Below are positions 1-64,000 of a DNA stretch of 64,000 nucleotides, in pieces (the stretch's first letter is position 1; each line of letters begins with the position of its first letter). The DNA is from Geosiphon pyriformis uo1 (Eukaryota; Fungi; Glomeromycota): the NCBI GenBank assembly GCA_016748015.1, contig JAAOMT010000193.1, positions 62,001 to 126,000 of the forward strand, in the 5' to 3' direction. Under the pieces are notes generated by a model. The model was not told the origin of the DNA. It saw only the letters and a list, made by a program, of their open reading frames with translations, and did no database searches. A program made the translations under genes and the position numbers.

Positions 1-675
1 TGAATGTTTCCAATATAATTGTGTTTTTCCTTTCATCACAAGCAAGGACCCATCTTCTAGTACCCATTTTTTAGTGAGTTTCCTATCATTCTTATTTTTG
101 AAAACTAAAGCCCTTTGCGAACCCAAGCTCACACAAGCGATCACACCATCAGGTACCAATCCTTTTTCGTCATCAGAATGCTCACCGATAGAATCTTCAC
201 CATTTTTATACCAGTTAAGTAAAACAAAGTTGAACTCTACCCTAAGTATTTTTTCAATTTTTTCCTTTATTATTTTCACGGTTGGTGGATACTCAACCGC
301 GTCAACGCTAGCCGTAGTTCCTGAATACCGATATACTTTTCCCGAATCAGATCCAAAGGAGCATGTTTTTCGTGCTGCATATGCTGGGCGGCCAAACATT
401 ATAAAAGTGGGACGCCTCCAGTAAGGTAATAACGAGAGTTCTCGATAATATGAATTGCTTTCTTTAGAAGATAAGCCTATGTCAGTATAGTATAATACTT
501 GGGCGTTTGGAAGCTCAAGATCAACAAAAGGGATGGTATCATTATTATGCGTTAGTTTTGGCTTCTTGTTACTTTGGTCAATCGTTTCTTCTTTCTTTTT
601 GAAAAATGTCTTAATACTGCTTTGAGAGTTTCGGTCAGCGCTGATTGAAGCCGCAAAACTAATAGACCGTTTCAT
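1..675 (-). CDS. AlkB-family 2OG-Fe(II) dioxygenase (ALKBH2/3-like DNA repair demethylase), 3' end beyond window
   Basis: Manual translation from ATG at 675 is open to base 1: MKRSISFAAS...VYRYSG...FNFVLLNWYKNGEDSIGEHSDDE...IACVSLGSQR...LEDGSLLVMKGKTQLYWKHS. It has the NxY, HxD and distal H motifs. Not listed in the ORF track because no stop lies inside the window. Confidence 0.9.
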   Translation of the reverse strand, partial: MKRSISFAASISADRNSQSSIKTFFKKKEETIDQSNKKPKLTHNNDTIPFVDLELPNAQVLYYTDIGLSSKESNSYYRELSLLPYWRRPTFIMFGRPAYAARKTCSFGSDSGKVYRYSGTTASVDAVEYPPTVKIIKEKIEKILRVEFNFVLLNWYKNGEDSIGEHSDDEKGLVPDGVIACVSLGSQRALVFKNKNDRKLTKKWVLEDGSLLVMKGKTQLYWKHS

Positions 676-955
676 ACTCTGGAGTAGCAAAACAAAATTA
701 TGTTTAATATTTAACTAATTAATATCACATCAAAACAATCGAAAATTATTAAATATATGTTATAAGGTGTGGATGAATCTAGTTGTAACAACCTGTTACA
801 TGAAACAACCTCGAAAATAGCTTCAATTAGGATCGGAAATTTTAATAAATTTTAAAAAAATAACATGTAATAATGATGTGTATTATTTATTATTATTGGA
901 CAAATTAAAGTTGGATCATTAATTTCACTAGAAATAAATGCAATGTTTAATTTAC

Positions 956-2900
956 CTAATTTTGACATCTTGCATTATTGTGTCCTGAAAGACCACATCT
1001 ACTACAAGTGTATTTTGTGCGTGGTTTTCTTTTTTTTTCAGTAGCAGACTTATAACATTTGGTTTTTGGGTGTTCTTTATGTCGTGATACTAATGGATTT
1101 TCAACTTGCTCAAGCTTATTTTCTTTTATTGGCATCATTAACTTGATTGTTTTCCAGGACTTGGTCTTGATTTTGAAGTGTAGGCACCACTTTTTTATGT
1201 TGGCCAATAAATTGCCTTAACCATATTATCATCTTACTATGATTGTTATGTTTAATAGCGAGCTGAGCAGTCTGTTATGCAAGTTCTCACACTTCACCAT
1301 ATTTTTGTTTTCTCTGTGCTGCAAAATGTAAAACATTGGTAATGGTTTTAAGTATAGTTAAAGGATTTGGAATTATTATTTTATCAGAAGAATTTTTACA
1401 GTTTTTTAATTTGTAAAGCAAAAAACTTTAGTAACTAAATTATTATTTGAATGTGAAATTTTACAATTTTTGAATGTAGCATTACTTGAAAATAATGGTA
1501 ACAAACAATACTATAAGGTATATTAAACAAGTATAAACAAAGATAAAAAACAGAATTAACAATTATAATAAAATATAAATGTTTGGTGTTTTCTGGTTAT
1601 AGGTCTATAATCTTCTATACTTTTTTAATGTTTTTTTATTGACTTCAACAACCATTAATTTCAATAAAATTTGTTTTATGTTATACAGATTCTCAATGAA
1701 ATCACTTATTATATTAGGACTAGAATTCTAAATATCAAAATATTATTAAATAAATGACTTGAAAAAGTACACTAAGAAATAAATTTTCTTACTTTATTAT
1801 AAATATTAATATTCAATAATAATTGACTTATAATAAAGTATAGGTATTGTGCCATTTCTAAATGTTCTATGGATAAGATATAAAATATTGAGTTATTTGT
1901 TTATTAATCTTAAAAAAAAAATTATGGCCAATTGACATAATTTTTATATAAAATAAAAGTGTATAATATTTAAAAAAACGATTTTATTCTGTCTTACTTT
2001 CAAGTCTTGTGTCTAATACATTAGCAAGATTACACAAACTGTCATTTGCTAAAAACATATGTTTAATAATATTGTTAAAATCTTTAATGTAAAGGATAAT
2101 TTGAGTTTTTATAATAAATATTTTTGATGTAAATACATAGTTTTATGCTTATTAGTTGAAATAAAAAGCTTTTATTAAGTAATTTTTAATATTAATATAT
2201 GTTTTAGTAAGTTGTTTTGTATATTTAAACAACTGCTGTATCTGTTGTAGGATTAGTATTGATAATAAATACTAATAGTTTTGTTATTATTGTTTTTTTT
2301 GTGTATTCTAGAATCTATTTATATGATTTAGCAGTTTTATTTAATATAATAGCTTATGTAATAAGACAAAATCTTGTGTTATTATTTATAATAAAAAAGA
2401 GAAAAGATAATATTTAATAGCAATTGGTTTTTGCTATATTATTATTTAAAACAATATTATAGTATTTTAATCAAAAAACAACTTATATAGAAAACATCCA
2501 AAATATACAAATAAGTTAATTTTCATCAATTTCAAACTCTATAACTCATTTAGGATTATTTGATTTGCAATTCATAAGAGTTATTAACAAGTAGAATATA
2601 TCATGTTTTTTGTTATTATAAATTTTAAATCTTTGTATTATATTTGTAAAATCACAATTGAAAATAAATGTTATTAGAAATTTCACTTTTAATACTTTCT
2701 TTTAAGTAGTAATTAATAGATTTGCACATTCCATAAAAAATCAAATTTTCTAAAGAATATTATCTGAAATTTTTCAATACATTAAAACATATTTCCTAGT
2801 ATTGAGATATAATAAATAATTGTGTATATCATTAAAAATAGTAAAAGTTATTTTGTGTGAGTTTTTGATATAATTAATATTAGCATACTAATTATATTTT
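956..2900 (-). mobile_element. Degenerate MULE/FAR1-type DNA transposase remnant ending in a CCHC zinc knuckle
   Basis: ORF 956-1207 ends KRKPRTKYTCSRCGLSGHNNARC. Upstream minus-strand fragments read LCNLANVLDTRLES (~2000-2045) and IEHLEMAQYLYF (~1835-1870), resembling FAR1/MULE transposases. Many stops and very AT-rich; the upper boundary is approximate. Confidence 0.55.
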
Positions 2901-3378
2901 TAATATTTTAATTTGGTGTTTTGATAATTTTAAACATTGATTTTTTTTTTAATTTATATTGACTGCCAAATTTATATTTAAAAGTACAATGTTTAATGTT
3001 GCTATTTGAATATTATTCTAGTGCAAAATTTTATAGTTAAATAAATATAAAAAAATCTAACACTAAATATGACTAAAATTATAACCAAAAATCTTATTTT
3101 TATTTATAAGCACTTGGTTATTTAATTAGAATAAGTCTTTACTAACATAATTCTAAAATTAATTAGCCAGCTTTATATTAAAAATAAGTTCTAAATTAAG
3201 ATAAAAATAACTTTAGTCTTTTAATACATGGTTTTTTACTAAACATATATATATATTCTTCTCTAAAGACAAACTGATTATTTTTTTTTGTTCTGTATTT
3301 ACACTAAAATATTAATTTTAATACAATATATAACATATAAAGTATTATAATTAAAATTGCCAATATATTATTAATTAC

Positions 3379-4290
3379 TATTATTAGTAAAATTTTAGTC
3401 ATAAATTAGCATAAAATTATTTTTATAATTCCTATTATTAATTAGCATATATAAATATTATTTTAATTATTACTTATTACTTAATTAAATTATTGAATAT
3501 CACTATTTAATTAATAATTTAATTTGTACAATAAAATTAGAATAATCAAATAACACAATACCTTAAACTATATAATATTTAAGAATTTGCCAAAATTTGT
3601 AAAAATAATAAATAGTTTACTAAAATAGTTAATAGTTTGTCAAAATAACTTGTAGTTTAACAAAATATATCTTTAGTTTGTTAAAATTATAGTAAAAAAA
3701 AATTCAAATTCATAGACTAATACTATAATAAGTTGTATAAACAAAGAGCTTCTTTTTTCAAAAAATATATCTTATTATAGATATCTTATTTTAGATTTAT
3801 TTTCATTAGTATAATTTAAAATAATTACACTTAACATTTTTTAAAACCTGACCAATATTTTAAAATTAATTAGTTATTAATTTCAGTAAATTATTAATAA
3901 CTTCAGACCTAGACCAAAAAATGATTTTCTTAACAAAATCTTATTTTCTTTATATTTCTTTTATATTTCTTTTTTTTTTCTTACTATAATCAGTAAAGTA
4001 GTTTACAGGTGAGATTTCTGTAGAAAAATTAACTTTTACAGCAAAGTAACTACAGATAATTTAAACAAGTAATTCTTAAAAAAAAGTTGGCTTTTATTAC
4101 AAAATAATCATATAAGGTAACTGGAATAGAATTAGTTATTTCTCTTATAAGTCTAGCAGTTTAAATTATAAGAAATAATTTAAAGATAAATTTCGTTAAT
4201 AAAGGTTTATTAACTTCCAATAAATGTAAATTAACAACAACCAGACATTAAATAATATTCAAAAAAAAAGACCAAAAATCTCTAATAATA
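3379..4290 (+). mobile_element. Degenerate solo LTR, same family as 27486-28460
   Basis: Collinear similarity over ~0.9 kb with 27486-28460. Termini TATTATTAG...TAATAATA correspond to TGTTACCAG...TGATAACA after transitions. Confidence 0.7.
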
Positions 4291-4648
4291 TTACAATACT
4301 AATTAATACATTTAAGTAAATGTTATTTAGAATAGTTTAAAGAGTTAAACTTTGCATAATTTGTTGTCTTTAATACTTTAGAATTTATAGTTTATATCTG
4401 GTACACAAATTTTCATATTTATATTCATAATATACAAGTTTTTCTTGTAACTTAAGTACTGTTTGAAACAAAAAAAACTTCTTGTTATGCAAGAATGAAA
4501 ACAGTTACACCAAAAATTTTGATGTGTTTTCGTACTACAATATACAGATGGTGCGCGTCAAATTCAAAAACCATGTAATGTAATATATGTGATTTATTTT
4601 TAGCTAATGAAAATAATTAATATTACATAATTTAAAACAAATTGAGAC

Positions 4649-4724
4649 GTCGATCACTGCGCCATATATGGCACAGTGATCGGCGAAACAAATAAAGTCA
4701 CGTGTCACAATATTAAATCACGTG
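4649..4724. promoter_or_regulatory. 32-36 bp near-perfect palindrome followed by two CACGTG E-boxes
   Basis: CGATCACTGCGCCATATATGGCACAGTGATCG (4651-4682) has one mismatch. CACGTG occurs at 4699 and 4719. Confidence 0.4.
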
Positions 4725-5923
4725 CTTTCCCGAGGTTGTTACAAATCTATTAATCCATAAGTTGTTATATATAAGTCAAAAAATAATTATTTTAACATTA
4801 AGACAATTTTCCAACATTATTTTAATATTGACAATTTTAAATTTATTTATATATTTAAGAGTGTGGGTGACACTTTTTACATGTAATCACCCACTTGTAT
4901 TAGTTCTAAATATAGCCAATTTTTAAACTCCAATAATAACTGGATATCGCGCACTGTGAATCTTGTAATAAGTTGTTTGAGATCCTTCTAGATCTACCAT
5001 TTTGTGCTTCCACATATTTTGCCTAATGTCTGTATACATATTAGTATCGTTAGAATTTATGTCTAAATAATTTTGAATCTAAATTTATAAATTGCTTTGT
5101 TATTTTCTTAGTTCTTTTATTTGACAATCGATCAGCGTTTGCGATTGGTGAACATCTTCATCCTTTGATGCTATGCCATGCTATTTAATTTTTCCGATTG
5201 GTAGCGCATCCCAAAATTTTGGTTAACAGCATATAATTCGTTCCTACGATTGATCGATTAGGAAATCTTTATGTAAAATTAAGCGATCTACGGTGATCGT
5301 ATTCATGGTTTCAGATTCCGAAAATAACTCTCAGTCTAAGCACAAACCATCACGTTTTAACTTGAAATTCCAAGATCCCTTTTATACTTTAGATAATCAC
5401 ACTGTCGATATTATTGAGGCATTATCATTTGTCGATTATCAGCTCAAAATTTTGGAATCGACTCCTCTATTTAAATAATGAAGTATAAAACTGATTTGTG
5501 ATAATGAAATGTTTAACAATGTTTCGTTTTATATTAATTGTCGCTTTGATCTTGGGATGGAGTTCTATTGGTATATAAAAATTTTAATATAATAAAACAA
5601 ACAACAAAGACTTTGAACCCTGAATCAACATATAAGATGAAGGAAACGATAAAAAATATAATACAAATGTATAAAAATATTATGTAATATAGAAATACAG
5701 TTTAAGAAATAACTAGTAATTTGAAATTAAAATGTTAGAGTTTGAATAAGGATGATAAAATATATATATGAAGTTATTTTATTTAGAAATGAGACGTTGC
5801 ATTAAACGTCTATTCATTCAGGAACACTTGTAAGCTAGCGTAATTTCACCTATAAAAGTGATTCCAAGAAGCGTTAATAAGGTTAAGGAATCGAGAACAG
5901 TTCATCGTTATAACCCAATAAAG

Positions 5924-7351
5924 TTAACGACCGATATTGGTAAATTTTTGAATCCACGATGTACGTGGTTTCTTGCTCGATTCCTTTGTTCGTAATTGAT
6001 GTAAATCTTCTGGTGTCAAAAATGCCTGATTATTATCGGATTTTCTAACTGAATTTTCTGTTGTGACTAAAGGCTTGGTTCTATCTGCTGAAGTTTGTGT
6101 TGTGGAGGGTTTATTCGTTTCAATAATAATATTTTCATCTCGTTCCTGATCGAAGTTAGGTACTGAATCAGTATTCTTTTGTTTCGAATTGGCTGGTTGT
6201 GATAAGACGTCCATAGTATACCGAGCTTTATTGGGTTTTTTTGAAAAAAAACTAAATCTCGCCGGATTTGTTATCCCAGTACCAGTCACGTTATCCCCAG
6301 ATGACCGTCGGAATATTTTGCCCTTGAAGGATCCAGATGTAGATTCTTCAAGTATATTATTATCCTGAGATTTCTCCTCATTTTCCCCACAAATGACATT
6401 TACATCCGAATCTTTACTTTTCCTTTTTGTGCTAAGCCTTTTCAAAAGGCTTGGTCTACGTTTAGGTTCCGAATTGTCATTATTAGCTTCAGTCGGTTGA
6501 ACTCCATAAGCCATAGATCCTTCAAGAAAACTATCCATGTAGTGAAGACCATTATTATGATCATAGGCGGTATATCGATTGCGTGTATAAATACGATGTA
6601 AATCATAATCATCTTGATCATTTTGATTTTCGCCATTTTGATCATATACCCGAGAGTAACGAAACGGTAATGTGGTTGCCGGGCGATTTTTTCCTTCGGT
6701 TTGATGAAATGCTAGTACTGGAGCTTGAGCATTCCCATTCCTAAACGGTAAAATACAATCATAGGGACTTTCGTGATGGAGTGCTATAAAATTGTGTTAT
6801 TGACAGATAGTCAAAATTCAGTTCATTGAAAGATTATAAAATTGATTATTAGAATTAACAAAGAAATTTTATCATGACTGCTTACTTGTTCCTCCATAAA
6901 AATAGCTCAAATCTAATTTATCAATATTATCGATGAAGGTTCTCCTTCGATTGTGTTCACTTTGGCTCTTTAGTCTTTCTTGTCGACTCTTGATACTTGG
7001 CTGGTTACTAGCATCATTTGGCAATATATTCGTCCCTGTTTCAGACTGGCAACGCGAGTGACGATGTTGATGCTGTATTGGGTTGTTATGGTGGGGTTGA
7101 AGTAGTTCTGTTGTGCTTACAGATTCTCCCAAATAAGCAAGACCATCTGAGGAGGAAACCGAAACTTCTGAGTGTGCTAACGGAGAGCTGGAAATAGGAA
7201 TGTACCTATGCTCCATTCTATGAAAGTTTTGTGATGTAGTTTCTTGTGAACTAACGAATGGTTCGGGTCCGAAATAAATATCATTTGGATTTGGTATTGC
7301 GGATGGGCCTAAACTTGATTGTTGTAGAGGTACTGCAGTGACTACAGACAT
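5924..7351 (-). CDS. Hypothetical Ser/Lys-rich low-complexity protein, 2 exons (7351-6886, 6784-5924)
   Basis: A GTAAGC donor at 6885 and a TTTTATAG acceptor join ORF 6872-7351 in frame with ORF 5924-6538. No recognised domain. Confidence 0.7.
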
Positions 7352-7787
7352 TTTCTTTTTAAAAATAATAGTAAGAGTAGGTTTTTCGAGAAATCAAGAG
7401 ACTAATGTGATAATAAAAGATTGAGCAAAGAAATAGTCTTCCGAGTTACTCAAAGGCGTATATTTTTTCAGGTAATAAGAATAGTAAATATTATAAATAC
7501 TAACGAAAAAGGAAAGATTTTATAGCATTTCGCCATATTTGGGTATTGAAGACTAAACTACATTCACTCAGTCACATTTTAACCTTTCCTGCATACAGAA
7601 TTATTATTTTCGTCATTTCTTGTATTTAAGTTTCTAAATTTATACTGCAAGTCGCATTCTCTGTTATTCCATCTGAGAAAAACTTTGTCAATCACACAAT
7701 TTTATTGGTCTACAATCTGCGTAAAAAAAATCGGATATTTGTTATTGTCACCAAATTTTTAACATTTTTATCCTGTAATATATTAGT

Positions 7788-8871
7788 ATGGCCGATAAAG
7801 AGAATCCAATAGTCTTCTTTGACATCTCAATTGGCGGTCAACCAGCTGGTCGAATGAAGATGGAGCTATTTGCAGACATAGTTCCTATAACCGCGGAAAA
7901 TTTTCGGTGAATTTCAAATCTTGAACTGGCTTCTCTCTTTATCTTTTGCTTGAAATTTTTAACTATTATTTAAATTTTTAAAGACAACTTTGTACGGGAG
8001 AGCATAAGTAATATTTGGTTTGAGTTGAGGGAGTTTTGGGTTCTTAATTTTTGAATTTTGTCAACTTATGAATTTGTGTATGAGTGTATTCTTTGATTAT
8101 TTCACTAATGTTTTTTAGGAAAAATGGGACTCCACAGGGTTACAAAGGCGCATCTTTTCATAGGTGTGTTTGGGTTTTTTAGTTAAAACAAAAAAATTAC
8201 ATAATATTGGCAATTTTAAGCCATGTGAAACAACAAATTTAAATTATTCCTTATATAACTTACGTGAGTCAGGGTTATTAAAGATTTTATGGTTCAAGGA
8301 GGTGACTTTGTAAAGGTAAATTTTGTACAATCCGATTTTCATGAATGTTATTCTCACCTATTCTTTGATACTCTCCTTTTTGAAAGGGTGATGGGACTGG
8401 ATCGTTTAGTATATATGGGGAGAAATTTGCAGATGAGAATTTTACGCTAAAACATACTGGACCTGGTCTGCTTTCAATGGTAATTTCATAGAGCTGAAAC
8501 CTATGTATTCTATGCTCTTTATTTTTTCATCCAAACCAAATTTAAATTGCTATTGGCAGGCAAATGCTGGGCCAAATAGTAACGGTTGTCAGGCAAGTTA
8601 TAAGAATATTTTATCCCGTGTGAACGCATATAAATATTATATCTTACTTTTCCTCAGTTAGAATTTATTGAATTGTTATAATACCTGTTTCTCCTAAATA
8701 TATTAGTTCTTTATCACTTGTGCAAAATGCGATTTCCTTGACAGCAAGCATGTGGTTTTTGGGAAACTCACCGACGGCCTTTTGACTTTACGAAAGATTG
8801 AAAATGTGTCGACTGGACCAGGAAATCGACCAAAATTGCCGGTCATTATTACCGAATGTGGCCAGTACTAA
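7788..8871 (+). CDS. PPIH: Peptidyl-prolyl cis-trans isomerase H (spliceosomal cyclophilin H), 7 exons
   Basis: Spliced translation: [82 protein letters not shown]...[34 protein letters not shown]...ITECGQY*. NGCQFFITC and CDFLD are typical of cyclophilin H. Confidence 0.92.
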
Positions 8872-9323
8872 CTATTTAAGCTCCCTAATCTTTTTTATCA
8901 GCCCTCTAACTTTCAATTTTTATTATGAATCTTGGTAAGGTTGGTTGCGAATGGATAATTTCCCAGAAAATTATTATAAAAACTTGTATTTTTATACGAA
9001 TTTATTTTGAGGATTAAGGATGAGTAGTCATCGATCCTAAATCAAGTAATTACCTAACGGAATTATCCGAAAGAGTATTTAAAGGAATAAGGTTCCATAC
9101 TAAATTAGGAAAAAAATAAAAGAGATTATTAACGATTAAAGGCACGGAAATTTCAAATAACTCCCCGAACGTTAAGTTGCAAAGTGAATTTGCTAATTTC
9201 GAGAATCATTTAGATTTAATTTAATTATTGAAAGAAATTATTCATTCAAAAAAGTTCTATGAGCCCTACACATTTAAATGTGTAGGACCCTTACACCACG
9301 AGATAACTAAGGAATCTCGTCAA

Positions 9324-10902
9324 TTATCCCATTCCACAAATAGCCAGATCCCTCATTTGCTGCAATACTTCCTCCACTTGGCCGTCAGCATGCTTATCTT
9401 TGGGAAAGTATTGTTGAAGGCTGCTCAAACCATCATAACTTTCCTGACAAAATTTAAGCTGGATTTTCACCAATGCTTCAAAAGTGGGATCTATAAACGG
9501 CACCCGCAAGTCAATAAGTTTTGGTAGCTCAGTAACCAATTGTGTGTTAAGTGAGTTATATAGTTCCCGGGATTCGTTGGCTTGGGCTTCGGCCTTTGAA
9601 ATGAGATGAAATCAAATGAGATTATTGAGCTGTTTAAAGAAACAGGTATTTATCCATTCCAAATAGCTGATACTCACCCTAGGCAATTTGTTGGGATCAT
9701 CAGATGGCTTATCAACTAGTTTCCGAACCTTTGAGCGCATCGCATCATAATCCAACAATTTCTTCTGGCGACGTTTGATGCTGTCATTGATATCCGGGAA
9801 ATAAGCGCAAAACCTCCCCAAAGGTTCCAACACAGTATGACGATAAGGATCATCCTATGAAATAATAAAAAGAATCAGAGACATAACCAAAAAATTAATT
9901 CAGAACTTTAATTCACTCACCAAATATGTACGACATTCGGCATCAAGTCTTTCAACTGTCTGCTTATATTTGGCGCCACCCAAGGCATTTTCCGAGTCTT
10001 CGTAAAAGTGTTCCACTGTTTCTGCAATCCGAACTTGAGCGGCTGTCATAGCTATAATTATTTTGCAATTAAAAAAGTGGAATAGCTTAAAGAAAGTTTT
10101 CACAAATCCCAGGTAAATAGAGTGACTTACCCCGCAAAGAATCTAGATAGCGTTTAGCCTCCTTGTGCAATTTTTCCGATTTGCTCTGTAGACTATAAAA
10201 TTATACTTGTTTTTTAGTGAAAATAACTCAAATTATCATTACTTTTGGCATTATGTAAAACATCCTCTATTCCCCCCCCCCCCAAAAAAAACAAACTTTT
10301 TAAACCGCCTTTCCTCTTCATCAAATTCTCGATCCACCTATAAAACAAGATGTAAGGACATGGGGAGGTGAATTCACTTTTGCCTAGAGCTCTGAACCAA
10401 TCTCATGTAAAAATGTTTATTTTGATACAAACCGTCTTATCAATTGCACCAGTTTTTTGCATAATCTGAGAATTTGATAATTAAGGCAAAATTTGTTAAC
10501 TCGATTTGAGCAAAAATTCTCATGTTTTTTAGGTTCTTTTAGTCCCGATCGAGGTGAAAATCCTCCCATGGAACAACATACCGTAGTCCCAGTACGATTT
10601 AAAGACTTCTTAAAACCTGACCTGTTGTGTTGTAAACAGAAGATTGTTATGAAAACAATTTAACAGAAGAAAGTAGCAACCACTCTCGTTCAGAGCTTGG
10701 CTTTATTTTCTTCAGATTCGCTACGAGCTAAAGCGAGTGTTGGGAGTCTTATGGGGATGCCTGAAACATTCAAGTCATTTTTATTTTTTTCGTCCAAAAA
10801 TTTTTGTGGTTATGGCTTTAAAGATTCTTGGTCTTTAGCAGATCACAATTGCCAACAAGCTTTTCTCCCGAAAAAATGTCAAATTGAAACTTACCAATTC
10901 AT
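9324..10902 (-). CDS. RVS161: N-BAR domain amphiphysin-like protein (Rvs161/Hob3), 8 exons
   Basis: The first micro-exon is ATGAATTG|GTAAGT at 10902. Spliced product: MNWSGFKKSLNRTGTTIMQKTGAIDKTVDREFDEEERRFK...LHKEAKRYLDSLRAMTAAQVRIAE...KKLLDYDAMRSKVRKLVDKPSDDP...ELPKLIDLRVPFIDPTFEALVKIQ. There is no SH3 domain. Confidence 0.9.
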
Positions 10903-11124
10903 TTTTCTTAAAATTCAGTGGGGATAAAAGGACGTAAAAGGTTTAATAGTAAAATCCCTAAAGACAGGAGTAGTTCAAAAATTGATGGTGTTGAAACAAC
11001 TTTGGTGCAGTTTTATGTGTAAATCGTAATAAGTAAAAGGAAATTTATGAGCCGATCCTTTTGAACACTCACAAAGTTCTCGTGCAGCTTATCAGTCACT
11101 TGAGTCCTAACTATTGAGGGCAAC

Positions 11125-13082
11125 ATGCAAAATGCATACGAGTCCTTCACGATTGCGCCAAACGAATCGAATCAACGTTTGGAAAAACTTATACTTTCTA
11201 ATTTTCGCGACTTAGTAGTTTCACGACACTTGTGTCGGCTTTGCTTTAAGCGCAAAGAAATTTCAGTTAATGGCCAAATTGCGGAGTGCTCACGTATAGT
11301 ACAAGAGGGAGATTTCGTAGAATTTAAAATCAACAGCATCGAGGCTCGCAGGGCCCAATCACAAGTTCCCGTCTCTTTAAAATGGGAAGATGATTATCTT
11401 GCAGTAATAGAAAAAGACCCAGGTGTACACATGACAGGTTTGTTAGAAAGTTTGATTTTTGTATTAGATGGCGGAACTGGTATACTTCAAAAAGGAAAAG
11501 ATTATGCCTTGATCAATGCTTTGCAAAGAGCTGTTAAAGGGTTGGTAAGAAAATTTGTTTGTTGATAAAATTTAAATGCTAATTTCTTCACTACTTACGC
11601 ATTATTTTGCTCCAATCAGGTCATAATATCCAAAACAACAGAGGCAAGATCTAAACTCATCTCGTCACTTATATCTGGCAGAATTCGTCAAAAATATCGT
11701 GTTATTTGTCATGGACAATTTTCGACTATGAATGATCACAAAGTGCCTTTTGAAATAAGTTTGATATCAGTAACTCGAAGTACATCAGGCGAAGGAAATT
11801 ACCTTTCCACACTTGATGTAATTGTATATAAACAAACGACAAATACAAAAGTTCCTGATATCAAAGATTACTTTGCTCAAATCCAACATCCGATTGTCGG
11901 GAATAAAAAATCAACCAAGCAGTTGAAGTCTTGTCGAAACATTGGTTTGATGATTGCATTGATTGAAGTTACTTTTCCTCATCCTGTAACTGAATCTTAT
12001 ACTAAGGTATCTATTGAGGAACCGCCGAAATTTGAGGTCAGTTTATTTCTATCCAATAATTTTTGCTGATCCTTTTAATGAAATTTTTGATTCTTTATTT
12101 TTCCATAAAAATTTCTCTTATTAAATATTAAGACACTTCGGCAACGAGAGTTTAGATTCTATGAGCGAAAGCGAGAAGAACAATTGGCAGAACTTAAAAG
12201 CTTTGGAGTGAATTTAAAAGAAAAAATAAATTCTACATGTTCGGAGAAAGATGCCCACTTCCCAATTGCATATATGATTGGAGAAAAGGTATGTATAGCC
12301 CATTACAAATTCTCATAATTCTAAAATAACTTAATACTTCTTTGCAGAAATTTTTTGATTTGTGTTTTTACGTCACAAGAAACACCATGATACCGAGACC
12401 ATCCACAGAATTTCTTGTAAGAACCACCTTAGAACTTTATAAGGAGAAAATGAACCTTCAGAGCTTCTCCAATAGTAAATTGAAAAAATTCTCAATACTG
12501 GACGTAGGCACAGGCACAGGGTGCATTCTCATTTCTGTTTTGCATTCAATATTAGCGAATTGTGATGTTGAAACAGAGAGGCCTATCGAATTGATTGGTT
12601 TAGGACTAGACATCCAAGGGCCTGTGCTTGAGGTTGCTCAGAATAATGCACGTCGTCACCTGGAAGGATTCAAAGAAATCGATCAAAATAATATTAGCTT
12701 TGTTTGTGAATTTCACCAAGGTGACCTGGGAGAGCTACATCAATTTCCTCCTGTAGTAAACAAAAATATTGATATATTAGTTTGTAATCCACCTTATCTT
12801 GACGCATTGCGTCCAGTGGAAAGTAATGATCCACGTTTATATGAACCATCTGAGGCTCTTTATGCGTCCGAGGGAGGGTATGAAGCCTATATAAACCTTC
12901 ATAAATCTTTGAAAAAGGCCTTTGACGAAGGGAAACAAATCCTGCATAATGATGCCTATCTCGTGTTGGAGATTGGAAACAAGATGGGAGAGAATGTGAG
13001 ACAATTATTCACTGATTGGATCTGCGTTAAAAGAGTCAGTGACCATCAAGGAGCAGAAAGATGTTTGGTATTCAAACGTTAG
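11125..13082 (+). CDS. Fusion of S4 + RluA-like pseudouridine-synthase fold with a HemK/PrmC N5-glutamine methyltransferase (~575 aa; exons 11125-11544, 11620-12036, 12133-12288, 12348-13082)
   Basis: Three phase-0 GT-AG introns give one open frame. N-terminal motifs: QRLEK...ISVNG (S4), WEDDYLAVIEKDPG, KYRVICHG, HPIVG. C-terminal motifs: PIAYMIGEKKF, IPRPSTE, LDVGTGTGCI, CNPPY, EPSEALY, LEIG. Confidence 0.85.
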
Positions 13083-13432
13083 GTTTCCACTGCAAGAAAA
13101 ATTTAGTAATCTTGTTGCCTTTTAATGTTCTTTCATCTTGTACATTGTGATTTTATCAACAAGTTTTAAGATGAGTCAGCATTATTGAATTTCTTGAGAA
13201 ATTATTCTTTTGAAGTGTAAAATCGCTGAATAATTAATTATTTTATATAATTTTATTAGTCAAAGATTACTTATGCACTTAAATATGCTTTTTCTCCTTT
13301 ATCAGCCCATTTTTTGTTCGGAATTTTCAAAGAATCAGAACTCGATTAGATAAAACCCATTGTAGAGATACATGAATAATAAGAGAAAACCTCAAGTCTG
13401 AAATGCCACCCTTATGTTTTGATCATCACGAA

Positions 13433-14253
13433 TTAGGGAGTCTTTTGTGCCACATTAGGGTTGATCTTTTTGCCATCCTATACATTGCCAATAAGTTACT
13501 TTGAGTTTAATTCAAAGCGAAGTTAAACGATATTTCATACAAGTACCTTATTATATCGAACTCTTGCTGGTGGAGCGCGATTACGACGACCTTCACGAGA
13601 TCTTACTCGAACCACGTGTGAGTGAATTGCGCACGATACACAATAATGGACCTTGATATAAAGTTTTGGCAAAGTATATTCTAGGACGCAATGCGAAATA
13701 TAAAATGATTAATTTCACTTCAATGTTAATATGTTAATATTAATCCAAAAACGAGAATCACTAATACCTGGGAAAACACAGGCTTCTGTTATATCCCGAA
13801 TTGCCGCACTCTCAACCATATTACGCACGGTAAATCTTTTGATCGCTTTATCCTACCATGTGTATTCGCACAATCAAAGGCAGCCATTAATCTAGTGTAA
13901 AACAAAAATTATGGGAAACAATCCAAAAGATGCATACCTTTGGCACACAACGAGCACAGTTGGAACAGCGTACTGGCTTAACATGGCCACGCCCGTGCTT
14001 GTTACGTCCATGATTTCTTCTCTTTCCGGTCTATTTAAAATAGGAAACATTCAGACACTTCACGATCCTTTTATCCTAGCACCAGCTTAAATTTTTTTGC
14101 TAGCTATCTTATTCAAAAAAATCAAACTGGGCTTGTCATAACACCTCGGTGATACCTATTTCTTGAAAGCTTTAACGACACTCTTAAAATCTTTTCTTCG
14201 GTTACCACTATCATGAATAAGTCTTGTTGCAGAACTTAGAGATGACCTACCAT
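13433..14253 (-). CDS. RPS26: 40S ribosomal protein S26 (eS26); ATG-only first exon, 5 exons
   Basis: ATG|GTAGGT at 14253, then [31 protein letters not shown]|[21 protein letters not shown]...[26 protein letters not shown]...[14 protein letters not shown]. Confidence 0.96.
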
Positions 14254-14991
14254 GGTTGAAATCGCAACTGTTTAAGGGATGGATGAAGAGGATAATATTA
14301 CCATATTTACGATTTTTTCTAATATATAAAATCACGTGCATAATTAAAAATTTTTGAGATATGAGCTAAACCAATATTTAAACGAGTATGAATGTAAACT
14401 AACATTATTTGAAACCCATTATATATTACGAAAATTTATGACATTATCACTTAAATTGAATATTAAGCTACAAATTTATAAAATATTAACATTAATTATG
14501 TCGTTTTTCATATTAAACATTTTTGAGATCCCAATTAACAGTTAAAGCTAAATTACAAAAATTAGAATTTTGTGAACGGTGCCAAATTTCAGGCGCCCAT
14601 CCATGAACCTGGTAAACTTCTTGGTTTATTCATATTTTTTTATTTTTACCCGTTTCCAAAATATTGTTATTGGCGAACGATCCATATTCTCAATAATTAT
14701 CGAATTTGCTATGTCATTCTGGCTGTGAAAATTAATTTTTAGCTTGGGCCGATATTTAACCTAGATCTCTTTGATATCAAATGAATAAGATAAAATCACA
14801 TCAATTGTTAAAGAGATTTCCTATCAGCATAATTAAAAAGATCACATTTCAGCTTCATATACCGTAGAGCACGTGTAATACCCCTTTTTAGCCAATTAGG
14901 CCTATAGCTGATTATTAGGCTATTTTTGAAATAATGTATTATCTAGTACCCCGGCTAATAGAAGCAGTGCTCTACGGTAATTTTTTTCAAG

Positions 14992-17900
14992 CTAAAAATC
15001 ATGATAATTGGACTTACTTCTAGACTTCAACTTCAAAATTAATCTTGGCTTTGGTGGATTTGATTCTAATACTGCAGTGGGGGGAATAGAGACAGGAGCT
15101 TCTGGTATCACTGCAGTTGGTTCAGAGACGCCCTTTTGCTGTTTTTGCGACTTTGATCCTGTTCTTTCACTAGCGCGAGATTTTTTAACTTTAGATGATC
15201 TGGGTGATTTAGAGCTGGAAGATCCAACAGATGATGTCGACTGTGCTGGAGTTTCCGGAGGCGGTGTGATTACTGTAGGCTCAGGATTTGTCTTTATTCT
15301 TTTCCTCTGGCCAGCCTTTTCTGTTACAGTTGTCTCTGCTGCAGCTCTTTCCTTCTGTTTTAGTACAAGCATTTTATTGATAGGTTCGCCTTCGATCGGT
15401 TCTTCCACGACTGAATCACTAAATCCTTTAATTGACTAGGAAATATATATTAATATCAGATACAAATAATTTTATATTCATATATATTAATCAAAAGGAA
15501 TACTTACCTTGGTCCAGCAACATGGTCCCCGATCCACTTTAGTCATAGCCTGAGCGAGCTGTCGACGAACATATAATGATGGGTCAGAGCAAGCTATCTG
15601 CTGAATATAATTGGTTGCAGACTCCGTTTGCCAGCTGTCAAGCATAATAAGGGCGCGAAAAGCTGCGAGACGCACGTCGACGTAGTTGCCGAACCTAAAG
15701 GAAGAGAATAGCAATTATAAAACATTTTCAGCTTGTAGAAACCCGAGACAAACTTACAATGTATGTGTTAGGAAAAACTCCCTGTCGACATGTAAAATGT
15801 CTTCGGACAAGGAATTCATTAATCCAAAAATTGTCTAAAATTAGGACGCCAGGTTTTATTCAGTGTTAAAAGTTTGGTAGAGGCTAAATTGAAATCTTCT
15901 CACCTCAAGATAAGCTACTGTAATCGTATTTTTATATGAAGGAAGCAAAATATCTCGCCATCTATATCTTTCCAACTCTTCAAGAGCTTCATTGAGATTT
16001 TCAGGTGGCACCTCCAATATACCTTCAATACTTCCATTTCCTCCGGTTTCCACTTTATCCGGTTTTAATGCGTTTCCAATCGCGCTTATCAAGGTACTGA
16101 TGTAATAGTTATCGGAAAACTGAAGCAAAATAGAAATAAATATTGCACGAAATGTGCGTACGTAAAATATATAATTTGAAAATACCTCGTTATTCGCGTT
16201 ATCGTTATATTTTAGTAATGTCACAAGAAAATCGACGACCTTTTTCCTCGAGATCTCATCCAGACGTCTTCCGCTGGATATTGCCCAAATGATGGCCTGG
16301 CGGAAAATAAATATTAGGCTCTAATACCCTACTTAGTTTATCTTATTTTATTCCTTTAGTTTACCTTTTTTAAAAAGTAACTATCAAGATTGGAAAAGTC
16401 ATTTGAGAGTGGGATTAACTTATCAGGCGATGGATAACAAAATTGCTCTTTAAAAGCTTTGAAAAGCTGATCCAATCCTATGGTCTTCAAATTGACATCG
16501 CCACGATCTGTTCTAACACTCCCAACACACTATTTATATGAGTCCCGTTAGAATTTAGGTGAACCATTAAGTTTACCACAACTTTATGTATTCATTAAAA
16601 AATGACTTACATTCGCCATCGCATAGGCTGCTTCCATTCGCACCTTACAAAAATATTTCTCATCTTTTAGCGTTTGTAGCAGAGTGCTGGAACATTCTCG
16701 CGAGGGCATGGTCGATAACATCTGAATAGCCTATAACATTTATTTTTAATTGTTAATAAAAACTGAATGTTGAGAAAACTCTTCGAGTTATGTCGTTAAT
16801 TATTACCTCGTATTGGGCCACAAAATCGATGTCTTTTTGCAATTGTGTAGCCCACATGTAATCAGGCTGATTGAATTTCATATCACAGAGCCACCCAAAA
16901 TCCTCGTCAATGCGTATCCATTCAAAAGTGTCCCCACTTCAACGAACATTGGGATAAAATATCTTTAAAGTCAAATTAAAAAACCTCCAGACGAGGGTCT
17001 CGAGATGAAACAAGCAATTTTTATTCTATACAACCTTACCTAGCATTCCCTTTTTCGTCCACTTCACCCCATGCAGCAATTTGCCATTCTTGCTTTTCAT
17101 TCTCGTCAATTTTAAACCCCCAGATTTCGGCAGCACCGGGACCATTTACCGTATTTACTTCTTCTTGAGCGGCCGCCAGTTTTGCTTGAAATCGCTTTGT
17201 ATTTCGGCGGATTCGCTTATATTTAGTATGAAACGGAACTTGGTGCTTTTCGTTCGATCCGTGAATATTAATTAAATGCTCATAAGATTTTCCGTCTGCT
17301 TCGTGGACACAAACTATCATAGGGCCCTATAAATCTAGGAACTTGAATAAAATATTCCTAATGGCTCGTAGAATATTTTGAGAAATTTATATGACCCACC
17401 GTAAAGAGAGGAGTTGGATTGATACCACTAGCAACTGCATCCCCAATTCTACCATCCTTGGCATTAGTGTTTTGCTGAGAAATTTGAAATTCTACAACCA
17501 TCTTTTTTCTGTTCAAGTTGTATCTAACATCAAATTTGGGACAACCACTTCCAAGTATCCACTGCTGGAAGAACCTTTTGAACTGATCAAATCGCTCAGG
17601 AACAGCTTCTTGACATTCTTCCATAAGCTTCCTCATAGATAGTGTGTTGTTTTTTAGCTTTCCATTCTGGGCATTTTTAAGGATGGTGTCTATTATTCCA
17701 GGAAGTCCAAGATTATAACCACTTCGGCGCAGACGTTTATCCAGCATATAAAGCACAAGTGAAGCTTTCAATCGCATAAAATCCATATCATTAGAATCCA
17801 AAGGAATAGATGGATTACGGTTCAATAATGGAGGGCGCCCAACATCTAGTCTACACACTCGCTCCATATCCTATTTAAAAATAAAGAAAATTCTCATATC

Positions 17901-19570
17901 AATTAACGGAATCGATTTTTCAAGAATTATTTTCATCTTAAATCAAACACACCTTTTTGATACGAAAACGGACATCATTCTCCCCTAAAAGTTTTCTAAG
18001 GAACAAAATTCCAAAATAATTTGCAAGTCCAAGAGACAACCATATTTCAGACCTTTGAACAGGAAAGGAGTTACTTCTGAACAAAAAAAAGATTAGGAAA
18101 CCCATAAGAAAAACTATATAAGTTTAAATTTATCTTACCAATTTGTTGAAATAATATATATCCCAAACCATTGTGAAGCAAGAGCTTGAACCATGTGTAT
18201 CCTTGTATCATACACTTGGTCAATTATATCGATCGGATGCAAAAGCGAGGAACTGCAATTTATGAAAGATGAAATATATTTTGAATTATTCAACTACAAA
18301 TATGTATATATTTATGATAGGATGCACATTGTACCTGCAAATTGACATACTGGCTAGAGATGTAACTGGTGCGTAGGCATTATCTACAAACGCTAACTTG
18401 TATGAGGAATAAGGAAAGAACCCAGGCATTTTCAAAGGCTGAGGGTCAGCTAAATCTGGACTGGGAGCATGATATGATTGATATTCATCTATGAAAAATC
18501 TCATTGCCTAAATAATTGGGAAATATATTGAAAATTTAGAAGTAATATTCAAAATGGGTTGGTTTAAAATTTTCATACCTCATTCAAGAATGTCCAACGA
18601 TCATCACTGTCCAACCCAAAAGTCGAAAGAATGAGATCTTTTCGTCCGGGTAGACAATAACCGATAATTTTAGGGAAATCACGATCATTCGCAGAATATG
18701 GAAACTCAATAGCTTCAAGTGGACCAGCAACAAAACCGATATGATGTGCTGGTGTTAATACATCAAGCTTGAATCTGAAAAAGTTTTTAGTCGGAAAAAG
18801 ACCATCTGAAGCTTCTACCAATGATGGGATGGTTGCTTCTTCGACAAGCTCTCCATTAGAAACAACCACCATATTATAGCTATCGAAATTTACGATTGTA
18901 TACTTCAAATCCCATGTACATCGTTCCCATAAATGATCAATACAAGGAAGCCAAAGTCTTGTCGCGCCAATCGTTGGCTGATTTACTGTATACATGTGAG
19001 GAGCGATATGTGGAGCAACTCTAGATTCGTTTTGCACATAAAATACGCCTCCTTGAGGTTTATGAACCTCATAATCGATTTTCACAATCAACTTCTTGAC
19101 CCCTTCATTTTCAGGTACCTGCAAAATTAATGAAGGGTAATATAGCAAATATTGAAAGGGCTGCTTTCAGGGAATAACTTACCTCAATCGGAGACGAGTT
19201 TTCAGGGATCCAGACATCCACTTCTCCATGGTATGACTCATCCGTCACGTCAAATTTGGCTGGAATTTCATTAACTTTTATTCCCAACAAGGCTAATTTG
19301 TAGAAGCGGATAAGAAAAGAGTAAAAAGGATGAATTTTGAGGGTTGTGAGTCTTGCTGGCAAAATAAACCATACTGCATTGGCGGCTGTGAAGACGGATT
19401 GAGGATGGCTTTTCTCCTGTGAGAGGCCGAATCTCTAAAGAAGTTGACCCCTTAAGGGAATAATCTCGTAGGTCAATTTCGACATCAACAACCTGATGCA
19501 TGAGTGAGAATCCGCGTTTTTTGGCATAGTCATCGTAAGTCTTTACACCTCCTTCTGTTTTTTGCGGCAT
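14992..19570 (-). CDS. TAF2: Transcription initiation factor TFIID subunit 2 (aminopeptidase-like fold), multi-exon
   Basis: Exonic ORFs contain HQVVDVEID, RLWLPCIDHLWERCTWDL, KASLVLYMLDKRL, GSGCPKF, VHEADG..YEH, PFHTKYKRIRRN, EWIRIDEDFGWLC, KYNDNANNEFSDNYY and GNYVDVRLAAF. Confidence 0.92.
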
Positions 19571-20140
19571 TTTTTAAAGTATTATACGGCTAGGAATGAA
19601 GGATCTGCTAAACCTTGGGATAGAATTAAGGAGGAAAGAATCAAGTACCAGATTTCGTGGTTAAAGTGGTTTGTAGAACATACATCAAATAATATTGTTT
19701 TACATGATTTTTGATATTTGAGAACAACTTTTTAGATCTGCTTGTTGTCGAAATATTTAAATTGTTATGATCTCAAATTGCTTGATTTTAATTACCTCGA
19801 CATGTAGATTTTGCATAGTAATATTTAACCGCGATGTGCATATTATACATGTTAATAGGTTACATTCTGGAAATCAATCGTGACCCACATATTATTACTT
19901 ATTATTTAATTACCAACCAGGTTGGTTTATTAATACAACAAAAAATAACCTATAATTTCGAAGTTTTCTAACTTTCCAATTATATTAGATAATTTAATTA
20001 TTACCATAAATTTCCAGATATCTTCTATGGAATTAAGGTTGATCTAGCGATTCCATTTCCTAATGTACCTGGTGCTTTGGATTGTTCAACATTCTTATCT
20101 AAAATAGGAAAATTATACCGAAATAAAATACAAGTCAGAC

Positions 20141-22231
20141 TCATAGTTGTACATTTTCACGTATTTCTATTGATTCCCATTCCGCCATTGATTCTGGAAC
20201 CCAGATCCAATCTCGAACTGTTGGTACACCATCGGTGGAATTGGTGAATGCAAGCTTCTTTAACTCATTTATTTGGCCTTCGAGCCCACTCTAATAATCA
20301 AATATAAGTGTTATTAAAGCTTTCATTAAATTTAAGGATATATGTAATGTTATACTTACAATCAAAGCATAAAGTAGTTCAAATATTTCTAGAAATTTTT
20401 CAATTTCGTTGAATGAAAATGGTAATATCGCTGATTTAATTTGCGAAATTATATAGAAATGCTTTTTAACAAGCTGAATTTTGCTTAGCGTCATTCGATC
20501 ACCTAATAATATAAATTGCCATAAGATTCGTGCTGTTTAAAAAAAAACTGGTACAGTGGTGAATACATTACCAATAATCTGTACCATGTATGTGCATATA
20601 TTTTTCACATTCTCTGGATTCTTATCTAAATAGTCTCTCAGAAGGGATACCAGTCCAAACATTGCTTCTTTGATAAGCTTCTCAGAATCTTCTTTTACAT
20701 GTTTCGGCACAGTGCTCTCGGGACCCCCTGATACTTCAATGAATACAATCTCCTTGTTGTTAGAAACTTTCAGAACACCATCTGCTTTATTCAGCGTCAA
20801 ATCAAATTCTGGAAACAACATCTTCACTTCTTTGATACAGTCAAGTTGTACTTCAATCCAGTTGAATATATACTCTTTATAAATAGATTGTATTGCCTTG
20901 AATAAAGGCACAATTCTTTCCACTGTGTACTTTCGTTCCCCAATATGACGGTTTAATGGACCATCGCTGGCCATTGAAAAACTGATTTAAACAATGTGAG
21001 TTAATATATTTTGCCGAGAAAGTATTCATGTAAAATCCTGAATATACTTACAAGTCATAAAGAATAATTTCACAAATCTTCCGAAATTGATGGTCAGGGA
21101 TTAGTGGAACCATAACAACATTCTTGAATACATCTTTTCCAGACTAAATGAGAAAAGTTTTTTAATTCAGATATAATATATATAGACTTCATATTAACTT
21201 ACTGATAATACAGTATAAAGCCAATCACGAACTGATCCTGGAATTATATTAATTTTGATTTCCTTCATGATAACACACTGCTGATTAATATCTATTGAAA
21301 AATGTTTATCCAGATATTTGATAGAATTTGCGGAAAGTATTGGTTTTTGAGGAGTGGTCATCACAGTGTTTTGCGATCTGGAAGGAGGTGTTTTAGACTA
21401 ATGGAAACAATATTACTTAGGTATAATACTTAAAAACAAATTAAATTACATAAAAATTAATCCGACATCAACTTACACCATCGTCATTGTTCCTCATTTC
21501 AATGTCATTTTTAGATCTCTTTTTCATCTGAATCAAACATTGTAAAAAAAAGAAATCTTAATTAACCTTTTTAAAATAATTAAAATACATTTTTATTACA
21601 TACTTTGTTTGGTTTTTCGTTGTAATCTAAATCTGTTTCCTCATAATCAAATTCCGTTTCTTCTTCTGATGAGCTTTTAGTTTCGACTTTGTTTTTCCTT
21701 GATGCCACTTCAGAACAAGATGGTTCTCCTTTCTAAAGGGTGCCGTAAAAAATAATAAAGTTTGATTAATAAATCCTTTCCGTAGAATAGCTATAACAAA
21801 TTATGTTCACAATTACAAATTTACCAACCTTGTATTCATCGATGACCGTTTGATTTGTGCGGTAGCCCTAATAGAAATATGAGTTAAACCATTGTGGAAT
21901 TTTTTCCCAAGATTGTTTTAAAGCTTACATTTGTATCAAAGCCACATTCTTCTTGTTCCTCTCGAAGTTTATGAATAAATTCTTTTACTTCGACTGCAGA
22001 GAAGGATCTCTCAAAAGTGGATAGACACTTGCTTAACTTGTTGGTTACATTTATATTATTGTCACTATTTTTTTTGTATCTCCGTAGCGACGTATATATA
22101 TCATCCTTAAGAACATCGATGGAATCTACATGTAATCGACACTTTGATTTTGTATGTTCCAAAATAGAAATAATTGTCCAATCCCTGCATTCTATATTTT
22201 TGAGATATTCTGTCACAATAGATTCGAACAT
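20141..22231 (-). CDS. Multi-exon hypothetical protein with C-terminal PD-(D/E)xK restriction-endonuclease-like domain (Crinkler-type REase-like)
   Basis: ATG at 22231 with canonical short introns. The C-terminal exons read ERKYTVERIVPLF...FNWIE...KADGVLK...EIVFIEVSGGP...HVKEDSEKL, an E...D...ExS/K arrangement of the REase fold. The last exon ends SGLEGQINELKKL...RENVQL* at 20141. Confidence 0.7.
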
Positions 22232-25200
22232 CTTGGAAAGAGGAAGAGATGAAACACAGTTAGCTCAAGTACTTCTCCGGAGACTAGCATCAAACATCTA
22301 ACGCAGGACGAATGGCCATACGCCAGTAGGAATACATAATGTATTCTGAAACTAGCATGCAGAGAGCCTGGAGACTGCTTTCAAGCATCTAACGCAGGAC
22401 GTAATGGCCATACGCTAGTAGGTATACACAACGCGCTCAAGTACTTCTCCGGAGACTAGCATCAAACATCTAACGCAGGACGAATGGCCATACGCCAGTA
22501 GGAATACATAATGTATTCTGAAACTAGCATGCAGAGAGCCTGGAGACTGCTTTCAAGCATCTAACGCAGGACGTAATGGCCATACGCTAGTAGGTATACA
22601 CAACGCGCTCAAGTACTTCTCCGGAGACTAGCATCAAACATCTAACGCAGGACGAATGGCCATACGCCAGTAGGAATACATAATGTATTCTGAAACTAGC
22701 ATGCAGAGAGCCTGGAGACTGCTTTCAAGCATCTAACGCAGGACGTAATGGCCATACGCTAGTAGGTATACACAACGCGCTCAAGTACTTCTCCGGAGAC
22801 TAGCATCAAACATCTAACGCAGGACGAATGGCCATACGCCAGTAGGAATACATAATGTATTCTGAAACTAGCATGCAGAGAGCCTGGAGACTGCTTTCAA
22901 GCATCTAACGCAGGACGTAATGGCCATACGCTAGTAGGTATACACAACGCGCTCAAGTACTTCTCCGGAGACTAGCATCAAACATCTAACGCAGGACGAA
23001 TGGCCATACGCCAGTAGGAATACATAATGTATTCTGAAACTAGCATGCAGAGAGCCTGGAGACTGCTTTCAAGCATCTAACGCAGGACGTAATGGCCATA
23101 CGCTAGTAGGTATACACAACGCGCTCAAGTACTTCTCCGGAGACTAGCATCAAACATCTAACGCAGGACGAATGGCCATACGCCAGTAGGAATACATAAT
23201 GTATTCTGAAACTAGCATGCAGAGAGCCTGGAGACTGCTTTCAAGCATCTAACGCAGGACGTAATGGCCATACGCTAGTAGGTATACACAACGCGCTCAA
23301 GTACTTCTCCGGAGACTAGCATCAAACATCTAACGCAGGACGAATGGCCATACGCCAGTAGGAATACATAATGTATTCTGAAACTAGCATGCAGAGAGCC
23401 TGGAGACTGCTTTCAAGCATCTAACGCAGGACGTAATGGCCATACGCTAGTAGGTATACACAACGCGCTCAAGTACTTCTCCGGAGACTAGCATCAAACA
23501 TCTAACGCAGGACGAATGGCCATACGCCAGTAGGAATACATAATGTATTCTGAAACTAGCATGCAGAGAGCCTGGAGACTGCTTTCAAGCATCTAACGCA
23601 GGACGTAATGGCCATACGCTAGTAGGTATACACAACGCGCTCAAGTACTTCTCCGGAGACTAGCATCAAACATCTAACGCAGGACGAATGGCCATACGCC
23701 AGTAGGAATACATAATGTATTCTGAAACTAGCATGCAGAGAGCCTGGAGACTGCTTTCAAGCATCTAACGCAGGACGTAATGGCCATACGCTAGTAGGTA
23801 TACACAACGCGCTCAAGTACTTCTCCGGAGACTAGCATCAAACATCTAACGCAGGACGAATGGCCATACGCCAGTAGGAATACAGTGTATTCTGAAACTA
23901 GCATGCAGAGAGTCTGGAGACTGCTTTCAAGCATCTAACGCAGGGCGTAATGACCATACGCTAGTAGGTATACACAACGCGCTCAAGTACTTCTCCGGAG
24001 ACTAGCATCAAACATCTAACGCAGGACGAATGGCCATACGCCAGTAGGAATACATAATGTATTCTGAAACTAGCATGCAGAGAGTCTGGAGACTGCTTTC
24101 AAGCATCTAACGCAGGACGTAATGGCCATACGCTAGTAGGTATACATAACGCGCTCAAGTACTTCTCCGGAGACTAGCATCAAACATCTAACGCAGGACG
24201 AATGGCCATACGCCAGTAGGAATACATAATGTATTCTGAAACTAGCATGCAGAGAGCCTGGAGACTGCTTTCAAGCATCTAACGCAGGACGTAATGGCCA
24301 TACGCTAGTAGGTATACATAACGCGCTCAAGTACTTCTCCGGAGACTAGCATCAAACATCTAACGCAGGACGAATGGCCATACGCCAGTAGGAATACAGT
24401 GTATTCTGAAACTAGCATGCAGAGAGTCTGGAGACTGCTTTCAAGCATCTAACGCAGGGCGTAATGACCATACGCTAGTAGGTATACACAACACGCTCAA
24501 GTACTTCTCCGGAGACTAGCATCAAACATCTAACGCAGGACGAATGGCCATACGCCAGTAGGAATACATAATGTATTCTGAAACTAGCATGCAGAGAGTC
24601 TGGAGACTGCTTTCAAGCATCTAACGCAGGACGTAATGGCCATACGCTAGTAGGANNNNNNNNNNNNNNNNNNNNNNNNNNNNNNNNNNNNNNNNNNNNN
24701 NNNNNNNNNNNNNNNNNNNNNNNNNNNNNNNNNNNNNNNNNNNNNNNNNNNNNNNNNNNNNNNNNNNNNNNNNNNNNNNNNNNNNNNNNNNNNNNNNNNN
24801 NNNNNNNNNNNNNNNNNNNNNNNNNNNNNNNNNNNNNNNNNNNNNNNNNNNNNNNNNNNNNNNNNNNNNNNNNNNNNNNNNNNNNNNNNNNNNNNNNNNN
24901 NNNNNNNNNNNNNNNNNNNNNNNNNNNNNNNNNNNNNNNNNNNNNNNNNNNNNNNNNNNNNNNNNNNNNNNNNNNNNNNNNNNNNNNNNNNNNNNNNNNN
25001 NNNNNNNNNNNNNNNNNNNNNNNNNNNNNNNNNNNNNNNNNNNNNNNNNNNNNNNNNNNNNNNNNNNNNNNNNNNNNNNNNNNNNNNNNNNNNNNNNNNN
25101 NNNNNNNNNNNNNNNNTGTATTCTGAAACTAGCATGCAGAGAGTCTGGAGACTGCTTTCAAGCATCTAACGCAGGACGTAATGGCCATACGCTAGTAGGT

Positions 25201-25389
25201 ATACACAACACGCTCAAGTACTTCTCCGGAGACTAGCATCAAACATCTAACGCAGGACGAATGGCCATACGCCAGTAGGAATACATAATGTATTCTGAAA
25301 CTAGCATGCAGAGAGCCTGGAGACTGCTTTCAAGCATCTAACGCAGGACGTAATGGCCATACGCTAGTAGGAATAAAGTATACACTCAC
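22232..25389 (-). other. Predicted ~3.2 kb 5'-UTR intron of the nuclease gene, hosting the tandem array
   Basis: Minus strand: AAG|GTGAGT donor at 25389, then GCTAAC branch point (22264-22259), a polypyrimidine tract TGTGTTTCATCTCTTCCTCTTTCC, and an AG directly before the ATG. A TATAAAT lies ~50 bp upstream of the donor. Confidence 0.7.
22263..25371. repeat. 172-bp tandem array (~14 units before the gap, ~1.5 after); each unit is a dimer of two related ~55-bp cores with two different linkers
   Basis: GCTCAAGTACTT recurs at 22263, 22435, 22607 and onward. The cores are GGAGACTAGCATCAAACATCTAACGCAGGACGAATGGCCATACGCCAGTAGG and GGAGACTGCTTTCAAGCATCTAACGCAGGACGTAATGGCCATACGCTAGTAGG. N gap at 24656-25116. 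Confidence 0.98.
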
Positions 25390-25676
25390 CTTCGCGAAAA
25401 ATATATTGAAAATTTTAAATGATCTTGCAGTGTGATTTATACAAAAAAAGTAAGGATAGGCAATACTTTTTGACCAATAGTTTGGTTGATTTTTCACCCC
25501 ATGGAAAAGTCGCATTGTTTGAATGTGGCGATGTGGATCGTCTTTACGCAGCTTTGGCTAATGGGTGATTGGTATCTGGAAACCTTTCGGATTTTCAGAA
25601 AGCGCATGATCCAATTGAGTCTCTTAAAAAATGTCTATTTATCGCAGATTTCATTTGACACAATCACGGGGTTTAC

Positions 25677-25930
25677 AGGTTTTTACCCTATTGCAGGTTT
25701 TACCTAATTTATCGCAGGTTTTACCCAATCTATTACAAATTTTACCCAATCTATCACAGGTTTTATCCAATCTATCCAATCTATCACAGGCTTTACCCAA
25801 TTTATCGCAGTTTTTACCCAATCTATCATAGGTTTTACCCAATCTATCCAATCTATTGCAGATTTTACCTAATTTATCGCAGGTTTTACCCAATCTATTA
25901 CAAATTTTACCCAATCTATTACAAATTTTA
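25677..25930. repeat. 21-bp minisatellite (consensus GGTTTTACCCAATCTATCGCA), ~11 copies
   Basis: Directly visible. It produces the spurious LPNLSQV / DRLGKTC heptad ORFs. Confidence 0.9.
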
Positions 25931-26099
25931 TATTACATGACTAATCATTACAGGTTTTACTATTTGTTATTTTAGATTTTATTCTGTTGTATTTTAATTG
26001 TTAACAATTTTTTACATATTAATTTACTAAATTTTATATTTTTTTAAATATTATTATTTTTTAATTTTTTATTGTTTTATCTATTTATGTAAAACATAC

Positions 26100-29000
26100 A
26101 TGTTTTATAATAAGTGTAAATTATGTACTTTTTGTATATAATCAGTCATTTATTGATTTTATTATTGATTTTTTTTCAAGATTTATTTTATTATAAAATA
26201 ACTAATTTTTATTTATTTAATAAATACAGCTTAATTATTACTTACATAATATAATTACATAGAAATTTAAAATAAGTATAACTTATTTTTTTTATACATA
26301 ATTAGTTACTTAAACCAATTAAAACAAGTTTATATTATTAAAAATATAATTATAATAATTTTTTTCAAATATAAATTAAAAACATTATGTTTAAAAAAAA
26401 CAATACTAACTATAACATTAGTTTTTTTTTTGTTAAAAATATTAAAATATTCTTTAATTTTACATTAAACAATTTTTAATTTTTTTGATAATATTAACAA
26501 TATGTTATTATTTAATCTAAAAATAATTATAAAAGTTTAATAAAAACAATACTAATTTCAAAAAGCACATATTTAAAACCATTTGGCTATTAAATTTTAT
26601 TTCAACTATACAAAAAAAAATACACTCTAAAATTAGCATAATAGTTTGTAACTCAGCTATTGTAAAAGAAATCAGATTTAATAATTTGATATTTATACTT
26701 AAATTTAGATATTTAAAGAATATTATAGTATTAGTCTTTATATTAAAAATATTTAAATTATTTAAAAATCTATTAATATAAACAAAAAAGCAAATTGTAT
26801 TAATACTAATCAACTAATTACAAATTAAATTAAACTTACATAAATTTAATATATTCAAAAACAAAATATTAATAACCAAAAAAAAAACAATATAATAAAA
26901 GACAAAGATTTTCAAAAATTTAATAACAAAAATAAACCAATTAAAAACTAAATCTTAAAAATCCAGTCTTTTTTAATATTTAAAAGTTTTTTAGTTAAAA
27001 ATATTATCTTTTTAATATATAATTGTTTAACAAAAGCAATACTAAACTGTTTAAAAAAACAAAACATTTTAAAAAATACTGAGTTATCTAAAATTATTAA
27101 TATAAAAGTTTTATTCAAAAATCCAAAAGCCAAAAACAAAATATTTACTAAAAATAAATTATAACCAAAAAAATTTTTAACTACACCAGCCAAAAAGTTG
27201 TTTGCTAAATTAACTTTAAAATAAATTAAAAAGCACAAAAAATAGAAAAAAAATTAACTCAAGATTTGTAAGTTATTAGATTTATAATTAAACAGTCTTT
27301 CTAAAATGTCATTAGTATTAATATAGCTTAATACAAAAGCCAATTTGCATTAAGTCTATATTTTTTTGAAAGATTTTAAGTTATATAAAAAAAATAATAA
27401 ATTGTATTACTTGAAAAATCTAAAAACAGATCAAATTTTAATTTTAAATTCTTATAAATCAAAACGTTTTACTTATTATATATATTGTTACCAGTAAAAT
27501 TTTAGCTATTAATTAGCATGAAATTACTTTTATAATTCCTATTATTAATTAGCATATATTATTATCATTTCGATTATTACTTATTATTTAATCAAATTAT
27601 CAAATATCATTATTCAATCAATAATTCAATTTGTATCATAAAAATTAAGATGATCAAATTACACAATACTTTGAACTATTTAACATAATTAAAATTCGCC
27701 GAAATTAATGAAAATTGGCTAAAATAATCAATAGTTCAGTAAAATAACTTGTAGTTTGCCAAAATATATCTTTAGTTCACCAAAATTGTAGCAAAGAGAA
27801 AAGTGCAAGTTCAAAGACTAGTACTACAACAAGTTATATAAAAGAAAAACTTCTCTCTTCAAGAAAATGTATTTTCTTATAGTATCTTATCATAGTACTT
27901 TACTTTAGATATTTTAATTTGAACAAATCACTTTTTACATATCTCAAATAAAAATTGAAATATTCAAAAAAAAAACCTTTGATTATTATACTTGAAATTC
28001 CCTCAACACAATTAACATTTTGAAATTAATTAGCTACCAATTTCAGTAATCTGTTAGTGATTTCAAACCTGAATAAAAAACATTTCCCTTGTTAAAATTC
28101 TATTTCTTTTACAGTTCTTTTATTTTCTTTTACTTTTTTTTATTATAATCATTAGGGTAGTCTACAGGTAAGATTCCTGTAGAAAAATTGATTTTCACAG
28201 CAAAGTAACTGCACATTTTTTAATGAGCTTCCAGATGAGCAATTTTTAAGAAAGAGTTGACATTTACTACAATATAACTATACAAAACAACTAATACAGA
28301 ATTGGCCATTTTACTTATAAGCCCAGCAGTTCAAATTATAAGAGATAATTTGAAAATAAATTCGGTTATTGGAGATTCAACTGCTTCCAGAAAACATGAA
28401 ATTAGCAACAGACAAACATTAACAACATTTAAGAAAAGAGACCAAAAATTTTTGATAACAATATTAATAGAAATAAAATTAAACTAAGTTCTATAATTAA
28501 TAATAAGATATAATATTGCCAAAACCAAATACAAAAACTGCTTATTAAAAATGGTTTTCTTTAAGATTTTATTTGCAAAAAATTTAACATTCAAATAAGT
28601 TTTTAACAAGTTAGATTTTAATAAACTTTTAATTAACAAAAAAATATTCAAATATTTATAGAACTTTTTTTTTTAACAATTAAAATAAGCAAACTGTTAA
28701 TCATTAAAAAAAACCATAATCTTATAATTAATAAAAATAATTATTGATTTAAAAAAACTTACTAGTAATATCTAATATATATTAAGTTATAGCTTAATTA
28801 TTATTTATCTAAATAGTATTGTTAATAAATACACTAGTTGCAAAAAAAGATATTATGTCAGTTTGGCTTTCAATTTATTTTGTCTTAATTATAAAGCTTA
28901 ATTAATTTTATATTTATACACATATTTCTGTTTTTTAATTTTATAAAATAAAAAATTACAAATAATGTGCCAAAAAAAAGAGAATATTTTATCTTAATTC

Positions 29001-31300
29001 AATTTATCATGTACATAATAACTGTCTATTAGGTCAAAATTTGTTATAATCTAATTATTGTAAATACTACTAAAAAATTTAACAAACTTATTATACATTT
29101 TAATTCAAACCAAGCTATTTCTTAAATGCTTTTAATTTATTAAATTATATGCTTTATGTATATTTTAAAAAACTAACCAAAGCTTTTAGTTTTGTTTAAA
29201 AGCATTTTTTATTACTAAACTAATTACAAATATTAAAAACTACATTGTTATATCTTTTAATATTAAAAAATTGTTCTTATAAAAACATTAAATCTATTAC
29301 AAACAAAAAAGATTCTGTTAAATAAAATTTAAAAAAAAAATTTTCAAGCAGTTTTTATTAGAACAATAAATTTAATGTTTATTAAAACTTTATTCTAATT
29401 ATATGACTTAAAAATTATTAATATATATGTCTTTTTTCAAAACCAAAAAGCTAATTCATATATTAAATCAATATTTAAAAAATTTAGTAATATGCTTAAA
29501 ACTAAAATATTATATGTTTTTAAAGTTCATTTAAATACCAAATAGTTTAAAAGTTTTTTATTAGACAATAATACATATTATTTTATTAAAACCAATTACA
29601 TTTATAATTTTATAAAAAGTATTATTAGTTATATAAACTAAAAACAAATATTGTTGAAACCACTTTTTAAAAACAGTTTTTAATATTTTTTGCTTTTTTG
29701 TTTATTTTTTTATAATTAAATCTATTTTAAACTTGATTTTATTATATTTTAATACCAATTTACTATTATCTATCAAATAATTTAAACTATCTTATAAAAA
29801 GAGCATTTTAAAATGTTTTTAATAATGTAATCTTTATTAACTTTAAAATTTTTTATTTTTTTACTAATTGTAAAATTAGTTTTCATAATTTTAACTTATT
29901 AAAATCCAGTAAGCTTAAGTATATAATACACTTTTTAAACTTTGACTAATTTAAATTTAATATTATTAAGATTAATACTTAATACCAAAAGATTCTAAAC
30001 ATGAAAAGTACATATCTTATTAAGTAACAATTAGCAATTTAGTAAAATCTTAAACTTATAACTAAAATTTAAGCATAAAGTCTAAATAATCTTAGAAATC
30101 AAAATCTCTAATTTGTAAAAATATAATAAAGCTTTGGTAAAAATATCTTCAAAATCTTTGTTTTAAGATTTGGAAAAAATCTTATTAGTCAAAAAACACA
30201 CAATTTTTTAAATAATATTTTACATAGAATTTATATTAGAAAATTTTTTAAGTTAACAAAATTTTTATTAAATACAATAATATTAGTTAATATAACTTCC
30301 TTAAAACATAATTATTTAATCATATTAGCTTTTTTAAAATTGTATTTTCACTGGTTTTTGTTAACTTGTTTGTAAAAAATACATAAATACATGTTTAAAA
30401 AGCTATTTAAATCAACAAAAACACAAACAAAATAATAATTGGTATTAAAAAATTCATTTATATTTGAAATTTTTTAATTTGTTATTATATTATTAAGATT
30501 TAGTAAAACAAAAATATAATTAATTGTCTTAAACACTTTTAAAAAATTTTTAAGTAGAAGTTTTAGCAAATAAACTTCCAATTAGAGAATTAATCAAATC
30601 TAAATCTAAATACTTCTTAAAATTAATACTATATTTGATACTATTTTTATTAAAATTATTTTCCAAAATAACAAAAATATTTTTATTAAATGCTCTAATT
30701 ATAAAAAAATTAATAACAAAAGCTTAATTCAAATGCTTTTTCAAAAACGTACTTATATATAAACTCAACACAAAAACCAATTTTTTATTTTTAAACAACA
30801 AATAAATTAACAGAAATCTGTTAAGAATCTTAATTATATTTAATACACAATTATTATAATACTTGTATCTAAAAATTTTAGTTTTAAATCAAAAGTAAAT
30901 ATTAATAATTCAAAATTTAATATTAAAGCAAAGCTTGGTTTTTGTAATAATTAAAATATTATTTTTAAGTTTTTTATACTATTTAATAATGTTTTTTTTT
31001 TTGGCAAAAATGTTTATATCCTTAATATTACATGTAATAATTTTTCAAATAAGCTTTATTATTAAAAATAAATAAAACAAATATATCTTAAACAAAAATA
31101 AAGTCTTTAAATCTTGTTATCAAATTTATAACAGATACAAAAAAACTATTTAATTAAATTTTTAAATTGTTAATGCTTAAAAATTATAAAAAACTAAAGA
31201 TATTGCAATTTTATTATTAGTAAACATATTTAAACTTTTTATTATTATTATATTATTTATTAAATTTTATAATAGAAAAAATTATTAATAATTAACATTT
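26100..31300 (-). mobile_element. Highly degenerate LINE remnant with RNase H, interrupted by a solo LTR
   Basis: ORF 26517-26813 contains TIAELQTIMLILECI, matching MAKLQAVALVLKYV in the better-preserved LINE at 43585/53470. Boundaries are approximate. Confidence 0.55.
27486..28460 (+). mobile_element. Solo LTR (~975 bp)
   Basis: TGTTA...TAACA termini, a possible 4-bp TSD (ATAT), and homology to 3379-4290. Confidence 0.75.
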
Positions 31301-33429
31301 AGGACTAAATTAAAAAATTACTAGTACAGTCAAATCTGAAATAATTTATATTTTTAATAGATATAAATTACTATAAGTTATTATAAATTATGANNNNNNN
31401 NNNNNNNNNNNNNTTTATTAAAACTTTATTCTAATTATATGACTTAAAAATTATTAATATATATGTCTTTTTTCAAAACCAAAAAGCTAATTCATATATT
31501 AAATCAATATTTAAAAAATTTAGTAATATGCTTAAAACTAAAATATTATATGTTTTTAAAGTTCATTTAAATACCAAATAGTTTAAAAGTTTTTTATTAG
31601 ACAATAATACATATTATTTTATTAAAACCAATTACATTTATAATTTTATAAAAAGTATTATTAGTTATATAAACTAAAAACAAATATTGTTGAAACCACT
31701 TTTTAAAAACAGTTTTTAATATTTTTTGCTTTTTTGTTTATTTTTTTATAATTAAATCTATTTTAAACTTGATTTTATTATATTTTAATACCAATTTACT
31801 ATTATCTATCAAATAATTTAAACTATCTTATAAAAAGAGCATTTTAAAATGTTTTTAATAATGTAATCTTTATTAACTTTAAAATTTTTTATTTTTTTAC
31901 TAATTGTAAAATTAGTTTTCATAATTTTAACTTATTAAAATCCAGTAAGCTTAAGTATATAATACACTTTTTAAACTTTGACTAATTTAAATTTAATATT
32001 ATTAAGATTAATACTTAATACCAAAAGATTCTAAACATGAAAAGTACATATCTTATTAAGTAACAATTAGCAATTTAGTAAAATCTTAAACTTATAACTA
32101 AAATTTAAGCATAAAGTCTAAATAATCTTAGAAATCAAAATCTCTAATTTGTAAAAATATAATAAAGCTTTGGTAAAAATATCTTCAAAATCTTTGTTTT
32201 AAGATTTGGAAAAAATCTTATTAGTCAAAAAACACACAATTTTTTAAATAATATTTTACATAGAATTTATATTAGAAAATTTTTTAAGTTAACAAAATTT
32301 TTATTAAATACAATAATATTAGTTAATATAACTTCCTTAAAACATAATTATTTAATCATATTAGCTTTTTTAAAATTGTATTTTCACTGGTTTTTGTTAA
32401 CTTGTTTGTAAAAAATACATAAATACATGTTTAAAAAGCTATTTAAATCAACAAAAACACAAACAAAATAATAATTGGTATTAAAAAATTCATTTATATT
32501 TGAAATTTTTTAATTTGTTATTATATTATTAAGATTTAGTAAAACAAAAATATAATTAATTGTCTTAAACACTTTTAAAAAATTTTTAAGTAGAAGTTTT
32601 AGCAAATAAACTTCCAATTAGAGAATTAATCAAATCTAAATCTAAATACTTCTTAAAATTAATACTATATTTGATACTATTTTTATTAAAATTATTTTCC
32701 AAAATAACAAAAATATTTTTATTAAATGCTCTAATTATAAAAAAATTAATAACAAAAGCTTAATTCAAATGCTTTTTCAAAAACGTACTTATATATAAAC
32801 TCAACACAAAAACCAATTTTTTATTTTTAAACAACAAATAAATTAACAGAAATCTGTTAAGAATCTTAATTATATTTAATACACAATTATTATAATACTT
32901 GTATCTAAAAATTTTAGTTTTAAATCAAAAGTAAATATTAATAATTCAAAATTTAATATTAAAGCAAAGCTTGGTTTTTGTAATAATTAAAATATTATTT
33001 TTAAGTTTTTTATACTATTTAATAATGTTTTTTTTTTTGGCAAAAATGTTTATATCCTTAATATTACATGTAATAATTTTTCAAATAAGCTTTATTATTA
33101 AAAATAAATAAAACAAATATATCTTAAACAAAAATAAAGTCTTTAAATCTTGTTATCAAATTTATAACAGATACAAAAAAACTATTTAATTAAATTTTTA
33201 AATTGTTAATGCTTAAAAATTATAAAAAACTAAAGATATTGCAATTTTATTATTAGTAAACATATTTAAACTTTTTATTATTATTATATTATTTATTAAA
33301 TTTTATAATAGAAAAAATTATTAATAATTAACATTTAGGACTAAATTAAAAAATTACTAGTACAGTCAAATCTGAAATAATTTATATTTTTAATAGATAT
33401 AAATTACTATAAGTTATTATAAATTATGA
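29378..33429. repeat. Apparently exact 2016-bp duplication (29378-31393 = 31414-33429) around a 20-N gap; probable assembly artefact
   Basis: I saw no differences between the copies although the region is otherwise heavily mutated. The junction is a gap. Confidence 0.85.
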
Positions 33430-35220
33430 GTTTTTTCAAGTTTAAGTATATATAATATATATATAATAAAAATATATATAATATTATTAAAAAATAAATT
33501 TATTTGCATATTTTTGTAAAAAATTTTAATTATCTTATACAATATTAAAAAAACCTGTAAAAATTATTTGTTTTTGTTTATCTTGTATTTTTTTATAAAG
33601 TATATATTTAATATAAGTAAATTTACTAATTGTATTATAAAATTTCTTGCTATTTTCAAGCTTTATAAACTATTTAAAATTGTAATAGTAGTTAATATAT
33701 TTTTAATATTTATTACTTTTTGTATTTCTTGTTTTTTATTAAAGTTATTATGCTTTGTTTTATGATTTATTATAATATAATTTACAATTTTATCATTACC
33801 CAAATATTTCAAAATAATTTTATTATTTTTTCAGATAAATTTACCAATTTTTTAATTAATAAATATGTATAATTTGGCTGTATATAATTAAATTTTTTGT
33901 AGTAATCTTTAATTTTTTTAATATTTTTTAATTATGATTAGCTATTATTTCCAAGTTTGTAGTTTTATTCTAAAAGTTGTTATTTGTATTGATTAGAAAA
34001 ATGCCAATTTTGTGTTAGCAATAAGCAATTATTTTATTTAAAACATTTTTTTATGTCCTATAAATTAGATATATTGCTTAAAGTTAGTTAATTACATAAA
34101 TATTATTAGCACTATTATCAAAAAAATTCAATATATGGCAAAGAAAATAGTGACAATAATATGCCTTAAAACAATAAATAATTTCAGTATTTATAGACTA
34201 AATATGTGCTGTTAAGTTAGATACAAACTATTCTACATAAATATTTGTAATAAATCTTATATTATAATTGTAACTAGCAAAATTGTTTACTAATAACAAT
34301 ATGTTTTGTTTTTTTTTATGTAGCTGATAGTTTTAATTAACAAGCCACTATTGAAAAATATTATCATTTATTCAAGCATGAGTGTTTAAATAATATTAAA
34401 AACCAAGTTGCTTTTTTGTTTTTTTTTGGAAACAGTATAAACATTTAGCATAATCAATAATAAGTAGTATCAAACACTCAATTTTATTAGTATTGATTAT
34501 AAAAACAAGTATTAGTTGTACTTTTAATTGTTTAATATCATAATATAGTATTATAACAAAATCTTAATTTAGTAATATAACATAAAATAATGGAATTTCA
34601 TTCATGTTGAAAATATTGTATAATCTTTAATTAACAAGAAGTGTTATTATATATACTTACTTATTTTCAATATGCTCAATATTAGCTAATAATATATTAT
34701 TATAAAAGCAAAATAAATGTAATCTAATATGGTTTTTAAGATTTTTAAGCCAACCATTGAATAGTTTTTGGCACTTATTTTTTGGAATATCTAATTAATT
34801 ATAAAATTTTATGTTAACAATTCGAATTACATCTTTGGTAAATGTAATATTACATAATTCTGTTTCTTAAACAAAAATAACAAGTGCTTTATTAAAGTTA
34901 AAATTACATATTATGCATATATATTTACTAATCAAGAAATACATTATATTTGCTTATGCATAAAAATTTGGTTTATTTTTAATCTAAGCTAAAATTAAAG
35001 ACTATTTTATGTATAAAAAACTATTTTTCTTAAAGTGCTTTGCAGTTTTTAATTGGTTTTTATCATTTGTATAATACTAATTAAGCACTATAAACTTATT
35101 ATAAAATGTAGTATTCTTATAACTTTATAAAATACAAGCTAAAAAAATAGCATGCTTTTTGCTATTAGACATAATAAAATTAAAAGACAAAAGAAAAATA
35201 CAATTAAAATAAGACTAATC

Positions 35221-35765
35221 CAAAAATCTAACTTGATTATTTACATAATTAATAATAATTTAAAACTTAAAACAATTTAAAACTTTGATTTAATTATTTA
35301 CATAATTGATAATAATTTAAAACTTGAAACAATTTAAAACTCTGACTTGATTACTTATATAATTAATAATAATTTAAAACTTAGGGCAATTTAAAATTCT
35401 AACTTAATTACTCATAAGATTAATAAAAATTTAAACTTGGAACAATTTAAAACTCTAACTTAATTATTTATATAATTAATAATAATTTAGAACTTAGAAC
35501 AATTTAAAATTTTAACTTGATTACTTACAAAATTAGTAATAATTTAAAATTTGAAACAATTCAAAACTTTGATTTGATTACTTATATAATTAATAATAAT
35601 TTAAAACTTAAGACAATTTGAAACTATAATTTAATTATTCACAAGATTAGTAATAATTTAAAACTTGAGACAATTTAAAATTTTAACTTGATTATTTATA
35701 TAATTGATAATAATTTAGAATTTAGAACAATTTAAAACTTTGACTTAATTACTTATGTAATTAAT
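35221..35765. repeat. 56-bp AT-rich minisatellite, ~9-10 degenerate copies
   Basis: Recurring AAAACTYTGACTTGATTACTTATATAATTAATAATAATTTAAAACTTRRRACAATTT; the variants are mostly transitions. Confidence 0.88.
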
Positions 35766-38700
35766 GATTATTTTGTTGAATAAATAATATTATATTATCA
35801 TATAGTATTTTTAGTCATAGAAATATTGGTTTGCTTTACTGTAATTTTACCAAAATAAGCAGAATTTAAACTAAATTAATACTTGAAGTAATCTATACTA
35901 ACAGTAAAAATTTATAGATTATTAAGTATCACAAAAATAGATTATAAACATAAAAATTAATTAATTATTAAATTAATAGATTCAAAATATTATAACTTAT
36001 TACAGATTATAGATTATCTAAGTATAAATTATTTCAAATTTGATTGTATATTGTGTTTTTTTTTGGTTTAAATAAAAATAAATATATAATATAACTTTAA
36101 TTTATTTAAATAACTGGTTATATATAGTAAAAACATAAATTATATTTGGTTTAAAATACATAATTATTATATTGTATTAAATAACAATTAGTTTTAATTA
36201 TTAATTTAATAAATAAATAAAAAATATTATAAAAAACTAAAAAAATAATAATTTTAACATAAAATATTAAACCAATAAAATAATTTACTTAAATTATAAA
36301 TATAACAAAAAAACTTTAATAAATCAAAAAAAATAGTTTTATAATAAAAATTAAGTAATTTAAATTTTAATACATAAAATAATATTAATATTTAGAAGTT
36401 TTTTACCAAATACAATTCTTTTTTAAAATAATAATCTTAATAATAATATATTATTACTTGATAAAAATTAATAAAAATCAAAAATAATAATATTATAATA
36501 TATTAACTAATCATTAAATAATAATATAAATAATACAGATAAACAAATAAAATTAGAAAACATAACATATATATAATAGTATATAAAACATACACAAATA
36601 CATTTAATTTAAATTAATTATAAACAAATAAGCCAAAAAATACTCACAGTTAAACAAAAGATCTAATAATTTAGTAATTATTTACTAATTAATTAGAATA
36701 GATACAATTATATATAATTTGAAATATATATATATAATAACTTTTTAATTAGAAAAAAACTTAATAGAGAGAAAATAATAAAGAACAAAAAAAAGTTTAT
36801 TAGACAAAATAAACCAAAAAAAGATAGAAAAATTGGATTATAATTTTAAAAAAAACTAAAAAGTATGCTCTTTAAGCTTTGTATTATAATATTTACTAAT
36901 ATTAAAATCAGTAAAATTGGAGATTTTCCTTTTTATAATTCGATTTTTTATTAACAACCAAAAAAATTATTACTTTTTTTTCTATTATCATCTTTCTATT
37001 AATGAAAACAATAGTAAAAACATTTGATATATTAATAAAACACAAATAAAATCCAAGCTTAACAAGATTAAAAACACATTAAAAGAATATTAATTACATA
37101 AAATTATCTAGAAACTATTTATAATAATAGCTTGGCCAAAATTAACAATTGACTTAAAAATCTAAAACAAGCTTTTTATATCTTAGAAAAATAATCTCTA
37201 ATTAAGATTTTTTACAAATACTAATTTTGTTGAATTCTATTTTTTATTTTTAATTTTCTTTAAATTTATAAGAAATAGAATACCACTTTATTACAATTAA
37301 AAAAGTACAGACATTTGGTATTAGTATAAGATAAAAAAAGTATCTTCATAAAAATATTAAAAAAAAACACAATTAAAAATATAGAGATACAACAAAAATT
37401 TTTTTTGGAGAATTAGCATAACAATATCTATTAACAGTAATTTTAATAGAAATATTATATTATATATTAAATCTAATAACAAAGACATTTATCTAAGAAA
37501 ATTATTTAATATCTGTTAGAAAATTAAGAAAAACTTATTAAGCTAATTTTCAGATTTTTAAATAAAAATAATAATAGTAATCTATTAAATAAAAAATATA
37601 AATTAAAATCAACATTAATTAAGACTAATATACTTATCTTTATATTAAAATTAAATAATTTCTTATATTATTATTTAATCTAAAAAGCTGTAAAAATTAA
37701 TTATAATATGATTACTAAAAAGAAATAACTTATAACAATATAAAAAACATTTAAAAATTAAAATAACAATAATATATTATATTAGTAATTAGATTTAAAA
37801 AATTAAAAATAAAAGTTTTTATTTTTAAATAATTTTTAATTAAAAAAAGTTTTAATATTGTTTTTTATTAAAATTAACGAGTAAAAAAACAGTTTTAAAA
37901 GTTTTATAAATTTAAAACAAATAATAATATATTATTACAAATTAACAAACTTTAATTTAAGATTAGTAAGTTTATTAAAAACTTTTAACAAAATACTTAA
38001 AAACATTATAATAATAAAAACAAAATTAATTTAAAAATTATTACAGATATAATATTAAAAATAATAAAAATGCAAAAATTAACAAATTTATATTTAATAA
38101 TAATATTTTAAAAAAACTTTACAATATAAATTTTATACAAAAAAGTTAATATTGTTTTAAATAATAAATTTTAAATTAATAAAATTATACAAAAACTAAA
38201 ATACAATTTTTATATAAATTATTTTGATTTTTATAATAATATTAAATACCAAAATAAAAATTATTTATTTAAAAACTTTTAATAATTAATAATTTTTTTA
38301 AAAAACAAAAAATATATTTTATTAGTTTAATTTTTGTAATTAAATGATATAATAATATAATAAAAAAACAAAATTTAAAAATAATTTGTTTTGTTTTAAT
38401 ATCAATAATAATTAATTTATTAAATTAAATAATATAAATAAATATTAATTAAAGGTAAAATTTAAAAAATTATATTAATAATATTATTATTTAAGATAAA
38501 AAAAATTAAGTATATAATTAATATAATATTATTAGATTAATAACAATATTAATAATAAAAAAAAACCAATATTTTATTTTTTATAAACTTTAAATTAAAA
38601 AAAGTGTTTTAAAAAACAATCTTTTCAAAATTAAAAAAATTGGTTAAAAAAATATTTTTTTGCTGTTTTGATTTTTTTTGTTATTTAAATAATAGTAAAA

Positions 38701-39722
38701 AACAAAATTTACTATTAATTTATAATTAAAAGCTTTAAAAATTTTTAACAATATTATTATTATTATTAAAATTGTTTTTAATATGCTGTTTTAAAAAACT
38801 TCAATAAAAAAATTTTATTTAAAGCCAAATATATTGTTAAAATACTTAAAATTTATATATTTATGTAAAAACTTACTATTAATATTAAATATTTAAATAA
38901 AATTAATCAAAATTTATAAACAATTAAAATTTCTTAATTTAAAATTTTTTTTAGTAAATATATAAAAATATTGTTTTTATATTTATTATTATTATTATTA
39001 TTTAATAAATTATTTAATAAATTATTTAAAACAAACATTTATTTTTATAATAAAAAACAACTCATATTTATTTATTATAAAAGACAATTAATTAACAAAA
39101 AATTATATATAATTAAAAAAATTAAATTTTATTAACTAAATAAATTTCAAACAAATAATTTTTATTTACAAAATACAATAAATTTGTTTATTTATATTCA
39201 TAGATTTAAAAAAATCTTTGATCTCGTACAATTATATGAACTTTAATAACCAAAATATTCATACAAATTTAAACCAAAAAATAAAACTCCACTCGTAAAA
39301 TTAATAAAAACTTTGTTAAAATACACTTATCCCAATTCAATCCGCTCATGGACATTATCATGACTCATCATAATCGATATTTTCTGTTCCTAAACTCTGA
39401 AGCCTTGAACATCTATCAATCATGTTCTCCGGATCCGGATAAAAGAAAATTATGTGGAGCTTCGAATTTCCAATACATCAGCATCAAAGTACTATTAAGG
39501 TACTTGCATTATTTATGAACGTTTTTTAGTTTGCCTTCACCTTTCATACTTTTATATGGCTTTCAACTATTCGTCAACTTAATTCAACTCATTTTCAGTT
39601 TATTCCGCTCTTCACTCAATTAACAAAAGCCAGAGTTTCGATTTCTTATTAACAAATCATTGCTTCATCTTTACTCAAAAATTTGGCACCTTCATTTAAT
39701 CTTTTGCGAAGTGTGAACTAGA

Positions 39723-40398
39723 ATGGGTCTCACTTACCGCACCTACTTGGACGGGAGCCGTGTTTTTGGTTGTAACAAATGCCGCACCCACTTATCAACA
39801 ACTGAGAACATTATATCCAAGGTTATTTTTATTAGTTTCTTTGAGTAAGAGTCCAAGTCGACCTTTCGAAATCTTAATCAACTCCATTGCCATTGTAAAT
39901 ATCATATCCCGATTTCGACAGGCTTTCCAAGGTCAGCACGGGCGTGCTTACCTCTTTGACAACGTGTAAGTTGAACTTTTGGTTTGAAGTTGTAAATAAC
40001 ATTTTTGGCCTCCCTTTCCACCATCTTTCGAGGTACAATAAGTTTTCGATCAAAACTACTCCCATTATGCTACGTTTCCAATCAATTCTACAGTGTAAAT
40101 ATTGAAGAAGGTCCGTCTGAGGATCGACATATGACAACAGGGCTTCACACTGTCAAAGATATTTACTGCTCTCGTTGCAGAGCTGTTTTAGGCTGGAAAT
40201 ATGTAGGGCAGTTTTTTGTCTATTTATCTGATACGGTTGCAATTGCCCACTAACTACATGAATTAATTTACTCTTCGATGGAATTCCTGATCGTGTCTGA
40301 ATGAATCTTTTGAGTAGGAAAAAGCATATGAACAAACTCAACGCTATAAGGAGGGAAAATATATTCTGGAGAAGCAGCTTCTCTGTGATGTCAATTGA
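39723..40398 (+). CDS. MOH1: Yippee-family zinc-binding protein (Moh1/YPEL), 4 exons
   Basis: Spliced: [33 protein letters not shown]|[15 protein letters not shown]|[36 protein letters not shown]|[26 protein letters not shown]. Confidence 0.93.
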
Positions 40399-43300
40399 AC
40401 TCAACCACGCTGTATCAACCAACAAAAAGACAATAGCAATTCCTAAAATGTTGCTATTGGGAATAATATCAACATGCAAGGCTGAATTTACCTCAAGTAC
40501 CAAAATCTAATGATTTAGTACTATACTATTATGCTTTTTTTACTTTCGTTTATTCATTTTCTTCACATTTTGTACAAATTTCCATAAAACCTTTTCTGGC
40601 TCTGCATTACTTCTTTTATATCCCTTTCTAAACTTTGTTCTCTCGTCTTTCACATCGACTGCTAGTAGAATGATTAAGCTTTCGCTTACTAGTTTCACAT
40701 TTTTCAAATTAAACCGTTGTATCATTTTAGAAGTTGTATCAATCTTGTTCCTGCACATTGAGCCCTTCTTTTATAAATTAACATCTCATCCAGCAAATTC
40801 TCAGGCTATAGCATAATTTCCTAGGACAAGAGGGCTCGAGAAGTTTGTAAAGTCTCCAATCTTGACCGAGATTCAGGGTTAAAAATTTCAGGTCTTCTGA
40901 TCACAAAGACCGGAAACGAATCCTAATTGTAATTGGGCTTTTTCGATGGCTATAATTAATACGAGAGAATAATAGTCGGTCATTAAATTGAAATGTTCTA
41001 TTGTTAGATATATTTGATTTGTTTGTTCTTTAAATTTTAGTTCAAATATAATCGATTTATATTATGATTTAATAAAAAGTTGCATTTTACAAAACCTTAG
41101 AACAAAAACTTTTAACATTATAATTTTAATATTTAATAAAAATAATTTAGAGATAAATATAAATATATAACTATGTCTTATATTAATTTTTGTAAGATTT
41201 TATTTGAAATTTAATTAATAAAAATTCTTAAATTCGGTTTTAACCACAATTAAAACAAAAAGTAAAATTTATTTTATTTATAGTTTTTTTAAATACAATT
41301 ATTTTAAAAGCTTTTTTTACAGTAAAAATAACAAGATAATATTTTTCTAAAATATTTTTTTAAAATAATAAAAACACAAAATAGTCTTAAATTATTAGTA
41401 AAATGGTTTTTTGGCTATAATAAAAATACTACTTTATTTAAAGTCTTTTTCAAGTAATTAATTAAGACCAGCTTTAGTGTATTATTAATATTATTATAAT
41501 AAATCCAAAAACTTTTAATAAAAAAACTATTTTTTTATTAGTTTTATTATAATAATACTAATTATAATATTTGAATTTATTTTGGTTGCAAACAGTAATT
41601 TTTATTTTATATTAAATAATAACAATAATAACATATTTATTAAAACTAATATAAATTTACAATTAATTGTATTGTTTAATTTAATAAATTTTACTTAATT
41701 ATTGTTAAACTTAACACAAAACAAATTATGTTTTTTTATATTAAATTATCTAATCATAAATAAAATAAAAATTAAAATATTTTTTAATTTTCTGTTTTTT
41801 AAAAAACTAAATTTAATAATTAAATTTAATAATTAATTACCAAATTTTTAATTTAATTATTAAAAACAATTTTAAGTTTTTAAAAACTATTATTAAAATC
41901 AAGTTTGCTTTTTTTTTAATTATCTTTAAAATTGTAAAATTTTTGGTAATTTTTAATATTAATTTTACTTTTGTTATTGTAATATTACATCAAAATTTTT
42001 TTATTAATATTAAAAATGTTTTTAATATTTTTAATAGAATTTTTAAATTAAATTAAAATCTGTTGGTTTTTAGTAATATATTATTATATATTTTAATTTT
42101 TTTATAACTTTTAATATTGTTTTTGTTTGTTAAATAATTTTAAAAAAAATATAAAATTCAAATTTTTTTTAGTCAATTAAAAAAATAGTATTGTTTTTTA
42201 TTATATATTTATAACCAAGTTAAATAAAAAAATTTAATTATATTGTTTTTAAAATTAATAACTTAATTTTTTAAATAAATAATCAAACTTGTTTTATTTT
42301 ATTTTTTTATTAATGTTTTACAAGTGCAGTCTAATTATTATCTAGTATACAGAGTCAAACTATAAACTTCAGCTAGATACAATTTATGTATTTACCATAT
42401 GTAACCAGTCACTTGGACTAATCAAAGCAACACTAAGCTTCTATATGAACAGTAGTTTTACTACCAAAACCAGAAAAAAACAAGCAAAATAAATGGAAAC
42501 CAAAACTAATCTTAAAGGAATCATCAATACCAATTAACTTAACCACATTATCTGATAAAACTAGCACCAAGCCAACAAATACTACAGGCACTATTCCTGA
42601 ATTACTAATTAAATTTTTTCTCTTTATATTTACTCTAAATCTAGATCTGAATCTTCACAACTCAGAACAGTATTGTATATCTAAACCACATACAAAATCA
42701 ACCAAGATTCAGAAAGTCTCTTTATGATCTTCAAAAATCTGTACCATTTCCTTAAACCACTCCATAAGCACAAAGCTCTTGCAGAAAAGTACATACAGAC
42801 TAATATCAGATAAACATGAGAGAAGAAATTCTACAACCACAGAAAAAATAAAAAGACAAGAACTAGTTAGAGACCTCTAAACTGAAATATGTTCAAACAA
42901 AATAGTCTTATAAGAGATAAACTTCTTACAACATGTAAATACATGATCAGAAAACTCAATCTTATCACAATGTAAACATAAAACACCAGGATAATATTTG
43001 TTATAAAGTCTTTTCCTAATAGCAACAGGCAGTCTTCTATAAACAGTTTTCATAAAATAAGTATACAAGCCAGCTGAAATTCTGCTTATAGATTCTGACA
43101 GCATATGTAAATCTGAATGTTAAACTGCTACAGTATAGATCTAATCAATATTACAAACCAAAAAACTATCTAAAACTCTGAAGCCAAGACCAATTTCCCA
43201 ATATACACAATTCATTGACCTAAAAATATTCCAAACAAAATGACAAATATTATCAAAAACCAGCAAATCATTAGTCACAATAAAGTATTTACACACATTA

Positions 43301-44100
43301 ATCAGCAGTAGCAAAGAAGAGTGAACAGTTATCTCCACTAAAGCATCTATACAAACATTATTCAAAACTCCTAAGTGGTTTTTGACCTTTAACCAAACTA
43401 CAAAAATGTTTTTATTAACAATTAAATTTGCAATATGCCTTCTTTCTATCCAACAACTACTACAAAAATTGGAACCAGATAACTCTAACTTTGAGACACA
43501 AGCATCTAATACAGCCTAATTATCCAAACACATTACTACTAAACAAAAAGAGAGCACATATTTCAAGACCAAAGCAACAGCCTGTTGTTATGGTTTAAGA
43601 ATTTAGCAAAAAGAATCATAAAAATAATACAAACTATTCAATCATAATATAGCACAGTAATAATCTTAGAAAGGTAATGATTAACATAGTAGCAAACACC
43701 ATCTCGCAATAGTAATAAGCACCAGTTCACAATAGCAGCCAACACCAACTGGTGATAGCAGCAAACACCAGATTGAAATATCAAAAAGAAAGTATTTTCT
43801 CGTAGAACTACAAACATGTATATATACAGTAGTTTTAATATTGAGAAATAATCAATCAAGTAATAAAAATCATAACTTATCAAGCAACAGATCCAATTTT
43901 ATCCAACAAACTCTACTTTAAATCATACTTTCAAATTAAANNNNNNNNNNNNNNNNNNNNNNNNNNNNNNNNNNNNNNNNNNNNNNNNNNNNNNNNNNNN
44001 NNNNNNNNNNNNNNNNNNNNNNNNNNNNNNNNNNNNNNNNNNNNNNNNNNNNNNNNNNNNNNNNNNNNNNNNNNNNNNNNNNNNNNNNNNNNNNNNNNNN

Positions 44101-47100
44101 CACTAGGGAACGCACCAACAAAACCAAAGAAAATTTAGAAACTAATCAGGAAAGTAACCAGCAAAAACTAGGAACACCAGCTCAAACACCAAAGAAAACT
44201 GTCACTCAATCAATAAAAAAACAATGTATTTATTCACCAGAAGATAAATCATACCATTTTTCACCAGAAAATAAGATACAAATTCCATTAGGAACTGCAT
44301 TATCATCAACATCAACTCCACAAACGCCAAGAACTCCTAGTTATATTGATAAAATTAAACAACATAACTGGGGAGACATACCAATTACAGGAGGATATTC
44401 ATCACTATTCCAAAACTCTCTTTTTCAGCCAAAATTTAGAACGGGGTTTGAAAACCATGAAGAGAAGTCTGAATCAGAATCCGAAAAAGAGACCAGCAAA
44501 AAAACAATCACAAGACCAGTCACTGGAACAAGCAGCCAGTCCAGAAACCAAGAAACTCATGATCAAGATAAAGAACCGGATATAAGGGAAGCCACCTTTA
44601 GGAATGCTCAAGGAAATATCATCCCACCTCCTCTTAGACCAATAAACCCACCAGCAGAAAACGGCAACAAAATGACCACACCATACATTGCAAGACTAAT
44701 AGATTTCTCAGGAGAGGAAGAAGAAACGGACGTGCACACATGGCTCAGAGAAGCACAAAAAGCCATCCAGGCAAATAACTGGAACGACCAAAGAGCAATT
44801 CAAACATTATTTTTCTTCCTAAAAGGCACAGCCGACTCGTGGTATCAAAGCCTGGAAACAAAACCCACGAGCTTCGCTGAATTTAAAAATGCACTCCTGG
44901 AGTATTTTAGTGACCCAAATGCTGTAATCCAACTACAGAACGAATTCAATACTATCAAGCAAAATACCGGTGAAACTGTCACCCAATACCTTGCTCGATT
45001 TAATCGAATTCGCCGTCAGATTGAAGCGATTGAACAAGAATACTACACTGATCCTCAGGTTTTAAATCAGTTTATTAGAGGATTAAAAAGCAGCATTTTA
45101 GGAAGAGTACACCCTGCCCACCCTAATTCCTTACCAGAAGCCATTACGCTCACCAGAGCCCTTGAATCGGCTGAGAAAGAAGCTANNNNNNNNNNNNNNN
45201 NNNNNNNNNNNNNNNNNNNNNNNNNNNNNNNNNNNNNNNNNNNNNNNNNNNNNNNNNNNNNNNNNNNNNNNNNNNNNNNNNNNNNNNNNNNNNNNNNNNN
45301 NNNNNNNNNNNNNNNNNNNNNNNNNNNNNNNNNNNNNNNNNNNNNNNNNNNNNNNNNNNNNNNNNNNNNNNNNNNNNNNNNNNNNNNNNNNNNNNNNNNN
45401 NNNNNNNNNNNNNNNNNNNNNNNNNNNNNNNNNNNNNNNNNATTGAAGCGATTGAACAAGAATACTACACTGATCCTCAGGTTTTAAATCAGTTTATTAG
45501 AGGATTAAAAAGCAGCATTTTAGGAAGAGTACACCCTGCCCACCCTAATTCCTTACCAGAAGCCATTACGCTCACCAGAGCCCTTGAATCGGCTGAGAAA
45601 GAAGCTAACCATAGTCAAATGGTTAACATGGTAATGGAGGAAAATAAGACAGAAACATTAGAGAAAAGAGTAACGTGATTAGGGGAGGAACTCTCTAAGA
45701 AAATAGAAAGTTACCTCATCCCGGATCTGAGAAAAAATACATACCAACCACCCCAAAGACACAGCCAGAAAGTCAGTGACAGTCAAAATAATTGCTCGTC
45801 GCGCCAGGAATTCAGAACAGAAACACGCGCCTGCCATTTTTGCAAATGCATAGGACATTTGATTAGTCAATGTTGAACGCGAATGATGCAGGAAGCACGC
45901 AAAAATAATTACTACGCGCCACCCCAAATGCCCAGAAACCAGTACACACCAATACCATGCCAATATCTCACCACGTATCAAAATCAAGGAGCTTACCAGC
46001 AACAGCCCATGATAGCCAACCCGAATTGGCATCCCGAGGCCTGAAATCAGCCCATGTAGAACCAGAACGCGTTGGTCCAGAGGAATCCAAACCACGCCGA
46101 AACCAATCAGCAAACCAATCCAAACTACCAAAATTATCAACAAGCTTACCTTAATATACCGGAAAACCTGATCATTGGAAACAATGACAGTAGAAACATA
46201 AACAGAACCAAGAATTCCTCCAAATTGAGCCAGACAATACTATCAGCAGTTGCCACCGAAGATAGCAGCCTCACAGCTATTTTTCCTTTTGAATTAGAAG
46301 AAAACAAGGCTATGTTCAGTGGAGCAGCATTGGATGAAAAACGCCCAATCACTGCTATGTATACGGAAGCCACTGTAAACAATACCCCAATCAAACTTAT
46401 CTTAGACAGCAGATCCACTGGAAGCATCGTAACGCTTCAACTAGTAAACCAACTGGGTTTCAAAGTTGATCATGCCGTGACGTCCCAAATCATAACAGCC
46501 GATGGAAATACAAAGCTGCCTCATGGCGAAATCGACTTATTCCCTTTCGAAATTAACGGCATAGTAATACCTACAAAAGTATTAGTAATAGACGCTACAC
46601 AATATCAAGCATTAGTAGAGAATGATTGGCTAACAAAAGCCAATGCCACCCTAGACTGGACCACCCAAGAGCTTCTGATCAATTATAATGGCCACCAGGC
46701 CAAAATTCCAGCCATCTGTAGCCACTTCCAAAAACCCAGCGCCAACCAAAGACCTACCTTCGAATTTGAGGAAAATCCAGCACTACCAGCCATTAAAACC
46801 TATTAGCTCTCTTGGGCTGATGACCAAAGAACAGGACTACCAGCCGTACCAACGTGGACCAGCGAAGAAAGATCCAAATGGAACCAGGTAAGTTCACGAA
46901 GAAACCACCAGCGATGCAGACCAAAGCTAGAATGCTCGGTTTGCAAGAAAAAACTCTTGTCTATGACTGCGTGCAGCACACCGGACGAAGACCCAAAAAA
47001 TCACACCCACTACTATTGTAACTGTTATAACAAAGAAAAATACGGTTACTCAGAAAGACACGGAAAATGGGATGAGGAACTGTGCCTCGCTTGTGGAGAA

Positions 47101-49923
47101 CCGTTACCAAGAGAGTGCGACTGGAACAACTTACCAGGCAGAGGAGGAACGTGTGACACAACTTGCCAATACACAATCCTCATCTGTGACTGGGTAAGAG
47201 GAGGAATGCCATTCGAAGCAGCATTCAACAGAGCGTTAAAAAGACTACAGCACTACCCACACGACGAGGACGAGTTGTACAACACCACACAAGCCAAAGT
47301 AAGAGGAGGAACCGCCGAAGAAATACGATGTTGGAAAGAGTCAGCTGAAGTAGCCGACGAAGTTGCCAGCTACAACATGTTCGACCCAGTGGACAAATTC
47401 CAGGACTACTACCAACAACTATGTCCCATTCGACAAGAGCAAGAACAATACCTCACCCAAATCAACACTTACCTCTGCGAAAACTGTCTTATTCCATGCC
47501 AAAACCAGTGCTGTAAAGAGTGTCAAGACAAAAGGGACTTAGAAAAAAAAATGGAAATTGAGAATCAGCAGTCTTAAAATCAATCAATAAATCAACAAGA
47601 CTCACCTGACAGTCCCGAGTCAGAAAAATTTGTAGCCTATACTGACCTAGAACAGGTGACCGACATCCAATACTTCGACAACGGGCACTTAGGAATAATA
47701 CCCGAAAAAGCCCATCCAACCGACGCCGGATTTGATCTACGTTATCCAGAAGACCAATCCACAACATTACCACCCAGGAGCATCACCAAAATCGACCTAA
47801 AAATAGCGGTTGAAATTCCGCCAGGAATAATGGTTTAATTGGCGTCGTGATCAAGTCTCGTGAAAAAAAGAATAAGCATTCAAGGAGAAGTAATTGACTC
47901 CGGATACACTGGAAATTTGATGGTTTTGCTACAGAACAATTCAAAAAAGCCTTATACCATTGAATTTAAAAAAAAGATTGCACAAGCAATTTTTCTACCA
48001 TTGGTAAAAATTGGGAAATTCATGCCAGTGGAAAATCGTGAGGAATTGTCACAAACAACGAGAGGAACTTTTGGTTTCGGATCGACAGGAAAAGGAATTG
48101 AAGCGAATTTTGCTGAAACAATAGAGGAAAAAGGCGAAGTAATTAAAAATGAGTGGTCCATCATGCTCTTACCATATGGAAAATCAGAAATAAGAATAAA
48201 AAGAACAATTAAAGAAAAAGACCTAATATTTGAGCCCTATCCAAAAACTTGCCAACAGTTTCTTATAGGACTTACTAACCTTTTTATTCCAGCTGATAAA
48301 GCTCAATGGATAAAAATTCCTATCGCAAACACCACAGAAGAACCCATCTACATTCCGGAAGATACCATCATTGGATACCTCAGAACAGAGCTAGAAAACG
48401 CGTCAACACCATAAGAAATTCTAAATTTCCCAGAAATCGCCCTCTATTGTGAACTCACTTCAATAAATTGGCAACAACCAGTAGAATGCTATCAATTTAC
48501 GCCAGAAGAATTGGCCAAATTAAACATTGGAACAATGGATCCTGACCAACAGCGACAATTAAAAGCATTAATTTTAAAATACTCTGATATATTTTCAAGA
48601 AATGGCGAATTTGGAAGAACCAACTTGGTTCAACACCAAATCCTCACTGGAGATGCCAGACCTGAAAAACAATGCACTTACCGTGTCCCACCAATAGAGC
48701 ATAATTTTATCAGAGAAGAAGTCCAAAGCATGTTGGAAAAAGGAATAATACAACCATCAATGAGCCCATGGTCCTCACCAGTTGTTTTAGTAAGGAAAAA
48801 GAACGGAAAAATTAGATTTTGCGTTGACTATTGCAAACTAAACAGCAAAACAACCAAAGACTCATACCCAATACCGTTAATTGATGAAATCTTCGACGTT
48901 TTTGGAGGAGCAAAATGGTTTTCTACACTGAACTTGACCAGTGGGTACTGGCAAGTGGAAATGGACCCAAAGGACAGGCATAAAACAGCATTCACAACAC
49001 AAAATGGCAATTATGAGTTCAATGTAATGCCATTTGGATTAACAAACGCTCCCGCAATATTCCAAAGACTAATGAACGTAATTTACTCCAGAATCCTGTG
49101 GCAATTTGTTGTTGTCTACTTGGATGATACAAATGTTTTCTCGTCAAAATTCACAGATCATCTCCAACATTTACAACAAGTTTTTGAGAGATTGAGACAT
49201 GCTGGACTTAAATTAAATCTAGAAAAATGTTTCTTTGGGAAAAATGAGCTAGCATTTTTAGGACACATAGTTGGAAAAGATGGAATAAAACCAGATCCAT
49301 CAAAAATAGACAAAGTAAAAAATTTTCTAGTACCTCGAAACGTTTTAGAAGTTAGAAGCTTTTTAGGACTCGCATCTTACTACCGCCGCTTTGTAGAAAA
49401 CTTTTCAAACATCACCAAACCCCTTAATTACCTACTATCTAAAAATGTGAAGTTTGAATGGACTGAAGCACAACAAAAAGCTTTTGAGTACCTTAGACAA
49501 AAGCTCATTGAATTACCAATAATGATCTATCCGAATTTCAACAAGAAATTTATTTTGGCCACAGATGCCTCTGGAACTGGACTTGGAGCCATTCTGTCAC
49601 AAAAAAATAATAATGGAAGAGAACGTGTAATTGCTTATGTCAGCAAAAGTCTCAGTACGGCAGAACAAAACTACGCAGCACATAAACTTGAATGCTTAGC
49701 AGTAGTCTGGAGTTGTGTTTACTTTGACACATATTTACGGTACCAACCCTTTGAGATTACAACAGATCATAGAGGTCTGGTCTGGTTAAATAACAAGAAA
49801 GCGCTAAAAGGAAAATACGCCAGATGGTCACAAATGTTAGCACCATATGATTATATTATCAAATACAAAGAAGGTACCAAAAATGCTAATGCCGACTGTT
49901 TGTCAAGAATGAGACACACATAA
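44101..49923 (+). pseudogene. gag-pol: capsid, CCHC knuckle, aspartic protease, Cys-rich insert, dUTPase, RT, RNase H; one frame with premature stops
   Basis: CHFCKCIGHLISQC (45832), LILDSRSTGS, AHPTDAGFDL / AS*SSL / VIDSGYTG / RGTFGFGSTG, WSSPVVLV, MPFGLTNAP, YLDD, TDAS, NADCLSR. All ORFs from 45442 to 49923 share one frame. Confidence 0.93.
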
Positions 49924-49954
49924 AAAAATCACCAACCCACTCGCCATAACAACA

Positions 49955-51167
49955 ATGAACAACCACCTTTACAAAAACCTCAGCCAATACTTAGAAACAC
50001 TACAAATAGACAAAAAAATGCCAGTAAAAGAGCTAATTAAGCTCCAAAAATTAGCAAAACACTATTTCATCCAAAATCACATACTTTATTACCGGAATCG
50101 ACAAAATCCAGATAATCCATTAAGAGTTATAACCACGGATGAAAAAGAAACTATCTTATTTAACATGCACTCAGATATTCATTTAGGCCACTTTGGAAAA
50201 ACAGCAACCATNNNNNNNNNNNNNNNNNNNNNNNNNNNNNNNNNNNNNNNNNNNNNNNNNAATAACAACAAGAAACAACCGTTATATTGCAGTAGCCATG
50301 GACTATCTCACCAAATGGCCAGAAGCTAGAGCTATTAAAACAGCTGATGCTATTTCCATAGCTCAATTCGTACATGAAGACTTAATTTGCTGACATGGAT
50401 GTCCACAAGAATTGCTATCAGATCAAGGCACACACTTCGTAAACAGCACCTTAAAAGAACTTAGCCAAAAATTTGGAATCAAGTGACCACTGTCATCACC
50501 ATACCACCCTCAAACAAATGAATTAGTTGAAAAATTTAATCACACATTATGCAAATCACTGATGAAAATTAGTAACGAACATGAAAAAGAATGGGATTTG
50601 TTCATACCAGCAGTACTACTAGCATATAGAACAGTAAAACAAGATACTACACAATTCACACCGTTTGAACTAGTTTATGGAAGAAAAGCCACATTACCTA
50701 TTGAACTTATTATCCCAACTTATCCAAGTGACACTATCACAGAAGCAACATTCCAGAAAACACTACTTAGAAGAACATACGAATTAATGGGAACTTTAGA
50801 AAACAAAAGAAGAAAAGCAGCACAAAATATTGAACAATCACAAGAACAACAAAAAGTGAGACATGATAACCAGTTACCAGATAATATAATTAGCTACAAA
50901 ATTGGAGATAAAGTATTGTTGTATCGTACAAAAATGGAAAAACAGTGGAGTGGAAAATTTGATCACAAGTGGGATGGACCATTTTATATTCACGAAATAC
51001 TTAGAAATGGAGCATACAAGCTAAGACTAGATGATAAAATATTAAGAAAAGCAGCACATGGTAACCGGCTGAAATTCTATTACAGTAAACCAGTAATAAC
51101 AACAAAAACACCCAGAATTGGAACACAATTACTTTTAATTCTACCAGAACAAATTCCACAAGATTTA
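49955..51167 (+). pseudogene. Gypsy integrase, in a separate reading frame from RT-RH
   Basis: HSDIHLGHFG, MDYLTKWPEA, SDQGTHF, SPYHPQTN, FELVYGR, WDGPFYI (GPY/F-like). TGA stops at 50391 and 50484; a gap lies within. Confidence 0.9.
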
Positions 51168-51881
51168 NNNNNNNNNNNNNNNNNNNNNNNNNNNNNNNNN
51201 NNNNNNNNNNNNNNNNNNNNNNNNNNNNNNNNNNNNNNNNNNNNNNNNNNNNNNNNNNNNNNNNNNNNNNNNNNNNNNNNNNNNNNNNNNNNNNNNNNNN
51301 NNNNNNNNNNNNNNNNNNNNNNNNNNNNNNNNNNNNNNNNNNNNNNNNNNNNNNNNNNNNNNNNNNNNNNNNNNNNNNNNNNNNNNAACAACAAATTTAT
51401 TAGCAAAGTTATTGAAAAATTAGAAATAGCATTGGGCAATACATTAATAATAGAAGAAATAGAAATAAGTGAATTAACACCAGACACATTTAGCAACTTG
51501 AAAACGAAATTTCCAATTAATTACTGTTATTATCAACTAGGAAAGCACTTGAACATACAAACATTATACTCAAAAGACTCAACTAGAGTGTTTGACAAAA
51601 CAACTATCCAACTATTAGAACCTTTCATTGGAAAAACCAACACTATATTCCATTCAAAAACAGTTTACAGAATTTTCAAAGCATTTGAAAACTGTTACAA
51701 ATTATTGTTGGACCCAACCATGAATATAATAACAACCAACAGTATTGGACGACTTACCAACTCGCAATTTCAAGAATTACAACAACAAATTAATAACACA
51801 GTATTGAACCACTATAGTAACTTAGAATTTAATAAAGAAATTAACTTCGATTTCGACGGAGNNNNNNNNNNNNNNNNNNNN

Positions 51882-52589
51882 CATGCAAAAGATTCCAAAA
51901 TAACAGTCAAAATTAAAACAATGATACTTATTCCAGAAAACATCAACAATATAACTCAACAATTAGTTGAAAGCTTACAACAATTAAAATCCGATCTAGA
52001 AATCACAGTTAATAGCTCCAAAATAACATACATAAAAAGAACAATAGAAAATCCAAAAACAAGAAAAAAACATAATTTTGAACCATATAATATTGCCAAA
52101 TATAACAACAAATTTATTAGCAAAGTTATTGAAAAATTAGAGATAGTATTGGGGAATACATTAATAATAGAAGAAATAGAAATAAGTGAATTAACACCAG
52201 ACACATTTAGCAACTTGAAAACGAAATTTCCAATTAATTACTGTTATTATCAACTAGGAAAGCACTTGAACATACAAACATTATACTCAAAAGACTCAAC
52301 TAGAGTGTTTGACAAAACAACTATCCAACTATTAGAACCTTTCATTGGAAAAACCAACACTATATTCCATTCAAAAACAGTTTACAGAATTTTCAAAGCA
52401 TTTGAAAACTGTTACAAATTATTGTTGAACCCAACCATGAATATAATAACAACCAACAGTATTGGACGACTTACCAACTCGCAATTTCAAGAATTACAAC
52501 AACAAATTAATAACACAGTATTGAACCACTATAGTAACTTAGAATTTAATAAAGAAATTAACTTCGATTTCGACGGAGCTCAATCTTGA
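51882..52589 (+). CDS. Additional 3' ORF of unknown function between integrase and PPT
   Basis: Open ~220 codons MILIPENINNI...INFDFDGAQS*, ending at the PPT. The partial copy at 51387-51861 is probably an assembly duplicate. Confidence 0.65.
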   Translation, partial: HAKDSKITVKIKTMILIPENINNITQQLVESLQQLKSDLEITVNSSKITYIKRTIENPKTRKKHNFEPYNIAKYNNKFISKVIEKLEIVLGNTLIIEEIEISELTPDTFSNLKTKFPINYCYYQLGKHLNIQTLYSKDSTRVFDKTTIQLLEPFIGKTNTIFHSKTVYRIFKAFENCYKLLLNPTMNIITTNSIGRLTNSQFQELQQQINNTVLNHYSNLEFNKEINFDFDGAQS

Positions 52590-55500
52590 AAGGAGGGGAT
52601 AATGTTACGGTTTAAGAATTTAGCAAAAAGAATCATAAAAATAATACAAACTATTCAATCATAATATAGCACAGTAATAATCTTAGAAAGGTAATGATTA
52701 ACATAGTAGCAAACACCATCTCGCGATAGTGACAAGTACCAGTTCACAATAGCAGCCAACACCAACTGGTAATAGCAGCAAACACCAGGTTGAAATATCA
52801 AAAAGAAAGTATTTTCTCGTAGAACTACAAACATGTATATATACAGTAGTTTTAATATTGAGAAATAATCAATCAAGTAATAAAAATCATAACTTATCAA
52901 GCAATAGATCCAATTTTATCCAACAAACTCCACTTTAAATCATACTTTCAAATTAAATATCCCAAGAAACCTTTAAAAATCAAAAAGAAATGAAAAAGAA
53001 TATTTAAAACGGAACTATCACAACCCAAAGTATTAAGAAACTTACTTGTATTATTTATTGAATGAAACTATCATTCATCAACTGAATCCCTTGGAAGAAT
53101 AATCCTTGATCAAGATTATTCATGTTGTTACTAATTGAGAAAAGCTTTATTGTGAGAATTAGAAAAGCACTAAAGACTATTAACATTCTGTGTTTCTAAA
53201 TTAGAGAAACACATCAGGCAATTGCAAGGATAGCTTCAGAGAAAACCCCAGACAGTGGGTAGATTTCAGTTCAGCCTCTGAGAAGGAGTACATAAACACA
53301 CACAACAATCAAGAATTAAAGAATAACTTACATCGCAACAGTAAAAAGAAAGCCTTCAGTGTAACAGTGACATTATCACACAAATAAAATTGAGGAATTC
53401 ATGAAAGACTGATTGCAATTAAAGCGGGATATCAGCAATTAAATATAACAAGAAAACCATCCCGTAACACTGTAATTTAGCCATTATAGAAAACAAAAGC
53501 CCATTAACCCTAACTTCAATGTCCAAATTAATTTTAGGAAAAAAGGCAGTAGTATTCCAGTCACATTAACAGAACTGAGCTTTTTCAAAAAACCATCTGT
53601 ATATACAATAAATATATTTAACCAAACCTCAAGCAGACTACTCTTAATATCAAAAAACTGACCAGACAATAAAACATTATTAACATCTAACACAAAATTC
53701 TTGATGGAAAGCACTAATGTGAACACAAAATCATGTAAAAACTTTAACACTAAAACAAACCAAGAAAGCACAAATCCTCTAGGGTTCAATCTCTTTCAAT
53801 ATTAAAATGTTCTCCAATTTAAAACTCTACTACACTTGTCCAAAAGTCTGTTACAGAAAGCCACACCAAACCTTTTTAAGGAACTAACACAATTATAATA
53901 CAATAATAGTTTCAAAACACTTAAAACAAGAAACTGGCTAGAACAAAGAAAAGCACAAAGCAAATTGTTCATTATAGAAATACTATTGTCCAAAAACACA
54001 TGCATAATTTTAGCCAAAAAATTGTTTAAAGAACTAACATACAACTGCACTGAATATTGTAAAAGATTCAGAAAAGTTTAATCCAAAATCTGCAAATCCA
54101 AAAATTTGTGCTCAAAAAGTCGACCAAGAATCCCAGAAGCATTAGCAAAAATGACAACTAAAGCTAACTTTCCTTCAGTCTAAATCTGCTTAAACATTTT
54201 CAGATTATACAATAAAAAATAATATAGCACTTTATTTGGAAAATCACAGAGCAGTTCAGCCTTTGACTTAAAACCTTTCCTAACCAGAGCATTTTAATGC
54301 CAACAAACAACAAAAGAGATAAAACTAAACTAAGTATAATAGCCAACAATAGACTACAAAACTGCCAAGACCAGATACAAAAACTGCTTATTCAAAATAG
54401 CTTTCTTCAACACCATATTGAAAAAAAACTTGACATTAGACTGAGCCTTAGTCAAATTGGGCTTGAATAAACTATTAGTAAACAAAAAAATACTTAAGTA
54501 TTTATGAGATACATTACACTTGACAATTGAAATAAAGAACTTATTAATTCTGAAAACAACATCTTTAACTCTTCTATTAATAGGAATAGCAACTATTTTG
54601 TTATTATTAATTAAAATGTTATTAATTGAGAAGAAGTCACTAACAATGTCCAATATAAATTGTGTAACAGCTTAGTTATTCCCAATCCAGATGGTATTAT
54701 TCACAAAAGCTCTAGCCACAAAAAAAGAAATCACTTTACCCATATTATTAATTCTTTCCATCTTGGCCACAAACTTGGTATCAATTCAGTAACCATATAT
54801 ACTCTTCTGTCTTTTGACTTTACACAAAAAAGAGTCATAAAAAATCTGCCAAAGAAGAAAAGAGAACATCTTACCTTGATCAAGACTATTAAATACCTGA
54901 CACTTATTTGAAAGACCAAAATCTGTTATAACTCTGTTCAATTTTTTCTCATAAATCTCTTACACATTTTGATATACTACAAACTAACTCTTAAATAATG
55001 CCAACTGACCAAATCATATGTTTTGTGCATATCTTGTAAAACCAACCAAACTTTTTTGTCTTTTTTCAAAGTATTCTCAACTACTAAACCAACTGTAAAA
55101 ATAAGAGACTGCATCAAAGTATTCTTTAAAATAAAGAAGTTATTTCCATAGAAAACACCAAATTTACTACAGACAAAAAAGATTCAATTCAAGAGAATTT
55201 AAAAAAAAATCTTATAAATAGTTTCAATTAGAACAATAAAACAAGTATTCATTAAGATGCTATTCTATTTGTAAGGTTTGGATATCATTGAAACTCATGC
55301 CCTCTTCTATAGAATTAGAACAGCACCTAACTTCAAACACAAATTCAAAGGTCCAAAAAACTCCTGAAAATATTGTTACCACAATGTTTCCACAATTCAT
55401 TAGAAATACCACTAAGACCAGCAGTCTTCCCATCTGGTAAGTATTTGATAACTTAAACCAACTCATTAAAACTAATAACATCCATAATATTAGAGAAAGC

Positions 55501-56292
55501 ATTATTATTTATATGTTGTAAAAAAGCATACTGGCAGACTTAAAGATCAAACAAAGACCCAAAAACTGATCACTTCTTGGTTTATCCCTCTATTATAGCA
55601 TTAATTTTAGATTTAACATTATCAGAATTCAAAACCAGCTTGTTATTAACAATTAAATAGTTGAGAACCACTTTATAAAACAGCTTATCTAATATACTTT
55701 TGATCATATGACTTTTGTCCAAGCAAAAATTTTCCATTTTTTTATTGATAATACACTTAATAGCAGCAGACTTAGATTTATGCATCTTGAAACAATAGTA
55801 ACTTTTTCTAATCTTGAATAAGCAACTAAAAATATTCATATTGTTGAAGCCATTATTTAATATGTTTTGAATCTTAAAAGTCTTAACTTTATTAGCAATT
55901 AACCAAACACCAAAAAGTGAGTCAGTTCTAAAAAAATCACCAGATTGAAAAAATTTAACCACTTTGGCAACCAGTAGTTCTAGCTTAAAAAACTTAGAAA
56001 ATTGTTTGTTAAAAGAACATTTAATATTATAAAACCAATATTTAGAAAAAACATTATCAGCTGAATTTACCATTATCTTCTCCAGCAAATTCCACATAGT
56101 ATCAAGATCTCTATCAGCATTTGTAAATAAAAACTTACCAATTACAGAAAAAAACTTAACAGAAACACACTTTTTAAAACAAGTCCATTTGGGAGCATCT
56201 GCACCAGCAATTTTAAATTTCCAATGATTTCTATTAGCTTGTTTATGCAAATCATTCAAATAAAAATCCAAAAGTCTATCCAGACCAATTAA

Positions 56293-57153
56293 TATTATAG
56301 GTGATTATTTGAGATCTGAAAACAAATAAAAAACCCATAACTTGGTGCTTAACAAATAATTTAATAAGTAATGTTTAAAGATTTTCGTGATCTGAAGGTT
56401 TTAGTATCTGAAAGTTTTAGTAGAGTTTTTTGTATAATGAACAGAGATTCAATAGTTGTTTTTAGTAGCCTCTTGGAATTACAATTCTGTCAATTTTTTT
56501 CTTGGCTTGATGGCCAGTAATCCTCTGGTAAGTAATGCTTAAATTCAAATATCTATCTTTTTGTATAGAGTCTTTTATCAAGCAATCCTTAACATTAGTA
56601 ACTCAGTGCTTAATCCTTAATCAATTAGTAAACAACAAAAAATAAATAAATAAATAAAATAAAAAACATAAAAAAAATTAGCCAAGACAAAAAAGAGTTA
56701 GTATCTTATCAATAGCCATAATCAAAAGCTATTGGTCTAGTGTAGTTAAATATTAGCAATTATTAACATAAATTGTTGATAGTAAAAAATGGGTTGTAAT
56801 ATGTAACAAAGTATTTTATTAATATTGGATGTTTTTATTTCAAGTTATAGAATACTATTGTATAAAGAGATAGATCTGAAATTGAAATTGGAGGTTTTAA
56901 GCTAAGAATTTTGTTTTTTCTGCTTCTAATACTACTACTATATATACATAAATTTTATTGTATAAGATTCCTTAAATTTTTCAATTCTCTAGCCAGAAAT
57001 CTTGAAATCCCACAATTTCTTATATAGGAATTCTATAATTTTGGAATCCTGCAATTTTTCTGAGAAGAATCCTGAAATTCCATTTTTATTATGTCTTATT
57101 CTGATTGGCTAATTTATATATTAATATATAATTTCTATATTCTATAAGTAACA
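56293..57153 (-). mobile_element. Solo LTR of the second Gypsy family, inserted in the LINE
   Basis: The reverse complement begins TGTTACTTATAGAATATAG, the same as 63494. Possible TSD CCAA/TTAA. The LINE frame resumes on both sides. Confidence 0.85.
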
Positions 57154-57817
57154 CCAATACCATGACAGCCTTGTGATTAGTATTGAAGAATTCAAAAGCA
57201 AAAACAACTTTATAATTAGCAATCACTGACAATAAACACTTATTAACAAAAATATAATCAATAACTTTCTTAACTTCTCTCAAATTGTTCTATGTGAAAG
57301 TCTTGATTAAATAATGGCCTCTAAGCAAATTAACCAAATCCAAATCCAAACAGAATTGAAAACTCACACTCTTATTAGAACTATTCTCATTAAAATCCTT
57401 ACCCAAGACCACAAAAGTATTGGCATTAACTGTTTTTATAATAAAAAAATTAATCTCAACTGTCTGACCAAATCTAGTCTTAGCAAAAGCACCAGTATAC
57501 AAGCCCAAAATCATGACCAAAAGCTTGTTCTTAAAAAGAAGCCAAACTGAAATAATACAACTAGGCATCTCTTTAACCTTAGAAACATAACAAACCAGAG
57601 AATTGTTCATAATAATTGCTATTTTAGCACTAAAAAAACCCTTATTCAAACCAAATATAAACACCTGCATACCATCAAACTTGTTTATAATTCATGGCCT
57701 AATACTAGACCTTAATTTTGTTTCTGTGATTATTAAAATCATATTATTAGAGTTCATGTGCCAATATACAATATCTTTCTGCTTAGCCAGTACATTAATG
57801 TCATAAACATTGTATAT

Positions 57818-60800
57818 TATTATTCATAGAATATAAGAATTAGATATTAGTACATTAATTAGCCAATTAGAATAAGACATAATAAAAGTGAAATTCCAGA
57901 ATTTTTTTCAGAAAAATTACAGGATTTCAGAATTACAGAATTTCTGCATAAGGAATCACAAAATTCCAAAAATCTTATACAATAAAATTTATGTATATAT
58001 AATAATAGTATTAGAAACAAAAAAGACAAAATTCTTAGTTTTTAGAACCTTCAGTTCCAATTCTCTATCTATCTTTTTATATGATAGTATTTTATAACTT
58101 GAAATAGAAACATCAAATATCAATAAAATATTTATTACATATCATAATTTATCTTTCTATTATCAACAATTCATGTTAATAGTTGCCAATACTTAACTAT
58201 ATTAGACCAATAGCTTTTGATTATGGCTATTGACAGAATACTAACTCTTTCTGCCTTGGTTTATCTCTTTATTTTTTATTTTTTATTTTTTTTTCTTTTA
58301 TTTTTTATTTTTATTTTGTTGTTGATTTACTAATTGATTAAAAAATTAATGTGTAGAGTACTGACATCAAGATATAGTACTGGTAAAAGATCTAAGAATA
58401 AGAGTAAACACTCAAAATTAAAGATAGCTTACCAAGAAATTACTGGCCATCAAGCTAAGAAAAAAATTGACAGAATATAGATATTTTGGGAAACAACAGA
58501 CAATAAAACACACCAATTTAAGAGTTAAGAAACTATTAGGAATCTTACCAAAGGATATCTCTCTTGAATTTCTGTTTATTATATAAAAGACTTAACCAAA
58601 ACCTTTAAATCATGAAAACTTTTAAATATTACCAACACCATTTCAGCTATTGAACACCAAATTATGAGTTTTTTATATGTTTTAGATTCCAAATAATTAC
58701 TTGTAACATTTAGTGCTTTTTGTAAGATATAATTCTACAGAGAACCAGCACCAACAACAACTATTCAAAAGTGGTAAAATCAGAAATAAGAGAAACAAAC
58801 TATCTAGAATTCACCAAATTCTTATTCTAACACTACTGTAAACACTTGGGATTAATTAACAACCAACTATTAGCAGAATTTGCCTTCAACTTTTATGTCA
58901 ATAAAAAAAATTAAATATTTCTTAGGAGAACCAGTAAATACAGAATCAACATAAAGAAATTTTTACAGCAAATTAATTCAATATACCAGCTTACTATTAA
59001 ACCACAACTTCACATCAATCATCACTAAAATCAACAAAAAAATTGAAAATTACACCCAACAAATATTTCTTATTATCTATGCAGAAAAAGACAAAGAAAA
59101 ACTACAAACACCAACAGAAACTCCAAAACAAATACAATTACCTACATAAAAGAAACAAAGAATTGATTTTCCAGCTAATCCATCATATCACTACAATCCT
59201 AAAAGTATTATTAATATAACATCAACAGACACATCCACAACAGAAGAAAGCAGAATTATTAGAAACTTACAGCAATTACTTTGAAGAATTTAAATCATGA
59301 TTACTAACACTATTAAAATTTTGATCACTGTCACCTTAACCTAATTTCAGAGCTGCTAGTCCTTGGAAAATAACCAAATCAGAAGAAAAAAAAAACAAAG
59401 ATCAGGAATTTAATTATCAAAACCTGATTCCAGAAAATCCAGAAATACAAACTCTAATAATTCCAACTCAGCAAAATCAAAACAATCTAAACACTGCTTC
59501 TATTGTTTCTTAAAACTTACCTTCAGTAATCATAATCAATCTACTACCAGTTGCACCAATTACCAAACAACAACAACAACAGTCACAACTATTACTTTAG
59601 TAACTACTTTAACAGCAACCACAATCACAACAACAACAACATTTGTTATTAGCACTGATGATCTATGTACCAATTACCAAGCTCGAAAAATTTACTGGTA
59701 AAGAAGACAATATACAGGTATAATTCAATAATGTAGAAAAAGCTATTGCAGTTAATGAATAAAATAATGTTAAAGCATTATAGACAATCTCATATTTCTT
59801 TCAGAATACTGCTAATTTATGGTATTAAAGCCTAATCCAGAAACCCCAAAACTTCAATGCATTCAAAGTTGAATTCTTGAAATATTTTAGTAACAATAAT
59901 AGCATTAATCATCTAACAAATACTTTCACAACTATTAAGCAAGAAGAAACTGAAACAGTCACCATTTATCTAGAATGCTTTTATAAAAATCTGTACCAAA
60001 TATAAGCAATTGATGCAAACTACTTCACAGTGTTACAAATCTTAAATTAATTTATTTATGGTTTGTGCAGTAGTCTCCTACAATGCATACATTCAATACA
60101 CTTACAAACACTCCAAAATATTATTACTTATATCAGAAATTTCAAATCAGCCAAGCTAAAAGCCAACTATACTTAAGCCATAAACTTAGTAATGAATAGA
60201 TCATCTGAATTGGATTCTAAATTGAGGCAATTTAGTAAGTTAATTAATCAAAAATTAGAGGAATACTTAGCTAACAACAATCCAGCAATATATTAGTTAT
60301 CACAATGTCATGACAATTCCAGAGCTTTTAACCAGTACCAAAATTAGTCATGTCTCATGTTATTATTAACTTGTTAATCATGACAGTAAAAAACATGTAT
60401 TTGCCATAATTGTGGTAAACAAAATCACATTAAGGTTGACTGCCATGTCAAAATTAATAAGCAATAGTCAGGAAATCAACATCAAAATCCTGATTGCCAA
60501 TTTTAAACTCTGAGTTACTAATCAAATCAAAACCTGTATCAATCTTATTACACTCCAATAATACAACAAGCAATATACTTATCACTAATTTATCAGCTTT
60601 TAGTATTCATAATATATTAACTGCAGTTACAGGTTATTTATTAACTCTAATCATTTCAAACACTATTACCAAATTTAGCTTAAATATCCAGAAATTCAAG
60701 ACCAAGAATTATTCACACCCAATAAAACTGACAATTAGTAATAGTAATGCATTAACTAATTCTTAGCTTATTATAACAACTCACAAGATTACACCAATGG

Positions 60801-63800
60801 AGTTTGAAAACTAAGTACAACTAAAACCCAAATTCCCAAAACTATTTAAGTCTCTTGGTTACTTCAGAAAATGCCAAACTCAGCAAACAGAAACTCAATC
60901 AAACCTAACTATTTACCAACAACATTCTACCAACAATTATTATTGAAAACAAATCACTTACTGCCATCTTCTTTTTTAAATTAGAAAAACCAGTTGAAAT
61001 ACTTTTATTTAGTAAAGTTATTCTTGAATCAAAACTCATTACTATAATATATACTGATCCCAAAGTTGATGGTCAATTCATTAAACTAATCCTAAACAAT
61101 AAATTAACCAACAACATTATCACATGACAACTTATGGACCAATTAGGTCACTAAGTTGATTGTACTGCCAGTGCCAAAATTATCATTGTTGATAAAACAA
61201 CAAAAATGCACATTGGTGAGATTAACAACTTTCCTTTTAAAGTCAATGGCATTATTATATCCATTAAAATATTAGTAATGAAAGTTACACAGTATTAAGC
61301 ATTAGTTAAAAATAACTGGCTGTTCAAAACTAATGTCATATTCAACTGGAATACTCAGGGATTACAACTGAGCCAAAATAGTCAAAACATTTGGGTGCCA
61401 GCCACTTGTGGTTATTTTAAGATTACCACCAACAAACAGTCACTAATTGAGCTTGAAAAAGAAAAAAAAAACCTATTTGAGAAATGTATCAGGTATTATG
61501 GACTGAAAAAAAACACAATGAATTATTACCAGTACTTATATTAAAAGAAAAAAAAGGGAAGGAAAAAAAAGAAAACAAACCCCAAGCAACCACTTCCACA
61601 TATATATCATATATCATCATTATTCAACACTAGCCAAACTATTGTTAACTCAAATTAATTTGTATTAATTGTAACAAAAAATTGTTAACAATAGGTACAT
61701 GTTGTGGTGATGATAAAGAATGGCCAACAACCACAAAATACTACTGCTGCTTATGTATTCTTAAACATTTTGAACAACCAAAAAAACAAGAAAAATGAAA
61801 CAACAAATCATGTCTTGCTTGTAAAAAAACTTTTCTAAACAAAAGAATGTAGAACAACATTTCTGGTTGTAAAGAAACATATAATAAATTATATTAATAC
61901 ATGATTTTAATCAGCAATTAGGTGAAAAAAGAAACACCAATAGACACTGTCTAGAGAAGAGCTGTAAAATATTTGGATGGCTATCCACACAACAACAACA
62001 AAATATAGAGAATAGCAATTACCAAAATCAAAAGTGTAATCTCAAAAGAAATAAAAATAATCAAAAACAATCCACTGAAACCCAAAAAAATTATTTGGAT
62101 CCCAAACTCTGATATTATCCTTGACATTATAGATTCAAAACAATTTTACAAACACTACTAAAAATTAGCACCCATTAGAGAAAAACAAGAGCAATGTTTA
62201 AAAAAGCTTAATACTCATTTATGTGACTACTATTTAATTTTATGTAACTTTCAATATTGTAATAATTGTGACATCATTTACAATTTACCATCATACATGA
62301 TCTACATAATTCCAAAAAAAAGAGCCAATTAGCAAATGCATTATAGAATTGAAATCAAAATTCAATTTTGATTCAAACTCTAATAATAATGATAATAATA
62401 ATAGTTTCAACTCTATTTATTATAACAACAATAATAATGATTCAAATTCCAATTATACTATTGAACAATATATTGTACTTCCTGATCTTTTTAAGAAACA
62501 AAAACTCAAATGTTTTAGTAATAATAATGAAGGTATTATGCCAGAATGTATATATAATACTGATACAAGTTTTGATTTGAGATATCTAAAAAAAAATGCC
62601 ATTAAATTAGAACCATATTCATATACTGGCATTGATCTGAAAATAGTACTGAAAATTTCAGCAATAATAATGGTTCAATTAGCATCTAGATCTAGTTTAG
62701 CAAAGAAAAAAATCAACATCAGAAAAGAAATAATTAATGCAGAATATATAAGAAATATTATTACAATACTACAAAATAACTCTGAAAAAGAATATATTAT
62801 TGAACCAAATAAAAAAATAGCACAAACAATATTCCTACTCCTAGTTAAAATAGCTCAATTAGTGTCAATAGAAACAAAAAAAGAATTAAGGATTACAGCC
62901 AGAGAGAAAAATAGATTTAGATTTATAAATAGGATAAATATACCAATTAATATGGCAAAGGAAGAAGTTATTGACAAAAAAAAATTATCTCCACCTATTA
63001 ATCAATTTTTATTCTGCCATATGACCAATATATACTTAATATAGAGAGAAAAATAAAAGATCAAACTCAGATTTTTGAGATAAAAACTACAATTTGTGAA
63101 TCAAAAAAAATTAGAATTACCAATCTTTATATACTGGCTAAAAACCACAAACACATCAAAATTCCTATATACAATACAACTAGAGACCTAATCAAAATAC
63201 CAAAAGAAACAACCATTGAATATTTAAGCACTAAAGTTAAGAATTAATTACCAAATATCATTTTAGATTTTCCACAACTGTGTGAATATATGGATATCAT
63301 ATTACAAGCAATATACAGACAAAAAAAATACTATTTGCTTCAATTCAAACAATTGAAACAAATAAACTTAGAAAAAATAACCAATGCCCAATTTGAAGAA
63401 TTACAGATTGAAATAATCTAAGTAATTCTCAAAAAAAAAGTTAGGAAATATAGGAGATCTTGACAGAGCTTAATATTAAAAAAGAACAAATAATGTTACT
63501 TATAGAATATAGGAATTAGATATTAGTACATTAGTTAGCCAATTAAAATAAAACATAGTAAGAATGAAATTCCAAAATTTTTTTTGGAGGAATTGTAAGA
63601 TTCCAGAATTACAGAATTCTTGTATAAAGAATTACAGAATTCTTCTTAAAGAATTACAGGATTCCAGGAATTCCAAAATTTCTGGCAAGAGAATTGAGAA
63701 ATTCAAAAAATTTTATACAATAAAATTTATGTATATATAGTAATAATATTAAAAGCAAAAAAGACAGAATTCTTAGTTTTTAAAACTTCCAATTCCAATT

Positions 63801-64000
63801 TCCTATTTATTTTTTTATACAATAGTATTTTATAACTTAAAATAGAAACATCTAATATCAATAAAATATTTATTACATATTATAATCCATCTTTCCACTA
63901 TTAACAATTCATATTAATAGTTGTTAATACTTAAATATACTAAACTAATAGCTCTTAATCATGGCTATTGATAAGATACTAACTTTTTCTGTTTTGGCTT
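57818..64000 (+). mobile_element. Degenerate, internally deleted Gypsy relative (LTR-gag-PR-Cys-rich-dUTPase-LTR; no RT/RH/IN)
   Basis: 5' LTR at 57818-58708; 3' LTR from 63494 to the window end. CHNCGKQNHIKVDC (~60400), LTAIFFFKLE, and DTSFDLRY / VQLASRSSLAKK (62349-63044) are collinear with the first element up to ~63370. Confidence 0.88.

Follow-up and report, generated by a model that had tools for sequence, protein, structure and literature searches.

The closest described counterparts of the RNA considered here are leader and intron structures of fungal genes. The fungal TPP riboswitch resides in 5'-UTR introns (e.g. in Neurospora NMT1), where retention or alternative splicing leaves upstream AUGs that block translation, and the yeast genes RPL30 and RPS14B contain autoregulatory leader or intron structures. 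To our knowledge, very few structured cis-regulatory RNAs have been described in eukaryotic nuclear genes. Like the TPP riboswitch, the element that we describe is a conserved structured RNA of a fungal gene leader, flanked by splice signals. However, it has no sequence or structure match in Rfam (E up to 10), it occurs in tandem copies, and it is tied to a nuclease-fold gene family rather than to a metabolic gene; its regulatory role is putative. With RPL30 and RPS14B it would share the proposed binding of the gene product or another factor to its own folded pre-mRNA, which would hold back splicing, although neither the protein family nor the RNA is related to them and the element is duplicated and, in Geosiphon, amplified.

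Two further comparisons concern the array into which the element has been expanded. In the ToxI/ToxN arrays of type III toxin-antitoxin systems, tandem RNA repeats likewise directly precede a nuclease gene and share its transcript, but the Geosiphon locus is eukaryotic, its product has a restriction endonuclease (REase)-like fold with no toxin or defence family match (Pfam, PADLOC), its repeat number differs from that of relatives (1-3 copies), and no sign of unit processing was seen. On the other hand, the head-to-tail homogeneous units, the two-half higher-order structure, the assembly gap and the presence of a second array (at locus C574) are reminiscent of satellites and minisatellites formed by unequal exchange, from which the locus differs in two ways: its array grew from a conserved structured RNA element of a gene leader, and gene and array are transcribed together. 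We propose that the array is a local expansion and that the element, not the array, is a candidate new regulatory RNA, found upstream of the same family across arbuscular mycorrhizal fungi.

The array and the gene that follows it

The window, i.e. the whole 64,000-nucleotide stretch of the Geosiphon pyriformis genome that was analysed, contains a 172-bp tandem array with an N gap inside (22263-25385, minus strand), which directly precedes the 9-exon gene G9A89_011442. In the direction of transcription the features are:

25436..25441, minus strand: TATAAA, ~50 nt upstream of the donor-like site (read from the sequence)
25392..25397, minus strand: TCGCGA, CGCG-core motif (read from the sequence and related loci)
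25384..25389, minus strand: donor-like GTGAGT after AAG (sequence and related loci)
22263..25385, minus strand: tandem array of 172-bp units (TRF and anchors; RNA contig depth 581 in run X1)
24656..25116, no strand: assembly gap within the array (length estimate off the 172-bp register)
22232..22263, minus strand: CTAAC, pyrimidine tract and AG abutting the ATG (homology to relatives; transcribed unspliced, contig record 2)
21929..22231, minus strand: coding exon 1 (101 codons), N-terminal helical domain (RNA contigs and homology)
21829..21867, minus strand: coding exon 2 (RNA joints)
21604..21732, minus strand: coding exon 3 (RNA contigs)
21477..21527, minus strand: coding exon 4 (RNA contigs)
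21203..21397, minus strand: coding exon 5 (RNA contigs)
21052..21143, minus strand: coding exon 6 (RNA contigs)
20572..20981, minus strand: coding exon 7, predicted REase-like core (ERKY, WIE, ADG, EVSGGP, KH..ED..K; RNA and protein comparison)
20360..20502, minus strand: coding exon 8 (RNA contigs)
20141..20290, minus strand: coding exon 9, stop 20143-20141 (sequence and RNA contigs)

TRF reports 13.9 copies of the 172-bp unit at 22263-24654 (98% matches, score 4665), and past the N gap ~1.6 extra copies reach 25385; the assembled array comprises at least 15.5 units, the true copy number being hidden by the gap. The N run (24656-25116) begins and ends within repeat sequence, and like anchors on its two sides are 545 bp (3.17 units) apart, which means that the gap length estimate is out of register. 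The two gap-flanking units have a common private variant, yet they are non-identical, so that this is no simple overlap; since there is no coding sequence across it, the reading frame is unaffected. Each unit is composed of two half-units of 92 and 80 bp with a common core of ~45 nt (31 core anchors), in agreement with the architecture "core A - linker 1 - core B - linker 2" recognized in the sequence-only reading that preceded this work. A 21-bp minisatellite neighbours the array.

That reading also placed the array between GTGAGT and a GCTAAC branch point whose AG abuts the nuclease ATG, an arrangement that the sequence and TRF confirm. In AAG/GTGAGT the G is at 25389 and the repeat homology begins at 25385, within the hexamer, while the last half-unit runs into CTAAC (22263-22259), followed by the pyrimidine tract, AG (22233-22232) and the ATG at 22231. 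The segment 22232..22263, which has a ~55 nt deletion relative to locus L065, has its homologues in the conserved YTGACTGTGT motif and the branch-like/pyrimidine/AAG/ATG stretch of relatives. The acceptor-side signals are conserved in Gigaspora, Rhizophagus, Diversispora, Dentiscutata, L065 and the loci C645 and C708, and a donor-like GT is found 25-60 nt upstream of the element at all 13 related loci. The leader thus has the sequence attributes of a 5'-UTR intron (GT donor, branch-like site, pyrimidine tract and AG, conserved in homologues), although AAG/ATG and the pyrimidine tract could instead be start-codon context or a leader feature. TATAAA is a possible core promoter. At nearly all related loci ACGCGT or a similar sequence precedes the donor-like site by 30-110 nt, and the CGCG-core motif (TCGCGA/ACGCGT) may be akin to the fungal MluI cell-cycle box.

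The single usable RNA data set (run X1) is in the form of contigs, which carry no strand, ends or rare isoforms. In these contigs all eight coding introns (59-96 nt) are spliced, with eight GT..AG joints and zero depth within them, in support of the earlier gene model; beyond exon 9 the transcript is unspliced to at least 20014, and the additional 3' splice of the public model P0114 is absent from the RNA contig. Contig record 2 (21928-22292) leads from exon 1 into the last repeat, unspliced across the AG at 22233-22232, and ends exactly 30 nt inside the repeat, i.e. where the graph of 31-letter words branches. This contig bears out the co-transcription of array and gene that was anticipated from sequence. 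The depth of the array contig in run X1 is 581.5 compared to 27.7 and 20.2 for the gene contigs, so that array words are ~21-fold deeper than exon words, which amounts to about one per copy if the true array has ~21 units. Steady-state RNA contains the array, continuous with exon 1 and, on that condition, at about one copy-equivalent for each mRNA.

The same data do not support the predicted excision of the array as a ~3-kb lariat, because the acceptor is unspliced, the array is deep, and there is no joint or loose end at 22232 in the run X1 contigs, where a minor or short-exon isoform could be hidden. In particular, the contigs read through 22233-22232 and lack the expected 25390>22231 junction; the assembler may have trimmed a short first exon as a tip. 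An exon0-exon1 spliced junction was seen in none of the species, so the status of the leader as an intron relies on conserved sequence signals, and next to the short coding introns a leader intron of ~3.1 kb would be an outlier.

The ~503-aa protein consists of a helical N-terminal domain and a C-terminal domain predicted to be REase-like (of the PD-(D/E)xK type). It belongs to an uncharacterised family spread through Glomeromycotina, with many members in Mucoromycota; this genome has one full-length copy, the next paralogue being 55% identical. At the sequence level the protein matches no Pfam, PDB or PADLOC family, and Foldseek by itself gave no match below 1e-3. Nonetheless, the AF2 model of the homologue P0110 (domain pLDDT above 90) exhibits the alpha-beta-beta-beta-alpha-beta core (H271-289, E293-301, E321-328, E333-341, H349-374, E386-393), and fold comparison yields VIA Z values of 10.0 for BpuSI, 9.2 for DrdV, 8.5 for TT1808, with many other restriction enzymes at 5-8, in line with the fold assigned in the sequence-only reading. 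D323 (strand 2) and E339 (strand 3) are at least 90% conserved; the near-invariant residues are E271, R272, W297, E299, D323, E339, G342, P344, H351, D355 and K358. The protein shares the core, the acidic strand 2 and the Glu of strand 3 with the nuclease domains of BpuSI and DrdV, with TT1808 and with the mitoribosomal chains 3j7y_5 and 7a5f_s3, but unlike PD-(D/E)xK domains it has E-x-S instead of E-x-K as the third motif (Ser at the Lys position, EVSGGP), with the near-invariant Lys, K358, on the helix after strand 3. According to the model, the protein has a restriction-endonuclease-like fold in which D and E are kept and ExS replaces ExK, and its nuclease activity is putative.

A ~115-nt element upstream of one gene family

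In relatives, 1-3 tandem copies of a ~115-nt element are located upstream of the pyrimidine tract, AG and ATG. It precedes homologues of the gene in Gigaspora (in G. rosea as a pair, L032:5496-5730, with the ATG at 5827), Dentiscutata erythropus, Diversispora epigaea, Rhizophagus irregularis (L062) and several metagenome contigs, and it occurs at five further places in the Geosiphon genome. Among the copies in its own genome are a pair before an exon-1 paralogue (C645), one associated with an inverted duplicate (C708), and others before exon-1 homologues (C574 and C86); C574 carries a second, independent amplified array, of a paralogous element. Exon 1 is the part of the gene whose homologues always follow the element. 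The homologue comparison suggested by the earlier reading accordingly revealed the same core upstream and different "linkers". The core is 94-97% identical to that of Gigaspora, compared to 69% protein identity in exon 1, and across orders it is again 94-97% identical versus 69-81% for the coding sequence. These alignments show an element conserved far better than the adjacent coding sequence, and a position before exon-1 homologues that has been kept across several orders and among paralogues of this genome.

The predicted fold of the element has five helices: a near-invariant 5' hairpin (P1) with a hinge, ~42 nt in all, is followed by a covarying long hairpin (P2-P4), and RNAalifold recovers helices with compensatory pairs. 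For 19 copies, the paired share is 86.6% compared to 36-45% in slid controls, with 16 compensatory pairs and a covariation of 0.251 versus 0.159 (0/500 shuffles); for 28 copies, 22 of the 39 pairs are compensatory, 86% of cells are paired versus 34-45% in slid controls, and all five measures give 0/500, with the proviso that the structure was derived from these same sequences and the alignment A4 fitted to the model, so that the pair counts lean towards it. The z-scores range from -1.6 to -3.6 for the sense strand versus 0 to -1.5 for the antisense strand, and G-U pairs, which are numerous and at several positions fixed, confine the fold to the sense strand. With strand-specific helices backed by compensatory changes, the element qualifies as a new conserved structured RNA motif. 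Rfam 15 gave no match at E up to 1 for window positions 22000-25600, nor any at E up to 10 for the element of L032, L030, L029 and L031, in keeping with the earlier failure to assign it to a known RNA family. Derivation of the repeat from 5S rRNA was considered and rejected: in local alignment with a true 5S gene (L036) the element scores z 1.4 or less against shuffles, and RF00001 finds 16 true genes elsewhere, none at the element.

Every half-unit of the array is a truncated copy of this element. The 92-nt half B comprises P1-P3 and the 80-nt half A only P1 and 5' strands (66 and 49 bits, respectively, with model R1); hence the array units are devoid of P4 and half of them of any 3' strands, and half B alone is no more stable than shuffles (z -0.37). 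The "linkers", once considered as spacers or guides, are remnants of the ancestral helices P2-P4 and do not vary between units.

Origin of the array and possible roles of the element

Since the units are 98-100% alike and relatives have only 1-3 full elements, the array expansion is recent and lineage-specific, presumably by unequal exchange between an ancestral tandem pair. The array, unlike the element, behaves as a satellite (homogeneous units, one locus, no array in relatives), but it is not a generic one unlinked to the gene family, and the 172-mer is found at high identity at a single locus within the 128-Mb assembly. The earlier suggestion that the interior of an ordinary intron was amplified came closest to the truth, except that the amplified piece is not ordinary but a deeply conserved structured RNA; the array as a functional unit, on the other hand, is not supported, as its units are recent deletion derivatives.

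We consider it fairly probable that the element acts in cis as a conserved RNA of a leader or intron, and that it was recently amplified in Geosiphon and is retained in the transcript. In one branch of the family, the primary transcript would carry the element between a donor-like GT and a branch-like/pyrimidine/AG signal abutting the start codon, where it could act as a cis-regulatory RNA of a 5'-UTR intron or detained intron, be bound by a conserved factor, perhaps the gene's own product, and set the share of the transcript that loses its leader. The Geosiphon leader contains seven AUGs per 172-bp unit and at least 108 in total, so transcripts retaining it should be poorly translated. The array itself is most likely a neutral or throttling by-product with no new function, neutrality being the default assumption.

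A more specific role, with the element as the specific RNA partner of the REase-fold protein, which would bind or cut the invariant P1-hinge of its own leader and so set its own level (the array being multiplied substrate or decoy), or with the element sensing a small molecule that controls leader-intron splicing, seems to us rather unlikely. We give about as little credence to the element being an intron-hosted small non-coding RNA that acts in trans (snoRNA-like or Dicer-dependent), with the gene as a mere host and the array as a multi-copy precursor. Tandem copies in a probable 5'-UTR intron, the conserved two-hairpin shape, the invariant 42-nt stretch and the high depth of the array in RNA would fit such a precursor; however, inspection found no C/D or H/ACA boxes in the element, Rfam is empty, the last unit is joined to exon 1 in a contig, the array units are truncated, and strict linkage to one gene family through paralogues and orders would be needless. 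It is less likely still that the element and exon 1, or the whole gene, form a duplicating, possibly mobile module, whose hairpins are terminal or recognition structures selected for propagation. Several element-plus-exon-1 copies are pseudogenes or fragments, partly inverted duplicates (C708, C574, C86, Dentiscutata), which fits such a module too, as do the second array at C574 and the many family members in Mucoromycota. Yet the gene of the window and that of Gigaspora are flanked neither by terminal inverted repeats nor by another copy of the element, a single full-length copy is present here (the next paralogue being 55% identical), and the gene has eight introns and is expressed and correctly spliced; moreover, the splice-like signals are conserved on both sides and the sense-strand-only G-U pairing points to RNA.

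Least credible are two opposite views of the repeats. The array could be a functional repeat-linker RNA (guide, antitoxin or scaffold) working with the nuclease in the manner of type III toxin-antitoxin systems, but apart from its position directly upstream of a co-transcribed nuclease-fold gene nothing favours this logic: the array is missing from all relatives and hence not conserved with the gene, its linkers do not vary between units, the homogeneity of the units betrays recent expansion, terminator-like separation is lacking, and the protein matches no toxin family or defence model. Equally improbable is an ordinary minisatellite within a promoter or intron, the entire region being neutral repetitive DNA without a functional element; the homogeneous single-locus units, the assembly gap and the adjacent 21-bp minisatellite would agree with it, but not the conservation of the core above that of coding sequence, the covariation in 22 of 39 pairs, or the fixed position before exon-1 homologues.

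The element, which is in no RNA database, has been kept in the leader of one gene family through Archaeosporales, Diversisporales and Glomerales. For arbuscular mycorrhizal fungi, which are genetically hard to study, it provides a concrete means to test post-transcriptional control, and it may link an uncharacterised nuclease-fold family to RNA. If it did sense a small molecule, eukaryotes would have a second class of riboswitch that controls splicing of a leader intron. The Geosiphon array amounts to a natural experiment, in which a leader above 3 kb, laden with upstream AUGs, is apparently retained in the transcript. For annotation, the element accounts for the gene models P0109 and P0115, which wrongly translate through it ("IPTGVWPLRPA").

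Composition of the array

The array and the gene that follows it are laid out as follows (window coordinates).

25667-25952: a separate minisatellite, in which 9-bp steps interrupt about 12 copies of a 21-bp unit; its distance from the donor-like site, on the upstream side, is 280 nt
25389, minus strand: G of a donor-like AAG/GTGAGT, inside which the upstream start of the array lies
25385 down to 22263, minus strand: head-to-tail array of the 172-bp unit
24656-25116: run of N, entirely within the array and crossed by no reading frame
22233-22232, minus strand: AG, preceded by the last half-unit, CTAAC and a pyrimidine tract
22231, minus strand: ATG of the gene, abutted by the AG

The sequence-only reading had described the 172-bp units, the GTGAGT, the CTAAC and the AG accurately. 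Below the gap TRF counts 13.9 copies at 98%, and about 1.6 more lie above it; like anchors are spaced 545 bp, or 3.17 units, across the N run, which puts the estimated length of the gap out of phase with the repeat and makes the count of copies a minimum. At high identity the 172-mer occurs at no other locus of the 128-Mb assembly, and the array is not a generic satellite.

Each unit consists of a 92-nt half B and an 80-nt half A, which have a core of about 45 nt in common and derive from an element of about 115 nt found upstream of homologues of exon 1. Single-sequence folds of about 20 copies of this element take nearly always the same shape, in which a hinge joins a 5' hairpin P1 (8+3 pairs) to a long 3' hairpin P2-P3-P4. 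Half B has kept P1, P2 and P3 and lost P4, while half A has kept P1, with a 1-nt deletion in the loop, and only the 5' strands of P2-P4; they score 66 and 49 bits, respectively, with the covariance model of the element. With units 98-100% alike and an array in none of the relatives, the expansion must be recent and lineage-specific, and it arose most simply via unequal exchange between the members of an ancestral pair of elements. As an array it is a recent amplification of the ordinary kind; the result of interest is that it consists of a structured RNA element.

A conserved structured element between splice-like signals

Support for the pairing, in a structure derived from the same sequences that were tested
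MAFFT alignment, 19 copies: paired cells 86.6% (slid controls 36-45%); 16 of 39 pairs changed on both sides; covariation 0.251 vs 0.159, a value reached by 0 of 500 shuffles
Alignment fitted to the model, 28 distinct copies: paired cells 86.4% (slid controls 34-45%); 22 of 39 pairs changed on both sides; all five measures above 500 of 500 shuffles

P1 and the hinge (about 42 nt) are nearly invariant, and P2-P4 change in sequence yet hold their pairing. Several G-U pairs are fixed, which implies that the fold can form only on the sense strand of the gene, and the folding z-scores are -1.6 to -3.6 for the sense strand vs 0 to -1.5 for the antisense. The element matches nothing in Rfam, including its riboswitches, ribozymes and snoRNAs, and inspection reveals no C/D or H/ACA boxes. 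An origin from 5S rRNA, suggested by a likeness to the eye only, is ruled out by alignment statistics and by Rfam; a true 5S rRNA gene at C645:590989-591107, about 10 kb from the element pair on this Geosiphon contig, is probably a coincidence. A conserved upstream peptide ("MAITSCVRCL", in a frame that starts in P1) is unlikely, because its AUG is lost in 6 of the 19 copies and 1-nt indels disrupt the frame. The frame "IPTGVWPLRPA" runs into stops in the window; the public protein models P0109 and P0115 treat the RNA element as coding and contain this peptide twice.

The expectation that homologues would carry the same core upstream was borne out in Gigaspora, Rhizophagus, Diversispora, Dentiscutata and several paralogues of the same genome. 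In Gigaspora rosea the orthologue begins 174 nt before the annotated start (the model P0001 begins that much too late and misses exon 1). Ahead of it stand two tandem copies of the core, with 94-97% identity over 37-65 nt, and then a pyrimidine tract and AAG/ATG; exon 1 shows just 69% protein identity between Geosiphon and G. rosea. The common layout is one to three tandem elements (105-127 nt), about 60-235 nt, and the pyrimidine tract, AG and ATG of an exon-1 homologue.

Further occurrences of the layout
Geosiphon assembly: contigs C645, C708 (inverted duplicate), C574 and C86
Rhizophagus irregularis: one copy of the element
Diversispora epigaea, Dentiscutata erythropus and a contig labelled Ambispora leptoticha
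Metagenome contigs: several, in part truncated before the ATG or inside the element

All 13 loci compared have a donor-like GT 25-60 nt ahead of the first element, e.g. a perfect GTAAGT at C574 and AAG/GTCAGT in Rhizophagus. In other subfamilies of the protein the element is absent upstream of the gene (R. irregularis P0110, Paraglomus P0006, Diversispora eburnea P0008 and the paralogue on C710), and no synteny of neighbouring genes with Gigaspora was seen within 6 kb on either side, in tblastx output that was noisy. In D. erythropus the element pair is separated from the acceptor-like site by a MITE-like insertion (L069:2692-2930), which measures about 240 bp and has long terminal inverted repeats, and the exon-1 homologue behind it has stops.

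A covariance-model search of the whole Geosiphon assembly places the element at ten loci.

Covariance-model matches in the Geosiphon assembly
Window array, and five places with an exon-1 homologue downstream: C645, C708 (twice), C574 and C86
C673 and three isolated single copies, with a gene detectable at none
C574: a second array, 99/165-nt units of a paralogous element

The second array (C574:20448-25420; loci L082:8449-9945 and L087:467-3421) has units about 90% alike, built on a C708-type copy of the element, and lies on the opposite strand to, and across an N gap from, the element and exon-1 paralogue at C574:16919-17463. It is an amplification independent of that in the window. At C708:763029-764961 (L031) the element pair and the exon-1 homologue form an inverted duplication, whose copies point towards each other at a distance of about 1.4 kb, so that neither gene can be complete. 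Close relatives of this fragment are present on C574 and C86, the C86 copy with an in-frame stop.

The encoded protein

Exons were searched individually, and questions about the whole protein were addressed with public proteins recovered by the searches, such as P0110 of R. irregularis and P0114 (Geosiphon pyriformis G9A89_011442). The latter is identical to our exon model except for an extra 3' terminal splice, which is absent from the RNA contig. Neither the exons nor their homologues have a match in Pfam, PADLOC or the sequences of the PDB (profile searches). HMMER against 1.8 billion representatives finds 108 relatives without names, one in a chytrid and nearly all in Glomeromycotina (Gigaspora, Funneliformis, Rhizophagus, Paraglomus, Diversispora, Ambispora); the ESM Atlas returned only unnamed Mucoromycota clusters.

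The AlphaFold model of P0110, built on an alignment of 32 sequences, exceeds pLDDT 90 in the C-terminal domain, whose predicted core is alpha-beta-beta-beta-alpha-beta. Foldseek alone gave weak matches, and VIA-align placed the domain by the nuclease domains of BpuSI (Z 10.0) and DrdV (9.2), TT1808 (8.5) and many other restriction enzymes, as well as by two mitoribosomal chains (10.7-10.8). The predicted structure thus supports a restriction-endonuclease-like fold. E271, R272, W297, E299, D323, E339, G342, P344, H351, D355 and K358 are near-invariant; however, the family reads D...E-x-S and not D...E-x-K as in the PD-(D/E)xK enzymes. The first 30 nt of the coding sequence (window 22202-22231) are nearly identical, synonymous sites included, in Geosiphon, Gigaspora, Diversispora, Dentiscutata and a metagenome relative, which hints that a constraint at the RNA level may reach into exon 1. 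No paper on the protein family or the element was found in the literature; one on the Glomhopper Crypton is unrelated. We regard the element as a structured RNA not described before, which is widespread in Glomeromycotina and linked with a gene family of predicted nuclease fold.

Retention of the array and its possible role

The RNA comparison covered window 20000-22700 in one run (X1) kept as contigs, which carry neither strand nor rare forms. The label of this run is uncertain, but with its coding introns at zero depth it behaves as RNA; all eight (59-96 nt, GT..AG) are removed. One contig contains exons 1-3 correctly spliced and continues unspliced from the ATG across the AG at 22233-22232 to 22292. 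This end lies exactly 30 nt inside the repeat, the point at which a graph built on 31-letter words has to branch. No joint or loose end at 22232 occurs in these contigs, in which a short first exon may have been trimmed by the assembler. The word depth is 581.5 for the array contig vs 27.7 and 20.2 for the gene, a ratio of about 21, or roughly one per repeat copy. With its unspliced acceptor and this depth the array is unlike the other introns; the steady-state transcript retains it, or the array is at least equally abundant, and transcription does not start downstream of it. The sequence-only reading, sound in its observations and supported in part in its interpretation, had expected the array to be excised as a lariat of about 3 kb; in this run it is not removed as other introns are.

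We think it fairly probable that the element, amplified in Geosiphon, acts in cis as a regulatory RNA within a 5'-UTR intron, perhaps a detained one. A conserved, putative factor would bind it. Transcripts that keep the leader would contain at least 108 AUGs, seven in each unit, and would be expected to be poorly translated under the scanning model. Growth of the leader intron from about 350-500 nt in relatives to more than 3 kb, where the other introns are below 100 nt, would favour retention. That the intron instead hosts a trans-acting RNA strikes us as unlikely. A duplicating or mobile module is more doubtful still: a Helitron-like end (a hairpin, then CTAG) was judged by eye only, no second end exists, G-U pairs confined to the sense strand and the conservation of the splice-like flanks argue against such an end, and there are no terminal inverted repeats around the gene. 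Least probable of these is the toxin-antitoxin-like pairing of nuclease and RNA that had been entertained from the sequence.

At nearly all related loci ACGCGT, TCGCGA or ACGCGA is found 30-110 nt upstream of the donor-like site, in AT-rich genomes (window copy at 25392-25397). These motifs look like the fungal MluI cell-cycle box, a likeness that would point to transcription of the G1/S type. In G. rosea the ACGCGT segment is part of a 73-bp tandem duplication (two copies, 97%; L032:5295-5441) directly upstream of the donor-like site.
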